Positions 1 to 64,000 of a stretch of DNA of 64,000 bases are shown here, in pieces; within the stretch, counting starts at the first letter, position 1; each line of letters starts with the position of its first letter. Under the pieces are notes generated by a model, which was given only the letters and a program-made list of their open reading frames with translations, had not been told where the DNA came from and did not search any database. The position numbers and the translations under genes are program-made. The DNA is from Planctomycetota bacterium (GTDB lineage Bacteria > Planctomycetota > GCA-002687715 > CAIWVZ01): positions 32,001 through 96,000 of the forward strand of contig JBGANV010000005.1 of assembly GCA_044222185.1 (NCBI GenBank), in the 5' to 3' direction.

Positions 1-2
1 AC

Positions 3-365
3 CCGCACGCGACCATCGGCATTGCCGACAGCCGATTGGACACCGAGATCTGGACTCGCGAACGCCCGGACATCATCTGGCTCGACACGTTCGACGTCTT
101 CGAGCCACAATTCACTCAAGTCCCGATGCCGGAGTCGCAGCCCGACGACCCAGGCTCACGCGTGCGCGCTGCGCTCGCAATCTTCATGGCGAGCCGTCAT
201 CGGTGGTGGACGGCACCGTACCTCGTGCTGCCATGCATCGGGGAGGACTACGATCCGTGTGTCACGACGGTGAACGACCGATATCGGATCCTCTGGTTCG
301 CCCGCCGCACGTCACGCGCGGCCTTCGATGCGCGGCTGAAGTCCGCAGGCTTCCGGCACGGCTGA
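3..365 (+). CDS. 5'-truncated hypothetical protein (C-terminal fragment)
   Basis: The frame of the 36..365 ORF is open back to the window edge (PHATIGIADSRLDTEIW...) and ends TGA at 365. No recognisable motif. Confidence 0.5.
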   Translation, partial: PHATIGIADSRLDTEIWTRERPDIIWLDTFDVFEPQFTQVPMPESQPDDPGSRVRAALAIFMASRHRWWTAPYLVLPCIGEDYDPCVTTVNDRYRILWFARRTSRAAFDARLKSAGFRHG

Positions 366-480
366 ACGGCGCGTGCGGCGGCACAGACGCTGGCGTCGCC
401 GCAATGTCACGGTGTCAGCTTCCGCAGCCCGTGCGACGGGCGTCGTGAACGCGCGCCGGGCAGCGATAAGCTGCCCCGCC

Positions 481-1692
481 ATGCCAAACGCATTCCCGGC
501 CGCGGTGGGTGACCTCTCGAAGCACTGGACGCTCGATCCGAACGTCGTGTTCCTCAATCACGGCTCCTTCGGCGCCTGCCCGCGCGTGGTGCTCGACGAG
601 CAGACGAGATGGCGCGAGCGCCTCGAGCGGGAACCGGTGCTGTTCCTCGGCCGCGAGATCGAGCCGCTCCTCGACGAAGCGCGCGCCGCGCTCGGAAGGT
701 TCCTCGGCTCGCACGCCGACAACCTCGCGTTCGTGTCCAATGCGACCGCCGGCGTCAACGCGGTGTTGCGCTCCCTCCGCTTCGCGCCCGGTGACGAGAT
801 CGTCGTCCTGGATCAGGAGTACAACGCGACCACGAACGCAGCGATCGCCGTCGCCGAGCGGGCTGGCGCCAACGTCATCGTCGTCCGCACGCGGTTCCCG
901 CTGGAGTCGCCGACCGAGATCGTGACGCCCGTCGTGAGTGCACTCGGGCCGAAGACGAAGCTCGTGATCATCGACCATGTCACGAGCCAGACCGGACTCG
1001 TCCTCCCCGTCGAGCCGGTCATCGCGGCTTGCCGTGCACGCGGAATCCGCGTGCTCGTCGACGGCGCGCACGCTCCCGCCATGCTGCCGCTCGCCCTCGA
1101 CGAGCTCGGCGCGGACTTCTACACGGGCAACTGCCACAAGTGGCTCTGCGCGCCCAAGGGCGCTGCGTTCCTCTACGTCCGACCCGATCACCACGACGCC
1201 ATCCGTCCCCTGTCGATCTCCCACGGCCTGAACTCCACGCGAACGGACCGCAACAAATACCGCCTCCTCTTCGACTGGACCGGCACGGACGACCCGACCG
1301 CGTTCCTCTGCGTTCCCGCGTCGATCCGTTTCCTCGAAACGCTCCTGCCGGGCGGAGTGAAAGCCGTGCGCGATCGTTGCCGGGCCACTTGCCTCGCGGC
1401 GCGGGATCGCATCCTCCAGGTGTTCGAGGCGCCACCTCCGGCACCGGAGTCCATGATCGGATCCCTGGCGACGATCCCCCTTCCCGCATGGGCTCGTGGC
1501 GATGCGCCGCCGCCGCTCTTCATCCACGCGATCCAGACCGAGCTGTTCGATCGCCATCGCATCGAGATTCCCGTGATGCCCTGGCCCGACGGCAACACCT
1601 GGCATCTGCGCCTCTCGGCCGCGGCCTACAACACCCCAGCCCACTACGAGGCACTCGCCGACGCCCTGACGACCATCCGCCGATCCCGTTGA
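481..1692 (+). CDS. PLP-dependent class V aminotransferase, isopenicillin-N epimerase / cysteine-sulfoxide lyase (CefD/Egt2-like)
   Basis: Motifs FLNHGSFGACP, VDGAHAP and DFYTGNCHKWLCAPKG (PLP Lys), plus WTGTDDP. ATG at 481 is preferred over the upstream GTG. Confidence 0.85.
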   Translation: MPNAFPAAVGDLSKHWTLDPNVVFLNHGSFGACPRVVLDEQTRWRERLEREPVLFLGREIEPLLDEARAALGRFLGSHADNLAFVSNATAGVNAVLRSLRFAPGDEIVVLDQEYNATTNAAIAVAERAGANVIVVRTRFPLESPTEIVTPVVSALGPKTKLVIIDHVTSQTGLVLPVEPVIAACRARGIRVLVDGAHAPAMLPLALDELGADFYTGNCHKWLCAPKGAAFLYVRPDHHDAIRPLSISHGLNSTRTDRNKYRLLFDWTGTDDPTAFLCVPASIRFLETLLPGGVKAVRDRCRATCLAARDRILQVFEAPPPAPESMIGSLATIPLPAWARGDAPPPLFIHAIQTELFDRHRIEIPVMPWPDGNTWHLRLSAAAYNTPAHYEALADALTTIRRSR

Positions 1693-1870
1693 CGCGGGGC
1701 GGGCGAAACCGCACTCCGGCGCGCGAACTCGCCACGAAGCGACGTCCCATCTGCTGCCGTTGGGCGTCATTCGCATCGGTCCATTCCGAGGCACGAGCGT
1801 TGCATCCCCCGACGTGCCCGGCCAAACTGCGCTTCACTCGGAGTCCGTCCATCACTCCGCGAGGCCCCGC

Positions 1871-4783
1871 ATGACCATGACCCGCCGTCCGCGTTCGTTC
1901 GCCGCCGTCATCTCATCCGCCGTCCTGTTGCTCGTCAGCGCGCCCGCCATGGCGCAGGTCTGCACCAGCGCCTGGTCCCAGAGCGTCTTTTCGGGAGCGG
2001 GCCTCACCGGCACGGCAAACGCCAGCGTCGTCTTCGACGAGGACGGCAGCGGCCCGCTCGGCGCCGTGCTCTTCGTCGGCGGCGACTTCACGGCAGCGGG
2101 CGGCATCCCGACCCTCGGCATCGCTCGTTGGAACGGGTCGACGTGGTCCGCGCTCTCGTCCCAGCTCGGGGGTGGGTGCCTCGACGTCGAGGCGCTCGCC
2201 GTCTTCGACGACGACGGTGCCGGTCCGACGCAGCCCGCGCTCTATGCCGGCGGGCACATCACCCTCGCGGGCGGCGTTGCGGCATTCAACCTCGCGCGAT
2301 GGAATGGATCGACATGGACCGCCGCGGGCGTCTTCGCCGGCGGCGACGTGCACGCGCTCTTCGTGTGGGACGAGGACGGCGCCGGAGCACAGCCCGCGCG
2401 GCTGTTCGCTGGCGGCAGCTTCACCACGGTGAACGGGATCGCCGTCCGCGGTCTCGCGCGCTTCGACGGGTCGAACTGGACCGACGTGGGCATCGCATCG
2501 GGCAACACCAATCCCTTCGATGCCCCGGTGACCGCGTTCTGCGAATGGGATCCCGACGGCGCCGGGCCCGCGGCACCGGCGCTGGCCGCTGCCGGTCACC
2601 CGTTCGGGACACCCGCGAGCACCGCGGCAACGGTCGTCGCCGGATGGAACGGTGCGACATGGTCGATCATCGGCCCGTCGCCGATGATCCTCGGCACGTG
2701 CCGGGCGATGCTCGGCTACGACTACAACTCGGGCGCTCCCAACCCGCGCATCCTCTTGATGGGCGGTGCGTTCCAGAGCGTGCCGCCGGCCGGCACGTTC
2801 CCAGTCGCGTACTGGAACGGCGCGACGGTGGTTCCGACTCCGGTCACCCCGGGCTACGACTTCGAAGCCCGCGCGCTCGCCCTCTTCGACGAGGACGGCG
2901 CGGGACCGAACCCGCCGTCTGCGTTCGCGTGCGGCGTCGTCCCCGGCCAGGCGGGGCACGCGGGATTGGCGCGTTGGACCGCAGGCACGCTCGCGTCGCC
3001 CGGCGGTACGACGGCGACGCTTCCGTCGGCACCGGCGAATGCGATGTCGGTGTTCGACGAGGACGGCGCCGGCCCAGCGACTTCCAAGCTGGTGATTGCG
3101 GGCTCGTTCGGCAGCGCCGGGCCGTCGCTGACCGCGCAGGGATTCGCCGCGTGGAACGGTTCCGCGTGGTCCGTTCCCGGTCGATCGATCTCCGGCTCGA
3201 TCCGCGCGCTGCTGCCGTTCGATGACGATGGGACCGGCCCGCTGCTCACGCAGATGTACGTGGCCGGCGATTTCTCCGTGACGACGCCCGACGGAACGCA
3301 AGCGACGTCGCTCGCGCGATGGACCGGCAACGCATTCGCGCCGGCGTGCGGTTCGTTCTCGGGGGCGATCAACGCGTTGACGCGGTGGGATCCCGACGGT
3401 GCCGGCCCGCTCCGAGACCGACTCGTCGCGGTCGGCCCGTTCGCCGCGAGCGCCTGCGGAAACTCGGCGAACGTGGCCGCGTGGACGGGGTTGGCCTGGT
3501 CCAGTCTCTCAGGCCAGGTCGGCGGAACGTCGATCCCGGGCCTCGTGTTCGGTGCAGGTCAGGCGCCGCGCGCCGTCTGCGCGTGGGATCCGGACGGCAC
3601 CGGACCGCAGTCCGAGCGACTCGTCGTCGGAGGCGATTTCTCCTACGCGGGCGGAGCGACCGGAACGGGCGGCATCGCCATCTTCGACGGTACGACTTGG
3701 AGCACGCCGGGCAGCGGCGTGGCCTGGGCGTCGCCCGGTACCGCACCTGCCGTCGTTCGCGCCGTGATCGCGTTCGACGATGACGCGACCGGTCCGAATC
3801 CGCCCGCGTTGATCGTCGGCGGTGATTTCGATCGGGCCGGGAACACGGCCGCCTCGCACATCGCCATGTGGCGGAACGGAACCTGGACGGCGCTGGGCGC
3901 CGGCACGAACGGCATCGTGCGCGCTCTCGCGATCCACGACGAGGACGGAGCGGGCCCGATCCCGCCGGCACTCTTCGCCGCCGGCACGTTCAATGCGCCC
4001 GCGCTCGGCGTGGCCCGATGGAACGGAACGGCATGGAGTCCCGTCGGCGCCGGCATCGGCTCGCCCGGCGGACCTGGCGGCGACGTGAATTCACTCGCGG
4101 TGCTCGACGAGGACGGTCCTCTTCCCGGCCTCGGAGTGCTCGTCGCGGGCGGAACGTTCACACAGGCCGACGGGCAGGCGATCACCAACGTCACGTGCTG
4201 GAACTCGGTCGGCTGGGGACCCTTCGCCTCGGGCCTGGCCTCGACGCCGGCGTCGTCGTGCTCCGGGCCCGTGTCTCTCAATCCCGCGCACGTCGACGCG
4301 ATGGCCACCCTTCCCGGAGATCCGACGAACGCGATCCCGGCCGCGCTGTTCGCCGGTGGATCGTTCGAGACGGCGGGTGGTTCGCCGTCGAGCGCCCTCG
4401 CGCGCTGGTCGCGCACTCCCGCGCGTCCGCTGACGCTCGCGACGTTCAACGGGCCTGGCTCGCTGCGGATCAGCCAGTCGTGGTGCGGCCCGGGCCAGCA
4501 CTACTTCACGGCGTTCAGTCTCGATCCGTCGAACGTCACGCAGCCGTACCTCGGTTCGTGGGGCGGCATGCACATCGCCTTCTCGGACCTTCTGGCCCAG
4601 TTCGGAACGTCCGTGGCGCCGTTCGTCGGAACGCTCAACCTCCTCGGCTCCGCGACGACGGTGTACCCGGCAGGCACGTTCACGTCCCTGGCGGGGACGA
4701 CGCTCCATGCCGTGACGCACATCTACGATCCGGTCACGGTGACGGTCACGGCCGTTTCCCCGGTTGCGTCGTACACGCTCTGA
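1871..4783 (+). CDS. Secreted surface protein with ~14 (F/W)DxDGxGP...GG.F...ARWNG..W repeats (probable double beta-propeller) and a C-terminal beta domain
   Basis: Signal peptide ...AVLLLVSAPAMA|Q. Repeats of ~60 aa start FDEDGSGP, FDDDGAGP, WDEDGAGA, WDPDGAGP and so on. Confidence 0.8.
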   Translation: MTMTRRPRSFAAVISSAVLLLVSAPAMAQVCTSAWSQSVFSGAGLTGTANASVVFDEDGSGPLGAVLFVGGDFTAAGGIPTLGIARWNGSTWSALSSQLGGGCLDVEALAVFDDDGAGPTQPALYAGGHITLAGGVAAFNLARWNGSTWTAAGVFAGGDVHALFVWDEDGAGAQPARLFAGGSFTTVNGIAVRGLARFDGSNWTDVGIASGNTNPFDAPVTAFCEWDPDGAGPAAPALAAAGHPFGTPASTAATVVAGWNGATWSIIGPSPMILGTCRAMLGYDYNSGAPNPRILLMGGAFQSVPPAGTFPVAYWNGATVVPTPVTPGYDFEARALALFDEDGAGPNPPSAFACGVVPGQAGHAGLARWTAGTLASPGGTTATLPSAPANAMSVFDEDGAGPATSKLVIAGSFGSAGPSLTAQGFAAWNGSAWSVPGRSISGSIRALLPFDDDGTGPLLTQMYVAGDFSVTTPDGTQATSLARWTGNAFAPACGSFSGAINALTRWDPDGAGPLRDRLVAVGPFAASACGNSANVAAWTGLAWSSLSGQVGGTSIPGLVFGAGQAPRAVCAWDPDGTGPQSERLVVGGDFSYAGGATGTGGIAIFDGTTWSTPGSGVAWASPGTAPAVVRAVIAFDDDATGPNPPALIVGGDFDRAGNTAASHIAMWRNGTWTALGAGTNGIVRALAIHDEDGAGPIPPALFAAGTFNAPALGVARWNGTAWSPVGAGIGSPGGPGGDVNSLAVLDEDGPLPGLGVLVAGGTFTQADGQAITNVTCWNSVGWGPFASGLASTPASSCSGPVSLNPAHVDAMATLPGDPTNAIPAALFAGGSFETAGGSPSSALARWSRTPARPLTLATFNGPGSLRISQSWCGPGQHYFTAFSLDPSNVTQPYLGSWGGMHIAFSDLLAQFGTSVAPFVGTLNLLGSATTVYPAGTFTSLAGTTLHAVTHIYDPVTVTVTAVSPVASYTL

Positions 4784-4813
4784 ACCGGCGGGCGGGCGGG
4801 CGGCGACGCCCGC

Positions 4814-5407
4814 TCACGCCTGATCCGCGGACATCCAACGGCGGACCGCGGGCAGCTCGTGCGTGGAGAGCCGATCGAGAAGTGCCGCTGGCGAGGATTC
4901 GATCACGATCAGGTCGCGGTATTGGGATTTGACGAAGCCGCGCGCCACGCCGTCGTCCACGAGGTTGCGGAATGCCCGGAAGTAGCCCGCGACGTCGAGG
5001 ACGCCGATGGGCTTGGTGTGGATGCCGAGCTGTGCCCAGGTCATGACCTCGAACAGCTCTTCGTAGGTTCCGAATCCACCCGGCATGGCGATGAACGCGT
5101 CCGACAGCTCGGCCATCATGGCCTTGCGCGCATGCATCCCCGGAGTGATGTGGAGCTTCGTCAGGCCGAAGTGGGCCACCTCTCGCGTCGCGAGCCCCTC
5201 GGGGATCACGCCGATCACTTCACCGCCTCCTGCAAGCACGGCATCCGCGGTGACTCCCATGAGCCCGATGCTCCCGCCGCCGTAGACGAGGCCTACGCGT
5301 CGCTCGACGAGGAGACGGCCCAATGCCGTCGCCGCCTCGCGAAACGCCGGATCATCCCCCGTGCTCGAGCCGCAGAACACGCAGACGCGACGAAGGTCCC
5401 GCTTCAC
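4814..5407 (-). CDS. LOG family nucleotide phosphoribohydrolase (TIGR00730-like)
   Basis: Motifs VCVFCGSS, LVYGGG..GLMG, MHARK and PGGFGTYEE. The GTG start overlaps the dapF stop (GTGA), with AAGGAG upstream. Confidence 0.9.
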   Translation of the reverse strand: MKRDLRRVCVFCGSSTGDDPAFREAATALGRLLVERRVGLVYGGGSIGLMGVTADAVLAGGGEVIGVIPEGLATREVAHFGLTKLHITPGMHARKAMMAELSDAFIAMPGGFGTYEELFEVMTWAQLGIHTKPIGVLDVAGYFRAFRNLVDDGVARGFVKSQYRDLIVIESSPAALLDRLSTHELPAVRRWMSADQA

Positions 5408-6315
5408 GCCAACTCCTTGGGCGGCTCCCAATCGCCGCGAAACACTTCCGTCGCCGGTCCGATCATCATCACGTGCCCGTCGTCCTCACGCCAGGTGACG
5501 TCGAGCAACCCGCCGGGGACGGTGACGGCCACGTGGCGCCCATGCCGCTTCCCGAGAACGCCCGCCACGACGGCGGCGCAGGCGCCGGTGCCGCAGGCCA
5601 GCGTGATCCCGCTTCCCCGTTCCCACGTCCGCATGGTGATCGTCTCGTCGCCGGTCACCTGAACGACGTTCACGTTCGTCCGCCGCGGGAACAACGCGTG
5701 GTGTTCGATCCGCGGGCCGACGACCTCCAGGGGAACGGCCGCGACGTCGCGGCACCAGAGCACCGCGTGCGGAGGTCCCATGGAGAGCGTCGTCATCGAG
5801 GGAACGAGGCCGCATCCCTCGATCCAGTCCGTCCCGCCATCGACGACGAGTGCGTCGAGCACGGAATCGAGGGGCCGCTCGACCCATGGGTTTCCATCCG
5901 GCGACGCCACCGGAACGAGACTCGGCTCCAGGATCGGCTCCCCCATGTCGACCGTGACGCGCGCGACCTTGCCGTCGGGGCCCACGTCGTAGGCGAGCGT
6001 GAGCACGCCGCGCCCCGTCTGCACGCGCATGGGATTGCGCCGCGTGAGGCACAGGTCGTGCGCGAACTTGCACACGCAACGGATGCCGTTCCCGCACATC
6101 TCGGCCTCGAGCCCGTCGGCGTTGAACATCCGCATGCGAACGTCGGCGTTCACGCCCGGTTCGGGCGGAAGGATGAGAATCAGACCGTCGCTCCCGACGC
6201 CGAAGTGCCGGTCGGAAACGGCGATGGCGATCCGACTCGGCTCGGTCACGCGCTCCTGGAACCCGTTCACGTAGACGTAGTCGTTCCCGAGACCGTGCAT
6301 CTTCACGAAGCGCAT
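5404..6315 (-). CDS. dapF: Diaminopimelate epimerase
   Basis: KMHGLGNDY, EMCGNGIRC and ERGSGITLACGTGACA; both catalytic Cys are present. Confidence 0.93.
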   Translation of the reverse strand: MRFVKMHGLGNDYVYVNGFQERVTEPSRIAIAVSDRHFGVGSDGLILILPPEPGVNADVRMRMFNADGLEAEMCGNGIRCVCKFAHDLCLTRRNPMRVQTGRGVLTLAYDVGPDGKVARVTVDMGEPILEPSLVPVASPDGNPWVERPLDSVLDALVVDGGTDWIEGCGLVPSMTTLSMGPPHAVLWCRDVAAVPLEVVGPRIEHHALFPRRTNVNVVQVTGDETITMRTWERGSGITLACGTGACAAVVAGVLGKRHGRHVAVTVPGGLLDVTWREDDGHVMMIGPATEVFRGDWEPPKELA

Positions 6316-6331
6316 GAATCTCCCGCGGGCT

Positions 6332-8107
6332 TCAGTTCAGCCGGATCTCGAGCGGCATGACGGCCCACACGCGGAACGGCGCACGGTTCTCCAACGCGTC
6401 GGCCAGGATGCGCAGTGGCGTCGTCATGGTGAAACCACCGAGCTGGGCCGCCTTCAACTGCGACGGCTCGAAGATGGAGGCGCCGCCAAAGACCTGCTCG
6501 AGCATGGCCAACGGGTTGTTGTCGGGTTGGGGGAACGCGACGAGCGGCAGCTCGGACTTGGTCTTGTCCTTCAGCCAGGCGACGGCGTCGCCGAGACCGC
6601 CGATCTTGTCGACGAGGCCCAGGTCGAGCGCTTGCTTGCCGGTCCACACGCGCCCACCGGCGATCTCGAGCAGCCGCTCGGGCTTCATGTCCTTGCGAAC
6701 TTCCAGGATCCGCGCGCGGAAGTGGTCGTAGAACGTGAGGACGTGTGTCTGAAGCTGTTCGAGCTGCGTGTCGGTGAGTGGCCGAAACATGTCCGTCATC
6801 CCGGAGGAGTCGTCGAGCGAGATGATCTCGTTCTTCAGGCCGATGCGGCGGGCGAGCGCACCGATGTTGGGTCGCATCCCGAACACGCCGATCGATCCGG
6901 TGATCGTCGAGTGCTCGGCGAAGATCGGGCCACCGATCATCGACACGTAGTAGCCGCCCGACGCCGCGAGGTCGCCCATGGAAACGACGACGGGCTTCTT
7001 CGTCGCGAGCTCGCGCAGGGCGAGCACGATCGCCTCGCTGGCGGTACCCGACCCTCCCGGCGAGTTCACCCGCACGACCACGCCCTTGATCTTCGCGTTG
7101 TCCCGCAGCTCCTTGACGAGCGTCACGGTCGGGCCGGACACGATGGAGCCGGGGCTCTCCTTGTCGCCATCGACGATCTCGCCCGAGAGGTGCAGGACGG
7201 CGAAGGAGTCCTCGGCCACTTCCTTTTTCGCCTTCGACGAGCCCGAGAGCATGGCGAGGAAGTTGAACGGCTCCTTCTTCTTCTTCTTGGGCACCGACTC
7301 GAACGACGCGACGCCCGTCGGATCGACGGCGAAACGCGCCCCGCGCCAGCCGACCAACTCGTCGACCAGGCCGGCGGCCTTGGCGTCACTCGCGGAGAAC
7401 AGCCGGCGGGCCTGCGCGGCGTGGACCTTCTCCGGCGTGATCTTGCGGTGTGTCGAGACGACGGCGACGAGGCGCTCGTTCATGGACGCGATCATGTCCA
7501 CGTAATGCTGGCGCAGATGCGAGCTCATCTCCGAGAGCATGTACGGCTCGACCGCTCCCTTGAACTGGCCGGCCCGCATGATCTGGAATTGGACGCCCAG
7601 GAGGTCGAGAGCGTCCTTCATGAAGAGGATGCTGATCGAGGGCGCGGCGACCTCGAGCGAACCCACGTCGGCCATCAGCACCCGATCACAGAGCGACGCC
7701 ACGACGAACTGCGGCATGCCCGCGTTCTCGAGGTACGCGACGGTCTTGGCGCCAGCGGCGCGGAGGCGATCGACGGCACGCTCGAGTTCGGCGATCTGGG
7801 GCGCATTCACGTGGAAGGCAGGGTCGGAGAGGTCGAAGAGGACCTCGGACGCCGCCGGGTACGCGCAAAGCCCGTCCAGGTTGTCGATGAGCTCGTAGAA
7901 CGACGACGGCTTCGCGCCGCCACCGGCCAGCAACGACATGGATGAGAAGCCCTGCTCCGCCAGATCCTTGTACACGCCCGCGAGTTTCACCTCGTGGATC
8001 GTCCGCTTCTTCGACGACGCAGCGCGTGACTCGGACTGCGCCGTCAGGGGTGCGAGCGATACGAACAGGAGGATCGATAGGAGACTCACGCGGAATGCTG
8101 TGTTCAT
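6332..8107 (-). CDS. sppA: Signal peptide peptidase SppA (protease IV, tandem S49 domains)
   Basis: RVNSPGGS, SMGDLAASGGYY, TITGSIGVFG, GRVWTGKQA...GLVD. N-terminal signal. ATG at 8107 overlaps the copA stop (ATGA). Confidence 0.88.
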   Translation of the reverse strand: MNTAFRVSLLSILLFVSLAPLTAQSESRAASSKKRTIHEVKLAGVYKDLAEQGFSSMSLLAGGGAKPSSFYELIDNLDGLCAYPAASEVLFDLSDPAFHVNAPQIAELERAVDRLRAAGAKTVAYLENAGMPQFVVASLCDRVLMADVGSLEVAAPSISILFMKDALDLLGVQFQIMRAGQFKGAVEPYMLSEMSSHLRQHYVDMIASMNERLVAVVSTHRKITPEKVHAAQARRLFSASDAKAAGLVDELVGWRGARFAVDPTGVASFESVPKKKKKEPFNFLAMLSGSSKAKKEVAEDSFAVLHLSGEIVDGDKESPGSIVSGPTVTLVKELRDNAKIKGVVVRVNSPGGSGTASEAIVLALRELATKKPVVVSMGDLAASGGYYVSMIGGPIFAEHSTITGSIGVFGMRPNIGALARRIGLKNEIISLDDSSGMTDMFRPLTDTQLEQLQTHVLTFYDHFRARILEVRKDMKPERLLEIAGGRVWTGKQALDLGLVDKIGGLGDAVAWLKDKTKSELPLVAFPQPDNNPLAMLEQVFGGASIFEPSQLKAAQLGGFTMTTPLRILADALENRAPFRVWAVMPLEIRLN

Positions 8108-10407
8108 GAATGTCCTCGGTTGGACGGGGTGACGCTCGCCTGCGACGCGGCGCTCGCAACCCCGGATGATGCACCACCTCGGTCGGGACGCCAACGCGCC
8201 AGCCGCAGGCTGTTCGTGACGACTGACACGCTGCTGAGCGCCATGGCGACGCCCGCGAGCATCGGATCCATCTGCCACCCGGTGATCGGGTGAAGAACGC
8301 CGGCGGCGAGCGGGATCCCGAACGCGTTGTATACGAACGCAAAGAAAAGGTTCTGGCGGATCGTGCGGAAGGTCCGCTGGGCGAGGTCGAGCGCGTCCGC
8401 GACCCGCCCCAGATCACCGCCCAACAGGGTCACTCCAGCCGCTTCGAGCGCCACATCCGTGCCCGACGCCACGGCGAAACCGACGTCCGCGAGTGCCAGG
8501 GCCGGGGCGTCGTTGACGCCGTCGCCGACCATCGCAACCCGGTGCCCTTGGGCCTGATGGCTCCTGACGACGTCCACCTTCCCCTGCGGCCGCACGCCCG
8601 CGTGGATGGTCGAGATGCCGACCGCCTCACCGATCGCGCGGGCCGCGCCCGAATCGTCGCCGCTGACGAGCGCCAGCCGAAGCCCGCGGGCCGAAAGCTC
8701 CCTGACGGCTCCCTCGGCCGTCGGCGCCACGGCATCCGCGACGCCGATGACTCCGACGAGCGCACGCTCGATCACGACGAACGCGAGTGACCTGGCCTGC
8801 GACGTCAACCGCGCCACGTCGGGTCCGAGCCTGCCGACCTCGATACCGAGTGGCTGAAGGAGCGACGCTCCGCCTACGAGAACCCGTTTCCCGTCGAGGG
8901 TGACCTCGATGCCGGCGCCCGGAATCGACTCGAACGCCGTACCGTCCTGGAGTTCTCCGAAACGGGCCGACGCCGCCGCGACGATCGCTCCTGCGATCGG
9001 GTGTTCGGAAAGCCGCTCGGCGGCCCCCGCCAGCCTGAGCAGCGAGTCCTCGGTCCACGGCGCGACGGGAATCACGTCCGTCACCTGCGGACGGCCGACC
9101 GTGAGCGTCCCCGTCTTGTCGAAGAGCACGGTGTCGATGCCGGCGGAGGCCTGAAGCGAGTCGCCGCCACGAAAGAGGATGCCGTGGCGCGCGCCGCAAC
9201 CGATGCCGACGACGAGGGCCATGGGCGTCGCCAGGCCGAGCGCGCACGGGCACGCGATCACGAGCACGGCGATCGCCGCCGAATAGGCGTGGAGCCATCG
9301 CGGTTCCGGCCCGAACCAGGACCAGGCCGCGAACGTCGCCACGGCGACGACGAGGACGCCGGGCACGAAGCGCCGGCTGATCGCGTCGGCGAGGTCCGCG
9401 ATCGGCGCGCGTGATCCCTGCGCTTCCTCCACGAGACTCACGATCCGCCGCCAGAGCGTGTCGGCGCCCACGCGCGTCGCGCGGGCTCGCAGCGCGCCAG
9501 CTCCGTTCACCGTGCCGCCGATGAGCTCGGCACCCGGATCCTTGCGGCGCGGCATCGATTCGCCGGAGATGGCCGATTCGTCGACCGACGAACCGCCGTC
9601 GATGACGACGCCGTCCGTGGGAATCCGCTCCCCCGGCCGCACGACGAATTCGTCGCCCACGACGAGCTGGTCGACCGGAACGTCCGTTTCCACGCCTGCG
9701 ACGATCCGGCGCGCCGTCGGAGCGGAGAGGCCCACGAGCTTCTCGACGGCGAGCGACGTGCGGCGTCGGGCGCGCGATTCGAGGAAGCGACCGAGGAGGA
9801 CGAGCGTGACGATCACCGCGGCCGACTCGAACTGGACGTGCGTTCCGTGCGGAACACCAGCCACGAAACGCGGCGCGAGGGTCGCCACGACGCTCGATGC
9901 GAACGCAGCTCCGACCCCGAGCGCCACCAGAGTGTTCATGTCCGGGTTGTGCCGCCGCACGGCCTTCCACCCGTTCACGAAGAAGCTTCGTCCGCATCCG
10001 AGAACCACCGGCGCTGTCAGGACCAGCAGCACCAGATCACGGCCAGGAAACTGGATTCCGGCCATCTGGATCACGAACACGGGCGCGCTGAGCACCGCAG
10101 CGACGAGAACGAGCCGCCGCAGCCTGGCGACCTCCCGCTCCTCGAGCGCCTGGCGCTCGCTGGCTGCGCGTTGCGGCTCGGCTGCGATGGGGTGAAGCCC
10201 GTATCCGGCCGACGACGCGGCCTGCATCAGCGCATCCGCGGGGACGCCGGTCTGGGCCGTGACGCGAGCCTCTCGCGTCGCCAGGTTGACGTGAGCCGAG
10301 GCGACGCCCGGCACGCCGCGCAGCGCATCCTCCACGCGACCGACGCACGCCGCGCAGTGCATCCCTTCGACTCGGAAGCGATGTGTGTCCGTGGGAGGCG
10401 TGTTCAC
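8104..10407 (-). CDS. copA: Cu(I)-translocating P1B-type ATPase
   Basis: N-terminal HMA GMHCAAC, CPCALGLATP, DKTGTLT, SEHP, GDGVNDAPAL; TM motifs YN and MALSS indicate the P1B-1 subtype. Confidence 0.92.
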   Translation of the reverse strand: MNTPPTDTHRFRVEGMHCAACVGRVEDALRGVPGVASAHVNLATREARVTAQTGVPADALMQAASSAGYGLHPIAAEPQRAASERQALEEREVARLRRLVLVAAVLSAPVFVIQMAGIQFPGRDLVLLVLTAPVVLGCGRSFFVNGWKAVRRHNPDMNTLVALGVGAAFASSVVATLAPRFVAGVPHGTHVQFESAAVIVTLVLLGRFLESRARRRTSLAVEKLVGLSAPTARRIVAGVETDVPVDQLVVGDEFVVRPGERIPTDGVVIDGGSSVDESAISGESMPRRKDPGAELIGGTVNGAGALRARATRVGADTLWRRIVSLVEEAQGSRAPIADLADAISRRFVPGVLVVAVATFAAWSWFGPEPRWLHAYSAAIAVLVIACPCALGLATPMALVVGIGCGARHGILFRGGDSLQASAGIDTVLFDKTGTLTVGRPQVTDVIPVAPWTEDSLLRLAGAAERLSEHPIAGAIVAAASARFGELQDGTAFESIPGAGIEVTLDGKRVLVGGASLLQPLGIEVGRLGPDVARLTSQARSLAFVVIERALVGVIGVADAVAPTAEGAVRELSARGLRLALVSGDDSGAARAIGEAVGISTIHAGVRPQGKVDVVRSHQAQGHRVAMVGDGVNDAPALALADVGFAVASGTDVALEAAGVTLLGGDLGRVADALDLAQRTFRTIRQNLFFAFVYNAFGIPLAAGVLHPITGWQMDPMLAGVAMALSSVSVVTNSLRLARWRPDRGGASSGVASAASQASVTPSNRGHS

Positions 10408-10414
10408 CGGGATC

Positions 10415-10903
10415 TCACGCGAGCTGGCGAAGCAGACCCCAATACCACGGCCAGAAGCAGAGGGCGGAAAGGGCGAACACGCTGCACGAAACCCACGCCG
10501 CAGCCATGGTCCGCGGATGCTTGCGGTGACGCTTCAGGAGGAGGGCGATCAGCATTCCCAGCTCGGCGGGCAGCGCCAGTGCCGCGAACAGCTGGGCGAC
10601 GGCCGTGATGTGACCCGTGACGCAATACGGCGTGAAGAACAACGCCACGAAATCGTCGCCCCGCGGCCGGAAGTAGAGGCGATCGATGGTGAAGATCCCC
10701 GCGCAGAGCATGAACGTCCAGACCCCCACGATTCCGATGATGGCCGAGCCGGCGTGCAGGATGCGCGCGACGTTGGCGTTCGCTTCGTTGCGGGAGACGG
10801 CGTTCAGCTCGTACCCGGCGACCAGGGTCGCGACGGCGGCAACGACGGGGAGCGCCAGCCCGAACCAGCCGGCGTCGACGAATCCGCCTTTCGTAGGGTC
10901 CAT
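10415..10903 (-). CDS. Hypothetical ~4-TM membrane protein directly upstream of copA
   Basis: Four hydrophobic segments; 7 nt gap to the copA start; ATG at 10903. Confidence 0.55.
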   Translation of the reverse strand: MDPTKGGFVDAGWFGLALPVVAAVATLVAGYELNAVSRNEANANVARILHAGSAIIGIVGVWTFMLCAGIFTIDRLYFRPRGDDFVALFFTPYCVTGHITAVAQLFAALALPAELGMLIALLLKRHRKHPRTMAAAWVSCSVFALSALCFWPWYWGLLRQLA

Positions 10904-10990
10904 GTCGCCGCCACTCTGACATCTCGGCGCGGGCGCCACCATTCGAGAACGGTCGCCTCCGCACCGCGGCAAGGCGATGCCACGACGCCT

Positions 10991-11019
10991 TTGACCGCCG
11001 GCGGGGCCGGCTCTACGAT
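10991..11019 (+). promoter_or_regulatory. Sigma70-like promoter for the chitinase gene
   Basis: TTGACC (10991-10996), 17 nt spacer, TACGAT (11014-11019), ~50 nt before the ATG. Confidence 0.55.
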
Positions 11020-11070
11020 CGCGCCCTCACGACCCAGATCCCCGGGTCGAGGCGAAATGGAAGTTTGGCC

Positions 11071-12840
11071 ATGCACGGCAGAAACCTCGGAATGCAGGTG
11101 CGTGCGGCGGTCGTCGCCGCGACAGTCGTAGCCCTCCTCTCTCCGGCACACACGGCGGGAGCACAGACCGTCCTCGTCACGATCTCGGCGCCGCAGGCGT
11201 GGACCGGCGGGTTCAGCGGCGAGATCACGCTGACGAACAACGCGCCGTGGACCATCTTCGACTGGCGCCTCGCATTCGATGCACCCTGGAACGTGACCAG
11301 CCTCTGGGACGCCACGCTGACGTCGCACTCTGGCGCGCATTACGTCATCGACACGCTCGCCGCCGCCTGGAACGACGGAGACCTCTCACCGGGCGAGGTC
11401 AACACGTTCGGGTTCGTCGCGACCGGGACGCTGTCGACGCCGACGAGCGCGACGCTGAACGGGACGCCCATCACGTTCAACGTGCCATCGGCAGCTCCGC
11501 CGCCTCTCCAGCCCGCCGCGGCACCGCCGTGGCCATCGCGCGTCGCCGCACCGTACTTCGATGCCACCGGGTATCCGCCATTCGGCTTCGTCGCCGCCGC
11601 ATCGAGCACGGGGACGCGGCATTGGATCGCGGGATTCGTCGTCGCCACGTCGCCCACGGATCCCACGCCGAGCTTCGGCGGTTACTACCCGACGTCGGGC
11701 CAGTACCTCCTGCCGGAGATCAACGCGCTGCGCGCCATCGGCGGTGACGTCATGGTGTCGTTCGGCGGCGCCGCAGGCACCGAGATCTCGGTTGCCGCAA
11801 CGACGGCCGCGCAGGCGCAGGCGCGCTACCAATCGGTCATCGACGCCTACGCGTTCACCCACATCGACTTCGACGTGGAAGGCGCGTGGGTCGCCGACCC
11901 GCCGTCGATCGCTCGACGAAGCCAGGCCATCGCGGGGCTGCAGGCGACGGCCCAGCAGAACAACCGGCCGTTGTCCGTCTGGTTCACGCTCCCGGTCCTC
12001 CCGAGCGGGCTGACGCTCGATGGGATCAACGTTCTGGCCTCGGCGCTGAACCACGGCGTCGTGATCGCGGGAGTGAACATCATGGCGATGGACTACGGCG
12101 ACGGCGCCGCGCCGAATCCCGCCGGGCAGATGGGCGCTTATGCGATCCAGGCGGCGAATTCCACGTTCAGCCAGCTCCAGTCGCTGTACGCGAGTCACAA
12201 CCAACCCAAGTCCGCAGCCCAGCTTTGGAAGATGTTAGGCGTCACGCCCATGATCGGCGTGAACGACGTGCAGAGCGAGATCTTCCTCCCGAGCGACGCG
12301 CAACAAGTCGTCGCATTCGCGACGGCGCACGATCTGGGGCTTCTGGGGTTCTGGAGCGGCAACCGCGACCACCAGTGCCCCGGCGGAGCTCAGACGTCGG
12401 CGAGCGGAAGCTGCAGCAGCATCCTCCAGACGCCATTCCAGTTCACGATCATCTTCCATGCGTTCACGACGGGGGTGTGGGAGGACCTGGGATTCGCGAA
12501 AGCCGGATCGACCGGGTTCCCAACACTCACGGGCGGCGGTCTCCTCTTGCCCGGCACGCCGGCCACGTGGACGCTGTCGAACGTCCCCGCCGGAGCGACC
12601 GTCGTGTTCGTCGCGGGCGCGACGATCGTGAATGCACCGGTCCTGGGGGCCACCCTCGTCCCCTCGCCGGACGTCCTGCTTCCGCTGACGGCGGGACCGA
12701 CCGGCTCGGTCCAACTCGCCGTGAGCTGGCCTGCCGGTCTGCCTTTCGGGCTCCCGCTCGTCTACCAGTGCGGGATCTTCGACGTCGGCGCATCCCAGGG
12801 ACTCAGCGCCTCGAACGCATTGCGAAGCCGCACGCCCTGA
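11071..12840 (+). CDS. Secreted chitinase: CBM2 + GH18 (PF-ChiA-like) + C-terminal domain
   Basis: Signal peptide; CBM2-like WTGGFSGEITLTN...DW...WNV..LWDA; GH18 SFGGAAG, IDFDVEG (DxDxE), NIMAMDYG, TPMIGVND. Alternative start at 11092. Confidence 0.85.
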   Translation: MHGRNLGMQVRAAVVAATVVALLSPAHTAGAQTVLVTISAPQAWTGGFSGEITLTNNAPWTIFDWRLAFDAPWNVTSLWDATLTSHSGAHYVIDTLAAAWNDGDLSPGEVNTFGFVATGTLSTPTSATLNGTPITFNVPSAAPPPLQPAAAPPWPSRVAAPYFDATGYPPFGFVAAASSTGTRHWIAGFVVATSPTDPTPSFGGYYPTSGQYLLPEINALRAIGGDVMVSFGGAAGTEISVAATTAAQAQARYQSVIDAYAFTHIDFDVEGAWVADPPSIARRSQAIAGLQATAQQNNRPLSVWFTLPVLPSGLTLDGINVLASALNHGVVIAGVNIMAMDYGDGAAPNPAGQMGAYAIQAANSTFSQLQSLYASHNQPKSAAQLWKMLGVTPMIGVNDVQSEIFLPSDAQQVVAFATAHDLGLLGFWSGNRDHQCPGGAQTSASGSCSSILQTPFQFTIIFHAFTTGVWEDLGFAKAGSTGFPTLTGGGLLLPGTPATWTLSNVPAGATVVFVAGATIVNAPVLGATLVPSPDVLLPLTAGPTGSVQLAVSWPAGLPFGLPLVYQCGIFDVGASQGLSASNALRSRTP

Positions 12841-12959
12841 GACACGCGAAGGCCGATCGAAAGCGCACGGCTGCTTGTGACCCGGCCGCGCGAGCCGCGT
12901 CCTTCCTCGTGGTGCAGGCGCGGCCCGACAGTGCCATCATCCCCGTCACGGAGTTTCGA

Positions 12960-14735
12960 ATGCGATTCACCTCGAGCAGTTGCGCGGGACGGACCCCGAC
13001 CCGTCGGCGCACGACACGGCCTCTGATTCTCTTCCTCGTCCTCGTTGGTGCCGGCACGGTCCTGCGCGGTCAGGATCCGGGTGCGGCGCGTTCCTACGAC
13101 TTCAGGATGCTCGAGAGGCTCGGCGCGACCTTCGACCGGAACCTTCCGATCGAGACGCCTCCGCTGCGACCTGGCGCGGCGGGCGAAGCCTCCATGCGCT
13201 ACCTGTGGACGGAACAGCGCGAAAGCACCGTGCGTTTCGGCGACGGTGAAATCTCGCCGCTTCTGCGCGCAGCCGCGGGCGTCGCGCCCAACGCCGACCC
13301 CGGACAAGTCATGGAAGGAGGCGGGGCCCGCTTCACGTTCCGCGGCTCCGTCGAGCGTCAGCAGCAGTTCGCGTCCTCCATCGCGCAACTGGTCGAGGCG
13401 ATCGCCGCCGAGGCCATCGTCGACATCTTCGAGATCCCGGCAGCGGCCACCGTGAACATCGACAAGAACGTGCTCGATCCCAAGCAGGTCTCCGATCTCC
13501 TTGCAGCGGTCAAGCCGACCCGGTCCCAGCGTGTCCGGGCGCAGTTCGGAGTCCAGGCCGCCATCGATTCCGTCACGCGCAAGGCCTACGTGAAGGACTA
13601 CGACGTCGAGGTCGCCCAGAGCTCGAGCGCTGGCGACCCGCTCATCGACGTCCTGCTCTCGGGCTTCCGCGGCACCGTTCGCGTCGAACCGACGATCGAC
13701 GGGCGGTTGGCGATCACGATCCGCGCCAGCGATCAGCATGAAGTCGCCGCGATGAAATCTCACGTGGTGAAGTTCCCGACGGAAGGAACGATCCAACTCC
13801 CGACGGTCGCGTGGAGCTGCGCCGGCGCCAGCGCGCTGGTCGTCAACGAGGGCGGCGTGCTGTTCGGCAACAACGTGAACGACCGTGGACTGTGGCTCGC
13901 CCGCGTGCGTCGCGCGGCACAGCCGAAGCCCCTCGCCATCGAGGGTGCCGAGTTGCTCCCCGTCGGGCCGCTCGTCCTGCCCGTGTTGACACAGGCGGCG
14001 CGCTCGCACGTAGGCGTCGTCAACGCATCCGGCAACTCGGATCCGGCCGCGGAGGCATCGGCGGAGGACCTCTTCCACTACGACCGACAGTGGATCGCGG
14101 ACAACCTCTTCGGCTCCACCGTGGGGGACCACGACGTGACGATGGTCGGCACGAGCCTCGCCGTGGTGGCCAACGACGCCCAGCGGAAGAGCGCCCGCGA
14201 GATGATCACGCGCCTCACGCGTGACGTTGCGCGCACGGTCAGCCTGGAGGTACGCGCCGGAGTGCTCGACGCGAGTGCCGCGCCCGATCCCGCGGTGGAC
14301 GACTCGAGCGTCGCCGCCGCCCTCCCGCTCCGCCTGCGCACCTGCGCACGCACGCGGGACAGCGTCCTCATGGTCGCCGCCACGTGCGAAGCCTACATGA
14401 AGGACGAGGACGTGGAGATCGCGGAGAAGGCGACCATCGCGGACCCCAACGTCGACGTCCTGCAAACGGGATTGAGCTGCTCCGCCACGGTGACGACGGC
14501 GGGCGAGAACCGCTGGGTGGTGGAGTGGACGCTTCGCTACAGCGAGCACGCCGGGAAGATGGGGAGCGTGCTCACCACGCACGACGACACGGGCCCGATC
14601 GACCTCCCGGAACTTCGGGGCGTGAGCCTCGGCGGACAGTCGCTGCCGGAGGCCGGCACGTGGGTCGAGGTCTGCCGCACGACCGTTGCCGGCACGGACA
14701 AGGTGTTCCTGGCGTTCATCCGCCTCGCGGAGTGA
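12960..14735 (+). CDS. Exported protein with two tandem secretin-like (N3 + reduced core) modules; paralog A
   Basis: Hydrophobic signal; duplicated motif KAYVKDYDVEVAQ...GDPLIDVL.SG / EAYMKDEDVEIAE...ADPNVDVL.TG; TIQLP / PIDLP; VSLEVR. The ORF track start at 11886 is an overlap artefact. Confidence 0.6.
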   Translation: MRFTSSSCAGRTPTRRRTTRPLILFLVLVGAGTVLRGQDPGAARSYDFRMLERLGATFDRNLPIETPPLRPGAAGEASMRYLWTEQRESTVRFGDGEISPLLRAAAGVAPNADPGQVMEGGGARFTFRGSVERQQQFASSIAQLVEAIAAEAIVDIFEIPAAATVNIDKNVLDPKQVSDLLAAVKPTRSQRVRAQFGVQAAIDSVTRKAYVKDYDVEVAQSSSAGDPLIDVLLSGFRGTVRVEPTIDGRLAITIRASDQHEVAAMKSHVVKFPTEGTIQLPTVAWSCAGASALVVNEGGVLFGNNVNDRGLWLARVRRAAQPKPLAIEGAELLPVGPLVLPVLTQAARSHVGVVNASGNSDPAAEASAEDLFHYDRQWIADNLFGSTVGDHDVTMVGTSLAVVANDAQRKSAREMITRLTRDVARTVSLEVRAGVLDASAAPDPAVDDSSVAAALPLRLRTCARTRDSVLMVAATCEAYMKDEDVEIAEKATIADPNVDVLQTGLSCSATVTTAGENRWVVEWTLRYSEHAGKMGSVLTTHDDTGPIDLPELRGVSLGGQSLPEAGTWVEVCRTTVAGTDKVFLAFIRLAE

Positions 14736-14772
14736 CATGACCTGGGCGAGCCCGATCCTCGGACGACATCTC

Positions 14773-16482
14773 ATGCGAACGACCGCGGCTCGCGTCGCGG
14801 CGTTCGCCCTGCTGGCAGCGACGGTCGTCGCGCAGCAGGCCGTCGTCACGCGTGCCTACAGCCTCGACTGGGTCTCCAAGCTCGGCCGGGCCGTGGACGA
14901 GGATCTCCTGCTCGAAGTGGGTCCGCTGCGTCTGCGATCCGATGATGCCGCCGCGGCGCTTGGCGAGGACAAGGACACGTTCCGGCTCGACTCGCCCGCG
15001 ACCGTGCGTTTTCTCGATGCTCTTCGCATGGTCTACACCGCGGCCGGCCTCGACCCGGACCACATTCCCGAAAACGTCGCGTCCGTCGACGGAGAAGTCG
15101 TGCGGCTCACGGTGGACGACGCCCACCATGCGGCCGTCGCGCGTGCGCTCGCGGACCTCACGTCCGCGATTCGGGATGCCTATCGGATGGACGTGTTCGA
15201 GATCGCCGGCGGCGACGAACTCCCAGCGGGCGCCGTGCTGACGTCCGCCGCGGCCCGGAAGCTCATGGTCCCCGGCAAGAGCCGACACATCGCGGGAACG
15301 AACCTCCGCCCGGGGATCAGCACGTCCCTGCGATCGACGGGCACCCGCGCCTACCTGCAAGTCGTCGCCGCCGAGGTGGCGTGTGCGTCTCGACCCACTG
15401 GCGATCCGACCGTCGGCACGCTCGAACGGGGAATCCGCGCCGTTGCGCGCGTCCTCGACGCGGGCGGAGGCCGCATCGCCGTGTCGTTCCGTGGCGCGGT
15501 GCAGCGCGAGGCGACCCCGCCGCGCCTGCACGACGTCAACTTCACCAGCCGCGGAACGATCCAACTGCCGGTCGTCGATTGGACATGCCTGGGCGCCGAA
15601 TCCGTCGTCGAATCAGGCGGCGCCATCGTGCTTGCGGCGGATGGTCCCGCGCCCGTCCGATGGCTCGTGAGCGTCCGCAGCGGCAAACGCACGGATCCCG
15701 ACGCGGACTCCCCGTTCATTCCCGTCGGAGTCCTGCGCTTCGACGGCGGCCACGCGCAGGTCGAACTGCCGCCGGGCCGGCTCGCTCCATCGGGGAGCTC
15801 GGACTACCTGGATGTCACCGGACCCGCGCCCGACGAGGCGGACCCGATCCTCGGGTCCATCCTTCAGTCCACGCCGCAGACCACGTTGCTCGGCACGAGC
15901 CTCGTGATGCACGGCGACGTGGGCGCTCGCCGGAGCGTCCGGACGCAGATCGAGTCCGCGACGCGAGACCGCACGAAATCCGCCACCGTCGAGTTCAGGG
16001 CCGGTGAGATCGACGGTGTCGCCGGCGCAGCCGCAGGCGGTGGTGGCTCCGCGGATGCGGCGCAGACAGCACCATTCGTGTTTCGGGTTCCCATCGTCAC
16101 CGGACACCGAGTCCGCCTGATCGCGGCGACGGCCCATGCGTACCTGAAGGATCAGGACATCGAGATCGCGCACGACACGTCCGTCGGCAACGCCGTCGTC
16201 GCGGTCGTGGACGACGGCACGGACGTCTCGGTCGAGGCCCATGCCGTTGGCCAGGGCACGTGGCTCGTGCAGTGGGAACTGGGGCGCGGACGTCTCGCCG
16301 TCCCCATTCCGGGCGTGCCCTCCACTCGCGAAGAGATCGGCAACATCGAGATGCCGACGACGACGACGGTCACGGCCTCGGGCACGTCCCTCGTGAAGGC
16401 CGGCGATTGGGTCGAGTTGAACCGCACGAGCGGTCCGGGTTCGGCACGACCGTTCGTCGCATTCCTTCGACTGACGGAATGA
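14773..16482 (+). CDS. Exported protein with two tandem secretin-like modules; paralog B
   Basis: Signal MRTTAARVAAFALLAATVVA|Q; RAYLQVVAAEVA...GDPTVGTL.RG / HAYLKDQDIEIAH...GNAVVAVV.DG; GTIQLP; ends FVAFLRLTE like paralog A (FLAFIRLAE). Alternative start at 14737. Confidence 0.6.
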   Translation: MRTTAARVAAFALLAATVVAQQAVVTRAYSLDWVSKLGRAVDEDLLLEVGPLRLRSDDAAAALGEDKDTFRLDSPATVRFLDALRMVYTAAGLDPDHIPENVASVDGEVVRLTVDDAHHAAVARALADLTSAIRDAYRMDVFEIAGGDELPAGAVLTSAAARKLMVPGKSRHIAGTNLRPGISTSLRSTGTRAYLQVVAAEVACASRPTGDPTVGTLERGIRAVARVLDAGGGRIAVSFRGAVQREATPPRLHDVNFTSRGTIQLPVVDWTCLGAESVVESGGAIVLAADGPAPVRWLVSVRSGKRTDPDADSPFIPVGVLRFDGGHAQVELPPGRLAPSGSSDYLDVTGPAPDEADPILGSILQSTPQTTLLGTSLVMHGDVGARRSVRTQIESATRDRTKSATVEFRAGEIDGVAGAAAGGGGSADAAQTAPFVFRVPIVTGHRVRLIAATAHAYLKDQDIEIAHDTSVGNAVVAVVDDGTDVSVEAHAVGQGTWLVQWELGRGRLAVPIPGVPSTREEIGNIEMPTTTTVTASGTSLVKAGDWVELNRTSGPGSARPFVAFLRLTE

Positions 16483-16504
16483 ACGAACGGGCGCCTGCGC
16501 GCGC

Positions 16505-17377
16505 TCAGCCGATCCGGTTCCCCTTCTCGTCGTACTTGTAGACGCCCTGGCCCGTCTTCTTCCCCAGGTGTCCGGCATTCACCAGCTTCTCGATCATCGG
16601 TGAGGGTCGATAAGTCTCCCCCAGCGTCTTGTGCAGGTATCGCAGAGTCGACAGCCGCGTGTCGAGGCCGACGAGGTCGACCATCTCGAATGGCCCCATG
16701 GGGTGGTTCAACCCCAGCTTCAAGGCCTTGTCGATGTCCTGGGCGCTGGCGATTCCGGCCTCGAGCATCCGGAACGCCTCGTTGCCGATGAGCGCGTTGA
16801 TGCGCGACGTGGCGAAGCCCGGCGACTCCTTCACGCGCACCGTTTCCTTCTCCATCTTCTTCGACACCCACTCCGTGGCCTCGAGCGCGGCCGCAGACGA
16901 CTCGGGCCCGAGGATGATCTCGATCAGGCGCATGACCGGCACGGGGTTGAAGAAGTGCATTCCGATGACGCGGCCGTGGTCCTTCACGGGCGCTGCGATC
17001 TCGCTGATCATGAGGCTCGACGTGTTCGTAGCGAGGACCACGTCCGGCCGGAGGATCGCCTCGAGCTGCGTGAAGAGTTTCTGTTTCAGGTCGAGCTTCT
17101 CGGGCACGGCTTCGATGACGAAGTCCGTCGTTCGGGCAGCCGTCTGGAGGTCCGTCGTCGTCTTGAGCAGCTCACCAGCACGCGACGCGCGGGCGCCGTC
17201 GACCTTCCCCTTCTCGACGCCTTTCTGGATCGACTCCAGGATCCGCTTGCGGGCCTTCTCCAGCGCGCCGGCGTCGATGTCGTAGAGCCATGTGGTGAAA
17301 CCGGCGAGCGCGGAGACCTGGGCGATGCCGGCGCCCATGATGCCGGAGCCGAGCACGGTGACTTCCTGGATGTTCAC
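16505..17377 (-). CDS. 3-hydroxyacyl(butyryl)-CoA dehydrogenase
   Basis: VLGSGIMGAGIA (NAD binding), EAVPE, ATNTSS, GMHFFNP, HPMGPFE...DLVGLD. GTG start. Confidence 0.92.
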   Translation of the reverse strand: MNIQEVTVLGSGIMGAGIAQVSALAGFTTWLYDIDAGALEKARKRILESIQKGVEKGKVDGARASRAGELLKTTTDLQTAARTTDFVIEAVPEKLDLKQKLFTQLEAILRPDVVLATNTSSLMISEIAAPVKDHGRVIGMHFFNPVPVMRLIEIILGPESSAAALEATEWVSKKMEKETVRVKESPGFATSRINALIGNEAFRMLEAGIASAQDIDKALKLGLNHPMGPFEMVDLVGLDTRLSTLRYLHKTLGETYRPSPMIEKLVNAGHLGKKTGQGVYKYDEKGNRIG

Positions 17378-17414
17378 GTCGTCTGCCTTTCGTCGTGTGG
17401 TCGTACTTCCGCGT

Positions 17415-18185
17415 TCAAGCGTGACGCCAGCGCGGTGAGCGTTTCTCGAGGAAGGCCTCGATGCCTTCCGTGATGTCGGCGGAGCCGATGAGCTCGCGCG
17501 AGTAGATCGCCTCGGCTTCGTGGAGCGCCCTCGCGATCTCGGGGGCACTCCTGCGCCTCATGGCGAGCACGGTCGTGCGCAGCACGTGGCGCGACTGGCT
17601 TCGAAGCTGGTCGAACAGCTCTTCGAGGGTGCGTTCGAGCGGCCCCAGGCGCGACAGGAGCCCCATCTCGTACGCGCACTGCGCCGTGATGGGCTCACCG
17701 GTGAGGATCATGTCAGCGGCCCGCGCCGGGCCGATGATCGCGGCGAGGCGGATGCACGCCACGGGCGGGAAGCAGCCGACCTTGATCTCCGGCTGCCCCA
17801 GCGTCGTGTCAGGGTCGGCGACGACGAGGTCGCAACTCGTCGCGAGCTCCAGCCCACCTCCGAGGCAGAAACCGTGGATGCCCGCGATCGTCACGTGCGG
17901 GAGGTGGAGCAGGCGCTCGACGATGCCGTGCACGGCTCGCAGCATGGCCCGAGCGTGGACGGGGCGATGATCGCCGATGTCCACCCCCGCCGAGAACGCC
18001 TTGGCACCGGCACCGCGGAGGACGACGGCGCACAGCGACGCGTCGTCCGCGGCCGTCGCCAGAGCCCGTTGGATCTCGTCCAGCAGGGGCAGGTCGAGGA
18101 CGTTCAGCGGCGGGCGGTCGATCGTCAGCGTGAGGACGTTGCGATCGAGGGCCACGTGGAGCTTGCCGGGGAGCTGCGGTCTCAT
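17415..18185 (-). CDS. Enoyl-CoA hydratase/isomerase (dienoyl-CoA hydratase Dch-like)
   Basis: RPPLNVLD, AFSAGVDI.DH, CLGGGLELA..CD, GQPEIKVGCFPP. Confidence 0.8.
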   Translation of the reverse strand: MRPQLPGKLHVALDRNVLTLTIDRPPLNVLDLPLLDEIQRALATAADDASLCAVVLRGAGAKAFSAGVDIGDHRPVHARAMLRAVHGIVERLLHLPHVTIAGIHGFCLGGGLELATSCDLVVADPDTTLGQPEIKVGCFPPVACIRLAAIIGPARAADMILTGEPITAQCAYEMGLLSRLGPLERTLEELFDQLRSQSRHVLRTTVLAMRRRSAPEIARALHEAEAIYSRELIGSADITEGIEAFLEKRSPRWRHA

Positions 18186-19075
18186 GGGCGACCTCCGGGT
18201 GGAAACAGGCGCAGCGCATTGTCGCGCACGATGCGCTGTTTCGCATCCGCAGAGAGCGGCAGGGCCAGGACATCGTCCAGGTTCTGTCGGAGGCTCCGCA
18301 CACCGGGCGAGGGCCAGTCGGTCCCGAACAGCACGCGATCGGAGATCTCCTCGAGTCGCGGAAACGAGTCGAGGAGCGTCTTGGGCGGGATCCCCGAGAT
18401 GTCCAGCCAGCAGTTCTTGTGGCGTCGCAGGAGGAAGAAGGCTTCGTTCATCCAGAGGGGCCGGCCGCCGTGCGCGAGGATGATCTTGAGCCCCGGGAAA
18501 TCCACCGCCACGTCATCGAGCACGAGCGCTTCTCCGAGCCGGCTGCGCGCACCAGGGAAGATCGACGTCCCCGTGTGAAACATGATCGGCACGCCCCGTT
18601 CGGCGCAGGCCGAATACACGTGCTCGAGATCCGGGCACTCGCCCGTCCGGTACGCATCCGGCGAGATCGCCTGGTGCGGCGGATGGAGCTTGATTCCATC
18701 CAGACGCAGGTCGTCGAGGAGGTGCGCCATCTCCGACCGCACGTCGCGACACGCCGGCGGGTGGATTCCGCCGAACGCAATGACGCGGCCACCTGCCTCG
18801 TCGCGGTAGCGCGCAGCCCACGCGTTCACCTCGGGCGTGAACCCCATGATGATGGGCGCCACGTAATTGATCAGCGCCACGCGACCCACCTCGATCGAGT
18901 CGAGCCACGCGACCAATGCCCGCGGATCCGCCTGAAGCCGGCGGATCAGGTCCAGATCGCCGCGGCCCGACTCGATGGCCTTGCGGGCAAACGCGTTCAT
19001 CATCTCCCAGGGCTGCACGTGCACGTGCACGTCCGTGGGCCATGCCCGGATCGGGTCGGTCGCCGCGTCGGTCAC
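18182..19075 (-). CDS. Amidohydrolase_2 family metallo-hydrolase
   Basis: DVHVH, GIKLHP, FHTG, LAHGG, DISG, LFGTDWP. The GTG start overlaps the upstream stop. Confidence 0.85.
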   Translation of the reverse strand: MTDAATDPIRAWPTDVHVHVQPWEMMNAFARKAIESGRGDLDLIRRLQADPRALVAWLDSIEVGRVALINYVAPIIMGFTPEVNAWAARYRDEAGGRVIAFGGIHPPACRDVRSEMAHLLDDLRLDGIKLHPPHQAISPDAYRTGECPDLEHVYSACAERGVPIMFHTGTSIFPGARSRLGEALVLDDVAVDFPGLKIILAHGGRPLWMNEAFFLLRRHKNCWLDISGIPPKTLLDSFPRLEEISDRVLFGTDWPSPGVRSLRQNLDDVLALPLSADAKQRIVRDNALRLFPPGGRP

Positions 19076-19836
19076 TTCTTCTTCTCGAGGAACGCCGCCA
19101 TGCGCCGCTTCTTGTCGTCGGTATCGAAGAGGACCGCCTGGGAGAGGTACTCGACCATGGTGGATCGGCGATCGACGGTGTTCACCGCAGCGTTCAGCGC
19201 GACCTTCGCGAGCCGTACGGCCATGGGCGCGTTCTTCTGGATCGCTCGCATCATCTCGCGCGCCGCATCCAGCGGCGACTGAGGCGGATCGACGACGCGG
19301 TTGACGAGCCCGATCCGCACGGCCTCGTCGGCCTTCACGAGCCGCCCCGTGAAGATGAGCTCGCGTGCGAGACCCGGTCCGATCGTTCGCGTGAGCCGGT
19401 GAGGCGCGCCCGCACCCGGGATGATTCCCAGCGCCACCTCCGGTTGGCCGAAGGTCGCCTGGGGCCCGGCGAGCCGGATGTCGCACGCGAGCGCCAGCTC
19501 ACAGCCGCCGCCGAGGGCATATCCGTGGATGGCCGCGATCGTGGGCCATGGGAAGTCTTCGAGCAGTTGGAACACCGCCGCGTTGATCGCCTTCAGCGCG
19601 TCGTTCACGTCGCGCTTTGCGAGTTCGGAGATGTCCGCGCCCGCGATGAAAGCCTTGTCGCCGGCCCCGTGGAGGATGAGCCCTCGAACGTCCGCGTCGG
19701 CGGCCAGTTCGCGGAGCGCCGAGGTCAGGTCGTTCACCATCTGCAGATTGACGGCGTTGCGCACCTCGGGCCGGTTGAACGTCAACTCGGCCCACCCCTC
19801 CGCGCTCTTCGTCAGAACGATCGTCGAGTACTCCAC
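19072..19836 (-). CDS. Enoyl-CoA hydratase (crotonase)
   Basis: NRPEVRNA, AFIAGADI, GGGCELALACD, GQPEVALGIIPGAG. Confidence 0.9.
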   Translation of the reverse strand: MEYSTIVLTKSAEGWAELTFNRPEVRNAVNLQMVNDLTSALRELAADADVRGLILHGAGDKAFIAGADISELAKRDVNDALKAINAAVFQLLEDFPWPTIAAIHGYALGGGCELALACDIRLAGPQATFGQPEVALGIIPGAGAPHRLTRTIGPGLARELIFTGRLVKADEAVRIGLVNRVVDPPQSPLDAAREMMRAIQKNAPMAVRLAKVALNAAVNTVDRRSTMVEYLSQAVLFDTDDKKRRMAAFLEKKK

Positions 19837-19837
19837 G

Positions 19838-20872
19838 TCAGGCTCCCACCGTCACGATGACCTTGCCGAACACCGATCGATCCTCCAGTGCCGCGTGCCC
19901 CTCGCCGACCCGATCGAGCGGGACGCTGCGATCGATCACGGGCTCGAGCTGACCGCTGCACACGAGGCCCCACACCCGATGCATGGCGCCGAGGCCGCCC
20001 ATGGTCGAACCGAGGAGCGACAGGCTCTTGAAGAAGATCAGGCGCAGATCCGATTCGAGCTTGGGCCCTGACGTGGCTCCGCAGGTCACGACCCGGCCGC
20101 CCTTCCTCAGCATCTTCAACGACGTGCCGATCGTGGATTCGCCCACGTGGTCGACGACGATGTCGAGCCCGGCCTTCTGCGTCGCTTCGCGGACGACCGC
20201 AGCGACGTCCGCCTGGCGGTAGTCGATGACGACGTCCGCGCCGAGAGCCTTCGCGCGCTCGAGTTTCGCCGCAGAAGACGCCGTGGCGAAGACGCGCGCG
20301 CCGAACAGCTTGGCGATCTGGATCGCGGCGATGGAGACGCCCGATCCCGCGGCGTGGACGAGGACGTCCTCGCCTCCCTGGATGGCGCAGCGTCCGACGA
20401 GCATGTTCCAGGCCGTGAGGAAGGTCAGCGGCACGGCTGCTGCCTCCGAGAACGCCATCCCCGCCGGCATGGGCAGCACGTTTCGAGCAGGGATCGCGAC
20501 GAATTCGGCGCACGTGCCGTCGCGCGTCTCGCCGAAGATGCCGTAGGCGCGGCAGAGGTGATCGTTGCCCTCGGCGCATCGCGTACACGTCCCGCAGCCG
20601 AATCCCGGCGCGATCGCCACGCGTGCACCCGGCTTGACCGAGGTCACGAGGCTCCCGACCTCCGCGACGACCCCGGCACCGTCGCACCCGAGGATCATGG
20701 GAAGCGGGAACTTGTGCCCGGGCACTCCGCGTCGGACCCAAACGTCGAGGTGGTTCAGCGCCGCGGCCTTCACTTCGACGAGGACTTCGTCCCCGCGAGG
20801 CGCGGGTCTGGGACGGTCCGTGATTTCGATGACTTCGGGTCCGCCGTGTGCGCGGACGAACGCAGCTCGCAT
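19838..20872 (-). CDS. Zn-binding medium-chain dehydrogenase/reductase
   Basis: NHLDVWVRRG, ILGCDGAG, structural Zn site CGTCTRC...LC, HAAGSGVS, GSTMG. ATG at 20872. Confidence 0.85.
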   Translation of the reverse strand: MRAAFVRAHGGPEVIEITDRPRPAPRGDEVLVEVKAAALNHLDVWVRRGVPGHKFPLPMILGCDGAGVVAEVGSLVTSVKPGARVAIAPGFGCGTCTRCAEGNDHLCRAYGIFGETRDGTCAEFVAIPARNVLPMPAGMAFSEAAAVPLTFLTAWNMLVGRCAIQGGEDVLVHAAGSGVSIAAIQIAKLFGARVFATASSAAKLERAKALGADVVIDYRQADVAAVVREATQKAGLDIVVDHVGESTIGTSLKMLRKGGRVVTCGATSGPKLESDLRLIFFKSLSLLGSTMGGLGAMHRVWGLVCSGQLEPVIDRSVPLDRVGEGHAALEDRSVFGKVIVTVGA

Positions 20873-20892
20873 GATGATCGGACTCCCGGGTT

Positions 20893-21681
20893 TCAGCGGG
20901 CCTTGAAGCTGGGCTTGCGCTTCTCGAGGTTGGCCGCGAGGCCTTCCTTGGCGTCCTCGCCGATGAAGAGCTGTTGCTGCAGCTCGCGCTCGAGCGCCAG
21001 GCCGCACTCGAAGGACATCTCGGCACCGCTTTGGACGGCGCGCTTGATCCGCCCCACGGCCCGCGACGCACGATGCGGAGGGCAGAACGACCGGGCGTAC
21101 GCCATGGCCTCCGCCATGAAGGTCGCGTGATCTCCCGGCACGAGGCGATCGACGATGCCGAACGCCAGCGCGTCGTCGAACGAGAACACGCTGCCTTCCG
21201 CCATCAGACGGATCGCCTTCGACTTGCCGACGAGTCGCGCGAGGCGCTGCGTTCCGCCGGTGCCGGGCAGGACTCCCAGGTTGACCTCGGGAAGCCCGCA
21301 CTTGCCCGCATCCTTGCGCGCGAGGCGGATGTCACAGGCCATGGCCACTTCGAGCCCGCCGCCGACGCAGTGCCCGTTGATCGCCGCGATCGTGAGTTTC
21401 GACGTCTGCTCGAGGCGGTTCAGGGTCTCGTTCGCGTGGATGCAGAAGTAGTATTTGAACTCCACGGTGACCGACGTGAGCATCGCGATGTTCGCGCCGG
21501 CGCAGAAGAACTTCTCGCCTTCGCCCGTGAGCAGGATCACGTGGACGTTCTCGTCCATCCGGGCGTCGAGGATGGCGGCATCGAGCTCGCGCATCATCTC
21601 GTAGCTGTACGTGTTGGCCGGTGGCTCGCACAAAGTGATCACGGCGACACCCTGATCGGCCTGGTATTTGACCTTGCTCAT
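20893..21681 (-). CDS. Enoyl-CoA hydratase/isomerase family protein
   Basis: FFCAGANI, GGGLEVAMACD, GLPEVNLGVLPGTGGTQRL. ATG at 21681. Confidence 0.88.
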   Translation of the reverse strand: MSKVKYQADQGVAVITLCEPPANTYSYEMMRELDAAILDARMDENVHVILLTGEGEKFFCAGANIAMLTSVTVEFKYYFCIHANETLNRLEQTSKLTIAAINGHCVGGGLEVAMACDIRLARKDAGKCGLPEVNLGVLPGTGGTQRLARLVGKSKAIRLMAEGSVFSFDDALAFGIVDRLVPGDHATFMAEAMAYARSFCPPHRASRAVGRIKRAVQSGAEMSFECGLALERELQQQLFIGEDAKEGLAANLEKRKPSFKAR

Positions 21682-21760
21682 CCGCGCGGACTCCGTGGTT
21701 GTGGGAGGAAAGCCGCGGATTCTATGCCAGCGTGTCGGCGCGGCCAATGCGCGTGCGTCG

Positions 21761-22819
21761 TCAGACGGCGGCGAGCTTCTGCGCGGGCGCTGCGAACCAC
21801 GACGAGATCCGCCGCAGAAGGATCTGCGGATCGAACCCCGAGGGAATCACGTCGAGCACGCCGGCCCTGCCGCATCGGAGCACGTTCGAGCGCGAAGGAC
21901 GCTCGAGGACGACGGCGAACCGGATCGCCTTGCACGCCGGGTGGCGCCGAAGCGCGCCGAGAACGTCGACCTTCCACTCCTGCCCCGCCTGGACCTCGAC
22001 GACGATGAGTCGCGGAGACGCGCCCGCCTCCACCGACTTCACGAGTTCGGACAGGCCGGCAACGGTCGAAACCTCGGTGCCCGATGGCAGCGACGGCCTC
22101 AACGCGGCGATGAAGGCGTCGGCCCCGGCGATCAGGGCGCTTCCGGCCACGGTCGCGGCGCCTGCGACGGCAGCAGGCGCGCCGGCAGCGGCCGCCTGCC
22201 TGGCAGCCGCCTGGACCTCGGGCGGGGCCCAGAAGTCGGCGAGTGCCAGCGGAAGGACGAGCACCATCGCGCCCGGCGGGAGCTGATCCGGCGCGACCTG
22301 CGCGGTGCAGGCCACGTAGTCGCCGGGCGGGACCAGCGCCCCGACGTCCGTCGCGTCGCCGGGCAAGAGCTTTACCGAGCCCGCCACGGGTTCGAGCGAG
22401 TGCCCCTTCACCGACGCGAACAGCTCGGTCACGGCCGCCACGAGGAAGCTGTCGATCTCCGCGAGCGTCGCCTTCTCCGATTCGTCCGGCGGAGCCGCGG
22501 CCGCGAGCCGCTCCTGGATCTGCGGGTCCTGCGACATGCGCATGAGCCCGACCATCGTCAAAGCGAGCGGCAGCGACGTCACCCAATGGAGCTCGCCGGG
22601 AACGTCGCCCGTGACCTTCACGCTCAGACTCACGCACGGTGGCGGGATCAGGCCGCCGAGCGTCGGCTGATCGACCACGGTCGGAGCCTCGGCCGTGATC
22701 GGCATCGAGCGACCCATGAGCAGTTCGAGATTCTCACGGATGCGCGCCACCGCCGGCTTGAAGAAGCCGCTCTGGAACGCCGCGAGCGTCTTGGGATCTG
22801 GAAGTGTGGCTGTAGTCAC
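21761..22819 (-). CDS. CheC/CheX-like domain fused to a degenerate receiver-like domain
   Basis: N-terminal half: L.LLMGR.M.IT...VTGDVPG...LAEIDSFLVAA (CheC-like fold). C-terminal half: LIVVEV...VLGALRRHPACKAIRFAVV...AGVLDVI (REC-like, no phospho-Asp). Confidence 0.5.
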   Translation of the reverse strand: MTTATLPDPKTLAAFQSGFFKPAVARIRENLELLMGRSMPITAEAPTVVDQPTLGGLIPPPCVSLSVKVTGDVPGELHWVTSLPLALTMVGLMRMSQDPQIQERLAAAAPPDESEKATLAEIDSFLVAAVTELFASVKGHSLEPVAGSVKLLPGDATDVGALVPPGDYVACTAQVAPDQLPPGAMVLVLPLALADFWAPPEVQAAARQAAAAGAPAAVAGAATVAGSALIAGADAFIAALRPSLPSGTEVSTVAGLSELVKSVEAGASPRLIVVEVQAGQEWKVDVLGALRRHPACKAIRFAVVLERPSRSNVLRCGRAGVLDVIPSGFDPQILLRRISSWFAAPAQKLAAV

Positions 22820-22941
22820 GTCGACCGCCGGACCGGGTGCGAACCCTCTCCCCTCTCCATCATCGGATCAGGCTCGGACGAGCTGAAACCCATGGGCAGA
22901 GGAACCTTAGTCGGCGCGGCGGCGCCCGTCGCGACCACGCC

Positions 22942-23727
22942 TCAGATCACGGCGAACCGTGACCGGATCTGCTGGCGGACGTACGCGCCCGTGATGTCCA
23001 TCATGGGACTTGGAGGTCCCTTGCCGTTCCTCCGCAGCCATTCCTGGCCGCGTTCGAAGAATGACCCGAACTCCTCCTGACTCATCTCCCGGGCGAAGTA
23101 GGTGTCGCGGCGGACGGTCGAAAGCCGGCAGATCGGCGTGCCCTTGGGGATGTGGATCTCCTTCTGGGAGGGATCGAGCTCGATCACGCAGTGCCACGGG
23201 TAGGACGCCGGGTACCAGTCCGTGTCGACGATCGCGGTCAACGCGCGCCACGGGCGTGCGAGGTTCGGAATGTCGCTGATCTGGAGCAACTCGTTGGCAT
23301 CGGTGAAGAGGAACAACCACGTCGAGACCTTCACCTGGTTCTTGAGCTGCTCGTAGACGTCGTCCGAGATCGGGTGCGGCAGTTTCTGCCCTTTCTCCCA
23401 GAACCAGGCGTTGCGCTGGGTGAGCGGGACGCCGTGATCGCAACCGTCGCCGTGCTCGTGGTCGCCGGCATGGGAGTGTTCCGTTCCGGGTGGCTCCCAC
23501 GTCCAATCGGTGGCGATCTCCACTTCCTTCGCAAGTCGCCACGTGCCGTCGCGTCGTTTCTTGAACGACATGTCGAACGCCGTGAGGACGTCCCACCCGA
23601 ACGCGTTCGCTGCGCGAAGCGGTGGGCACTCGTCGGGCCACCCACGGCCGGCCGCGCGCTTGTGGTAGACGTCTCGCGCCGGTGCGGGCGACGGAAGATC
23701 GGAACGGAACTTGAAGTAATGGAGCAT
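22942..23727 (-). CDS. DUF6065-like hypothetical protein with a His-rich insertion
   Basis: CPPLRAANAFGWDVL, AIVDTDWYP, KGTPIC; insertion EHSHAGDHEHGDGCDHG. ATG at 23727. Confidence 0.6.
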   Translation of the reverse strand: MLHYFKFRSDLPSPAPARDVYHKRAAGRGWPDECPPLRAANAFGWDVLTAFDMSFKKRRDGTWRLAKEVEIATDWTWEPPGTEHSHAGDHEHGDGCDHGVPLTQRNAWFWEKGQKLPHPISDDVYEQLKNQVKVSTWLFLFTDANELLQISDIPNLARPWRALTAIVDTDWYPASYPWHCVIELDPSQKEIHIPKGTPICRLSTVRRDTYFAREMSQEEFGSFFERGQEWLRRNGKGPPSPMMDITGAYVRQQIRSRFAVI

Positions 23728-23857
23728 GCGGGGTCTCGCCTTCTTTGGCGCAGGCCCGCGCCGACGCGGGCGGGCCTGGCCATGATGCCCCGCGATCGGT
23801 CGAAGCACAGCCCCCGGATGAGAACGCCGGCATGACCCCGAGCCCGGCGCTCTGGAT

Positions 23858-25402
23858 TCAGCCCGGGGCCTCCGCCTGGAACCGTCCGCGAACCGCGAGC
23901 GAGACGGCTTCGCAGAGGCTCGCGGGCGTGAACGGCTTCGGCAGGAAGTCGATGGCGAGCTTGCGCGACCACGTCCGTACGAGGTCGTCGGAGGCGTAGC
24001 CACTGATGACGATCACGGGCACCTCCGGCCGGTAGCGTGCGATCGCAGCGAGCAGGTCGCTCACGGGCAGGTCCGGCAGTCCCACGTCCGTCACGACGAC
24101 CCCGATCCGATTGTGCGAAGCGGAGACGTACCCCATCGCATCACGCGTGCTCCCGCGAACGACGGTCTCGCACCCGATCCGGTTCAACGCCGTGACGACG
24201 ACCTGGCGGACGAGGACGTCATCCTCGACGATCAGGACCGGTCCGATCGGCGCTTGAAACGAACCCGTCTGACGCACGGCCGCGGGAGTGGCGTCCGTCG
24301 AATCGACGACCGGAAGCGAGATCGTGAACGTCGTCCCCGCACCGGGTCGCGACGCCACGTCGATGCGCCCTCCGGCCTGGGTGACGATGCCGTAGGTCAC
24401 CGAGAGTCCCAGCCCCGTTCCGTGCCCCTGGGGCTTGGTCGTGAAAAACGGCTCGAAGCAGCGCTTGCGCGTCTCCTCGTTCATCCCGGCGCCCTCGTCG
24501 GCGACGACGATGGTGGCGAAGCGCTTCTTGTCGTCGGGGCCCGCGACCTCGGGTGTGATTCCCGTGGCGATGCGGATCCGCCCGCCGTCCGGCATGGCAT
24601 CGCGCGCGTTCGCGATGAGATTCACGAGGACCTGCCGGAGCTGCACGGGGTCGACGTAGACGGAGCGATCGGTGTCCGCCAGCGCGAGCTCGATGCGGAT
24701 CCGCTCGCTCACCAGGCCACGCAGGAGTGCCTCCGTGCTGCGGACGGTGGCGTTCAACGCGATCTTCTCCGGTCGGTGGAGCTGGCGCCGTGCGAATGCG
24801 AGGAGCCTTGCCGCCACGTCCGTCGCGTGCGCGGCGGCCTGGAGGACGTGTCGCAGATGTTCGGCGCATGGGTGATCCGGGTCCACCGTTCCCTGGGCGA
24901 GGGAGGCATGGCCGATGATCGCCGTCAGGCCGTTGTTGAACTCGTGTGCGATTCCGCCGGCGAGGTTTCCGATGGCCTCCATCCGCTGTGCGTGCCGAAG
25001 CTGTTCTTCGAGTTCGCGGCGCTCGCGGCGCAGCGTCGCTTCCCGGAGCGCACGGAGTGCCGCCGGGCCGAGCCGCTGCAGGTGTTCCTTCACGACGAAG
25101 TCGGAAACCCCGGCGCGCATCATGTCGATGGCGAAATCCTCGCCGAGCGACCCGGTCACGAGGATGAACGGCAGCTCGGGAGCGGATCGCCGCACGATCT
25201 CCAGCGCTTCGAGGGCGTCGAAGGCTGGCAGACGGAAATCCGAGATCACGAGGTCGACGCGCCCGGCGGTCAGCGCGACCTCGAACTCGTCGCGGCGCTC
25301 CACGCGACGCAGGTGGGCCTCGATCCCAGAGCCGCGAAACGCCTCCTCCACGAGTTCGAAGTCGCGGGGATCATCCTCGATGCAAAGGACCTCGAGCGTC
25401 AC
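23858..25402 (-). CDS. Hybrid histidine kinase (REC-HisKA-HATPase-REC)
   Basis: LVISDFRLP; [10 protein letters not shown]; [10 protein letters not shown]; [13 protein letters not shown]; C-terminal [11 protein letters not shown]...FLPKPF. Confidence 0.92.
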
Positions 25403-25857
25403 GTCGACCCCCCTTCGTTCCGCGGCGGCGGCTCGTTGACCCGGCCCCAGAACACTCCCAGACGCCGCACGACGTCCACGTAGTCCTCGAACTTGAACGG
25501 TTTCACGACGAACGCATTGGCGCCGAGGGCGTAGCTCTGGAGAAGATCACTCTCCTCCTTCGACGACGTGAGCATGACGATCGGAATCTGGCGCTTCTCC
25601 TCGTCCTCGCGGATGGCCCGAAGGACCCCGAGACCGTCGATGCGGGGCATCTTGATGTCGAGGAGGATCACGGTCGGGTCACCGCTCTGGCGCGTGGAGA
25701 ATGAGCCGCGCCGAAAGACGTAGTCCAGCGCTTCCGCGCCGTCGTTGACGACGACGACGTGCTCGTCCAGCTTCTCGGCCGAAAGCCCTTCGAGGGTCAG
25801 GACGACGTCGTCCGGATCGTCCTCGGCCAGGAGAATCGATATGTCGCGGTCGATCAC
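25399..25857 (-). CDS. Single-domain response regulator (Rcp1-like)
   Basis: [31 protein letters not shown]. Confidence 0.92.
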
Positions 25858-28061
25858 GGAGTCGGCTCCTCGCGTGGAATCGTGAAGAAGAACTCGGCGC
25901 CCTCGCCAGGGCGACCGTGCGCCCAGATGCGACCACCGTGCCGCTCGACGATGCGGCGGACGGTCGCGAGCCCGATCCCGACGCCCTCGAACTCGGCGAC
26001 GGAGTGCAACCGCTGGAAGACGCCGAAGAGCTTGTCCTGGTAGCGCGGGTCGAAGCCCGCGCCGTTGTCCGTCACCTCGAACTCCGTGTCACGTCCCATG
26101 ACGCGGCCCGAGATCGAGATCACGGAACGAGGTTTCTTGGACGAGTACTTCACGGCGTTGTCCAGGAGGTTCGCGAAGACCTGCCGCAGCAGCGTGGCGT
26201 CGCCGGTCACTTCCGGCAGATCACCCTTCTTCCATTCGATCGTGCGGTCTGGGTGCGTGGCGTTGAGTTGTTCGATCAGTTCGTCCACCAGCTTCGCCGT
26301 GAACACGTGCGTCCGGACGATCGACGCTCTGCCCAGCCGTGAGAAGGCCAGCAAGCCGTCGATGATCGTCCCCATCTGGCGCGTGGCGCGCAGCATGGTC
26401 TCGAGGTGGCGCTGTGCTTTCGGCGGAAGGCCGTCGCCCAGGTCCCGCTGCAAGAGCTGCCCGAAGCCGAAGACGTGCCGCAGCGGGGCCCGCAAGTCGT
26501 GGGTCACGGTGTACGTGAACGCCTCGAGCTCGTGGTTCGCGGCTTGAAGGCGCGCGGTCCGGTCGGCGATCCGTTCCTCCAGTTGCTCGTTGAGGACCCG
26601 ATAGCGGGTCTCGCTCTGCTGGAGCTTGGAGACCAACGCCGATTGCCGCTCCGCGGCATCCGCGAGTGACGTGCGCAAGGCATCCCGCTGCGAAACGGCG
26701 CGCGACATCCGCGTGATTTCCTGGGAAAGCTCGCGAAGCTCCCGCGGGCCCGTCGGATCGAGATGCTCGTCGGTCTTCCCGCGTGCGACCGCGCGGGCGT
26801 GGTCCGCGATGGCGACGACGGGTCTCACGAGCCGCTGGCCGAGGACGAGCCCGAAGAACGCCGCGCCGACGAGGATGGGAATGCCCGCGAGCAACATGCG
26901 GTGTCGCGTCTCGTCGGTCTCCTGAAAGAACGCGCCTTCGGGCACGACCGTCAGAAGAGACCAGTGAGGACCGGCGGGAAGCCCGAGCGCCGACACCCTG
27001 GCGCGGCAGGGTCGAGCCTCGGCATCGAGACAGGTCGTCGACGCCTCGCCGCCCTCGGCCTTGGCGTCGGCGAAGAGCTGCTCGGCGACGCCGCCCAGAC
27101 CAGGGCCGAGCGCGGCTGCGCCCTGCCGCACCCCGGCGTCGTTGGTCACCCGGCCCCGCGACGTGGCGACGAGCAGGCCCTGTTCATCGACGATGGCGAG
27201 CGAGGCGACGCCGGCGGTCTTCGCCAGCTCCCGCAGCGAGACGGACAGGCCCTCGAGGGTCAGATCCACGACGACGACGCCGAGGAACTCGCCGGAGGAG
27301 CTGGAGATCGCCCGGGCGACGCCGACACCCAGCTCGGCGTCCGAGCCACGCTCCCCGAACCAGAAGTAGACGGAGGTCCACGCAGGACCCTTGCTCTTGA
27401 GACCGACCTCGTACCAGGGCCGCTTGCGCGGATCGTAGTCGTAGGTGCGGAGGGGTGCGGTGCCGATCGTCCGCCCGTCGAGCGAGACCGGCAACTCGAT
27501 CGCCCGGCCATCGGGCGCGCCGCGCCCGCGACCGAGCTCGAGCCTCTCGCCGTGCCGCAGGAGCCACGTGGAGTCCCCGTCGGCGGCGCCGAATGCGATG
27601 GATGCGACCTCCGGAGTGGTCGTGAGGTCCTGCGTCATGAACGATTCCCAGGCCGACAGGCCGCGAGTCGGGAGAACTCCCATCGCCACGCGTTGCACGT
27701 AGCGGTCGCACAAGCGCGTGGCCGCGTCGAAGTCCCGCTGGATCGTCGCCTGGATCGCCTTCGACGTCCCGCGCAGGAACTCGGCCTCCAAGGTCTCCGA
27801 GATGTGGCGACACGCGAGATTGGCGAGTTGATAGAAGGCCGCGAATACGAGGAACGCGGGGCCTACGGCGATGCCCGCCATCAGCACGCGCAGCGGAAGC
27901 CCGCCGGCCCGCGTCACGGGGATGGCCCCAGTCGTCACCTGGCCACCCGGCGGAAGGAGTGGAATGGCCCGCTCGTTCGCCACCGCGCTGCGCATCGCCT
28001 GAAGCGGATCGTCCTCCACAGTGGGAGCGTCCCTGCCTGGACTCGTCTTCTGGAGGTTCAT
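25854..28061 (-). CDS. Membrane sensor histidine kinase (dCache + HAMP + HisKA + HATPase)
   Basis: Two TMs; YDPRKRPWY (dCache); FTYTVTHDLRAPL; NLLDNAVKYS; FQRLH...GVGIGL. Start uncertain. Confidence 0.9.
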   Translation of the reverse strand: MNLQKTSPGRDAPTVEDDPLQAMRSAVANERAIPLLPPGGQVTTGAIPVTRAGGLPLRVLMAGIAVGPAFLVFAAFYQLANLACRHISETLEAEFLRGTSKAIQATIQRDFDAATRLCDRYVQRVAMGVLPTRGLSAWESFMTQDLTTTPEVASIAFGAADGDSTWLLRHGERLELGRGRGAPDGRAIELPVSLDGRTIGTAPLRTYDYDPRKRPWYEVGLKSKGPAWTSVYFWFGERGSDAELGVGVARAISSSSGEFLGVVVVDLTLEGLSVSLRELAKTAGVASLAIVDEQGLLVATSRGRVTNDAGVRQGAAALGPGLGGVAEQLFADAKAEGGEASTTCLDAEARPCRARVSALGLPAGPHWSLLTVVPEGAFFQETDETRHRMLLAGIPILVGAAFFGLVLGQRLVRPVVAIADHARAVARGKTDEHLDPTGPRELRELSQEITRMSRAVSQRDALRTSLADAAERQSALVSKLQQSETRYRVLNEQLEERIADRTARLQAANHELEAFTYTVTHDLRAPLRHVFGFGQLLQRDLGDGLPPKAQRHLETMLRATRQMGTIIDGLLAFSRLGRASIVRTHVFTAKLVDELIEQLNATHPDRTIEWKKGDLPEVTGDATLLRQVFANLLDNAVKYSSKKPRSVISISGRVMGRDTEFEVTDNGAGFDPRYQDKLFGVFQRLHSVAEFEGVGIGLATVRRIVERHGGRIWAHGRPGEGAEFFFTIPREEPTP

Positions 28062-28149
28062 CGCGCGGCTTCCGGCAATGACGCTGTGCAAGCCGTCGCG
28101 GCGCATCATACAACGGCTCCGCCGGCATGGCGCGACGTCTGCGCCGACG

Positions 28150-28788
28150 CTACTCGGCGGGCGACGCCATGCGTACGTCGATCGGGACCGAGCCGTGCAA
28201 CTCCGTCGCACCAGTCGCACGCAGAACCTGGACCCAGTTCGACGGCCTGATGCCCCCCCCCGGCATGACGACGATTCGCCCCGCGCCTCGCCTGATCAGA
28301 CGCGCGAGTGCGAGGGTCCCCTCCAGGGCCGTCGGCGCTCCGCCAGACGTCAGGACTCGCGGGATCCCCAGCGTCATGAGATCGTCCAAGGCCTCGTCCA
28401 GGTCCCGGGTCCGGTCGAAAGCCCGATGGAACGTCACGCTGGCTCCCTCCGCCAACGGAAGCAGTCGCCGCACCGCGTCAGTCGCGATCCGCCCCCGGTC
28501 GTCCAGGAAGCCGAACACGAACCCGGCGGGGGCGAGCCGCCGGAGCTCCACGAGTTGCGCCGCAGCCCGGTCCAGGTCGCCGGGGCGAAGCACGAAGTCC
28601 CCAGGCCTCGGGCGGACCATCACGTGAACGGGGATGGCTACGGCGGACTGGATCCCCGCCACGAGGGCGGGTGCGGGCGTGAGTCCGTCCTGTGCCAGGT
28701 CCGAACAGACCTCGAGGCGGCCGACGTGCCGGTGGCCGGCCGCGCGTGCAGCCTCCACCGTCTCGACGACCGCCTCGAAGAGGATCAA
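28150..28788 (-). CDS. cutC: Copper homeostasis protein CutC
   Basis: RLEVC..L..DGLTP, HVMVRPRPGDF, TFHRAFD, RVLTSGG, MPGGGI, ELHGS. Confidence 0.9.
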   Translation of the reverse strand: MILFEAVVETVEAARAAGHRHVGRLEVCSDLAQDGLTPAPALVAGIQSAVAIPVHVMVRPRPGDFVLRPGDLDRAAAQLVELRRLAPAGFVFGFLDDRGRIATDAVRRLLPLAEGASVTFHRAFDRTRDLDEALDDLMTLGIPRVLTSGGAPTALEGTLALARLIRRGAGRIVVMPGGGIRPSNWVQVLRATGATELHGSVPIDVRMASPAE

Positions 28789-28807
28789 CGCGGGTTCCCG
28801 TCGGGCG

Positions 28808-29911
28808 TCAGAGCCCGACGACGAAACTCAGTGCGTTGGAGGTGAGGAAGCCGCTCGGAGACGCTCCGTCCGTGGCGACACCCTGCATGGCGATCGACGC
28901 GCCCATGAGCGCCGGGGTGTTGCTGATTCCGAGTGGAAGCGTGATCACGCCGTTCTGCGGGAACGTGAAGGGCCCGATCGGCGAGAAGCCGGCGGCAAGG
29001 AACGCGTTCAAGGACACGAGGTCGAGATAGACGTTGCAGCCTCCGCCGATGGGCACTGCAGGTGCCGTGGTCGCGGCGAGGAAGAACAGGCCAGCTCCCC
29101 CCGCAACACCGTGCGAAAGCGAGCAACCGAACGAGCCGTTACCGATCTGGGGCAGGCCGTTCGCCGTCAGCGAGAGCGGCAGGGCCAGCGTCGCGTTGCA
29201 GCCGGTGCCCGTCGGCGTCACGCTGGCGAGGATCGGCGGGTTGTAGGTGATCGTCAACTGGGGCTGGTTGTTCGCATCCTCACGCGTCGCGAACCGCTTC
29301 GCCGTCGGAGGCGCCGCCGACTCGTCCGAGATGAGGATCCAGCCGAAGTTGTTCGCCGGCGTGTTCAGCCAGGACTGAACGTCGGTCGCCATGCCCGGAC
29401 CCGTCCAGGAGTAGAAACCCGTAGAGCCGACGACCTTCGATGCGACGGGAAGCGGATTGAAGTCGCCGCCGGGCGTAGCCCAAAGGGTGCCGGGATAGAA
29501 CCGGTGGAGCCACGTGGCATCGCCGGTGGTGGAAGGGGCGCCGCCGCCTTGACCACTCGATGCCGTCGATGAGCCCTCGCCCCAGCTCGCCGTCACCGCG
29601 TGCAGATTCATGTTGACGTTGCCCGAGATCGTCTGCGTGCAGGTCAAGCCGAGCGACACCGTGAGGATGGTGCTGCCCGCTGGGACCGCCGAGGCGATGT
29701 CGAAATGGAAGACGGCGCGACGCGTCAGCCCGTTGAACGGGAGGCCGCTGAAACACGCAGACCCGGCGCCGTTGCTGAGAGAACCCAAAGTGTCCTGGTA
29801 CAGGGTGTTGTCCAGGTCGGACGTAATCACGGCCGTGCTCTGTGCGGCGACCGAATGCGCCAAAATCAGCGCGAGAACGGCGGGCAGAGCGGCGGTCGAA
29901 AAACGATGCAT
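28808..29911 (-). CDS. Secreted DNRLRE-like domain protein with a C-terminal 'SNAL' domain
   Basis: Signal ...LILAHSVAA|Q; DNTLY...RRAVFHFD...WGEG...DATW...DVQSWL..P..NFGW...KRFATRE...PQLTITY. ATG at 29911. Confidence 0.75.
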   Translation of the reverse strand: MHRFSTAALPAVLALILAHSVAAQSTAVITSDLDNTLYQDTLGSLSNGAGSACFSGLPFNGLTRRAVFHFDIASAVPAGSTILTVSLGLTCTQTISGNVNMNLHAVTASWGEGSSTASSGQGGGAPSTTGDATWLHRFYPGTLWATPGGDFNPLPVASKVVGSTGFYSWTGPGMATDVQSWLNTPANNFGWILISDESAAPPTAKRFATREDANNQPQLTITYNPPILASVTPTGTGCNATLALPLSLTANGLPQIGNGSFGCSLSHGVAGGAGLFFLAATTAPAVPIGGGCNVYLDLVSLNAFLAAGFSPIGPFTFPQNGVITLPLGISNTPALMGASIAMQGVATDGASPSGFLTSNALSFVVGL

Positions 29912-30086
29912 GGGGAAACTCCTCGAAAAGCAGGGTTGGGGACGGCGCATGGTACCCATCCACCCCCATAGCTTGGAACATCCCGTGCGGCCGTGCGTGG
30001 GGTTTTTCGATCGTCTTCACATCTTGCGTCGCGAACCGGACTTCGGCCGACGACGCGCGCAAACCGGACACTCCCGCGCGCTTCGT

Positions 30087-30114
30087 GAAACCTCCGCGCC
30101 CCTGCCGCATCGAA
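30087..30114 (+). promoter_or_regulatory. Putative ECF-sigma promoter of the RiPP precursor operon
   Basis: GAAACC-N14-GCATCGAA; the same motif and spacing recur at 32339-32366. Confidence 0.55.
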
Positions 30115-30221
30115 CCCGGCGTGGCTGATGGCTGGCGCCGCGCGGCGGGGCCTGCATCGAGCCGATTCCAGTCCGACTTTCACGATGCGGCGCGCACGGC
30201 GGGCCGCCAGGAGTGCACGAC

Positions 30222-30515
30222 ATGAAGACTCGTCAATCGCGGTTCTCGAACATGGCTCTGGGCGCGGCCGTCGCGGGGATCATCGCCGGATCGATGCTCA
30301 TCGGCGGATGCAGCAAGGACTCCAAGGGCGAAGGGCAGAAGACCGAGGGCAACGGCTGCAACGGCCCCAACGGATGCGGCGCCCAGAAGAAGGCCGAGAA
30401 GAACGCCTGCAACGGTCACAACGGATGCAACGGGGCAAAGACGGAGAAGGCCGCGCCGGCCGCCACCGACAAGAACGCCTGCAACGGCCACAACACCTGC
30501 AGCGCGAAGAAGTGA
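30222..30515 (+). CDS. MNIO RiPP precursor (bufferin-like): lipoprotein with three NxCNGxNxC repeats
   Basis: AGGAG RBS; signal ending LIGGC (lipobox-like); repeats GNGCNGPNGC, KNACNGHNGC, KNACNGHNTC; immediately upstream of DUF692. Confidence 0.8.
   Translation: MKTRQSRFSNMALGAAVAGIIAGSMLIGGCSKDSKGEGQKTEGNGCNGPNGCGAQKKAEKNACNGHNGCNGAKTEKAAPAATDKNACNGHNTCSAKK
30348..30500 (+). repeat. Three coding repeats of the Cys-rich core peptide
   Basis: AAGAACGCCTGCAACGG is identical at 30399 and 30471; a degenerate copy lies at 30348. Confidence 0.8.
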
Positions 30516-30621
30516 TCGAAGGATGCCGCGCTGCCCCACGGCAGAACGCGACGTGAATCGGACCCCTACGCCGCCGACGCGCAACCGCGCGCGGCGGACG
30601 ATCCGAAAGTGAGGTGCCACG

Positions 30622-31473
30622 ATGGCAGCCAACCGCCTCGATCTTCCCGACCTGGGCCTGGGCCTGGGACTGCGTGCACCCCACGTCCGCGAGATCCTCG
30701 ATTCGCACCCGGCCGTCGGGTTCTTCGAGGTCATCTCCGAGAACTACATGGACACGCGAGGGCGCCCGCTCCAGACGCTGGATGCGATCGCCGCGCGGTA
30801 TCCCGTCGTGATGCACGGGGTCTCCATGTCGCTCGGCTCGGCGGATCCGCTCGACCGGAACTACCTCCGCAAGCTGAAGCAACTCGCGCATCGATGCCGG
30901 GCAAGCTGGGTCTCGGATCACCTCTGCTGGACCGGCGTGCTTGGAATCAACACGCACGACCTGCTTCCCCTCCCCTACACCGAGGCCGCCCTCGCGCACG
31001 TGACGGCGAGGATCCGCGAGGCCTCGGACTTCCTCGAGCGCCCGCTCGTGATCGAGAACCCATCGTCCTACGTCAGGTTCGCCGCCTCGTGCATGCCCGA
31101 GCACGAATTCCTCGCGCGCATGGCGGAGGACGCCGACTGCGGACTCCTGCTCGACGTGAACAACGTCTACGTGAGCGCCCGCAACCACGGATTCGACCCG
31201 GACGCCTACGTCGACGCCGTACCCGCCGACCGCGTCGTCCAGATCCATCTCGCGGGTCACTCGGACAACATCACGCACGTCATCGACACCCACGACGACC
31301 ACGTCGTCGACGAGGTCTGGCGGCTCTACGCGCGGCTTTGTGCGAGAACCGGCCCGGTCTCGACGATGATCGAGTGGGACGCGCGCATCCCGTCGTTCGA
31401 GGTTCTGCATTCGGAGGTCCAGAAGGCCGCTCCTCTGCGGCATGGAGGAGTCCCTCATGTCGCAGCACGGTGA
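30622..31473 (+). CDS. Multinuclear non-heme iron oxidase (MNIO, DUF692/UPF0276; BufB-like)
   Basis: GLGLR.PH, FEVISENY, HGVSMSLG, SDHLCW, ENPSSY, LLDVNNVYV, HLAGH, IDTHD, EWD. Confidence 0.93.
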   Translation: MAANRLDLPDLGLGLGLRAPHVREILDSHPAVGFFEVISENYMDTRGRPLQTLDAIAARYPVVMHGVSMSLGSADPLDRNYLRKLKQLAHRCRASWVSDHLCWTGVLGINTHDLLPLPYTEAALAHVTARIREASDFLERPLVIENPSSYVRFAASCMPEHEFLARMAEDADCGLLLDVNNVYVSARNHGFDPDAYVDAVPADRVVQIHLAGHSDNITHVIDTHDDHVVDEVWRLYARLCARTGPVSTMIEWDARIPSFEVLHSEVQKAAPLRHGGVPHVAAR

Positions 31474-32314
31474 CGTGGAGTCGATGGCGCTCGACCGCCT
31501 CCAACGCTGGATGCAGGCCGTGATCATCCACCCCGGCACGACGGCGGAAGCGCTGGGTTCGCCCGATGCGTTGCGAGATGGATTGCCTGGCGGACTCGCG
31601 AGCGTGATCCTCCCGTCGAAGGCGCTCAGTGCCGCCGAGCATCTGTGCATCTACCGCGACATGTATCGCCTGCGCCTCGAACGCGCCCTCGCCGACGATC
31701 ATCCGGCGACGCTGCAGGTGCTCGGCCCGGACCGCTTCTCGGCGCTCGCTCGAGACTACATCACGAGACATCCGTCGCGGAGCTTCACGCTCAACGGGTA
31801 CGGCGCCGGTTTCGCGGCGTTCCTGGCGACGTCATCCGATCTGGATGCGGGGCAGCGCGCCTGGCTCGCCGACCTGGTCCGCCTCGAAGCGGCGATCGCC
31901 CACGTCCACGAGACGCCGACGGACGAGCCCGTGAGCCCGGCACGCCTCGCGGAGTTTCCGGCGGATGCGTGGGAGCACGCACGCCTCGTTCCGGTGTCGG
32001 GTCTGAGGCTCATCACTCTCAGTTTCGCCGTCGGTGACGTGTATCAGGCATGGCTCGACGGGACCCCGGTCGAGTCCCCGCGGCGGCGGATCTCCCGAAT
32101 CGTGGTGTACCGCCACGGCGACGCCGTCCGCCGCCTCGAGCTCACGCGCGACGCCCGTGAGCTGCTCGTCGGACTCGCGGCAGGGCGCGCGCTCGGCGAC
32201 GCGCTCGCCGACGTCGACGTCAGGTCTCAGGACGACCTGGACCCGGGCCGCGTGTTCCGGTGGCTCCGTCAATGGGTCGGCGAAGGCCTGTTCGCCGACA
32301 TCGCCGCCGGTTGA
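31457..32314 (+). CDS. MNIO partner protein (DUF2063/HvfC/BufC-like)
   Basis: LQRWMQAVI, L.IY..MY..RL..AL..D.P, HPS.S..L..YG..F..FL, DL.RLE; overlaps the MNIO stop. Confidence 0.85.
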   Translation: MSQHGDVESMALDRLQRWMQAVIIHPGTTAEALGSPDALRDGLPGGLASVILPSKALSAAEHLCIYRDMYRLRLERALADDHPATLQVLGPDRFSALARDYITRHPSRSFTLNGYGAGFAAFLATSSDLDAGQRAWLADLVRLEAAIAHVHETPTDEPVSPARLAEFPADAWEHARLVPVSGLRLITLSFAVGDVYQAWLDGTPVESPRRRISRIVVYRHGDAVRRLELTRDARELLVGLAAGRALGDALADVDVRSQDDLDPGRVFRWLRQWVGEGLFADIAAG

Positions 32315-32338
32315 CGCCGGCGCGATCCGCGCGCGTCC

Positions 32339-32366
32339 GTAACCCGAGCCGACGGCGCGCATCGAA
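32339..32366 (+). promoter_or_regulatory. Putative ECF-sigma promoter of doxX (likely leaderless mRNA)
   Basis: GTAACC-N14-GCATCGAA ends 5 nt before the ATG at 32372; no clear SD. Confidence 0.55.
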
Positions 32367-32371
32367 GGGGC

Positions 32372-32893
32372 ATGAACACCGCAACCGCCAACTCCAACGG
32401 CACCATCCAGAATGGAGCCCGCGCGCTCACCACGCGCCTCTCGACGATGGTCGACGGAGCCGTCCGCGTCGCGCGTCCCACCGTGATCGTGCTCACGCGC
32501 TTCCTCGTGGGTTACGTCTTCCTCCGCACGGGATTCCTGAAGCTGACGCACTTCTCGAACGTCGTGCAGTTCTTCACGGACCTCGGACTGCCGGTCCCGG
32601 GCGCCAACGCCGCGCTCGTCTCGACCCTGGAGTTCGTGGGGGGGCTCGCGATCCTCGCGGGTGCCGGGACGCGGGTCTTCTCGCTTCTCCTCGTTCCGAC
32701 CATGGTCGTCGCGTTGCTCACCGCGGACCGCGAGCGATTCCTCGGAGCGTTCAGTTTCTCCGCCGACCATTCGCTGACCGACGTGGCGCCCGTCCCCCTC
32801 CTCGCCCTGCTGCTCTGGCTCGCCGCCGGCGGCGCAGGACGCCTCAGCGTCGATGCGTTGCTGGCGAACCGCCGGAGGGCGATGGGCGGGTAG
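32372..32893 (+). CDS. DoxX family membrane protein (BufD-like)
   Basis: R..VG.VF..TG..KL, F..LGLP.P, E.VGG...L.G..TR, GAGRLSVD. Confidence 0.88.
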   Translation: MNTATANSNGTIQNGARALTTRLSTMVDGAVRVARPTVIVLTRFLVGYVFLRTGFLKLTHFSNVVQFFTDLGLPVPGANAALVSTLEFVGGLAILAGAGTRVFSLLLVPTMVVALLTADRERFLGAFSFSADHSLTDVAPVPLLALLLWLAAGGAGRLSVDALLANRRRAMGG

Positions 32894-32953
32894 CGCGCGA
32901 GCTCCGGACCGCCGGACTCGCCCGCAGGTTGCCTGCGTGGTAGCCTGCGGCGC

Positions 32954-33583
32954 ATGCAACCACCCGTGGGAGCAGCGCCCGCGCATCCCGCGCGATCGAG
33001 TGACGACGAGGCCTTCGTCGCCAGGCTCCGGGCCGGCGACGACGCGGCCTTCGAGGAACTCCTGCGCACACACGGGGGCCGCATGCTGATGGCGGCTCGA
33101 CGCATACTCGGAAACGACGCAGACGCCGCCGACGCACTCCAGGACGCCATGTTCTCCGTCTCGAAATCCATAGGAACCTTCACGGAACGGTCGCAGCTCG
33201 CGACGTGGCTTCACCGGATCGCCGTGAACGCGGCCCTCATGCGGCTTCGTTCCCGGCGCTCGAGATCGGAGGAGTCCATCGAGTCGCTGATGCCGGCGTT
33301 CAAGGAGGACGGCCACCACGTCCTCCAGCCGAGCCGGTGGAACATCGGTGAGGAGCCGGACCTCGCGCGGGAGGAATCGCGACGGCTCGTCCGCCGAGCG
33401 ATCGACCAGCTGCCGGAGAGCTTCCGCGTCGTTCTCCTGCTGAGGGACATCGAGGAAGTCGACTCGACGGAGGTCGCCAGGTCGCTCGGGATCACCCCAA
33501 ATGCGGTGAAGGTTCGACTCCACCGAGCGCGACAGGCGCTTCGAACGCTCCTGGATCGCCAGTTCGGAGGGCCCCAATCGTGA
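32954..33583 (+). CDS. ECF RNA polymerase sigma factor
   Basis: DAADALQDA, TWLHRIAVNAAL, LP...R.V.LLRD.E......VA..LGIT..AVKVRLHRAR. Confidence 0.93.
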   Translation: MQPPVGAAPAHPARSSDDEAFVARLRAGDDAAFEELLRTHGGRMLMAARRILGNDADAADALQDAMFSVSKSIGTFTERSQLATWLHRIAVNAALMRLRSRRSRSEESIESLMPAFKEDGHHVLQPSRWNIGEEPDLAREESRRLVRRAIDQLPESFRVVLLLRDIEEVDSTEVARSLGITPNAVKVRLHRARQALRTLLDRQFGGPQS

Positions 33584-33819
33584 CGTGCCGCGAATTCACC
33601 GAGTTCCTCGCTGCCTATCTGGCGGCCGAGCTCGCGCCCGCCGAGATGGAGACGTTCGAGCGCCACCTGGCGGTATGCGAGGCGTGCACGAACTACCTCG
33701 CGTCGTATCGCACGACGATCGACCTGAGCCGGGCTGCGTTCAAGAAACCCGAATCGCCGGTCCCGGAGGCCGTGCCCGAAGATCTCATCCGGGCCATCCT
33801 CGCCGCGCGCAAGCGCTGA
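33580..33819 (+). CDS. Soluble zf-HC2 (ZAS) anti-sigma factor
   Basis: MTCREF...YL..EL...FERHLAVCEAC (HxxxCxxC); no TM; GTGA overlap with the sigma gene. Confidence 0.88.
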   Translation: MTCREFTEFLAAYLAAELAPAEMETFERHLAVCEACTNYLASYRTTIDLSRAAFKKPESPVPEAVPEDLIRAILAARKR

Positions 33820-33825
33820 CTCCGC

Positions 33826-34857
33826 TCAGTCGGGCGCGACGGCGCCCACGACTCGCACGCGGCCGTTGCCGGGCTCGATCCGCCCGACCATCACCGTCGG
33901 CTCGTTCCATGCATCGACGTGCCGGCGGAACTGCGACACCTGCTCGGGTGCGACCGCGACGAGCATGCCGATGCCCATGTCGAGGGAGTGCATGAGAGTC
34001 ACCTCGTCGAGCCCACTCGCGCGCCGCAGCACGCCCAGGATGGGGCTGCTCGGCCAGCCATCCGGCGTGATCACCACGTCGAGTCCGGGTCCGCACAGTC
34101 GCTCCGCGGCACGGGCGAGTCCGCCATCGTCCACGTGCGCGACGGCGGAGCACCATCCCTCGCTCAGCGGCGCGAGCATCACGCTGAAGTAGCTCTTGTG
34201 CCGCGTCAGCAGCGCCGCGCGCACCGTGAGGTCCGTTCCCGGGATCTCGTCGTCGAAACCCAGCATGAGCTTGCGCAGCAGGACGTCGGCGCAGAGTCCG
34301 CTGCCGAACGAGTGGATCCCAGCCGATGGCAGACCGATCAGCGCACACCCCGCGGTCGCCGGCGGGCCCGTCCGTCCCATCGTTCGGCCCACCACCGTGA
34401 GCACCACGGAGGCGGCTGCCGACTCGACCAACTCGCAATCGGCCAGCGGGAATCCACCGGCGCGACAGCCTCGTGCGATGCCCGTGACGAGATCGGCCGC
34501 CATCTCGTGCGACAGGTCGCCGAGATCGACCCGGCAGCTGGCGAACAGCGCGATGGAGCCGGTCACGATCAGGTCGTTGACGCATCGCGCGACGAGGCTC
34601 ACGCCGGCGGTCTCGGTCTGGCGGGCCCGGATCGCAACCCCGAGCTTCTCGGCCCCGTCGCGCACGCGCACGACGAGCGTGCTCGGACGGCCGTCGACGA
34701 GCAGTGCCCCGCTCGCCGTCAGGATCACCGACGTCATGGGGACGAACGGCCCACGCGTCAGCCGCACCTCATCCTCCGTCGCGTGCAGGATCCGCTCGAC
34801 ACGCGTCGCGTGGGCAGGCTCCATGGTCGTCACTCGCGTGATCTCGTCCCCGTTCAT
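33826..34857 (-). CDS. Degenerate PurM (AIR synthetase)-fold protein
   Basis: Colinear with PurM (CVNDL, LIGLPSAGIHS, AHV..GGL, MGIGM), but several catalytic motifs are altered. Confidence 0.65.
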   Translation of the reverse strand: MNGDEITRVTTMEPAHATRVERILHATEDEVRLTRGPFVPMTSVILTASGALLVDGRPSTLVVRVRDGAEKLGVAIRARQTETAGVSLVARCVNDLIVTGSIALFASCRVDLGDLSHEMAADLVTGIARGCRAGGFPLADCELVESAAASVVLTVVGRTMGRTGPPATAGCALIGLPSAGIHSFGSGLCADVLLRKLMLGFDDEIPGTDLTVRAALLTRHKSYFSVMLAPLSEGWCSAVAHVDDGGLARAAERLCGPGLDVVITPDGWPSSPILGVLRRASGLDEVTLMHSLDMGIGMLVAVAPEQVSQFRRHVDAWNEPTVMVGRIEPGNGRVRVVGAVAPD

Positions 34858-34947
34858 CGCGGGGCATTCTATTCGGCTTCGTGCAAATGTCGCCTGCCGG
34901 TATGCTCAGGGCCGACTCATCGTTGCGCCTGGATATCGGGGACCTGC

Positions 34948-37014
34948 ATGCTCAACCGCCGTGATCGCCTCACCTTCGTTCCGATCGTGACCGGGTTCGT
35001 CGTTCTCGGGCTCCTGGCCACCTCCGGCTGCGCGACCGGCGACGGCGCTTCCGGCGACGACACGAAAACCTCGGTCTCCGACGGAGCGGCCGACGCGCCG
35101 AACACGCCGGACCCAGCGTTCCGCCACGCGGCGCCCCGGCGTCGCGAGACGATCTTCTCCCCCCTGGAACTTCCGCCCGGGAACCGTGAGCGACTTGCGA
35201 GTGGCATGCCCGGACCCGACTACTGGCAGCAGCGCGCCGACTACGTCATCGAGGCGTCCCTGGACGAGACGGCCCGCACCGTCAGCGGCCGCGCGGAGAT
35301 CACCTACCGCAACGACTCGCCGACCGAGCTTCCATTCCTCTGGCTGCACCTGGAGCAGAACCTCTTCCGACTCGACAGCATCGGAGCCCAGATCCGATCC
35401 GCCGGAACACGCTTCGGCAACTCGTCCGAGTTCGATGGCGGAATCGACGTCACGTCCGTGCGCAGCGGCCGGCGGAAGCTCGAGATGCAGGTCTACGACA
35501 CGCTCGCTCGCATCGACCTGCCGTCGCCCGTCGCCGCGAAGGGCGGGACGTTCACGTTCGAGGTGAGCTGGACGTTCAAGATCCCGCCGAACGGCTCGGA
35601 TCGGATGGGATTCGAGGAGGACGGCCAAGGCACCGTGTTCCAGATCGCGCAGTGGTTCCCGGCGATCGTGGCCTACGACTCGATCCACGGATGGAACACG
35701 CTCCCCTACCTCGGCGAGGGCGAGTTCTACACCGACTTCGGCACGTACGACGTCAAGCTCACGGTGCCGCACGCGCACGTCGTCGCGGCGACGGGCGCGC
35801 TCCAGAACCCCGAGGAGGTCCTCACGCCCGTCCAGATCGAGCGATTGGCGGCGGCAGTCCAGTCGAAGGAGACGGTGACCATCATCGGTGCGGCGGACGT
35901 GGGGCAGCCCACGACGCGGCCGACCGGCACGAGTCCGCTCACCTGGCATTTCCATGCGGAGAACGTCCGCACGTTCGCGTTCGCGTCGTCGAAGGCGTTC
36001 CTTTGGGACGCGGCGGGAGCCAACGGCGTGTTGTGTCAGTCCCTCTATCCGAAGGAGGGCCTGCCGCTGTGGGCAGGGGCGACGGACATGCTGCGATTCT
36101 CCGTCGAGCATTACAGCGAGACATGGTTCCCCTATCCCTACCCGGTGGCGTCCAACGTCAACGGAACCGTCGGCGGGATGGAATACCCCATGGTGATCTT
36201 CTGCGAGGAGCGCAAGGACGAAACGGACCTCTACGAGCTCATCACTCACGAGATCGGACACAACTGGTTCCCCATGACCGTGAACTCGGACGAGCGGCGG
36301 CACGCGTGGATGGATGAGGGCTTCAACACGTTCATCAACTGGTACTCGCTCCAGGCGCGCTACCCGAAGCGCGAGTTCGCGACGCGGTTCCGCGGGTTCC
36401 GCCCCCGCCCGAGTTCGCCCGAGTTCTCCGCGTGGTGCACGCAGACCAACCGGCAGAGCATGGACACGATCCCCGACCAGATCGAGGACGAGCAGCTGGG
36501 CTCACTCGTGTACGACAAGGTCTCCGTGGGTCTCGTCTGCCTTCGCGAGCGCATCCTCGACCCGGTCCGGTTCGACCGCGCGTTCCACGACTACGTCCAC
36601 GCGTGGGCATTCAAGTCGCCCCAACCGGCGGACTTCTTCCGCTGCATGGAGAACGGCGCGGGCGTCGATCTCTCCTGGTTCTGGCGCGGTTGGTTCCTGG
36701 AGACGGGTTTCCTGGATCAGGCCATCACGGCGGTGACGCCGCTCCCGGCAGGCGAGAAGTCCCGCCCGTCCGAAGCCGTCGAGATCACGTTCGAGAACAG
36801 GGGCGAGCTCGTCATGCCGCTCACCTACCAGGTCAATTTCGACGACGGGACGGACGACGTGCGCTCGCTCCCCGTCGAGATCTGGTTCCACTCGAACCGC
36901 TACGTCCTGCGCTTCCCGACCGCGGGAAAGACCGTGAGATCGGTCGTCGTGGACCCGGACAACGGGTTCCCCGACGTGGACCTCACGAACAACGTGTGGG
37001 CCGCGACGCCCTAG
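34948..37014 (+). CDS. M1 family Zn-aminopeptidase (lipoprotein)
   Basis: Lipobox LATSGC; YWQQRADY; GGMEYP; HEIGHNWFPM...WMDEGF (HExxH-18-E). ATG at 34948. Confidence 0.9.
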   Translation: MLNRRDRLTFVPIVTGFVVLGLLATSGCATGDGASGDDTKTSVSDGAADAPNTPDPAFRHAAPRRRETIFSPLELPPGNRERLASGMPGPDYWQQRADYVIEASLDETARTVSGRAEITYRNDSPTELPFLWLHLEQNLFRLDSIGAQIRSAGTRFGNSSEFDGGIDVTSVRSGRRKLEMQVYDTLARIDLPSPVAAKGGTFTFEVSWTFKIPPNGSDRMGFEEDGQGTVFQIAQWFPAIVAYDSIHGWNTLPYLGEGEFYTDFGTYDVKLTVPHAHVVAATGALQNPEEVLTPVQIERLAAAVQSKETVTIIGAADVGQPTTRPTGTSPLTWHFHAENVRTFAFASSKAFLWDAAGANGVLCQSLYPKEGLPLWAGATDMLRFSVEHYSETWFPYPYPVASNVNGTVGGMEYPMVIFCEERKDETDLYELITHEIGHNWFPMTVNSDERRHAWMDEGFNTFINWYSLQARYPKREFATRFRGFRPRPSSPEFSAWCTQTNRQSMDTIPDQIEDEQLGSLVYDKVSVGLVCLRERILDPVRFDRAFHDYVHAWAFKSPQPADFFRCMENGAGVDLSWFWRGWFLETGFLDQAITAVTPLPAGEKSRPSEAVEITFENRGELVMPLTYQVNFDDGTDDVRSLPVEIWFHSNRYVLRFPTAGKTVRSVVVDPDNGFPDVDLTNNVWAATP

Positions 37015-37043
37015 TCACCGACGACGACGCCGCGTGCGCGCGT

Positions 37044-38096
37044 TCACCCCATGGCGTCCAGCAGGCGTTGCAACGTCTCGGGGGAGTGGTCGCCCATGTG
37101 ACCGATGCGGAACGTGGCGCCCTTCAACTTGCCGTAGCCGTTGCTCACGACGAAACCCTTCTTGCGGACCGCGCCGAGGAACGCGTCGAGGTCGAGCGTC
37201 CCGGCGCGGATCGTCGAAACCGTCGGCGAACGACAGCCCTCGTCCGGGAACATGGCGAGGCCGCGGCGGGTTGCCCAGTCCTGCGTCATCCGCGCCATCT
37301 GCGCGTGACGCTCGAAGCGCCGCGACAGCCCTTCGGCGCGAATGCAATCGAGCTGAAGATCGAGGGCGAACATGTGAGGAAGCGACGGCGTGGCTGACGT
37401 CTCTCCTGCCTGGAACCCCTTGGCCATTCGAACGAAGTCCATGAGCCAGCCGCGGGCCGGGACCTCGGCCGCGCGCGCGAGGGCCCGGTCGGAAAGCGCG
37501 AACACCGTGAGCCCCGGAGGAAGCGCCAGGCACTTCTGCGTGCCGGCAAACGCCAGATCGAGCCCCAGTTCGTCGAACTCGAGCGGCACGCCAGCGAGCG
37601 AAGTCACGGCGTCGACCATCAGCAGGACGTCCGGATGGCGGCGGACCACGGCCGCAATCTCCCGCAGCGGGTTGATCACGCCCGTCGAGGTTTCGTTGTG
37701 CGTCACGGTCACGACGTCATGTCGACCGGTCGCGAGCGCTGCGGCGACGGCATCCGCGCCGTTGGCCCGTCCCCAATCCACCGCAAGCACGTCGGCTTCC
37801 TTGCCACAGGCGAGCGCAATCTGATGCCAGCGCTCGGAGAACGCGCCGCAAGTCAGCACGAGCGCGCGCTTGCGGGCGAGGTTCCGCATGCCCGCCTCCA
37901 TCAACGCCGTCGCGGGACAAGTCTCGAACAGGACGTGGGCCTGCGTCCCGAACACCGGCCTCAGTTTCTCCCGAAGCCGGAGCACCAGCTCTTTGCACGC
38001 GGCGGAACGATGACCGATCATCGGCCGCGACATGGCGGCGAGGATCTCGGGGCGTACTTCCGTCGGCCCGGGAATGAACAGGACGTCGTGACTCAT
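37044..38096 (-). CDS. Alanine-glyoxylate/serine-pyruvate-type class V aminotransferase (probable phosphoserine aminotransferase role)
   Basis: FIPGPT, HNETSTG, VDAVTS, GTQKCLALPPGL, FRIGHMG; translationally coupled to serB and serA. Confidence 0.85.
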   Translation of the reverse strand: MSHDVLFIPGPTEVRPEILAAMSRPMIGHRSAACKELVLRLREKLRPVFGTQAHVLFETCPATALMEAGMRNLARKRALVLTCGAFSERWHQIALACGKEADVLAVDWGRANGADAVAAALATGRHDVVTVTHNETSTGVINPLREIAAVVRRHPDVLLMVDAVTSLAGVPLEFDELGLDLAFAGTQKCLALPPGLTVFALSDRALARAAEVPARGWLMDFVRMAKGFQAGETSATPSLPHMFALDLQLDCIRAEGLSRRFERHAQMARMTQDWATRRGLAMFPDEGCRSPTVSTIRAGTLDLDAFLGAVRKKGFVVSNGYGKLKGATFRIGHMGDHSPETLQRLLDAMG

Positions 38097-38830
38097 GAGA
38101 ACTCGACCTCCCCGGCCGCGAGCGCCGATCGCGCGCGATCGAGCACCGGCCGGAACCGCTCCACGGCTTCGAGAGCCTCACGTTCTTCGTTCGTCAGGAG
38201 AATCGCCAGCAGCGGAGCCAACGTCGGCGACGCGACGAACACGGCCGCCTGACGACGCACGGCAGGGCGGGCGACGACACCTCCGAATCCGACGAACAGA
38301 TCGACGACGGCACGAGTCTCCAGGTCCGTCACCCCGTCTCCCACGAACGCCGTGCGCCGCGCTCCATCGCGAAGCGCGCGCATCACGTCGACCTTGCCGC
38401 CGTTCCGACGAAGCGCCGAGCCGCGGTCGAAGCCGACGTAACGGCCGTCGGCGTCGAACTGAATGCCCACCGCGTGAACGTCCTCGGCGGGGATCCCCAA
38501 GCCGTGTGCCAGCGGAAGCAACGCCGGGCGCAGGCCGCCGCTGACGATCGCGATGCGCTTCTTGCGAGACATCAGGGCCGCGATCACGACGTCGGCATCT
38601 TTCACCATGCGCTGGACGTAGAGCCTCCCGATGCGCTCGACGTCCGAACGGGTCGGGCGGAGAGTCTCGAGGCGAAGCCCATAGACGTCCTCGAGCGGGA
38701 TCTCGCCCGACATCGCGCGGGCGGTCAAGAGGCGGATGTCGTCCCGGCCCGCGGCGAGTTCATCGACGCCCTCCATGGCGGAGAGCGTGGAATCGAAGTC
38801 GAATGCCACGAGATCGAAGGGATCGTTCAC
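38093..38830 (-). CDS. serB: Phosphoserine phosphatase (HAD-IB)
   Basis: FDFDSTL (DxDST), EGVDELA, VSGG, GK, VGDGVTD; adjacent to serA. Confidence 0.82.
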   Translation of the reverse strand: MNDPFDLVAFDFDSTLSAMEGVDELAAGRDDIRLLTARAMSGEIPLEDVYGLRLETLRPTRSDVERIGRLYVQRMVKDADVVIAALMSRKKRIAIVSGGLRPALLPLAHGLGIPAEDVHAVGIQFDADGRYVGFDRGSALRRNGGKVDVMRALRDGARRTAFVGDGVTDLETRAVVDLFVGFGGVVARPAVRRQAAVFVASPTLAPLLAILLTNEEREALEAVERFRPVLDRARSALAAGEVEFS

Positions 38831-40413
38831 AGGCTGACCGTCGTCACGCCCACGATCCCCGGAACGGCCCGCAGCGCCGCCACCACGGTCTCGGGGACGG
38901 GTGAATCCACGTTCAAGATCCCAAGCGCCTCCGGACGCCCCTCGCGTGCGCGCCCGACCTGCATTCGCGCGATGTTGATTCCAGCGTCGCCGAGCACGGT
39001 TCCGATGTGTCCCATCATCCCAGGCTGATCACGATGCCGCGTGATGATCAGCCACCCCTCGGGGACGGCATCGAGGAGGAACTGGTCGAGTTCGACCATG
39101 CGCAGGTGGCTGCGGCCGATCAGCGTCCCCGACGCGGCGTGACGCGTTCCGTCGATGAGGGCCTCGACGCGGAGGAGATTCACGAAGTCCCGTTTGAGGG
39201 CGGAGCGCTCGGCGAGGACTGCCACGCCACGCGCCCTCGCGACCGCCTCCGCGTTCACCGACGTGACGAGGCGATCGGCGCCGCGGCGGAGTGCCCCAAC
39301 GATCGCCGAGACGAGGACGGGCTGCTGCGACCGCTCACCGATCTCGCCCTCCGTGACGACGCGAAGCTCTTCCACCCGCCCGGGGAACGCCTGTACGAGA
39401 AGATCTCCCAGTCGTTCGGCGAGGATGAGGAATGGCCGCAGGAACTCGGCGTCGCCCGGCGCGACGTGCGGCGTGTTGACGCCGTTGACCACGAGCCCCG
39501 TGCGAAGGCAATCGACCACCTGCCGCGCGACGTCCTCGGCGATCGCGCGCCGAGCCTCGTCGGTCGACGCTCCCAGGTGCGGGGTCAGGATCACGTTCGA
39601 CAGCTGCAGGAGCGGCGAGTCCGTCGGCAGCGGTTCGTGCTCGAAGACGTCCAACGCCGCCCCGGCGATCCGGCCCCGCTTCAGGGCATCGACGAGCGCG
39701 GATTCCTTCACGATCCCCCCGCGCGCGCAGTGCACGAGCCGGCACGTCGATTTCATCTGCGCAAACGCGGCCTCGTCGATCAGGTGGCGCGTCGAACCCG
39801 TGAGCGGCGCGTGGATCGAGATGAAATCGCTTTCGGCGTAGAGCCGCTCGAGCGAGACGAGCGTGACGTCCGGCGGCACGCGATCCGCAGGAAGCATGGG
39901 ATCGTAGGCGATGACGCGCATGGACAGGCCTTGCGCCCTTCCGGCGACGACCCTGCCGATGCGGCCGAGCCCCACGAGTCCCAGCGTCTTTCCCATGATC
40001 TCGACGCCGGTGAGTCGGGTCTTCTCCCAGCGCCCGCCCCGCATGAGGTGGTCGGCTTCCGGGATCTTGCGGGCGAGCGCGAACATCAGGGCGAGTGCGA
40101 GCTCGGCGGTCGTCACCGATCCCGACTCGGGCGTGTTCATCACGACGATCCCGCGACGGGTCGCCGCGTCGACGTCCACGTTGTCCACTCCGACGCCAGC
40201 ACGCCCGATGACGACGAGATTCTCGGCACCCCGCAGCGCCGTCTCGTCGACCTGCGTCGCGGATCTCACGACGAGCGCGTGGAACGGCGGCAGTTCTCGG
40301 GCCAATCGTTCGGGCGTGAGGCCCTTGCGGACCTCGACTTCGCCCGCGGCCTGCAGGATCCTCAAGCCTTCCGGCGACAGATCGTCCGCGACGAGAATCT
40401 TCCAGTCCTTCAC
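38827..40413 (-). CDS. serA: D-3-phosphoglycerate dehydrogenase (with ASB and ACT domains)
   Basis: VVRSAT, GRAGVGVDNVD, GLGRIG, ARGG, DVFEHEP, TPHLGAST, C-terminal D.PG..G.IG..LG...INIA. GTG start at 40413. Confidence 0.92.
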   Translation of the reverse strand: MKDWKILVADDLSPEGLRILQAAGEVEVRKGLTPERLARELPPFHALVVRSATQVDETALRGAENLVVIGRAGVGVDNVDVDAATRRGIVVMNTPESGSVTTAELALALMFALARKIPEADHLMRGGRWEKTRLTGVEIMGKTLGLVGLGRIGRVVAGRAQGLSMRVIAYDPMLPADRVPPDVTLVSLERLYAESDFISIHAPLTGSTRHLIDEAAFAQMKSTCRLVHCARGGIVKESALVDALKRGRIAGAALDVFEHEPLPTDSPLLQLSNVILTPHLGASTDEARRAIAEDVARQVVDCLRTGLVVNGVNTPHVAPGDAEFLRPFLILAERLGDLLVQAFPGRVEELRVVTEGEIGERSQQPVLVSAIVGALRRGADRLVTSVNAEAVARARGVAVLAERSALKRDFVNLLRVEALIDGTRHAASGTLIGRSHLRMVELDQFLLDAVPEGWLIITRHRDQPGMMGHIGTVLGDAGINIARMQVGRAREGRPEALGILNVDSPVPETVVAALRAVPGIVGVTTVSL

Positions 40414-40500
40414 TTCCAGCTCCGGGCGCGCGACTCGGGGTGGGGCGCGGGCGGTTTGAGATTTAGCAGGGCGCCCCGTGACCAACAGGAGCCAGGCGGC

Positions 40501-41676
40501 TCAGGTGAACTCGCGATAGAGCGCCAGGACGTCATCAGCGTGGCGGTCCATCGACACCCGCCGGCGCAGGTCGCCGGCGCGGATCGCCGCGCGCGCCCGC
40601 GCTCGCACGTCCGGATCGCAAAACGAGATGAGTGCCTCACGAAACGACGGAAGGTCGCGCGGATCCCGCAACACGACGCCGGCATCCGTACCCGCGATGA
40701 ATTCTCCCGACCCGTTCCACTGCGTCGTGATGACCGGCAGTCCGACCGCGAGGGCCTCCAGCACGACCCGGCTCGCCGGATCATAGAACGTCGGATGGAC
40801 CAGGACGTCCGTCGCGGCATAGAGCCCACGGATGTCCCCCACCGCTCCGAGCATCCGCACGTTCGACTCCAGATCCACCTTGCGGATGAGCGCCAGGGCC
40901 TTCTTCATTCGACCGCTGCCCGCGATCAGTCCGATGAACGGAAGTTCGGGGCGCGCCGCGCGCAGCGCACCCATCGCGCGAATGAACGGGTAGACGCCCT
41001 TCAAGCGGAAGTTGTGGGCGACCATCGAGAAGAGCGTCGCCTCGGGTGGAACACCGAGAGCCGCCCGTGATGCGCCGCGCTGTTCTTCGATCCCCGATAG
41101 CCGCGAGACGTCGACGCCGTTGCGCACGACCCGGATCCGCGCCGAGACGTCGCCGCAGATCTCCAGCACGCAATCGCGGACGAACTCGGACAGGGCGGCG
41201 ACGACCGGGCCGGCAGGGTCCGCGATGATCGCTCGTTGGCGACGGATCAGTCGTTGGCGCTTGGGATTCACTGCGAGCCCAAGCAAGTGCAGGCGCCGCG
41301 ACAGCTCCGTCTCGCACGACATGGCGCTGTGCGTGAAGATGAAGTGGTAGATGCCCGCCCTCGGCATGTAGATGTGTGCGCCCCGCATGGGAACCATGGA
41401 GTGGATGATCCATTCGTGACGGTGTGCGCGCGCGAGGCGCTCCGCCGCGATCAGGAGCTGGGGATCCTGCTCGGCGCGACGGTGGCGTGTTCCCATGGGC
41501 AGGGGCACGTGCTCGACGCCCGCCGGCAACCGCAGGCCGTCGCCCGGCGCCGCGAGCATCACGCGCACGCCGCGGTTCGCGAGTACCCGCGCGAACTCCA
41601 GGACGGACGTCTCCATGCCGCCTCGCGAAGGGTCGGCGCCGCCAGCGACCAGGAGGACGGGCTTAGCGATTGACAT
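40501..41676 (-). CDS. Family 4 glycosyltransferase (WaaG/RfaG-like)
   Basis: GGME, NGVD, HNFRLKG, VHPTFYDP..RVVLEALAVGLPVITT. Confidence 0.85.
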   Translation of the reverse strand: MSIAKPVLLVAGGADPSRGGMETSVLEFARVLANRGVRVMLAAPGDGLRLPAGVEHVPLPMGTRHRRAEQDPQLLIAAERLARAHRHEWIIHSMVPMRGAHIYMPRAGIYHFIFTHSAMSCETELSRRLHLLGLAVNPKRQRLIRRQRAIIADPAGPVVAALSEFVRDCVLEICGDVSARIRVVRNGVDVSRLSGIEEQRGASRAALGVPPEATLFSMVAHNFRLKGVYPFIRAMGALRAARPELPFIGLIAGSGRMKKALALIRKVDLESNVRMLGAVGDIRGLYAATDVLVHPTFYDPASRVVLEALAVGLPVITTQWNGSGEFIAGTDAGVVLRDPRDLPSFREALISFCDPDVRARARAAIRAGDLRRRVSMDRHADDVLALYREFT

Positions 41677-42424
41677 GGAGGTTGGGTTTCCCGCTGGCGA
41701 TCTGCCGCTCGACGTGCCCGCGCATACGCCGAGCCTTCGCGCGGACGAGACGGGCGAAGGCGCGCCACTTCCACCGAGAGACGGGGCCAAGGTAGCGGCG
41801 AAGGAACGCGAGCCGCGCACGGTCCGAGGCCACACGGGCCGGCGTCGAGAAGTCGAGGCCGGCGAGATCCTTGATGCGCGCGAGCCAGCCGAGCCGCCTC
41901 ATGGAGCGTGCGCGCCCGAAGTCGGTCCAATACAGGCGGTCGTCGGCAGCGACGAGCACGTGGCCCAGGTAGCAGTCGCGATGCTGGACACCTGCCGCGT
42001 GCAGGCGCCGCAATCGCTCCGCGAGCTGGCGTCCGAACTGCGCCGTGACCTGTGGTGATGCGGGCTCACCGCCGCACAGCCGGGCCTCGAGCGTGCTCAC
42101 GACGGGCAACGCACGGGTGATCATCGCCGCGAACGCATCGTCGGCACCCACGGCGACGACCTCGGCGACGGGCTCGCCGCACTGGGCCAGTTGCCCCACG
42201 ATGGCCGCTTCGTGTGGAATCTCGTGCGCAGCCGGGCCCGTGATCCGCTTGAGGAAGTACCCGGCGCCACCCGCGGAGAACCGCAAGGTTTCGCGGCCAG
42301 GCACCAACGCCTTCACGACCGCGTCGGGAACGAACGTCCGGCACGCCTCGAGTGACGTCAGGCCGCGCGTCGCCAGGGCGTCCTGGTGTTCGGGCTTGAC
42401 GAAGAACGGGACGCGGCGCGCCAT
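41663..42424 (-). CDS. LPS core kinase (WaaP/Kdo/InaA family)
   Basis: YFLKR, LHAAGVQHRDCYLGHVL, DF.R, KDLAGL. ATG at 42424. Confidence 0.8.
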   Translation of the reverse strand: MARRVPFFVKPEHQDALATRGLTSLEACRTFVPDAVVKALVPGRETLRFSAGGAGYFLKRITGPAAHEIPHEAAIVGQLAQCGEPVAEVVAVGADDAFAAMITRALPVVSTLEARLCGGEPASPQVTAQFGRQLAERLRRLHAAGVQHRDCYLGHVLVAADDRLYWTDFGRARSMRRLGWLARIKDLAGLDFSTPARVASDRARLAFLRRYLGPVSRWKWRAFARLVRAKARRMRGHVERQIASGKPNLHVNR

Positions 42425-42470
42425 GGGCTGCGATTGTCTCAGTCCGCATCCGACGGACCAAGCAACCGCA

Positions 42471-43994
42471 TCACCCGCGGGGCGCGCGCGCAAGCGCGCG
42501 GCGCAGAGGCGCTTCACCCGCGGTGGTCGACCAGCCGAAGTACCCGGCGAGAACCTCCTCCACCGCGGCGTCCGAGCCACCGGCGTCGTGACGGATGTCC
42601 CGGATCAGCCGCCCCAGGTTGTGCGCCCGGCGCGCGATTCCCATGACACCGCGGACGCTCACTCCATCCAGATCCACGAGCCAGGGCGTCCCCCGCTCGT
42701 CGACGACGATGTTGTTGGCCTTCAGATCCCGGTGGTCGATGCGGAACGCATGGAGTCTGGCGATCAGCCTGCCGACCTCGCGCAGCAGCCAGCGCGACGC
42801 GCCGGTCGACCGCACGAGTTCGCCCAGGTGACGGGCGCCTCGAACTTCCTCCGCGACCAGGTAGCCGTGGATCACCAGGCCCATCCGCCTCAGCTCGCCA
42901 GCGGCAAATACGCGTGGCGTCCGGATGCCGAGCGCCTCGAGCAGGATCGACATGGAGAACGTGCGGCGGACACGCCCGGGCCTCACACGATCCAGCACGA
43001 CGTTGCGCCGTCGCTTCTGGTCGCTTCGCTTCACCACGAACGGCGGCCAGCGCACGACCACGCCCGTGCGCCCCGATTTGAGGACATCCTTCGCGGCGCG
43101 GATGCACCGCTCCGGATCGGCCAGGACCGCGGCCAAGGGCTCGGACGACGCGTCCTGCCGGAGCATCCACGAGACTCCGCCGCTCGTCTGCGAGCGGACG
43201 CGCCGATCGCCGTGGATCGCTCCTGCCGCCTTCTGCAACCCGCGGCGCAAGAGCGCGGCCTCCCCGTCGCGACGGGCACGCGCCAGGGCCGCCCGCCAGG
43301 GAGGCGTCGCGACGAGGTCCGCTCCATAGGCATCGAGGAAGCGGTGCGCGTCGATCGTCGACACGACCGTCGTCACGGCTGGGATGAGCCGCGCGATCGC
43401 GACGGCTCGAGCGCGGAGGTCGCGCGGATCGAGCTCGTCGACGCGACGCAGATCGACGATCGTGATGTGGTCCCTGGCGTCCACCAGGAAGTTGCCCAGG
43501 TGAGGATCGCCCAGGGCCAACCCCGCGTCGTGCAGCTTGCGGAAGAGTCGCCCCATGGCGGAGATCAACGCACGCCGGCGCTCGGCCGGCCAGGACGGGA
43601 GCTGGCAGACGAGATCACGCATCTCGACGACCTCTCCCAGATCCCGCGACACGAACACATGAGAGACTCGCCCTTGCGATCGCTCGACTCCGGCGGCGAG
43701 CGGTTCGACCGCGGCGACGCCGGCCGCGCGCACGCGGAGTGCGTTGTCGAACTCGACCGCCGCTGGCGATCGCGCGAACGTCCGGCCGACGACTTCCAAT
43801 CCCCGTGCGAGGTAGTGCTTGACGACGACACGCCCGCCGTCGGCGAGGACCACGCGCTCGACCACTCTCGATCGCGTGCGCTTCAGCTCGGAAGTGGAAG
43901 CGACGAGCGTCGGTGGCAGGAAGCGGCCACCGTCGAACAGGCGGCGGTCCCATGTCTCGGCGAGGCGCCAGCGCGGTGAAGGGCGGGAAGTCAC
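42471..43994 (-). CDS. Tandem-domain LPS kinase (two Kdo/WaaP-like domains)
   Basis: Domain 1: VVVKHY...LHDAG..GDPHLGNFL..IVDL. Domain 2: FVVKR...LHAF.IDHRDLKANNIV..LVDLDG. Confidence 0.75.
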   Translation of the reverse strand: MTSRPSPRWRLAETWDRRLFDGGRFLPPTLVASTSELKRTRSRVVERVVLADGGRVVVKHYLARGLEVVGRTFARSPAAVEFDNALRVRAAGVAAVEPLAAGVERSQGRVSHVFVSRDLGEVVEMRDLVCQLPSWPAERRRALISAMGRLFRKLHDAGLALGDPHLGNFLVDARDHITIVDLRRVDELDPRDLRARAVAIARLIPAVTTVVSTIDAHRFLDAYGADLVATPPWRAALARARRDGEAALLRRGLQKAAGAIHGDRRVRSQTSGGVSWMLRQDASSEPLAAVLADPERCIRAAKDVLKSGRTGVVVRWPPFVVKRSDQKRRRNVVLDRVRPGRVRRTFSMSILLEALGIRTPRVFAAGELRRMGLVIHGYLVAEEVRGARHLGELVRSTGASRWLLREVGRLIARLHAFRIDHRDLKANNIVVDERGTPWLVDLDGVSVRGVMGIARRAHNLGRLIRDIRHDAGGSDAAVEEVLAGYFGWSTTAGEAPLRRALARAPRG

Positions 43995-44812
43995 GGGGCG
44001 TGGTTTCGGGGCGGCGCGGTGTCGTCGTCGGTCTGGAAGCCGGACGCCGAGGGGGCCTGCGGGGGACGTTCATCCGCGACATGGCAGGGCGGGAGTCCTG
44101 CCGCCCGGCCAGGTGGAGCCTGGCGCTCCCATTTTTCGAGGTAGATCGGGCGGTTTGCCGACTGCACGGCAGCGGCGTCGAGGGAGTTGGCGCGGAACGT
44201 GGCATGGGCTTCGTGCCACACCCACGAGGATCCGTCGATGACGAGGCGAAACCCCGCGGCGCGGGCGCGGCGACAGAAGTCGTCGTCTTCGAACGTGCCG
44301 ATGCCGAACCGCTCGTCGAGCGTGCCGATGGCATCGAACACCGCGCGCCGGATCATCACGCAGAAGAACGAGAGGTAGTCGACCTCACCGCGGCGCCGGA
44401 ACGGCCGCGGGAACCGATCGAACCACACGCGGTGACGTTGCCGGCCCTTCGCCCGGTTGGTGCACGGTCCGACCATGCCGGCGCCCGAGCGGTCGAGCGT
44501 CCGAAGCAACGACCTCATCCAGCCACGAGTGACGAAAGCGTCCGTGTTGAGAAGCACGATCGGGTCGCCGCTGGCGACCGCGAGACCCGCGTTGTTGCCG
44601 CCGGCGAACCCGCGGTTCTCCGGGAGGAACACCGTCTTCGTCGACGCGTCCTCCAACGATCGCGCCACGTCGACAGATCCGTCCACGCTGCCGTTGTCGA
44701 CGATCACGAGCTCGAACGGTGGCTCGGTGTGTCGTCGCACGTCGGCGACGCACCGCGCCAGCAGTTCGCGCGTGTTCCAGTTCACGACGATGATCGAAGG
44801 TCGCGCCGTCAC
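43991..44812 (-). CDS. Family 2 glycosyltransferase
   Basis: SIIVVNWN, VDNGSVDGS, NRGFAGGNN, LLNTD, FEDDDFC. GTG start at 44812. Confidence 0.88.
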   Translation of the reverse strand: MTARPSIIVVNWNTRELLARCVADVRRHTEPPFELVIVDNGSVDGSVDVARSLEDASTKTVFLPENRGFAGGNNAGLAVASGDPIVLLNTDAFVTRGWMRSLLRTLDRSGAGMVGPCTNRAKGRQRHRVWFDRFPRPFRRRGEVDYLSFFCVMIRRAVFDAIGTLDERFGIGTFEDDDFCRRARAAGFRLVIDGSSWVWHEAHATFRANSLDAAAVQSANRPIYLEKWERQAPPGRAAGLPPCHVADERPPQAPSASGFQTDDDTAPPRNHAP

Positions 44813-45690
44813 GACGTCGCCTTCTTCGCGCGCACCGTGTTGCGCATCCACCACGCGCGCAGGTTCCAGGGCTGGAGCGTTCGCACCCGATCGAAGTGTC
44901 GGGCAGCCTCCCGCGCCATCCCCCATCGCCGGTACGTGCGCGCAGCCGTGAAGTGGACGCGCGCGAGCCTCCGTCGAATGACGTCGGGTGGAAGCACGCG
45001 TCGAGCCCGCGGGTCCTCGCTGAACGCGTCGAGCACGCGACACTTGCACTCGAGGCTCTCCGGGTTCTCCTCGTGTGCGAGCGATTCGGAGTGGACGCGC
45101 CTCACGAACAGCGGCTCGGCGACGAGGAGGAACGGCGTTTCCAGGCTGGCGCGCAGCCACAGGTCGTAGTCCTCGCACACGCGCAGATCCTCGCGGAATC
45201 CGCCAAGCGATTCGAACAGCGCACGGTCGACGAACACGCTCGGCGTGTGGACGAAGACGTGCTCGAAGAGGATCGCCGTGATGCGGCCGCCATGTACGGG
45301 TTTCTGGTGGCCCGCGATGGGCCGACCCTCGCGGTCGACGGCGCGGCTGTCACAGAAGACGAGGCGGGCCGTTCCATCGCGACGCAGCGCCGCGATCTGC
45401 TTCTCGAGTTTCGTGGGTTCCCACAGATCGTCGGAGTCGAGGAACGCGAGCCAATCGCCCGTCGCCGCGCGGACGCCGGCGTTTCGCGCGGCGGCGGCAC
45501 CACCGCGGCGACGGCGCACGAGGCGAACGCGGTCGCCGAGCGCTTCGAGCCGCGCCACGGTGTCGTCAGTCGATCCGTCGTCGACGACGATCACCTCGTC
45601 CGCGGGTCGGGTCTGTGCGAAGACCGAGCCGAGGGCTTCGAGGAGCAAGCCGGCCCGGTTCCAGGTCGGGATGACGACCGACACGCGCAT
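44809..45690 (-). CDS. Family 2 glycosyltransferase
   Basis: VSVVIPTWNR, VVDDGSTD, ARNAG, AFLDSDD, EDYDLWLR. Confidence 0.9.
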   Translation of the reverse strand: MRVSVVIPTWNRAGLLLEALGSVFAQTRPADEVIVVDDGSTDDTVARLEALGDRVRLVRRRRGGAAAARNAGVRAATGDWLAFLDSDDLWEPTKLEKQIAALRRDGTARLVFCDSRAVDREGRPIAGHQKPVHGGRITAILFEHVFVHTPSVFVDRALFESLGGFREDLRVCEDYDLWLRASLETPFLLVAEPLFVRRVHSESLAHEENPESLECKCRVLDAFSEDPRARRVLPPDVIRRRLARVHFTAARTYRRWGMAREAARHFDRVRTLQPWNLRAWWMRNTVRAKKATS

Positions 45691-45733
45691 GAGGCGAGGT
45701 TCTACCACGGCGCGTCGGTGCGACGCAGCGGCA

Positions 45734-48154
45734 TCACTCGAACGTCCACTCCAGGATGCCTGACGAGAATTCGGGCCGGCTCGTGACCTCGATCCGGAGC
45801 GCCGTGGTCTTGATCGGCGCGATGGAGATCGTGTTCACGGTGTCTTTCGCGACGCCGAACGTCCCGCCGCCAATCGGTGTCGCGTCCTTCCACGTCGCGC
45901 CATCCTTCCACTGGAGCTTCCACGACGACGGCACGCGGCAACCGCCGCGGGGGCCATCATCGAACCAGTAGACGCCGGCCTTCGCGAGCGTCCGCGGTGC
46001 GTCGAACGCGACGGTCACCCATTCGGTCGTGCCCCGGTGATCCCAGAACGTCAGTCGCGGGATCGAATGATCGCTCGACGACTTGGGAAGCTGCCCGTCG
46101 TGGACGGCCGTGACCGTGTCATTCGGGTAGCAGTGCGACGCCTTCACGCGCACGCCGTTCACGAGCTTCGTCCCGACCTGGTCCGGGCGTTGCGCGACCT
46201 CCGGCGTCTCCGCGATCCAGACCTGCATGGAGCTCTTCCCGCGGTTGTTCCACGCGAAGTAGGGAATGGCGGTCAGCTTGTCGGGCGCAACGTCGAAGCC
46301 GACGGATTCGCCGTGCAGTTCCACGTCCCACCCGCGGCCCATTGCCTGGATCACGATCCCGTTCTCGTGCGCGAGCACCTCGACCTGCTTGAGCCCGGCC
46401 TCGAGGTCGCGCATCGCCGTGAGCTTGGCGTCGCTGGGCAGACTCAAGACCTGCACGTTCCCGCCGCCGTGGTCGACCCCTTCGAGGCAGTACACGAGCG
46501 GACCCCGCATCAGGGCCACGCGACCGCGGTTCGCCTCCACCTCCGGACGGGCGTAGACCCGGCTCGGCACCATGGGCAACGCCAGGCCCACGAGGTCACC
46601 TTCGTTCCACTCGCGGCTGATGGTGACGAAGCCGCGGGCGCGCATCGTCTGCACGGGAGCGCCGTTCACCGTGACTCCAAAAGCGCTCCCGGCCCATTCG
46701 GGGATACGCAGCCGCAGGTCGAACGTCGTCCGCTGCGCCATCTTCAGCGTCAACGCCACCTGGCCCGACCACGGATAGTCCGTGCGTTGTTCGATCGTGA
46801 CCGTCGCCGAATCGAGCGCGACCGTCGCACGGCTCGCGACGTACAGGACGACGTCGAGCTGGTTGCCTCGCCGCGCGTAGATGCGCTCACCGAGCGCGGG
46901 CAGGTAGCGGACGATGTTGGTCGGGCAGCACGAGCAACCGAACCACGGCACGCGCTCGTGTTGCCCCAGGCTCTCGAGCGGGTTGTCGTAGAAGAAGCGA
47001 TCGCCGCTCGTGGAAACGCCCGAGAGCAGCCCGTTGTAGATCTCCCGTTCGAGGACATCGGCATACTTGCCATCGCCCGTGAGCAGGTACATGCGGTGAT
47101 TCCACAACGCCATCCCGATGGCGGCGCAAGTCTCGCAGTACGCCGTGTCGTTCGGCAGATCGAACGCCGTCGTGAAGCCCTCGTTGCTCGCGGACGTTCC
47201 GATTCCGCCCGTGAGGTACATCTTCGTCCCGACGAGGTCCTTCCAGACCGCCTCGAGCGCCTCCATCAGCGAAGCGTCGTTCGTCGCCGCGGCCACGTCG
47301 GCCATGCCGCAGTAGAGGTACATCGCACGTACGGCGTGCCCCACGACCACGGTCTGCTCGCGAACGGGTTTGTGGTCCTGGGCGTACTCGCCGTGAAGCT
47401 CGCGGCCGTTCGCGTGTCCGCGCTGGTCGATGAAGTACTTGGCGAGCGTCAGGTACTTCGCATCACCGGTACGCTTCCACAGCTTGACGAGCGCGAGCTC
47501 GAGTTCTTCGTGGCCTGGGCAGTCGTGCCGCTTGTCGGGTCCGAAGACGGAGTCGATGTGATCGGCGAACCGTCGCGCGACGTCCAACAACTTCGTCTTG
47601 CCCGTCGCCTCCGCATACGCGACGGCAGCCTCGATGAGGTGGCCGGCGCAGTACATCTCGTGGCCGTGGTGGATGTTCGTCCACCGCTGGCCTGGCTTCA
47701 CCACGGTCCAGTAGGTGTTGAGGTAGCCGTCCTTCTGCTGCGCCGCTGCGATCAGATCGATGATCGCGTCGATGCGCTTCTCGAGGTTCCCGTCGCGGGC
47801 GAGGGCGAGCGAGTAGGCCGCGCCTTCGAGCACCTTGTAGACGTCCGAGTCGTTGTAGAGCGCTCCCTCGTGTGGGGCCTTCACGAGCCCGGCGCACACG
47901 GCGAAGTTGCGGATCCGGTTCGTCTCCTCGCACTGCTTCAGGTTCGCTTCCAGCGTCACCGTGCGGTTGGTGCGCAGTCGGGGGAGCCAGAACGTCTCGT
48001 CCGTGATGGTCACGTCGCGAAACGGAACGGCTGAGAGGCGCGGACCCGAGGCCGCGGCGGCGGGGCGCGAGTCCTGCGCCCCCATCGAGCCGACCGCACA
48101 CGCGACGACGACGAAAAAGCGCGCCCATCCGACGGTTCCACGAACACGACCCAT
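45734..48154 (-). CDS. Secreted GH127 beta-L-arabinofuranosidase-like hydrolase with a C-terminal discoidin/CBM32-like domain
   Basis: DSDVYKVLE, HEMYCAGH, GHEELELAL, GHAVRAMY, NEGF, YCETCA, CSCCP, RIPEW, RGPLVYC. ATG at 48154. Confidence 0.9.
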   Translation of the reverse strand: MGRVRGTVGWARFFVVVACAVGSMGAQDSRPAAAASGPRLSAVPFRDVTITDETFWLPRLRTNRTVTLEANLKQCEETNRIRNFAVCAGLVKAPHEGALYNDSDVYKVLEGAAYSLALARDGNLEKRIDAIIDLIAAAQQKDGYLNTYWTVVKPGQRWTNIHHGHEMYCAGHLIEAAVAYAEATGKTKLLDVARRFADHIDSVFGPDKRHDCPGHEELELALVKLWKRTGDAKYLTLAKYFIDQRGHANGRELHGEYAQDHKPVREQTVVVGHAVRAMYLYCGMADVAAATNDASLMEALEAVWKDLVGTKMYLTGGIGTSASNEGFTTAFDLPNDTAYCETCAAIGMALWNHRMYLLTGDGKYADVLEREIYNGLLSGVSTSGDRFFYDNPLESLGQHERVPWFGCSCCPTNIVRYLPALGERIYARRGNQLDVVLYVASRATVALDSATVTIEQRTDYPWSGQVALTLKMAQRTTFDLRLRIPEWAGSAFGVTVNGAPVQTMRARGFVTISREWNEGDLVGLALPMVPSRVYARPEVEANRGRVALMRGPLVYCLEGVDHGGGNVQVLSLPSDAKLTAMRDLEAGLKQVEVLAHENGIVIQAMGRGWDVELHGESVGFDVAPDKLTAIPYFAWNNRGKSSMQVWIAETPEVAQRPDQVGTKLVNGVRVKASHCYPNDTVTAVHDGQLPKSSSDHSIPRLTFWDHRGTTEWVTVAFDAPRTLAKAGVYWFDDGPRGGCRVPSSWKLQWKDGATWKDATPIGGGTFGVAKDTVNTISIAPIKTTALRIEVTSRPEFSSGILEWTFE

Positions 48155-48333
48155 GGCGAGGACCTCCGGCGGCGAGGTTACCAGTCGGCCTGCGCGTCCG
48201 GCCGCCGGTCCGACTTCCGCTCGCGGGCGACGGCGGTCGATCTTGAGCGTGGGCGCCAGTGCCACCCGGCTTCGGGAAGGGTTCCCGAACACCTCAAACG
48301 GCCTTGTTGACTTTTTGACGCGCGAACTGCACC

Positions 48334-48798
48334 ATGCCGTCCACAAAGCAACAAAAGCCGCTGATGCCCGCCACCTCGACGCCCACCAAGACCAAGTTGG
48401 AACTTCATAAGTCTTCCGTGAAGGCAGGCGGCGTCGTCGTCCGGCAGTCGCACGGCGAACACCAGGTCCTTCTGGTGACCTCCCGCTCGCGTCCGGGCCG
48501 CTGGATCCTCCCCAAGGGAAGCGCCGAACCCGGTGAGACGGCGGAAGATACGGCGACCCGCGAGATCGCTGAGGAAGCCGGCGTGAAGGGAACGATGGTG
48601 CGCCACCTCGGCGTGGTGCGCCGGCCGAGCCAGGAGATCACGTTCTTTCTCTACCGTTTTGCCGATGACGTGACCTGGCTCGAGAACCGGATCCGCGAGC
48701 GCCGCTGGGTGGAACTGCGAAAGGCCGAACGCTATCTCCGGCAGTCCGATCTGCACGACATCGTTCTCGCCGCCCGACGCGCCCTCGGCGTCGCGTGA
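48334..48798 (+). CDS. NUDIX hydrolase (DIPP/Ap4A-hydrolase-like)
   Basis: LLVTSR...RWILPKG..EPGE...A.REIAEEAGV (Nudix box). The true start may be the ATG at 48364 (TTGACT-N17-CACCAT at 48307-48335). Confidence 0.85.
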   Translation: MPSTKQQKPLMPATSTPTKTKLELHKSSVKAGGVVVRQSHGEHQVLLVTSRSRPGRWILPKGSAEPGETAEDTATREIAEEAGVKGTMVRHLGVVRRPSQEITFFLYRFADDVTWLENRIRERRWVELRKAERYLRQSDLHDIVLAARRALGVA

Positions 48799-48834
48799 GC
48801 GCCGGGGTGACCCGGCGCGCCGGAGTCACCCGCC

Positions 48835-51018
48835 ATGGCATCGTCCGAGACCCGATACCCGCCCGACGCTTACACCAACCGTGAGCTGAGCTGGCTCGAC
48901 TTCAACGGTCGCGTGCTGGAGGAGGCCCGGGATCCCGTCAACCCGCTGCTCGAACGGGTGAAGTTCCTGGCCATCAGCGCCAGCAACCTGGACGAGTTCT
49001 TCGAGGTGCGCGTCGCGGGCGTGAGCCAGGCGGCGATCGACGACCTGGACCAGGCGGGGCCTGACGGCCTGAACCCGCGGGAGCTTCTCAGCCTCATCTG
49101 CCAACGCGTGAACAAGTTCGTCACGGAGCAGTACCGGGTGTGGAACGAGGAGCTGCGGCCGGCACTCTCCACGGCGGGCCTGGTCGTCGGCGGCAACGAG
49201 AGCATCTGGCAGCAGCACGAGGAGCAGCTCTGGCGGTACGTCACGGAACGGCTGAACCCCGTTCTCACGCCCCTCGCGATCGACCCGGCGCACCCGTTTC
49301 CCCGCATGGAGAACAAGGTGCTGTGCGTCGCCGGGCTGATCCGACGCCCGGGCCAGGTGGGGAACAAGCTCGCGGTCGTGATGATCCCCCGCATCCTCCC
49401 CCGCCTCGTGCCCGTGCGCGACGCCGACGCCCCGACCTTCGTGTTCGTGGGCGAGATCGTGCGCCACTTCTTCGCGCGGCTGTTTCCAGGCTATGAGGTC
49501 CAGGGCACGGCCGAGTTCCGCGTCACGCGCAACAGCAACCTCTACGTGAACGAGGACGAGTCGGACAACCTGCTCGAGGCCATCAGCGAGGAGCTGCGGC
49601 AGCGGCGCCGGGGTGATGCGGTCAGGCTCGAGCTCACGAGCGATGCGCCGCGGGAGCTGGAGCAGAACCTCATTCACGCGCTCGATCTCGCGGACGAGCT
49701 CGTGTTCCGCGTGAACGGGCCCGTGAACCTGCATCGGCTCATGAGCTTCTACGCGGCGGCGCCGCGAGCGGAGCTGAAGTACCCCACGTTCCAGCCCGTG
49801 GAGCCGCCGGCCATCGGTGAGGGAATTCCGTACTTCGAGCGGATCCGTGAACAGGATCAGCTCCTCCACCACCCTTTCGATTCCTTCAACCCGATCGCGG
49901 GCATGCTGCAATCGGCGGCGACCGATCCGCGCGTGCTCGCCATCAAGATCACGCTCTATCGGACGGGTGATGACTCGCCGGTCGTCAACGCGCTTCTCGC
50001 CGCCGCGCGCGCCGGCAAGCAGGTGACGGCGGTCGTCGAGCTGAAGGCGCGGTTCGACGAAGAGACGAACATCCAGTGGGCCCGCAAGATGGAGGAGGCG
50101 GGCGTGCAGGTGGTCTACGGCCTCGTCGGTCTGAAGACGCACTGCAAGATGTGCATCATCGTCCGCGACGATGGCGATCGCCTCCGCCGCTATGCACACC
50201 TGGGCACGGGCAACTACAACCCGTCCACCGCCAAGCTCTACACCGATCTCAGCCTCATCACCGCGCGGGACGACATCACGGACGACATCGCCGAGGTGTT
50301 CAACCTGCTCACGTCCCACAGTCGCCCCGAGCGCTTGAAGAAGCTCGTGGTGGCGCCCGATCACATGCTCGGGACGCTGCTCAAGCTGATCGAGAACGAG
50401 ACGAAGGAGGCCCGCAGTGGCCGGCCGGCCCGCATCGTCGCCAAGACCAACGCCCTCGTCGATCCCGACATCATCAACGCGCTCTACGACGCGTCTCGCG
50501 CCGGAGTCGAGGTCGACCTGATCGTCCGCGGTGTCTGCTGTCTGCGCCCTGCCGTTCCGGGCCTGTCCGATCGCATTCGCGTCCGCTCGATCGTCGGGCG
50601 GTTCCTCGAGCACAGCCGGATCTATTGGTTCCACGCCGCGGGCGCGAGCCGCCTTCTCGTCGGCAGCGCCGACCTTATGCCCCGCAACCTCCGCGGACGC
50701 GTCGAGGTGCTCTTCCCCATCGAAGACCCATCTCTCGCCAAGATCGCCCGCGACGAGATCCTCGCGACCTACCTGGAGAACCGCCCCAAAGTGCGCGTCC
50801 TCGGCGCCGACGGCGTCTACCGCCCGATCCCGCGCGAGCAGTGGACCGACGACCGTGACCCCCACACCGTCTTCATGCAGCGCGTCCAAAAACAGGTCGC
50901 CCAGCACCTGCGCGTCGTCGAAGAAGGCCCGCCGAAGAAGGCCCGCCCCCGCCGCAAGCGCACGATGAAGTCCGACCCGCCCAGCGAGCCGCAGCAGCCG
51001 CGGGATGATGTGGCGTAG
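48835..51018 (+). CDS. ppk1: Polyphosphate kinase 1
   Basis: NRELSWLDFN.RVL, NLDEFFEVRV, HPFP, HHPFDSF, TLYRT, VELKARFDEE, KTHCK, GTGNYN, RFLEHSR. Confidence 0.95.
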   Translation: MASSETRYPPDAYTNRELSWLDFNGRVLEEARDPVNPLLERVKFLAISASNLDEFFEVRVAGVSQAAIDDLDQAGPDGLNPRELLSLICQRVNKFVTEQYRVWNEELRPALSTAGLVVGGNESIWQQHEEQLWRYVTERLNPVLTPLAIDPAHPFPRMENKVLCVAGLIRRPGQVGNKLAVVMIPRILPRLVPVRDADAPTFVFVGEIVRHFFARLFPGYEVQGTAEFRVTRNSNLYVNEDESDNLLEAISEELRQRRRGDAVRLELTSDAPRELEQNLIHALDLADELVFRVNGPVNLHRLMSFYAAAPRAELKYPTFQPVEPPAIGEGIPYFERIREQDQLLHHPFDSFNPIAGMLQSAATDPRVLAIKITLYRTGDDSPVVNALLAAARAGKQVTAVVELKARFDEETNIQWARKMEEAGVQVVYGLVGLKTHCKMCIIVRDDGDRLRRYAHLGTGNYNPSTAKLYTDLSLITARDDITDDIAEVFNLLTSHSRPERLKKLVVAPDHMLGTLLKLIENETKEARSGRPARIVAKTNALVDPDIINALYDASRAGVEVDLIVRGVCCLRPAVPGLSDRIRVRSIVGRFLEHSRIYWFHAAGASRLLVGSADLMPRNLRGRVEVLFPIEDPSLAKIARDEILATYLENRPKVRVLGADGVYRPIPREQWTDDRDPHTVFMQRVQKQVAQHLRVVEEGPPKKARPRRKRTMKSDPPSEPQQPRDDVA

Positions 51019-51092
51019 CAACCAAGACGCACTCGCCTGCGTGCCAACCAGCGGCGCTTGCGCCGAACCGATCCACATCAGTGCCGCGCTCG

Positions 51093-51121
51093 TTGACGTC
51101 GGAGCCGAATCGCCCCATGAT
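51093..51121 (+). promoter_or_regulatory. Sigma70-like promoter of kinase 1
   Basis: TTGACG-N17-CATGAT followed by CCTCGC; near-identical layout at 60436. Confidence 0.55.
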
Positions 51122-51153
51122 CCTCGCGCCAAGTACGAGGAGGGCGCAGCGAG

Positions 51154-54024
51154 ATGGACGAGGCAGCGAGCACGAGCACCAGCGGTTCCAAAGGAGGGCT
51201 CAGTCCACGCGAGGCTTTCCTCGTGCAGGCTCTGCTGGATGCGCAGGACGGCACCATCAAGCCGCTCCACCGATACCTCCGCGAGTTCACAGGCGATGTC
51301 TCCGGCGTTGCCGCCGAATACCTCGAGCTGATCGACCTCAACGTCATCCCAGATCAGTCGAGTGGGCCCCCGAACGTCGCGATCGATCCGAACCTTGCGA
51401 TCACGAACTACCGACTACTGAAGGATCTCGGCCATGGCGGGCAGGGGATCGTGTACCTCGCGGAAGATCTGAGGCTCGGCCGAACGGTCGCAGTCAAGGT
51501 CCTCGACCGTTGCAAGGGTCTCAGCGACGTGGCGACCCAGCGATTCCTCCGAGAGGCGACGATCACCTCCCGCCTCGACCATCCCGGAATCTGCCCGGTC
51601 TTCGAAGTCGGAGTGACGAACGGCGCCCCCTTCATCGTGATGAAGTACGTCGCCGGGGAATCGCTGGCCGACTGCATCACGAAGACGCGAGATCGATCGC
51701 CAACGCCGAGTTCTACCGTCGTCGACCTACCCGAGATCCGAGGCACGGTCGCCCACGAAACGCCGCGGCCAGCCCCCCAAACCACGCAGCAATTCGACCC
51801 GCCGAATCGTGCGGCAATCGACCGGGCGATCCGAATGATCGAGGACGCCGCGCGTACGCTCCACGCAGCCCATGAGCGCGGCGTCATACACCGCGACATC
51901 AAGCCTGCCAACATCATGGTCACCCCGGACGGTTACCCGGTCATCCTGGATTTCGGCCTGGCGCGCGACACAGAGAGTGAGCTGCCGACACTGTCCAGGT
52001 CTGACGATCTGTTCGGCACGCCGCCGTACATGTCACCCGAACAGCTGTCGATGGAGCGTATGCGCGTCGACCGACGAACGGACGTCTGGTCCCTCGGCGT
52101 GACGTTGTTCGAGTGCCTCACGCTACAACGCCCATTCGTCGCTCCGACCCAAGAGCGTCTGGCCCACGCGATTCAGTCGGAGCCCTCCCCTGACGTCCGA
52201 CGGTTGAACGAGAACGTTCCACACGACCTGCGCGTCGTTCTTGAGACGGCCCTCGAGAAGGACCGCCACCACCGGTACCAGACCGCCCTCGATTTCGCGG
52301 AGGACCTTCGCCGAGTCCGATGCTCGGAACCGATTCGAGCCCGCCCCGTGGGCGCCGCCACTCGGCTCGCGCGGTGGGCAAAGCGAAACCCGGCCTCGGC
52401 GTCCCTGACCCTGGCGCTCTTCGTGACGCTCGCGACAGCGGCTGGTGTGTTCTGGAGCCAGGCCGCGACACTCACCGACCGGAATGCCCGATTGGAGCAA
52501 TCGACACGGGAGGCAGAACAGGCCCGAGCCGAGGCACTGATGAAAGGCGCCCGACTCGCTCGGAGTCGCGGACTGTGGCAAGTGGTGCTCGACTCGGCGG
52601 ACGGAGCCGCCGCTCACGGTTGGAAGGATGCGACGGAGGTCTCGCTCCTCAAGATCGAGGCCTGGTACGGCCAGCTCGCCTACGACCGTATGCACGCGGA
52701 GCTCGCCCGGCTCGACCCGGACTCATCGCCGACGCACCGTGCCAGCATCCTCCTGGCGCGCGGCGACCTGGGCTCCAGCCCATTGCAGGAGCCGAACGAC
52801 GGGCTGACGTTCATCAAGGCTGCACTCGATTACGGCGGCCTCTCGCCAGACGACGCCGAATACGCCCGCGCCCTCGTCACCGAGGACCTGAACGAATCCG
52901 AGCGCCACCTCAGAGCGGCACTGACGCTCAACGCAACGCATCGGCGCGCGAATGAAACGCTCGCGATCACGCTTGTGGCCCTTGGGAGGCGCGAGCCGTT
53001 CAAGCAACTCGTAACCGTCATGTCCGGCCTCTACCCGGACGATCCGCAGACGTTGGTACTCCAACTGACGGTCGCGCTATTCGAACGCAACCAAGTCGAA
53101 ACCGACTGCCTTACTGCTGACTTGCGGAAGCGCCTGAGCGACCACGCGCTCGAAGCCGTTGATGCGCTCGTTCGCGTGATCCGCATCATCCAGAACATCG
53201 AAGACCATTCCGACCAACTCTGTAACGGCGACCTCCTGTCGTTCAAAGGCGCCGCCCAGGATGTCACGAAGGCGCTGTTCGTGCTCGGGGCGGCCGATCC
53301 GGCATCGGTCCCGCCGTTCATTGGGCGTTTCCCACGCGCGGCGGCTCGATCGTGGAGGACCTTCCTGAACGGACTCGTCTCGCCCAGAGCCCTCGCGCCG
53401 CTGCTGGACGGTCAACCGAAACAGCTCGAGAAGGGTCTGAACAGCTCGATCGAGATCCACCGCGACGGTTTCCTGTTGCTGTGCCGATCACTCGTTCGAA
53501 TGGTCCGTGGCACTTATCCCGAAGCCATGGAGGACGCGATCGAGGCTGCTTCCGCCCCAGCGCTGATCCAGGTGCGTCGCACGGCCCTACGCACGGCGCT
53601 CGCCACGGCATCACAGGTGTACGCCGCGGAAATCGAGAGGACGCCGTCCAAGGCCAACGCGACGAAGGCGCGGATCATCAAGCTCTGGAATTCCCTCCGA
53701 GAACGACCCGACCTCACATCCCAGGACTACTTCTTCGGCTGCAACGTTCTCATGAAGGTCGGCCTGCCGATGAACGCGGCAACTGCGCTGGGGGATTGGG
53801 TCGAGAAGGAACCAGACAACCCCGACGCGGCGGTCGCGCTCGCCAGATTCCACTTGCTGATCGACGACGCGCGGGGCTGCCTGACCCTGGCGACAGAGGT
53901 GCTCAGGCGCCATCCAGGTCACGGGAACGCCCTCAAGTATCAGCGGATGGCACAGGACCAACTTGCCAAGGTCGCCGAGAGCCGCGCGGAAAGTCGGGCT
54001 TCGAGTCGCGGCGAGAGTCGGTAG
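51154..54024 (+). CDS. Ser/Thr protein kinase with a TM helix and a C-terminal helical (TPR-like) sensor region
   Basis: LGHGGQGIV, VAVK, HRDIKPANI, DFGLA, GTPPYMSPEQ, DVWSLG; TM after RWAKRNP. Confidence 0.92.
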   Translation: MDEAASTSTSGSKGGLSPREAFLVQALLDAQDGTIKPLHRYLREFTGDVSGVAAEYLELIDLNVIPDQSSGPPNVAIDPNLAITNYRLLKDLGHGGQGIVYLAEDLRLGRTVAVKVLDRCKGLSDVATQRFLREATITSRLDHPGICPVFEVGVTNGAPFIVMKYVAGESLADCITKTRDRSPTPSSTVVDLPEIRGTVAHETPRPAPQTTQQFDPPNRAAIDRAIRMIEDAARTLHAAHERGVIHRDIKPANIMVTPDGYPVILDFGLARDTESELPTLSRSDDLFGTPPYMSPEQLSMERMRVDRRTDVWSLGVTLFECLTLQRPFVAPTQERLAHAIQSEPSPDVRRLNENVPHDLRVVLETALEKDRHHRYQTALDFAEDLRRVRCSEPIRARPVGAATRLARWAKRNPASASLTLALFVTLATAAGVFWSQAATLTDRNARLEQSTREAEQARAEALMKGARLARSRGLWQVVLDSADGAAAHGWKDATEVSLLKIEAWYGQLAYDRMHAELARLDPDSSPTHRASILLARGDLGSSPLQEPNDGLTFIKAALDYGGLSPDDAEYARALVTEDLNESERHLRAALTLNATHRRANETLAITLVALGRREPFKQLVTVMSGLYPDDPQTLVLQLTVALFERNQVETDCLTADLRKRLSDHALEAVDALVRVIRIIQNIEDHSDQLCNGDLLSFKGAAQDVTKALFVLGAADPASVPPFIGRFPRAAARSWRTFLNGLVSPRALAPLLDGQPKQLEKGLNSSIEIHRDGFLLLCRSLVRMVRGTYPEAMEDAIEAASAPALIQVRRTALRTALATASQVYAAEIERTPSKANATKARIIKLWNSLRERPDLTSQDYFFGCNVLMKVGLPMNAATALGDWVEKEPDNPDAAVALARFHLLIDDARGCLTLATEVLRRHPGHGNALKYQRMAQDQLAKVAESRAESRASSRGESR

Positions 54025-54117
54025 GCGCGCGGCGACCTGGCCCGGCGCGCCTCGCGATGAGCCCGACACATGCGCGTCTGGCGACCCGCGACGAGGCCGG
54101 CAGGGGGGCGCCGACAA

Positions 54118-56253
54118 CTACCTGCCACCGGACTCACGCTTGACCCGCAGATACTCCGCCTCCGCTGCCCGGTAGCGATCCGAGATACCCTGGTCGATGG
54201 GCCGCGCGGGCGGGATGTGAGCGCCGATCGCACCTGCCATCCGAGCCATGCGGTCGGCGTAATCACGGTCGCGCACATACCGTCGACTCTCCGCGTCATA
54301 CGCCGCCTTCGCCGCGAGGTAGTCAGCTTCTGCGGCACGAAGCCTGGCGTCCGCTCCGGGGTCGATGGCTCCAGCTGGACGTCCGCCACCAGACGACGAG
54401 GCCATCGGCCCTACCTCGACGAGCTCGACGAAGAAAACCAGCAGGGCATTGGGCGGGATTCGTGGAGGGGCGCCCGCGGCCCCATACCCGAGATTCGCAG
54501 GAATCACGAAGCGTGCCTTCGACCCCGCCTTGAGGAGTTGCAGCCCTTCAGACAGCCCCGAAATCACCTCCCCAAGACCGAACGTCGCCGGCTTGCCACG
54601 CGAATACGAAGAGTCGAACAGCGTCCCATCCTCGAACCAGCCCGAGTAGTTCACGACGACACGATCAGTCTTCGTCGGCGAGGCGCCGGTGCCGTCGGTG
54701 AGAATGACATATCTCAGGCCGCTTTCAGTCGTCCTCAAACTCATGGTGGCGGGCTCGACGAACTGCGTCGGACTGGGCAGCCTCTTCGCCACGACGGCGG
54801 GGCCCAGGTCCATCTGCGGAGTCACGGGTTTCGTGTGAGTCTCGACGAATTGCACACCGGCCGCCACCGCGACGAGCTTGTTGATCTCTGTGCACTCCGC
54901 CGTCGAAACGGCGAATTCAGCCAATGGAACACCCCCGGCCAGGCGCCCTTGCGCGTCGAAGACAACCGCCATCGTCGCCTTGCCGGCGTGGGCCTTCGCC
55001 GATGGAAACATCTCCTCGAATGCCCCCTTCTCGTCGATCGCGATCGACCACGGCCACAGCCCGTACTTGCCTTCGATCCACATGTTCTGGTGGCCGCGCC
55101 CGCGGCTCTCGAACACGCCGACGATTCCGACCCGCGTCCCGTTGACATCGGTGACGATGCCCTTGAGTGATGACACCAGCTGTTCCGACCATGGCTTGTC
55201 GGGATTCGCGTAGGCCTGCGAGTGCGAGATCAGATAGGCGATGATGACCTTTCCGCGACAGTCCTCGGCGTGAGGGATGCTCTGGTCGCCAGCGAATTGG
55301 ACGCGCCTGAGCCACTGCCGGAGGCCTGGGGGAACGGCTGGGTTGTCCACAAAAACACCGGAGAGGTCACGAACGATGCGAAAACCCACGCGCTCGTTCG
55401 GCAACTCGACCGCTGCTCGTTGCCCCGATGTCGCAACCGTTGCCGAGACCCCTCTCACGGCTCGCGCACCAACCGACACGTCGCTCGCGATGCCGCCCGC
55501 GAGAGGGTCAACCACCGGGTAGGCGCTGTACCGCTCGAAGAGATCGAGGCAGACCTCCGAGGCGTTCGCAGCCATGTCGAAGATGCCCCACGGGTTTGGC
55601 TTCTTCATCGCCACGGGCCGGACGTCTGCGTGAACCTCCCCTGCCGCGTCAACCTGCTCGAAATCGGCGGCACGAGCGATCTCGTCGCCCCAGTACCACC
55701 TCGTCGTCGTGCCCGCGCGGCAGGCGTACTCCCACTCGGCCTCCGTTGGCAGGCGATACTGGAACGTCCGTTCTTTCTGATTGACCCACCGAACGAACTT
55801 CTGGATGGCGTCCAGTGAGACCCGCGTCATCGGCGCTTGCTCCCCTGCCTGGAACGCCAGCTCTATGTCGTCCGTGAGCGCGATGCTCTCGTCCTCGCGC
55901 ATGAACTGCTTCCACTGGGCAACCGTCACTTCCGTCACGCCAAACAAGAGTTCGCCGCTGATCGTCACGTCGTGAACAGGGAGCTCGGAATCGTCTGGGG
56001 CTGGCATTCCGCCCGCCGGCGGTGGCGGCGCGGCTTGGCCGAGCGCCTCAGCGCGGCGTTTGCGTTCCAGATACGTTTGGAACTCCGCCGGACTCGGTCC
56101 AGGGGTGCCCATGCGAAACTTGCCGGGCACGACTCGCACGAACCGCATTCCGACGGAATTGGTCACCACATCGGACGGCTTGTCCTGAGAAATCACCGGA
56201 CTTGCCGACAGCAGAAGGCACAAAGCGACACCTTTGACGATTGCGTTGCTCAT
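54118..56253 (-). CDS. Exported fusion: FGE-sulfatase (SUMF1)-like + thioredoxin-like + FKBP peptidyl-prolyl isomerase
   Basis: TNSVGMRF, EVTVAQW, RLPTEAEWEYACRAG, PNPWGIFDM, VGFRIV; FKBP SGLRY...VNYSG...FDSS...VISG..EGL...IP.NLGYG...IPPNALLVF.VEL. ATG at 56253. Confidence 0.8.
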   Translation of the reverse strand: MSNAIVKGVALCLLLSASPVISQDKPSDVVTNSVGMRFVRVVPGKFRMGTPGPSPAEFQTYLERKRRAEALGQAAPPPPAGGMPAPDDSELPVHDVTISGELLFGVTEVTVAQWKQFMREDESIALTDDIELAFQAGEQAPMTRVSLDAIQKFVRWVNQKERTFQYRLPTEAEWEYACRAGTTTRWYWGDEIARAADFEQVDAAGEVHADVRPVAMKKPNPWGIFDMAANASEVCLDLFERYSAYPVVDPLAGGIASDVSVGARAVRGVSATVATSGQRAAVELPNERVGFRIVRDLSGVFVDNPAVPPGLRQWLRRVQFAGDQSIPHAEDCRGKVIIAYLISHSQAYANPDKPWSEQLVSSLKGIVTDVNGTRVGIVGVFESRGRGHQNMWIEGKYGLWPWSIAIDEKGAFEEMFPSAKAHAGKATMAVVFDAQGRLAGGVPLAEFAVSTAECTEINKLVAVAAGVQFVETHTKPVTPQMDLGPAVVAKRLPSPTQFVEPATMSLRTTESGLRYVILTDGTGASPTKTDRVVVNYSGWFEDGTLFDSSYSRGKPATFGLGEVISGLSEGLQLLKAGSKARFVIPANLGYGAAGAPPRIPPNALLVFFVELVEVGPMASSSGGGRPAGAIDPGADARLRAAEADYLAAKAAYDAESRRYVRDRDYADRMARMAGAIGAHIPPARPIDQGISDRYRAAEAEYLRVKRESGGR

Positions 56254-56682
56254 CTCGCGCTCCACTGGGTTCGGCTGAGGGGTCGTGAGCCCTGCAACTC
56301 CGCTCTGGTTGCCGCGCTCACGTCTGCCGACCTGCACCGTGCCGATTGACCTGCGACCTGACGGGGGTGGCACGACGCCGGCCCTTCGAGGTCGAACGGG
56401 GCGGATGCGGAGTCCGTCGACATCCACGCACCACCGTCCAAGATCCCAGTGACGTTGGTTGGGCACTTTTTTTGTCCGCCCGAGGAACCCCAACCCTCAG
56501 CCAGGCTCCAACGCGTCCCGGTCCTGCGGTCCTGTACCAGTTGCGCGTCCCAGCTGGCTGCTCGACTCAAAAAGCGAAGCCTCTCGAACCACTGGGGGGT
56601 GTCGATCCCGCCGTGAACCCCTCGCGGCAGGTCGTCGAGCAGGGGATGGATCCCCTGCAAGAAGACAAGAAAGGTCTCAATC

Positions 56683-57453
56683 ATGAAAGCGCTCCGCCTC
56701 CTCCTCTTGACCGTGACGATCGCCGCGCCTGCGCTCTGCCAGGCGAAGGTGATGGGAACCGTACAGTCGTTCGGAAACAGCTGGGCTGGCGTCGACGCCA
56801 TCACCGGGATCAGCTGTGCCGGGTGGCCAACTCGCGTCGACGACAACTGCAATGGCCAGCATCAGGCGCACATCCTGAAGCACGACGTCACACTCGCCAC
56901 GATGGACTTCCCTGCGACGTCGTTCGGCGGCGGGAACGCACACCCGCTCGTGAAGGCCCGCACGACCACCGTCTTCACTGCGTCCTACGGCGCAGCTGGT
57001 GGCCAGATGACCATTCAGCCCACCTACACGGAGTTCAATGGCTGGAATTCCGAGACGATCTCGGTCGGTCCATTCGATGTACAGGCGCACGCCGGCGTCG
57101 GCGTCGGCAGCCAGGGCTGGGGAACCTGGGCATTCGGACAGCAGCCCCGGCGTGCCAATGCCGAGACCCACTTCGCCCAGAATTGCGTGGCGACGGGGCG
57201 TGTCACAGTGTCGCTTCTGTTCGGCGCTGCGAGTGCGAGCGTCACGGCTGACGTCAACCTCCTAAACCGGGCGGCACATCTGTCGACTGGCAACACAGCC
57301 CTCGCCGGGCTGCCGCAAGCCCACGCGAACGTGGTCTTCGACACATGGCAGCTCCTGCTGAAGCTGAAAGTCCAACTCCTGTGGGGACTCATCGATTACA
57401 AGCGGACGTTGGTCAATGAGTCGGGTGGGCACACCGAGATCACGGGATTCTGA
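56683..57453 (+). CDS. Secreted all-beta hypothetical protein (candidate beta-sheet partner of the downstream LLTP-like protein)
   Basis: GAAAGG RBS; signal MKALRLLLLTVTIAAPALC; long alternating beta strands (ISVGPFDVQAHAGVGVG, TGRVTVSLLFGAASASVTADVNL). Confidence 0.7.
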   Translation: MKALRLLLLTVTIAAPALCQAKVMGTVQSFGNSWAGVDAITGISCAGWPTRVDDNCNGQHQAHILKHDVTLATMDFPATSFGGGNAHPLVKARTTTVFTASYGAAGGQMTIQPTYTEFNGWNSETISVGPFDVQAHAGVGVGSQGWGTWAFGQQPRRANAETHFAQNCVATGRVTVSLLFGAASASVTADVNLLNRAAHLSTGNTALAGLPQAHANVVFDTWQLLLKLKVQLLWGLIDYKRTLVNESGGHTEITGF

Positions 57454-57476
57454 GGAACACCGAGGAAGCTCGTCGT

Positions 57477-57512
57477 GCAAGGCGGCCGCCGCGAAAGCTG
57501 CGGCTGCCTTGC
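57477..57512 (+). terminator. Strong GAAA-loop hairpin between the two cassette genes (attenuator or 3' stabiliser)
   Basis: GCAAGGCGGCCGC...GAAA...GCGGCTGCCTTGC; weak U-tract, so possibly leaky. Confidence 0.5.
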
Positions 57513-57713
57513 TTCGTCTTCAGGCCAGGGAATACCCGACCGAGCGGCACGTGTATCCCGTGCGCCATGCGTCCGCACAGAATGCACGCACAGCTCACGC
57601 CGAGGGGTCAAAAACTCGGGGCTCGAGACCACTGGACCCATGTGGCCGATCACCGCCCGCGACAGACCTCCCATTCCCTGCGGGCCTGCGGACGAGCCGC
57701 TGAGGATCAATCC

Positions 57714-59624
57714 ATGACCAAGTCCAGAATCTCCATCGGCGTCGCCGCCGCGACCGCCGGGCTCATCTGTGCCGTTGCCCTGTTCGACTCCACCCTTGTG
57801 CGTCGTGCTCTCGCAGGGGGCGATCGACCGATGGACCTCTCCATCGTCCCATCGGCGAATGTTCGGGCACCTTCGCTGCTGGCCTCGCCGTTCATCGACC
57901 CACGCGATTCCTGGCACGCCACACCCGGTGACCAATTCGCCTTCCAAACCGATGCGGAGTGTGACGTCGATCTGGACCCCGCGGAATTCGGGGGCCGTGA
58001 GGCGAGCGCAACGAAGCCGTCGACGCAGTCCATGACCCTGAAGCTGGCGGGGTCGATGACCGCCACCGTGATCGACGCCGTCGGGGATCAAGTCGCTGTC
58101 GCAGTATCCATCGAACTCGATGCAACCGTCGGCGGCGAGAACCCTGGATCGCGCCACCTGACGGGAGACTCGATTGTCACGCTCGAGGCCGGGCGAATCC
58201 TCCGTCTCGGGTTCCGCGAGGGCGCGAGCCCGGTCAGCCGCCGGCTGCTGCGTTGGATCCTGGCCGGCACGCACCAGTTCATCGCACCCGGCGAAGATCG
58301 CCCGACTGCGACAACTGATCACCTGGGAGATGAGACCGGCTGGTATCGCGCGGAGTACGCGTGGACTCAACCCGCGGCTACCGAGGATCCGGGGATGACA
58401 CTTGTCCGGACAAAGCTCGCCTACGAGACCGGCACCCCACGCGACCGATCGTCGGAGTTCAAGATCCGATCCAGCCACGGCGAGGCACGCTTCTCGCACG
58501 GATGGATCGACGTCGGTTCCGATTCCACGGAACTCACCTGCGTCGTCGGTGGCGCGATCATGCAGACGCGCATCCACACGATCGCGAACCGCACCGCGAT
58601 GCGACGCGTGGACGTCGCCGAGTTCACGTGGGCTCCGGACGTCTGGGAGGATGCGTTCATTCCCGCAGGGCCAGTTGGCGTCGATGACGATGTCCTGTCC
58701 CCCGCCGACGCCGATGCGCGCGTGTCATCGATCATCGACGCGCTGAAGATTCTCGCGGACAAATCTGCGTTGAGCTCGGATGATGCGCTCAAGCTCGCCA
58801 TGGAGCTGGCGAAGATCCTTGCGACGCATCCAGAGATCGTGGACACCGTTCGCACGGGGCTCGATGCGGGTTCGTACGGAGGCGCGGCGAGCATGGTGGC
58901 GTCGGCTCTCGCGGGCGCCGCAGTCAAGGGCTCAACCGCAGCAGCCGACGCGGTCATCGGTCTCCTTTCCAGCCGCCAGGACCTCCGTCAGCCCATGATG
59001 ATGGCCCTGCACGAGGCGACGGGAACGACGGCAGCACGGTTCGCTCCGGTCGTCCTCGAACTCGCCAGGGCAAACGGCGATCCTGCTGTGACCACGGCTG
59101 CGTCGCTGCTGGCTGCCACGCTGTACTCGCGGCTCTCGGACGAAGCCGCGCGCGCGCCGATCCGGCAACTGATCGACAGCGGCCTGTCGAGTGTCGACGA
59201 CGCGCGGCGAGAGATGTTCTTGTATGCCGTCGGCAACACGAGCGATCCGGTCATGCGGTCACGTGCCTACGCGATGATCGACGACGGAAATCCAGGGATC
59301 CGCCTTGCCGTCGCGGACGTCGCAACCGGAAACGATGACGGCGGCGCCACATTGCTCAAGCTCGTCGATGACGCTGACCCCATGGTCGCAGCACGCGCGA
59401 TTCGCGGCCTCGGAGCGATGCCGAACAACCCGGACGCGGTACGCCGCCTCCTCGACATCGCACTCGATCCGACCGGTCACGCAGACCCGGAGAGGCTCGC
59501 CGCCCTCCAAGGGCTCGTTCGCTCGCGGCGGGAGGCATCGGTCGTCGAGGGGCTGCGGACAGTCGCGGCCGCCGATCCCAATCCCCAACTCAAGGCGCTC
59601 GCAGCCTCACTCGTGACCAAGTGA
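57714..59624 (+). CDS. Exported protein with a vitellogenin-N-like beta domain and a HEAT-like helical domain
   Basis: GAGGA RBS; N-terminal hydrophobic segment; beta region ...GRILRLGF...RRLLRWIL..HQ...DETGWYRAEY...LVRTK; helical FLYAVGNT and HEAT-like D.DP.V...AIRGLG. Confidence 0.7.
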   Translation: MTKSRISIGVAAATAGLICAVALFDSTLVRRALAGGDRPMDLSIVPSANVRAPSLLASPFIDPRDSWHATPGDQFAFQTDAECDVDLDPAEFGGREASATKPSTQSMTLKLAGSMTATVIDAVGDQVAVAVSIELDATVGGENPGSRHLTGDSIVTLEAGRILRLGFREGASPVSRRLLRWILAGTHQFIAPGEDRPTATTDHLGDETGWYRAEYAWTQPAATEDPGMTLVRTKLAYETGTPRDRSSEFKIRSSHGEARFSHGWIDVGSDSTELTCVVGGAIMQTRIHTIANRTAMRRVDVAEFTWAPDVWEDAFIPAGPVGVDDDVLSPADADARVSSIIDALKILADKSALSSDDALKLAMELAKILATHPEIVDTVRTGLDAGSYGGAASMVASALAGAAVKGSTAAADAVIGLLSSRQDLRQPMMMALHEATGTTAARFAPVVLELARANGDPAVTTAASLLAATLYSRLSDEAARAPIRQLIDSGLSSVDDARREMFLYAVGNTSDPVMRSRAYAMIDDGNPGIRLAVADVATGNDDGGATLLKLVDDADPMVAARAIRGLGAMPNNPDAVRRLLDIALDPTGHADPERLAALQGLVRSRREASVVEGLRTVAAADPNPQLKALAASLVTK

Positions 59625-59674
59625 CAGAATGCAATCGACACGCCAGCCGGCGATCCTCGCTGGCATGTCCGCCC

Positions 59675-60334
59675 TCACTCCTCCGCGAAATCGTCGAACA
59701 CGGCGCCGGGCACCGTGGCGCGGAGACGCTTGATCGCATTTTGAAACCGGCCGTAGACCGTGTCGAGCGGCTTGGAGAACTTGGCACCGATTTCGCGAAA
59801 GGTCAGTCCGTGGAAGGTCCGAAGAAGCACGATGTCCCGGTCTTCCGGCGACAACGTCGCCAGCACCTGGCCGATGCGATCGTCGATCTCGCGGCGGGCG
59901 GCCCGCTCGGGGACAGCCGTCGACGTGTCGAGGATCGCCACGTCCGCCGGGACACTGTCCCCATCATCGCCTTGCACGACAGTCAGCTGCGCTGGTGTCG
60001 CCCGTCGGCGCTCGCTGCTCGCCAGGTAGGTGATGGTCGTGCGGAGCCATCGAACGACGACGGGAGTCCATCGCTTCCGGTCATCCTTGAAGTTGTGCTT
60101 CAGGTTCTCGAACGCCTTCGTGAGGATCAGCATGGCTTCCGAGACGAGGTCCTCGGCCGACGTGCTCCCGTCCTTGACCGCAAACCGGCGCGCCCACTGA
60201 ACGGCGAGCGGGTAGAAATGCTCGTAGATGTAGGCGATCGCGCTGCCATCACCGCGACGAACAGCCTCACGAAGATTCATCGATGTTCGACCGCGTGTGG
60301 TCGAGCCATCACCGGTCGGGCCAGCGGGGTCCAT
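59675..60334 (-). CDS. ECF sigma factor, divergent from the Ser/Thr kinase gene
   Basis: GD.SA...IY..F.P, STSAEDLVSEA, WL; region 4 LSPEDRDIVLLR.FHGLTFREIG...V..R. Start uncertain (60352, 60334 or 60280). Confidence 0.82.
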   Translation of the reverse strand: MDPAGPTGDGSTTRGRTSMNLREAVRRGDGSAIAYIYEHFYPLAVQWARRFAVKDGSTSAEDLVSEAMLILTKAFENLKHNFKDDRKRWTPVVVRWLRTTITYLASSERRRATPAQLTVVQGDDGDSVPADVAILDTSTAVPERAARREIDDRIGQVLATLSPEDRDIVLLRTFHGLTFREIGAKFSKPLDTVYGRFQNAIKRLRATVPGAVFDDFAEE

Positions 60335-60435
60335 CTGCGGGGCGGGGATCATCGTGCGGCCGCCATGCTACTCGGCCGCGGCGAGCGACACAGTGAAGGC
60401 CCGGGTCGGGCAAACCGCAAGACTCCCGCACGTCG

Positions 60436-60464
60436 TTGACAGGCTCGCGTTCACCCTCGAGAAT
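60436..60464 (+). promoter_or_regulatory. Sigma70-like promoter of kinase 2
   Basis: TTGACA-N17-GAGAAT followed by CCTCGC; supports the GTG start at 60498. Confidence 0.55.
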
Positions 60465-60497
60465 CCTCGCACTGAACCAGGGAAGACAGGAAGAACA

Positions 60498-63470
60498 GTG
60501 GACGATCAGGAGGAACAGGACGAACGGGCCGATGCGGACTCGCGGGATCCGAGCGTGCGGGAGGCCTTCCTGCTACGCGTCCTGCTCGACATCCACGATG
60601 GAACGGTCAAGCCGCTCTATCGCTACATGCTGGACTTCCCGGGCGACCCGGCAGGGGTGTTCGAGGAGTATCGCGATCTCCTGAACCAGGGCGCGATCTC
60701 CGAGACGGCCGACACGACTCTCGCCTCCGGGTCGGACCCGGCCGAGCACATTGCAAACTACCGCATCATCCGCGAACTCGGACGCGGCGGTCAGGGGACG
60801 GTCTTCCTCGCCGACGATCTGAGGTTGGGCAAGAAGGTCGCGCTGAAGGTTCTCAACCGAGACCACTGGGTGTCCCCTGCCGCCGCCGAACGGTTCCGGC
60901 GAGAGGCGACGATCGCGTCGAGGCTGGAGCACCCCGGCATCTGCCCGGTCTACAACGTCGGCGTCCACAATGGCGTCTCGTTCATCGCCATGCGCTACAT
61001 CGACGGCGAGCCGCTCTCCCACCGGATCGCAACGACGCGGGAGCGAGCGTCCCCGGAGAGCACGATCGTCCTGGTTGAGCTGGACGAGGTCTACACCCCT
61101 GTGACCGAAGTCGCGGCGAACGAACCCGCTCGCAGAGACCCACCCGCGACTCCAGACGACATCGACCGCGTGCTGCTCTTCATCGAACAGGCGGCCCGAG
61201 CCCTCCATGCCGCACACGAGAGTGGTGTCATCCATCGAGACGTGAAGCCGCGGAACATCATGGTGACGAAGGCGGGACATCCAGTGATTCTCGACTTCGG
61301 GCTCGCGCAGGACGTCGAGGGCGATCTCTCGACGCTCACGCAGTCCGGCGAGTTGTTCGGCACACCGTCCTACATGTCACCAGAGCAGTTGCGCCCGGCA
61401 CCGAACAAACTTGACAGGCGCACCGACATCTGGTCGCTCGGCGTCACCCTGTTTGAGTGTTTGTCGCTCAAGATGCCGTTCGACGCACCGACCCGGGACG
61501 GGATCTACCAAGCCATCCAATCGCAGGATCCTCCGGACCTGCGCAGGCTGAATCGGAACGTCTCGCGCGACCTCCGCATCGTCGTTGCGACGGCCCTCGC
61601 GAGGGACCGCGGCCACCGCTACCAGACCGCCGCGGCACTCGCCGAGGACTTGCGCCGAGTGCGGATGCGCGAGCCGATCCGGGCGAAGCCAGTCAGCCCG
61701 ATCGTCCGGCTGCTCCGATGGGGCCAGCGCAATCCCGCTCTTGCGGCCGCGCTGGCAGGACTCTTCGGTGTGCTCGCGGCCGGACTTGCGACCAGTCTGT
61801 ACTTCCTGCGCGCCGCAAGGGCGGCCCTTAACGACTACGACCGCCTTGGTGCGTTGCCGACCCTACAGCGGCTGACGAAGGAAGCAGAGAGTCTCTGGCC
61901 AGCCGAGCCGAGCATGGTGAAGGCGATGGAGCATTGGATCGACCAGGCGGACGCTTTGGTGAAGCAATTGCCGGAGCTTCGGACTGTACTGACTACGCTT
62001 CAAGGTTCGGAAAACGTCGCGCCGTACACTGACGCCGACCGCGAGGCTGACATAGATGCGAATACCGCACAGCATGAGGAGGAGCTTTCTATCGCCCGTC
62101 AACGGCGGGCGCTGCTTGCCGATGCAATTCGCACCGCTGAGTCCCGATCTGTGGGTCAGCCTGCGCCAATCTCGAGCTCGGCTCCAGCCTCAAGACCAAT
62201 TGCACAGCTGGACCCGGGCAAGATCCCAGGAATGCGCGCCCGCATGGCGGATCTCGACGCCGCCATCGCAGGGCTCGACGCCAAGCGCCATGCACGGCGC
62301 ACGTGGAAGTTCACAGGCGACGCGAAGGGGGCTGACCAATTCCGCCACGACACGCTCGCAGACATCGTGCGCGGGCTGAGCACGTTTGCCGAAGAGGACC
62401 CAACGCATGGTGTACTGGCGAACGTGCGTGATCGACTGACATTCGCGAACAAAGTCCGTCACGCGACGATCGACAGTTACCAAGCCAAGTGGCAACTGGC
62501 GAAGGCCGCCATCGCGGCCGAGCCAAAATACCACCGCCTCGAGATAACGGAGCAGCTTGGCTTGATCCCGATCGGGCCCGACCCGCAATCTGGCCTTTGG
62601 GAGTTCGCTCACCTTCGAACGACGACGCCGGGCGTCGATCCGGTCCCGGAACGCGGAGGAGATGGGCGGCTCATCATCACCGAGGACACAGGCATACTCT
62701 TCGTCCTACTACCCGGTGGCACGTTTCGGATGGGGGCGCGGCGAGTCGACCCGAACGACAAGGGGATGCACTCGACCGATCCAAATGTCGACCCGGAAGC
62801 GGCGGAAGGTGAAGCGCCGATCCGAGATGTAAGGCTCGAGCCCTTCTTCCTCTCAAAATACGAGATGACGCAGGGCCAATGGCTACGCGTCGTCGGGCAC
62901 AATCCAAGCATCAACCAGCCCTACAAGATGCTACTTGGCAGGGTCACAGACTTGCGCAACCCCATCGAACAAGTCAGCTGGGACGAATGCGACGTCTGGA
63001 TGTCACGACTATCCCTTCTGCTCCCAACGGAGGCGCAATGGGAGTACGCTGCACGGGGGGGGACAACGACGCCCCGGTGGACGGGAGCCACGGTCGAAGG
63101 CCTTGCGGCGGCGGCGAACGTTGCCGACATGAGCGTGATTCCTCCGGCCACGAACTGGGCACACGAAACCTGGAACGACGGTTTCGCCATCGACGCCCCT
63201 GTCGGCTCGTTCGCGCCGAATGCGTTCGGGCTCCATGATGTGCTGGGAAACGTCTTCGAGTGGTGCCGGGATTGGTGGGCTGGATACGAGGTGCTCCCTC
63301 GGCCAGGTGACGGACTGCGACAGCCGGTCGATCGGCGTATCCGCGTCGGACGCGGCGGCTGTTTCGCGAGCGGCGCTGCGTGGGCGCGTTCGGCGGCGCG
63401 GCTGGGCGACACGCCTGACCGAAAGAGCGACCTCGTCGGTGTACGACCCGCCAGGAGTGTCTTTCCGTAG
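60498..63470 (+). CDS. Ser/Thr protein kinase with a TM helix, coiled coil and C-terminal FGE-sulfatase domain
   Basis: LGRGGQGTV, VALK, HRDVKPRNI, DFGLA, GTPSYMSPEQ; LPTEAQWEYAARGG, PNAFGLHDVLGNVFEWC, VGVRPAR. Confidence 0.92.
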   Translation: MDDQEEQDERADADSRDPSVREAFLLRVLLDIHDGTVKPLYRYMLDFPGDPAGVFEEYRDLLNQGAISETADTTLASGSDPAEHIANYRIIRELGRGGQGTVFLADDLRLGKKVALKVLNRDHWVSPAAAERFRREATIASRLEHPGICPVYNVGVHNGVSFIAMRYIDGEPLSHRIATTRERASPESTIVLVELDEVYTPVTEVAANEPARRDPPATPDDIDRVLLFIEQAARALHAAHESGVIHRDVKPRNIMVTKAGHPVILDFGLAQDVEGDLSTLTQSGELFGTPSYMSPEQLRPAPNKLDRRTDIWSLGVTLFECLSLKMPFDAPTRDGIYQAIQSQDPPDLRRLNRNVSRDLRIVVATALARDRGHRYQTAAALAEDLRRVRMREPIRAKPVSPIVRLLRWGQRNPALAAALAGLFGVLAAGLATSLYFLRAARAALNDYDRLGALPTLQRLTKEAESLWPAEPSMVKAMEHWIDQADALVKQLPELRTVLTTLQGSENVAPYTDADREADIDANTAQHEEELSIARQRRALLADAIRTAESRSVGQPAPISSSAPASRPIAQLDPGKIPGMRARMADLDAAIAGLDAKRHARRTWKFTGDAKGADQFRHDTLADIVRGLSTFAEEDPTHGVLANVRDRLTFANKVRHATIDSYQAKWQLAKAAIAAEPKYHRLEITEQLGLIPIGPDPQSGLWEFAHLRTTTPGVDPVPERGGDGRLIITEDTGILFVLLPGGTFRMGARRVDPNDKGMHSTDPNVDPEAAEGEAPIRDVRLEPFFLSKYEMTQGQWLRVVGHNPSINQPYKMLLGRVTDLRNPIEQVSWDECDVWMSRLSLLLPTEAQWEYAARGGTTTPRWTGATVEGLAAAANVADMSVIPPATNWAHETWNDGFAIDAPVGSFAPNAFGLHDVLGNVFEWCRDWWAGYEVLPRPGDGLRQPVDRRIRVGRGGCFASGAAWARSAARLGDTPDRKSDLVGVRPARSVFP

Positions 63471-63845
63471 CGAGCGAGCCCCGAGCCTATGGGTAGGTTC
63501 CATTCAGGGTGGGTCGTCGAACACGTTGGGCTCGTTCCGTATCAAACCGCCGTTGCGAAGACCCCGTCGGCCCGAAGCGTCGTCACCGACCCCCATCCAA
63601 GAGTCCTTTGGACTCGATGCCGCCGGCACTCGGCGAAGCATCGATGTCGGTCTCGTTCGATGTGACGGACCGTCGATCGCGAGGCGGTCATGCGATTATG
63701 GCGCGCACGGGCTTTCTCCGACTCCTGCCGACCTCACGGCTCGAACATCGCCATTGGCCTCAGCGCCACGGGGTTTGCAGAGTTTCGGAGCCGCGCGTCG
63801 GTGGCAACGGACTATTGAACGTCTCGACACCGGTGTTCCGGTGGG

Positions 63846-64000
63846 TGTCAAGGTAGTTGTCCCCTGAACTGAGTGACTGAGATGGTGTTCGAGGCGGCCC
63901 TTGGTGGCGACGCCGGCGTGGTCGCGATCGCCGAGTTGGTTGGTTCGTGCGCGATTGTGGAAAACCGACGCGATAGGAAGCCCCAGGATCGATCCGGATG
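63846..64000 (-). mobile_element. Possible end of an insertion sequence running out of the window
   Basis: TGTCAAGGTAGTTGTCCCC resembles a DDE-IS terminus. One minus-strand frame from the edge stops inside it; another reads IRIDPGASYR, like IstB C-terminal G.SYR. No transposase is visible. Confidence 0.3.

Follow-up and report, generated by a model that had tools for sequence, protein, structure and literature searches.

Secretins are known from secretion systems, pili and filamentous phages, for which they form giant gated pores in the outer membrane. Each chain carries one core, and the cores assemble as rings of 12 to 17 subunits. In the relevant passages of PMC10499894, PMC8563730 and bioRxiv 10.1101/2020.03.03.975896, the barrel of the canonical members is described as double-walled, its lip and amphipathic helical loop (AHL) lying at the membrane, and an S-domain and a pilotin are often present. 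BfpB, the type IVb pilus secretin of enteropathogenic E. coli (9u5s, a 17-mer), is a lipoprotein that forms an outer-membrane pore, with an N0 domain, an N3 domain, a single core and a full outer barrel (residues 307-392 and 495-545). The legend to Figure 4 of PMC12114550 places its inner barrel at residues 393-405, 431-460 and 480-492, with gate 1 at 406-430 and gate 2 at 461-479.

We have analyzed two adjacent genes, A and B, in a window of 64,000 nucleotides from a Planctomycetota genome. Their products have the N3 plus core fold of GspD, PilQ, InvG, pIV and the minimal Tad secretin RcpA, as judged from a predicted model. They differ from canonical secretins, which have one core per chain and are encoded in the context of T2SS, T3SS, pilus or phage genes.

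Gene A (12960..14735, + strand) encodes a protein of 591 amino acids, and the sequence GGAG sits 8-11 nt 5′ of its ATG. The basic and hydrophobic stretch of approximately residues 1-38 (12960..13073, + strand) can be read as a Sec signal peptide; residues 1-21 have pLDDT values below 50 in the predicted model. Gene B (14773..16482, + strand) encodes 569 amino acids from its ATG, and an in-frame TTG at 14686 would extend this to 598. The two proteins are paralogs that share a four-module build, and their sequences are identical at 175 of 594 positions (29%) over the full length (E = 2e-55). Hydrophobic N-terminal stretches, present also in the first 25 family members, suggest that both proteins are exported. 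Thus the two adjacent exported paralogs of the preliminary description are borne out, export being judged from the N-termini. Both genes are intact. The A-B junction is spanned by contig sequence from another study (run X2, 948 nt, 14016-14963), as is the junction between A and the chitinase gene upstream (run X4, 449 nt, 12600-13048), so the order of the genes does not stem from faulty assembly.

The first N3-type (secretin N-domain) module of A comprises residues 40-150 (13077..13409, + strand), as delimited by hhalign and secondary structure. hhalign pairs residues 40-158 with residues 245-365, the N-domain of L005, a true secretin of the same genome. The first strand of the module is followed by a long insert. 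The first cut-down secretin core, residues 151-320 (13410..13919, + strand), was defined from alignments and the model. Its outer strands are short, four long strands correspond to the inner barrel and to gates 1 and 2, and both a lip and the P.L..IP..G.LF motif are missing; its AYVKDYDVEVAQ motif begins at 13584. The second N3-type module, residues 326-424 (13935..14231, + strand), was assigned from structure and profile matches, and the second cut-down core, residues 425-591 (14232..14732, + strand), from a match to the GspD structure and from BLASTP to L005. In B the corresponding boundaries were mapped by pairwise alignment to A, giving a first N3-type module at residues 23-135 (14839..15177, + strand), a first core at 136-305 (15178..15687, + strand), a second N3-type module at 311-401 (15703..15975, + strand) and a second core at 402-569 (15976..16479, + strand). 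The first-core motif of B, AYLQVVAAEVAC, starts at 15349 and has lost its acidic residues. Eleven residues are nearly invariant in the family; two are missing from B (D213 to V, P496 to A) and one from A (G297 to E). From its sequence, B is the more diverged copy of the pair.

The two halves of A are recognizably alike, with E = 2e-8 over 121 amino acids when residues 1-330 are compared with 331-591 by BLASTP. The N-terminal half of A matches the C-terminal half of B at E = 9e-5, and the N-terminal half of B matches the C-terminal half of A at E = 4e-4; the two halves of B give only E = 0.43. A profile of the N-terminal half of the family aligned with that of the C-terminal half at 99.8% probability (E = 5.1e-30, 211 columns). 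The proposal that each protein is made of two similar halves is thereby upheld, and the comparison of sequence profiles indicates that the module had already been duplicated in the ancestor of the family. The four AY..D.D.E.A motifs noted earlier begin at 13584, 14391, 15349 and 16138, at most 3 nt from the coordinates first given. The helices and strands named there are present in the confidently predicted model as H131-148/E151-158 and H406-423/E426-437. G.I.LP and the GG/GxW turn were found as well, and so was the hydrophobic strand at the end.

The predicted model has a pLDDT of 88.1 and a pTM of 0.88. Its best 19 matches in Foldseek are all secretins, as are the best 28 rows from VIA-align, with Z = 8.3-10.7; the next row has Z = 5.6. 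In an unbiased structure search, 12 of 48,161 chains reached Z ≥ 8, every one a secretin. Ranks 13-18 were secretin N-domains (Z = 6.8-7.6, 59-64 residues aligned, rmsd about 2 Å, range 1.8-3.5 Å). Residues 326-591 superimpose on GspD (5wq7_A) with Z = 10.7 and an rmsd of 4.5 Å over 189 residues. PilQ (6w6m_A, Z = 10.3) and RcpA (8odn_A, Z = 9.7, rmsd 3.5 Å, 124 residues aligned) are also matched. Residues 328-424 match the N-domains of EscC, XcpQ, PilQ, InvG and GspD.

Below the secretins come outer-membrane barrels at Z = 5-6.6, with an rmsd of about 9 Å or more (~9-13 Å). Such matches of the whole model to single-chain barrels (TamA at Z = 6.6, others at Z = 5-6) speak for a monomeric pseudo-dimer, in which the two halves pack as a closed or curved β structure to give a periplasmic binding or scaffold protein that forms no ring and has no sigma-related role. 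The single-chain pTM implies that the four modules are fixed relative to one another, and the ancestral internal duplication is also in keeping with such a protein. Against this, the barrel matches have a high rmsd and fall within the range of Z that the tool calls common, N3 domains and secretin sheets oligomerize in every solved relative among the listed matches, and a monomer leaves the anti-sigma synteny and co-occurrence described below unexplained. We regard the monomeric protein as improbable.

The relationship to secretins is also evident from sequence profiles. The profile of the family, built from 117 members, matches the BfpB secretin (9u5s_A) at E = 5.1e-15, the sole solved protein found in this way. 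Profile positions 163-282 pair with residues 366-485 of the BfpB core without large gaps, and positions 337-433 pair with residues 224-317 of its N3 domain. Aligned by hhalign with L005, which carries PF00263, the profile gave a probability of 98.7% (E = 1.9e-16, 259 columns), and BLASTP of the C-terminal half of A against L005 gave 38% identity over 63 amino acids (E = 8e-9). In each of the 41 related genomes, true secretins match the family profile at approximately E = 1e-20. Neither A nor B is recognized by Pfam or NCBIfam models; the Secretin model (PF00263) gives no match even at E ≤ 10, while the same scan detects PF00263 in the true secretins of the genome (E = 1e-26 and 5e-25). A 443-amino-acid, single-module relative barely passes the PF00263 cut-off (30.5 versus 27.5 bits). 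Profile similarity to secretins, proposed earlier as a check, is therefore found with BfpB and L005 although the Pfam model gives none, and the suggested order of N3 domain and core in each half is supported by profiles and fold alike. The conclusion that emerges is that an N3-type domain lies directly before each core, and that by profile and predicted fold the core is homologous to secretin domains.

The true secretins of this genome, L005 (PF00263 at E = 5e-25) and L003 (E = 1e-26), are encoded on another contig (C7 of genome G000). They are 663 and 666 amino acids long in the locus-truncated reading, within open frames of 869-922 amino acids. They share with A and B an N-domain with a long insert followed by the strand V.hE.R, the gate-1 stretch YVKDYDVEVAQ..IADP.VDV, a G..L.V.P strand, h.LP and a GG turn. 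Unlike A and B, with their two cores, they have one core per chain and approximately 90 extra residues between N-domain and core. L005 and L003 also have, where A and B do not, the P.L..IP..SLLF motif, a longer C-terminus and extra N-terminal domains (a hint of STN, and helical regions).

Conservation within the family is strongest in YxKDxDVEhAQ..hADP, a stretch that recurs almost unchanged in these two true secretins, and secretins matching the profile occur in 41 of 41 related genomes. The modules might mix with, cap or restrain the true secretins of the cell, acting as a regulator or decoy through shared N3 and gate-region surfaces rather than building a structure themselves. However, the secretin genes are unlinked to A and B, and the family is missing from eight of the 23 genomes of the order, all of which eight carry secretins. 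We give such a role a slender chance.

We therefore return to the cut-down module itself, and to which parts of a secretin it has kept. The family aligns only to residues 366-485 of the BfpB core, a region that includes gates 1 and 2. Thus the segments aligning to the inner barrel and both gates are kept, judging by the profile alignment, with a putative role in gating, and the earlier statement that gate insertions are absent is not sustained. What is missing lies elsewhere. At the position of the β-lip, between the first two outer-barrel strands, about 90 residues are lacking: A has 29 amino acids here (residues 159-187, including a predicted short helix) against ~118 in L005. Known secretin lips comprise 36 to ~80 residues, according to a portion of PMC8563730. 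Residues 606-662 of L005 have no counterpart in A by hhalign, and in the model the last outer strand falls short of full length, just 5-6 residues joining the last two short strands. A motif like P.L..IP..G.LF is found in none of the 117 family members, and both true secretins of the genome carry it. We take this stretch to be the AHL.

The lip and AHL are the membrane-contacting parts of secretins in the passages of bioRxiv 10.1101/2020.03.03.975896 and PMC10499894 that treat them. The parts held to insert secretins into the outer membrane are thus missing from A and B, whose insertion there seems unlikely; the proteins are probably periplasmic rather than outer-membrane pores. A lipobox-like site occurs in five of the 117 members. 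Classical outer-membrane β-barrel proteins, the substrates of BAM, typically end in an aromatic residue that serves as a β-signal. A and B differ from these in lacking a C-terminal aromatic, both ending in E, and in their weak matches to barrel structures (Z ≤ 6.6); in the family, F, W or Y is the C-terminal residue of only seven of the 117 members.

The gene neighborhood is not that of a secretion machine. Among 24 neighboring proteins scanned, encoded between 373 and 37014, there are no T2SS or type IV pilus components, as the preliminary description had stated, nor any of T3SS or filamentous phages. No T2SS, T3SS, type IV pilus or filamentous-phage genes are found among the recurrent neighbors of 32 related loci. 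The gene upstream of A (11065..12840, + strand) lies 119 nt before it and encodes a CBM2 (CBM_2, E = 1.7e-13), a chitinase catalytic domain (E = 2.4e-70 to 9buf_A, 'Exochitinase 1') and a C-terminal region of ~120 amino acids. The distance, strand and chitinase domain are as first noted; the C-terminal region, then called a CTD, is without assignment. No terminator-like site was found between the chitinase gene and A, which is weak evidence on co-transcription.

The family comprises 502 representatives at E ≤ 1e-3 and is present in 82 of 301 sampled Planctomycetota genomes, about a quarter. Names were looked up for ten clusters, two of which are called 'hypothetical protein' and eight of which have none. 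Literature searches gave no description of the family, in agreement with the initial view that the type is undescribed.

In phylogenetic trees A and B are sisters, with support of 100/99 in one and 1.0 in the other. The first 41 genomes contributed 20 related loci, and each of these has a single gene within 8 kb on either side. Evidently the A/B pair is a recent, lineage-specific local duplication, on the evidence of these sequences. The basic unit is thus one double-module protein, and a set of four distinct repeat units is not typical of the family at large. In seven of these 41 genomes the two copies present lie on different contigs (G008, G014, G016, G018, G020, G022 and G039). Tandem pairs occur in another lineage, with two pairs in G210 and one each in G240 and G297, and in three of these four pairs the genes are separated by 0-1 nt.

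These data bear on the suggestion of a hetero-oligomeric ring, (A+B)n, in which the two proteins would alternate to supply four distinct units, and which would serve as a channel or adaptor in the outer membrane or across the envelope. In its favor, the genes lie side by side and are intact, close tandem pairs have arisen in another lineage too, and the N3 domains and the inner-barrel and gate segments are kept. Yet as A and B are sisters, four distinct units would be a recent local state, and the single-gene loci and dispersed copies run counter to an obligatory pair. The lip region and C-terminal motif are missing, and the loss of two of 11 nearly invariant residues from B could equally mean relaxed selection. 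Such an alternating ring seems to us quite unlikely.

The related loci suggest a different candidate partner for the single double-module protein. In 15 of 32 loci a gene for an anti-sigma factor with zf-HC2 and HEAT_2 domains lies directly upstream of the family gene, and in 14 of these 15 an ECF sigma gene precedes it; one has the anti-sigma gene alone. Within the order, an anti-sigma ortholog is present in 14 of 15 genomes with the family and in none of the eight without it, a contrast that overstates the link through kinship of the genomes. The pair was not found in 17 of the 32 loci, two or three of which are at contig ends; at 12 of the 17, the 26 upstream ORFs scanned gave other families or none. 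The anti-sigma profile, built from two families of the order, has no match in any of 18 genomes from farther afield, the family being present in two of them. No sigma/anti-sigma neighbor lies within 15 kb of A and B. The orthologous cluster is elsewhere in this genome, on contig C1, where genes for a kinase, a sigma factor, an anti-sigma factor and a BamB-like propeller lie together with the family gene not among them, and just 78 nt stand where relatives carry it.

Three-part envelope signaling units are exemplified by sigmaE-RseA-RseB and FecI-FecR-FecA. Similarly, in 14 of 32 loci the family gene comes third after genes for an ECF sigma factor and a membrane anti-sigma factor, the place of the periplasmic or outer-membrane partner in those systems; the likeness is one of gene order only. 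A and B have neither an STN domain (PF07660, at E ≤ 10) nor an RseB-like domain, and the true secretin L005 has a weak PF07660 match (E = 0.0074). In further contrast to those systems, the outer part of the family-linked anti-sigma factor consists of HEAT repeats, and in this genome the genes are unlinked. We propose tentatively, with the balance somewhat against it, that the family works with the ECF sigma factor and the membrane anti-sigma factor bearing a periplasmic HEAT-repeat domain. It could act in the periplasm, as a partner or sensor for this anti-sigma factor, or it could be the main output of the ECF sigma factor.

Drawing these observations together, we favor by a little an explanation in which tandem duplication, a family of cut-down double secretins, a probable periplasmic ring and a link to sigma factors are combined. 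A and B are recent tandem duplicates of one gene, from an as yet unnamed family of Planctomycetota whose exported members are ~580 amino acids long. Each protein is an internally duplicated, cut-down secretin module, in which a putative ring-building domain of N3 type is followed by short outer strands and by segments matching the inner barrel and gates 1 and 2. With about even chances, the chains may join edge to edge like secretin subunits to give a membrane-free gated ring with two pseudo-subunits per chain. In this genome the gene would have left the sigma operon and doubled, and would now stand behind a chitinase gene, acting in trans. Going further, the secretin fold might serve as a membrane-free periplasmic device, in which lip-less double modules, arranged as a gated ring or as displayed gate hairpins, provide sensing for the HEAT-domain anti-sigma factor; this we think rather unlikely.

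The family has dropped the presumed membrane-entering stretches of secretins and doubled the module in one chain, with no secretion machine encoded alongside. A family model would improve the annotation of several hundred proteins. If the ring is real, it would reveal what portion of a secretin suffices to assemble and to gate when no membrane is involved. If the link to the ECF sigma factor and HEAT-repeat anti-sigma factor is correct, it would provide a first handle on one of the phylum's many unexplained sigma systems. Should the proteins be sensing devices, they would constitute a new envelope signaling unit in which the ring and gate of a pore have been reused to report the state of the envelope, and in the present genome the partner gene would have been freed, doubled and be starting to split into two subunits.

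Gene A (12960-14735, forward strand) encodes a protein of 591 aa, its ATG preceded by the sequence GGAG, and is followed on the same strand by gene B (14773-16482; 569 aa counted from its ATG). The two products align over their full length with 29% identity (pairwise E = 2e-55). Because the N-terminus is basic and then hydrophobic in A and B, as it also is in the first 25 family members printed, both proteins are read as exported by the Sec pathway. The preliminary description had proposed that these adjacent paralogs are each made of two similar halves, and the comparisons bear this out. In plain pairwise searches the halves of A align with one another with E = 2e-8 over 121 aa, and cross comparisons of A and B halves give E = 9e-5 and 4e-4; the halves of B match each other with E of just 0.43. 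Alignment of the family N-half profile with the C-half profile gives a probability of 99.8% (E = 5.1e-30, 211 columns), and at the level of the family alignment the internal repeat is beyond doubt. The four motif positions, and the helices and strands named in the preliminary description, are all present as it had listed them.

We considered whether B might be a pseudogene. This was rejected, as B has an intact reading frame and a third-position GC of 0.82, similar to that of the neighboring genes, and aligns to A along its full length. An assembly artefact was also rejected, since contigs from public sequencing runs of another study span both the A-B junction (14016-14963) and the junction between A and its upstream gene (12600-13048).

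A profile of the family returned a single match among solved proteins, the secretin BfpB (E = 5.1e-15). Profile positions 163-282 correspond to the core (BfpB 366-485) and positions 337-433 to the N3 domain (BfpB 224-317). The source genome has two true secretins (PF00263, E = 1e-26 and 5e-25), a paralogous pair of long genes at positions 76435-79203 and 84397-87006 of contig C7. They share one orientation, with ~5 kb between them and open frames of 922 and 869 aa, and each contains the acidic gate-1 motif YVKD[YF]DVE[VI]AQ that is typical for the phylum. Aligned by hhalign with L005, one of these secretin loci, the family scores 98.7% (E = 1.9e-16), with A 40-305 pairing with L005 245-605; the C-terminal half of A alone has 38% identity to L005 over 63 aa (E = 8e-9). 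In all 41 of 41 related genomes, moreover, the true secretins match the family profile twice, once in the N-domain and once in the core. The secretin origin of the family is confirmed.

The fold of A leads to the same proteins. Structure prediction depended strongly on alignment depth, giving pLDDT 28.7 with two sequences vs 88.1 with 117 (pTM 0.88 for the deeper model). The best 19 Foldseek matches to this model were all secretins, with low global TM-scores. With VIA-align the best 28 rows were all secretins (Z from 8.3 to 10.7, the following row being at 5.6), the highest being GspD (5wq7_A), which superimposes on model residues 326-591 with an rmsd of 4.5 Å over 189 aligned residues. A search of 48,161 chains independent of Foldseek gave 12 with Z of at least 8, again all secretins; ranks 13-18 were isolated secretin N-domains placed on model residues 328-424 at ~2 Å. 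Since the fold searches return secretins and secretin N-domains, each half consists of a secretin core preceded by an N3-type domain. This is the architecture proposed earlier from sequence patterns, and the profile matches to BfpB and L005 support it as well.

Which parts of a secretin have been kept can be judged from the BfpB map in the Figure 4 legend of PMC12114550. That legend assigns residues 307-392 and 495-545 to the outer barrel, 393-405, 431-460 and 480-492 to the inner barrel, 406-430 to gate 1 and 461-479 to gate 2. On this map the aligned range, BfpB 366-485, takes in the inner barrel and both gates. The gate insertions had been thought absent, and that part of the preliminary description does not hold. 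The start of the inner-barrel and gate part is marked in the family by a strongly conserved stretch, YxKDxDVEhAQ..hADP, which is followed by an invariant glycine (G504, with G235 as its counterpart in the first half).

The losses lie elsewhere. In A, 29 residues separate the last strand of the N-domain from the one that follows it, against ~118 in L005; by this alignment the shortened segment falls at the position of the secretin β-lip, for which PMC8563730 gives a length of 36 to ~80 residues. Beyond the GG turn A has ~20 residues, modeled as two short strands with a connecting loop of 5-6 residues. L005 has 57 further residues there, including P.L..IP..SLLF, which we take to be the amphipathic helical loop; a motif of this pattern was found in 0 of the 117 family members. 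An aromatic last residue occurs in just seven of the 117, and a lipobox-like site in five. Two reports (bioRxiv 10.1101/2020.03.03.975896; PMC10499894) describe the parts of a secretin at the membrane as its lip and its amphipathic helical loop. Because the lip and the C-terminal motif are missing, and aromatic ends and lipoboxes are few, the proteins would not be inserted into the outer membrane. The family members are doubled, lip-less modules derived from secretins.

Scans with Pfam and NCBIfam gave no match to A or B, and word-indexed homolog searches were too insensitive for this family, returning the query itself or one true secretin. When 1.84 billion representatives were searched exhaustively with the profile, 502 proteins had E ≤ 1e-3, 166 had E ≤ 1e-10 and 15 had E ≤ 1e-30, mostly of 560-620 aa and matching end to end. 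Names were looked up for ten of the clusters; two were called 'hypothetical protein' and eight were nameless. The family alignment used here (A2) holds 117 full-length members. With a threshold of E ≤ 1e-30, the family was present in 82 of 301 sampled Planctomycetota genomes, corresponding to 54 of the 191 of high quality and 69 of the 237 genera in that sample. Literature searches, covering few subscription journals, found no paper on secretin modules that lack the lip, are truncated or are doubled, nor on secretin-like anti-sigma partners in Planctomycetota.

A and B are sisters both in a maximum-likelihood tree of 22 members from the source genome and its relatives (support 100/99; branch lengths 1.48 for B vs 0.83 for A) and in a FastTree analysis of 38 sequences (support 1.0). 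Eleven family residues are nearly invariant, of which A has lost one and B two. Each of the 20 related loci taken from the first 41 genomes holds a single family gene in the region reaching 8 kb to either side, and seven of these genomes (G008, G014, G016, G018, G020, G022 and G039) carry two copies on separate contigs. The tandem pair A/B is young. Four further tandem pairs (L041-L044) were found, two in G210 and one each in G240 and G297; the genes of three of these pairs are 0-1 nt apart. Since the four pairs form a clade of their own in the drawn tree, apart from A/B, tandem doubling has arisen at least twice in the family. A sigma/anti-sigma pair precedes two of the four. The preliminary description had envisaged a channel formed as a hetero-oligomeric ring of A and B, with four distinct repeat units. 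With A and B sisters, the state of four such units is derived and does not reflect how the family is built in general, and the hetero-ring is unsupported so far.

None of the 24 neighbors scanned in the window is a secretion or pilus gene, in line with the lack of T2SS/T4P genes noted before; they include a copper ATPase, an S49 peptidase, fatty-acid oxidation enzymes and two-component proteins. The gene upstream of A on the same strand (11065-12840), separated from it by 119 nt, is a chitinase, as earlier described. It comprises CBM_2, a chitinase catalytic domain that the Pfam GH18 model misses (9buf_A, E = 2.4e-70) and a C-terminal ~120 aa with no assigned domain. Between this gene and A, a scan for terminators and promoters across 10900-16900, too weak to define operon structure, found no terminator-like site; its sole promoter-like site lies upstream of the chitinase gene (10991-11019).

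In the relatives a recurrent order is an ECF sigma factor, an anti-sigma factor of 530-620 aa (zf-HC2 + HEAT_2) and then the family gene; a BamB-like PQQ propeller often comes next. At 15 of the 32 related loci (10 of the 20 from the first set, 5 of the 12 from the second) the gene immediately 5′ of the family gene encodes the anti-sigma factor. Of the other 17, two or three are at contig ends, and 26 upstream open reading frames scanned at 12 loci belonged to unrelated families or to none. Within the order (23 genomes), an ortholog of the anti-sigma factor occurs in 14 of 15 family-bearing vs 0 of 8 family-less genomes, a contrast that overstates independence because the genomes are kin; the anti-sigma profile does not reach into distant lineages. 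Synteny and co-occurrence link the family to the ECF sigma/HEAT anti-sigma pair. In one clade, at three of the 32 related loci (L032, L033 and L035, from relatives G018, G008 and G014), a small membrane protein with a PspC domain (PF04024, E = 1.8e-12) is encoded directly 3′ of the family gene. In enterobacteria, secretins elicit the phage-shock response, of which PspC is a component.

The source genome retains the corresponding cluster outside the window (C1:198646-212426), with a histidine kinase, an ECF sigma factor (203212-204117), a zf-HC2/HEAT-type anti-sigma factor (204118-205773), a BamB-like PQQ propeller (205852-207096) and then GldG-like and DUF4340-like genes. It matches that of the relatives except that it lacks the double-secretin gene, with 78 nt alone separating anti-sigma factor and propeller. 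In G002, the closest family-bearing relative, the anti-sigma gene is still directly upstream. The simplest history is that in the lineage of the source genome the family gene left the sigma operon, landed behind the chitinase gene and doubled.

Other loci of this genome carry related pieces. A 367-aa exported TPR/HEAT-repeat protein (L004, C2:194504-197674, reverse-strand frame 1441-2544) ends in a secretin gate-1 fragment (AYVKDFDVQVAQGAVIADPIVDVVQDG) followed by a stop. Thus the module encoded elsewhere beside a HEAT anti-sigma factor is here represented, in part, within a HEAT protein itself. A 443-aa single-module relative, with an N-domain and a cut-down core, is encoded ~44 kb past the end of the window (L006, C15:138743-142084, forward-strand frame 862-2193). 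It scores 30.5 bits against PF00263 (cut-off 27.5), and an ECF sigma gene (C15:136592-137242) lies ~2.3 kb 5′ of it. More partial relatives were seen at C2:5952-7451 and C10:2574-3680. Within the window, 30213-33583 holds a small open reading frame and after it an MbnB/TglH/ChrH-family enzyme (PF05114, E = 2e-110), DUF2063, DoxX and an ECF sigma factor, and resembles a peptide-modification (RiPP-type) cluster that includes a regulator of its own.

How might these proteins work? A and B would reside in the periplasm. N3 domains and secretin sheets oligomerize in every solved relative and the doubled chain keeps two free edges, for which reason edge-to-edge assembly into a membrane-free ring may occur, a proposal we hold to be evenly balanced. 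Besides the hetero-ring channel, a rival is that the modules mix with true secretins, of which this genome has the pair on contig C7; another is a closed monomeric pseudo-dimer. A two-copy complex prediction for A residues 150-591, run without controls, scored 0.00 (mark 0.42) and is neutral on self-association. The link to the sigma pair suggests, more tentatively and with the balance somewhat against it, that the family could act with the anti-sigma factor as its partner or sensor, or be an output of the sigma factor.
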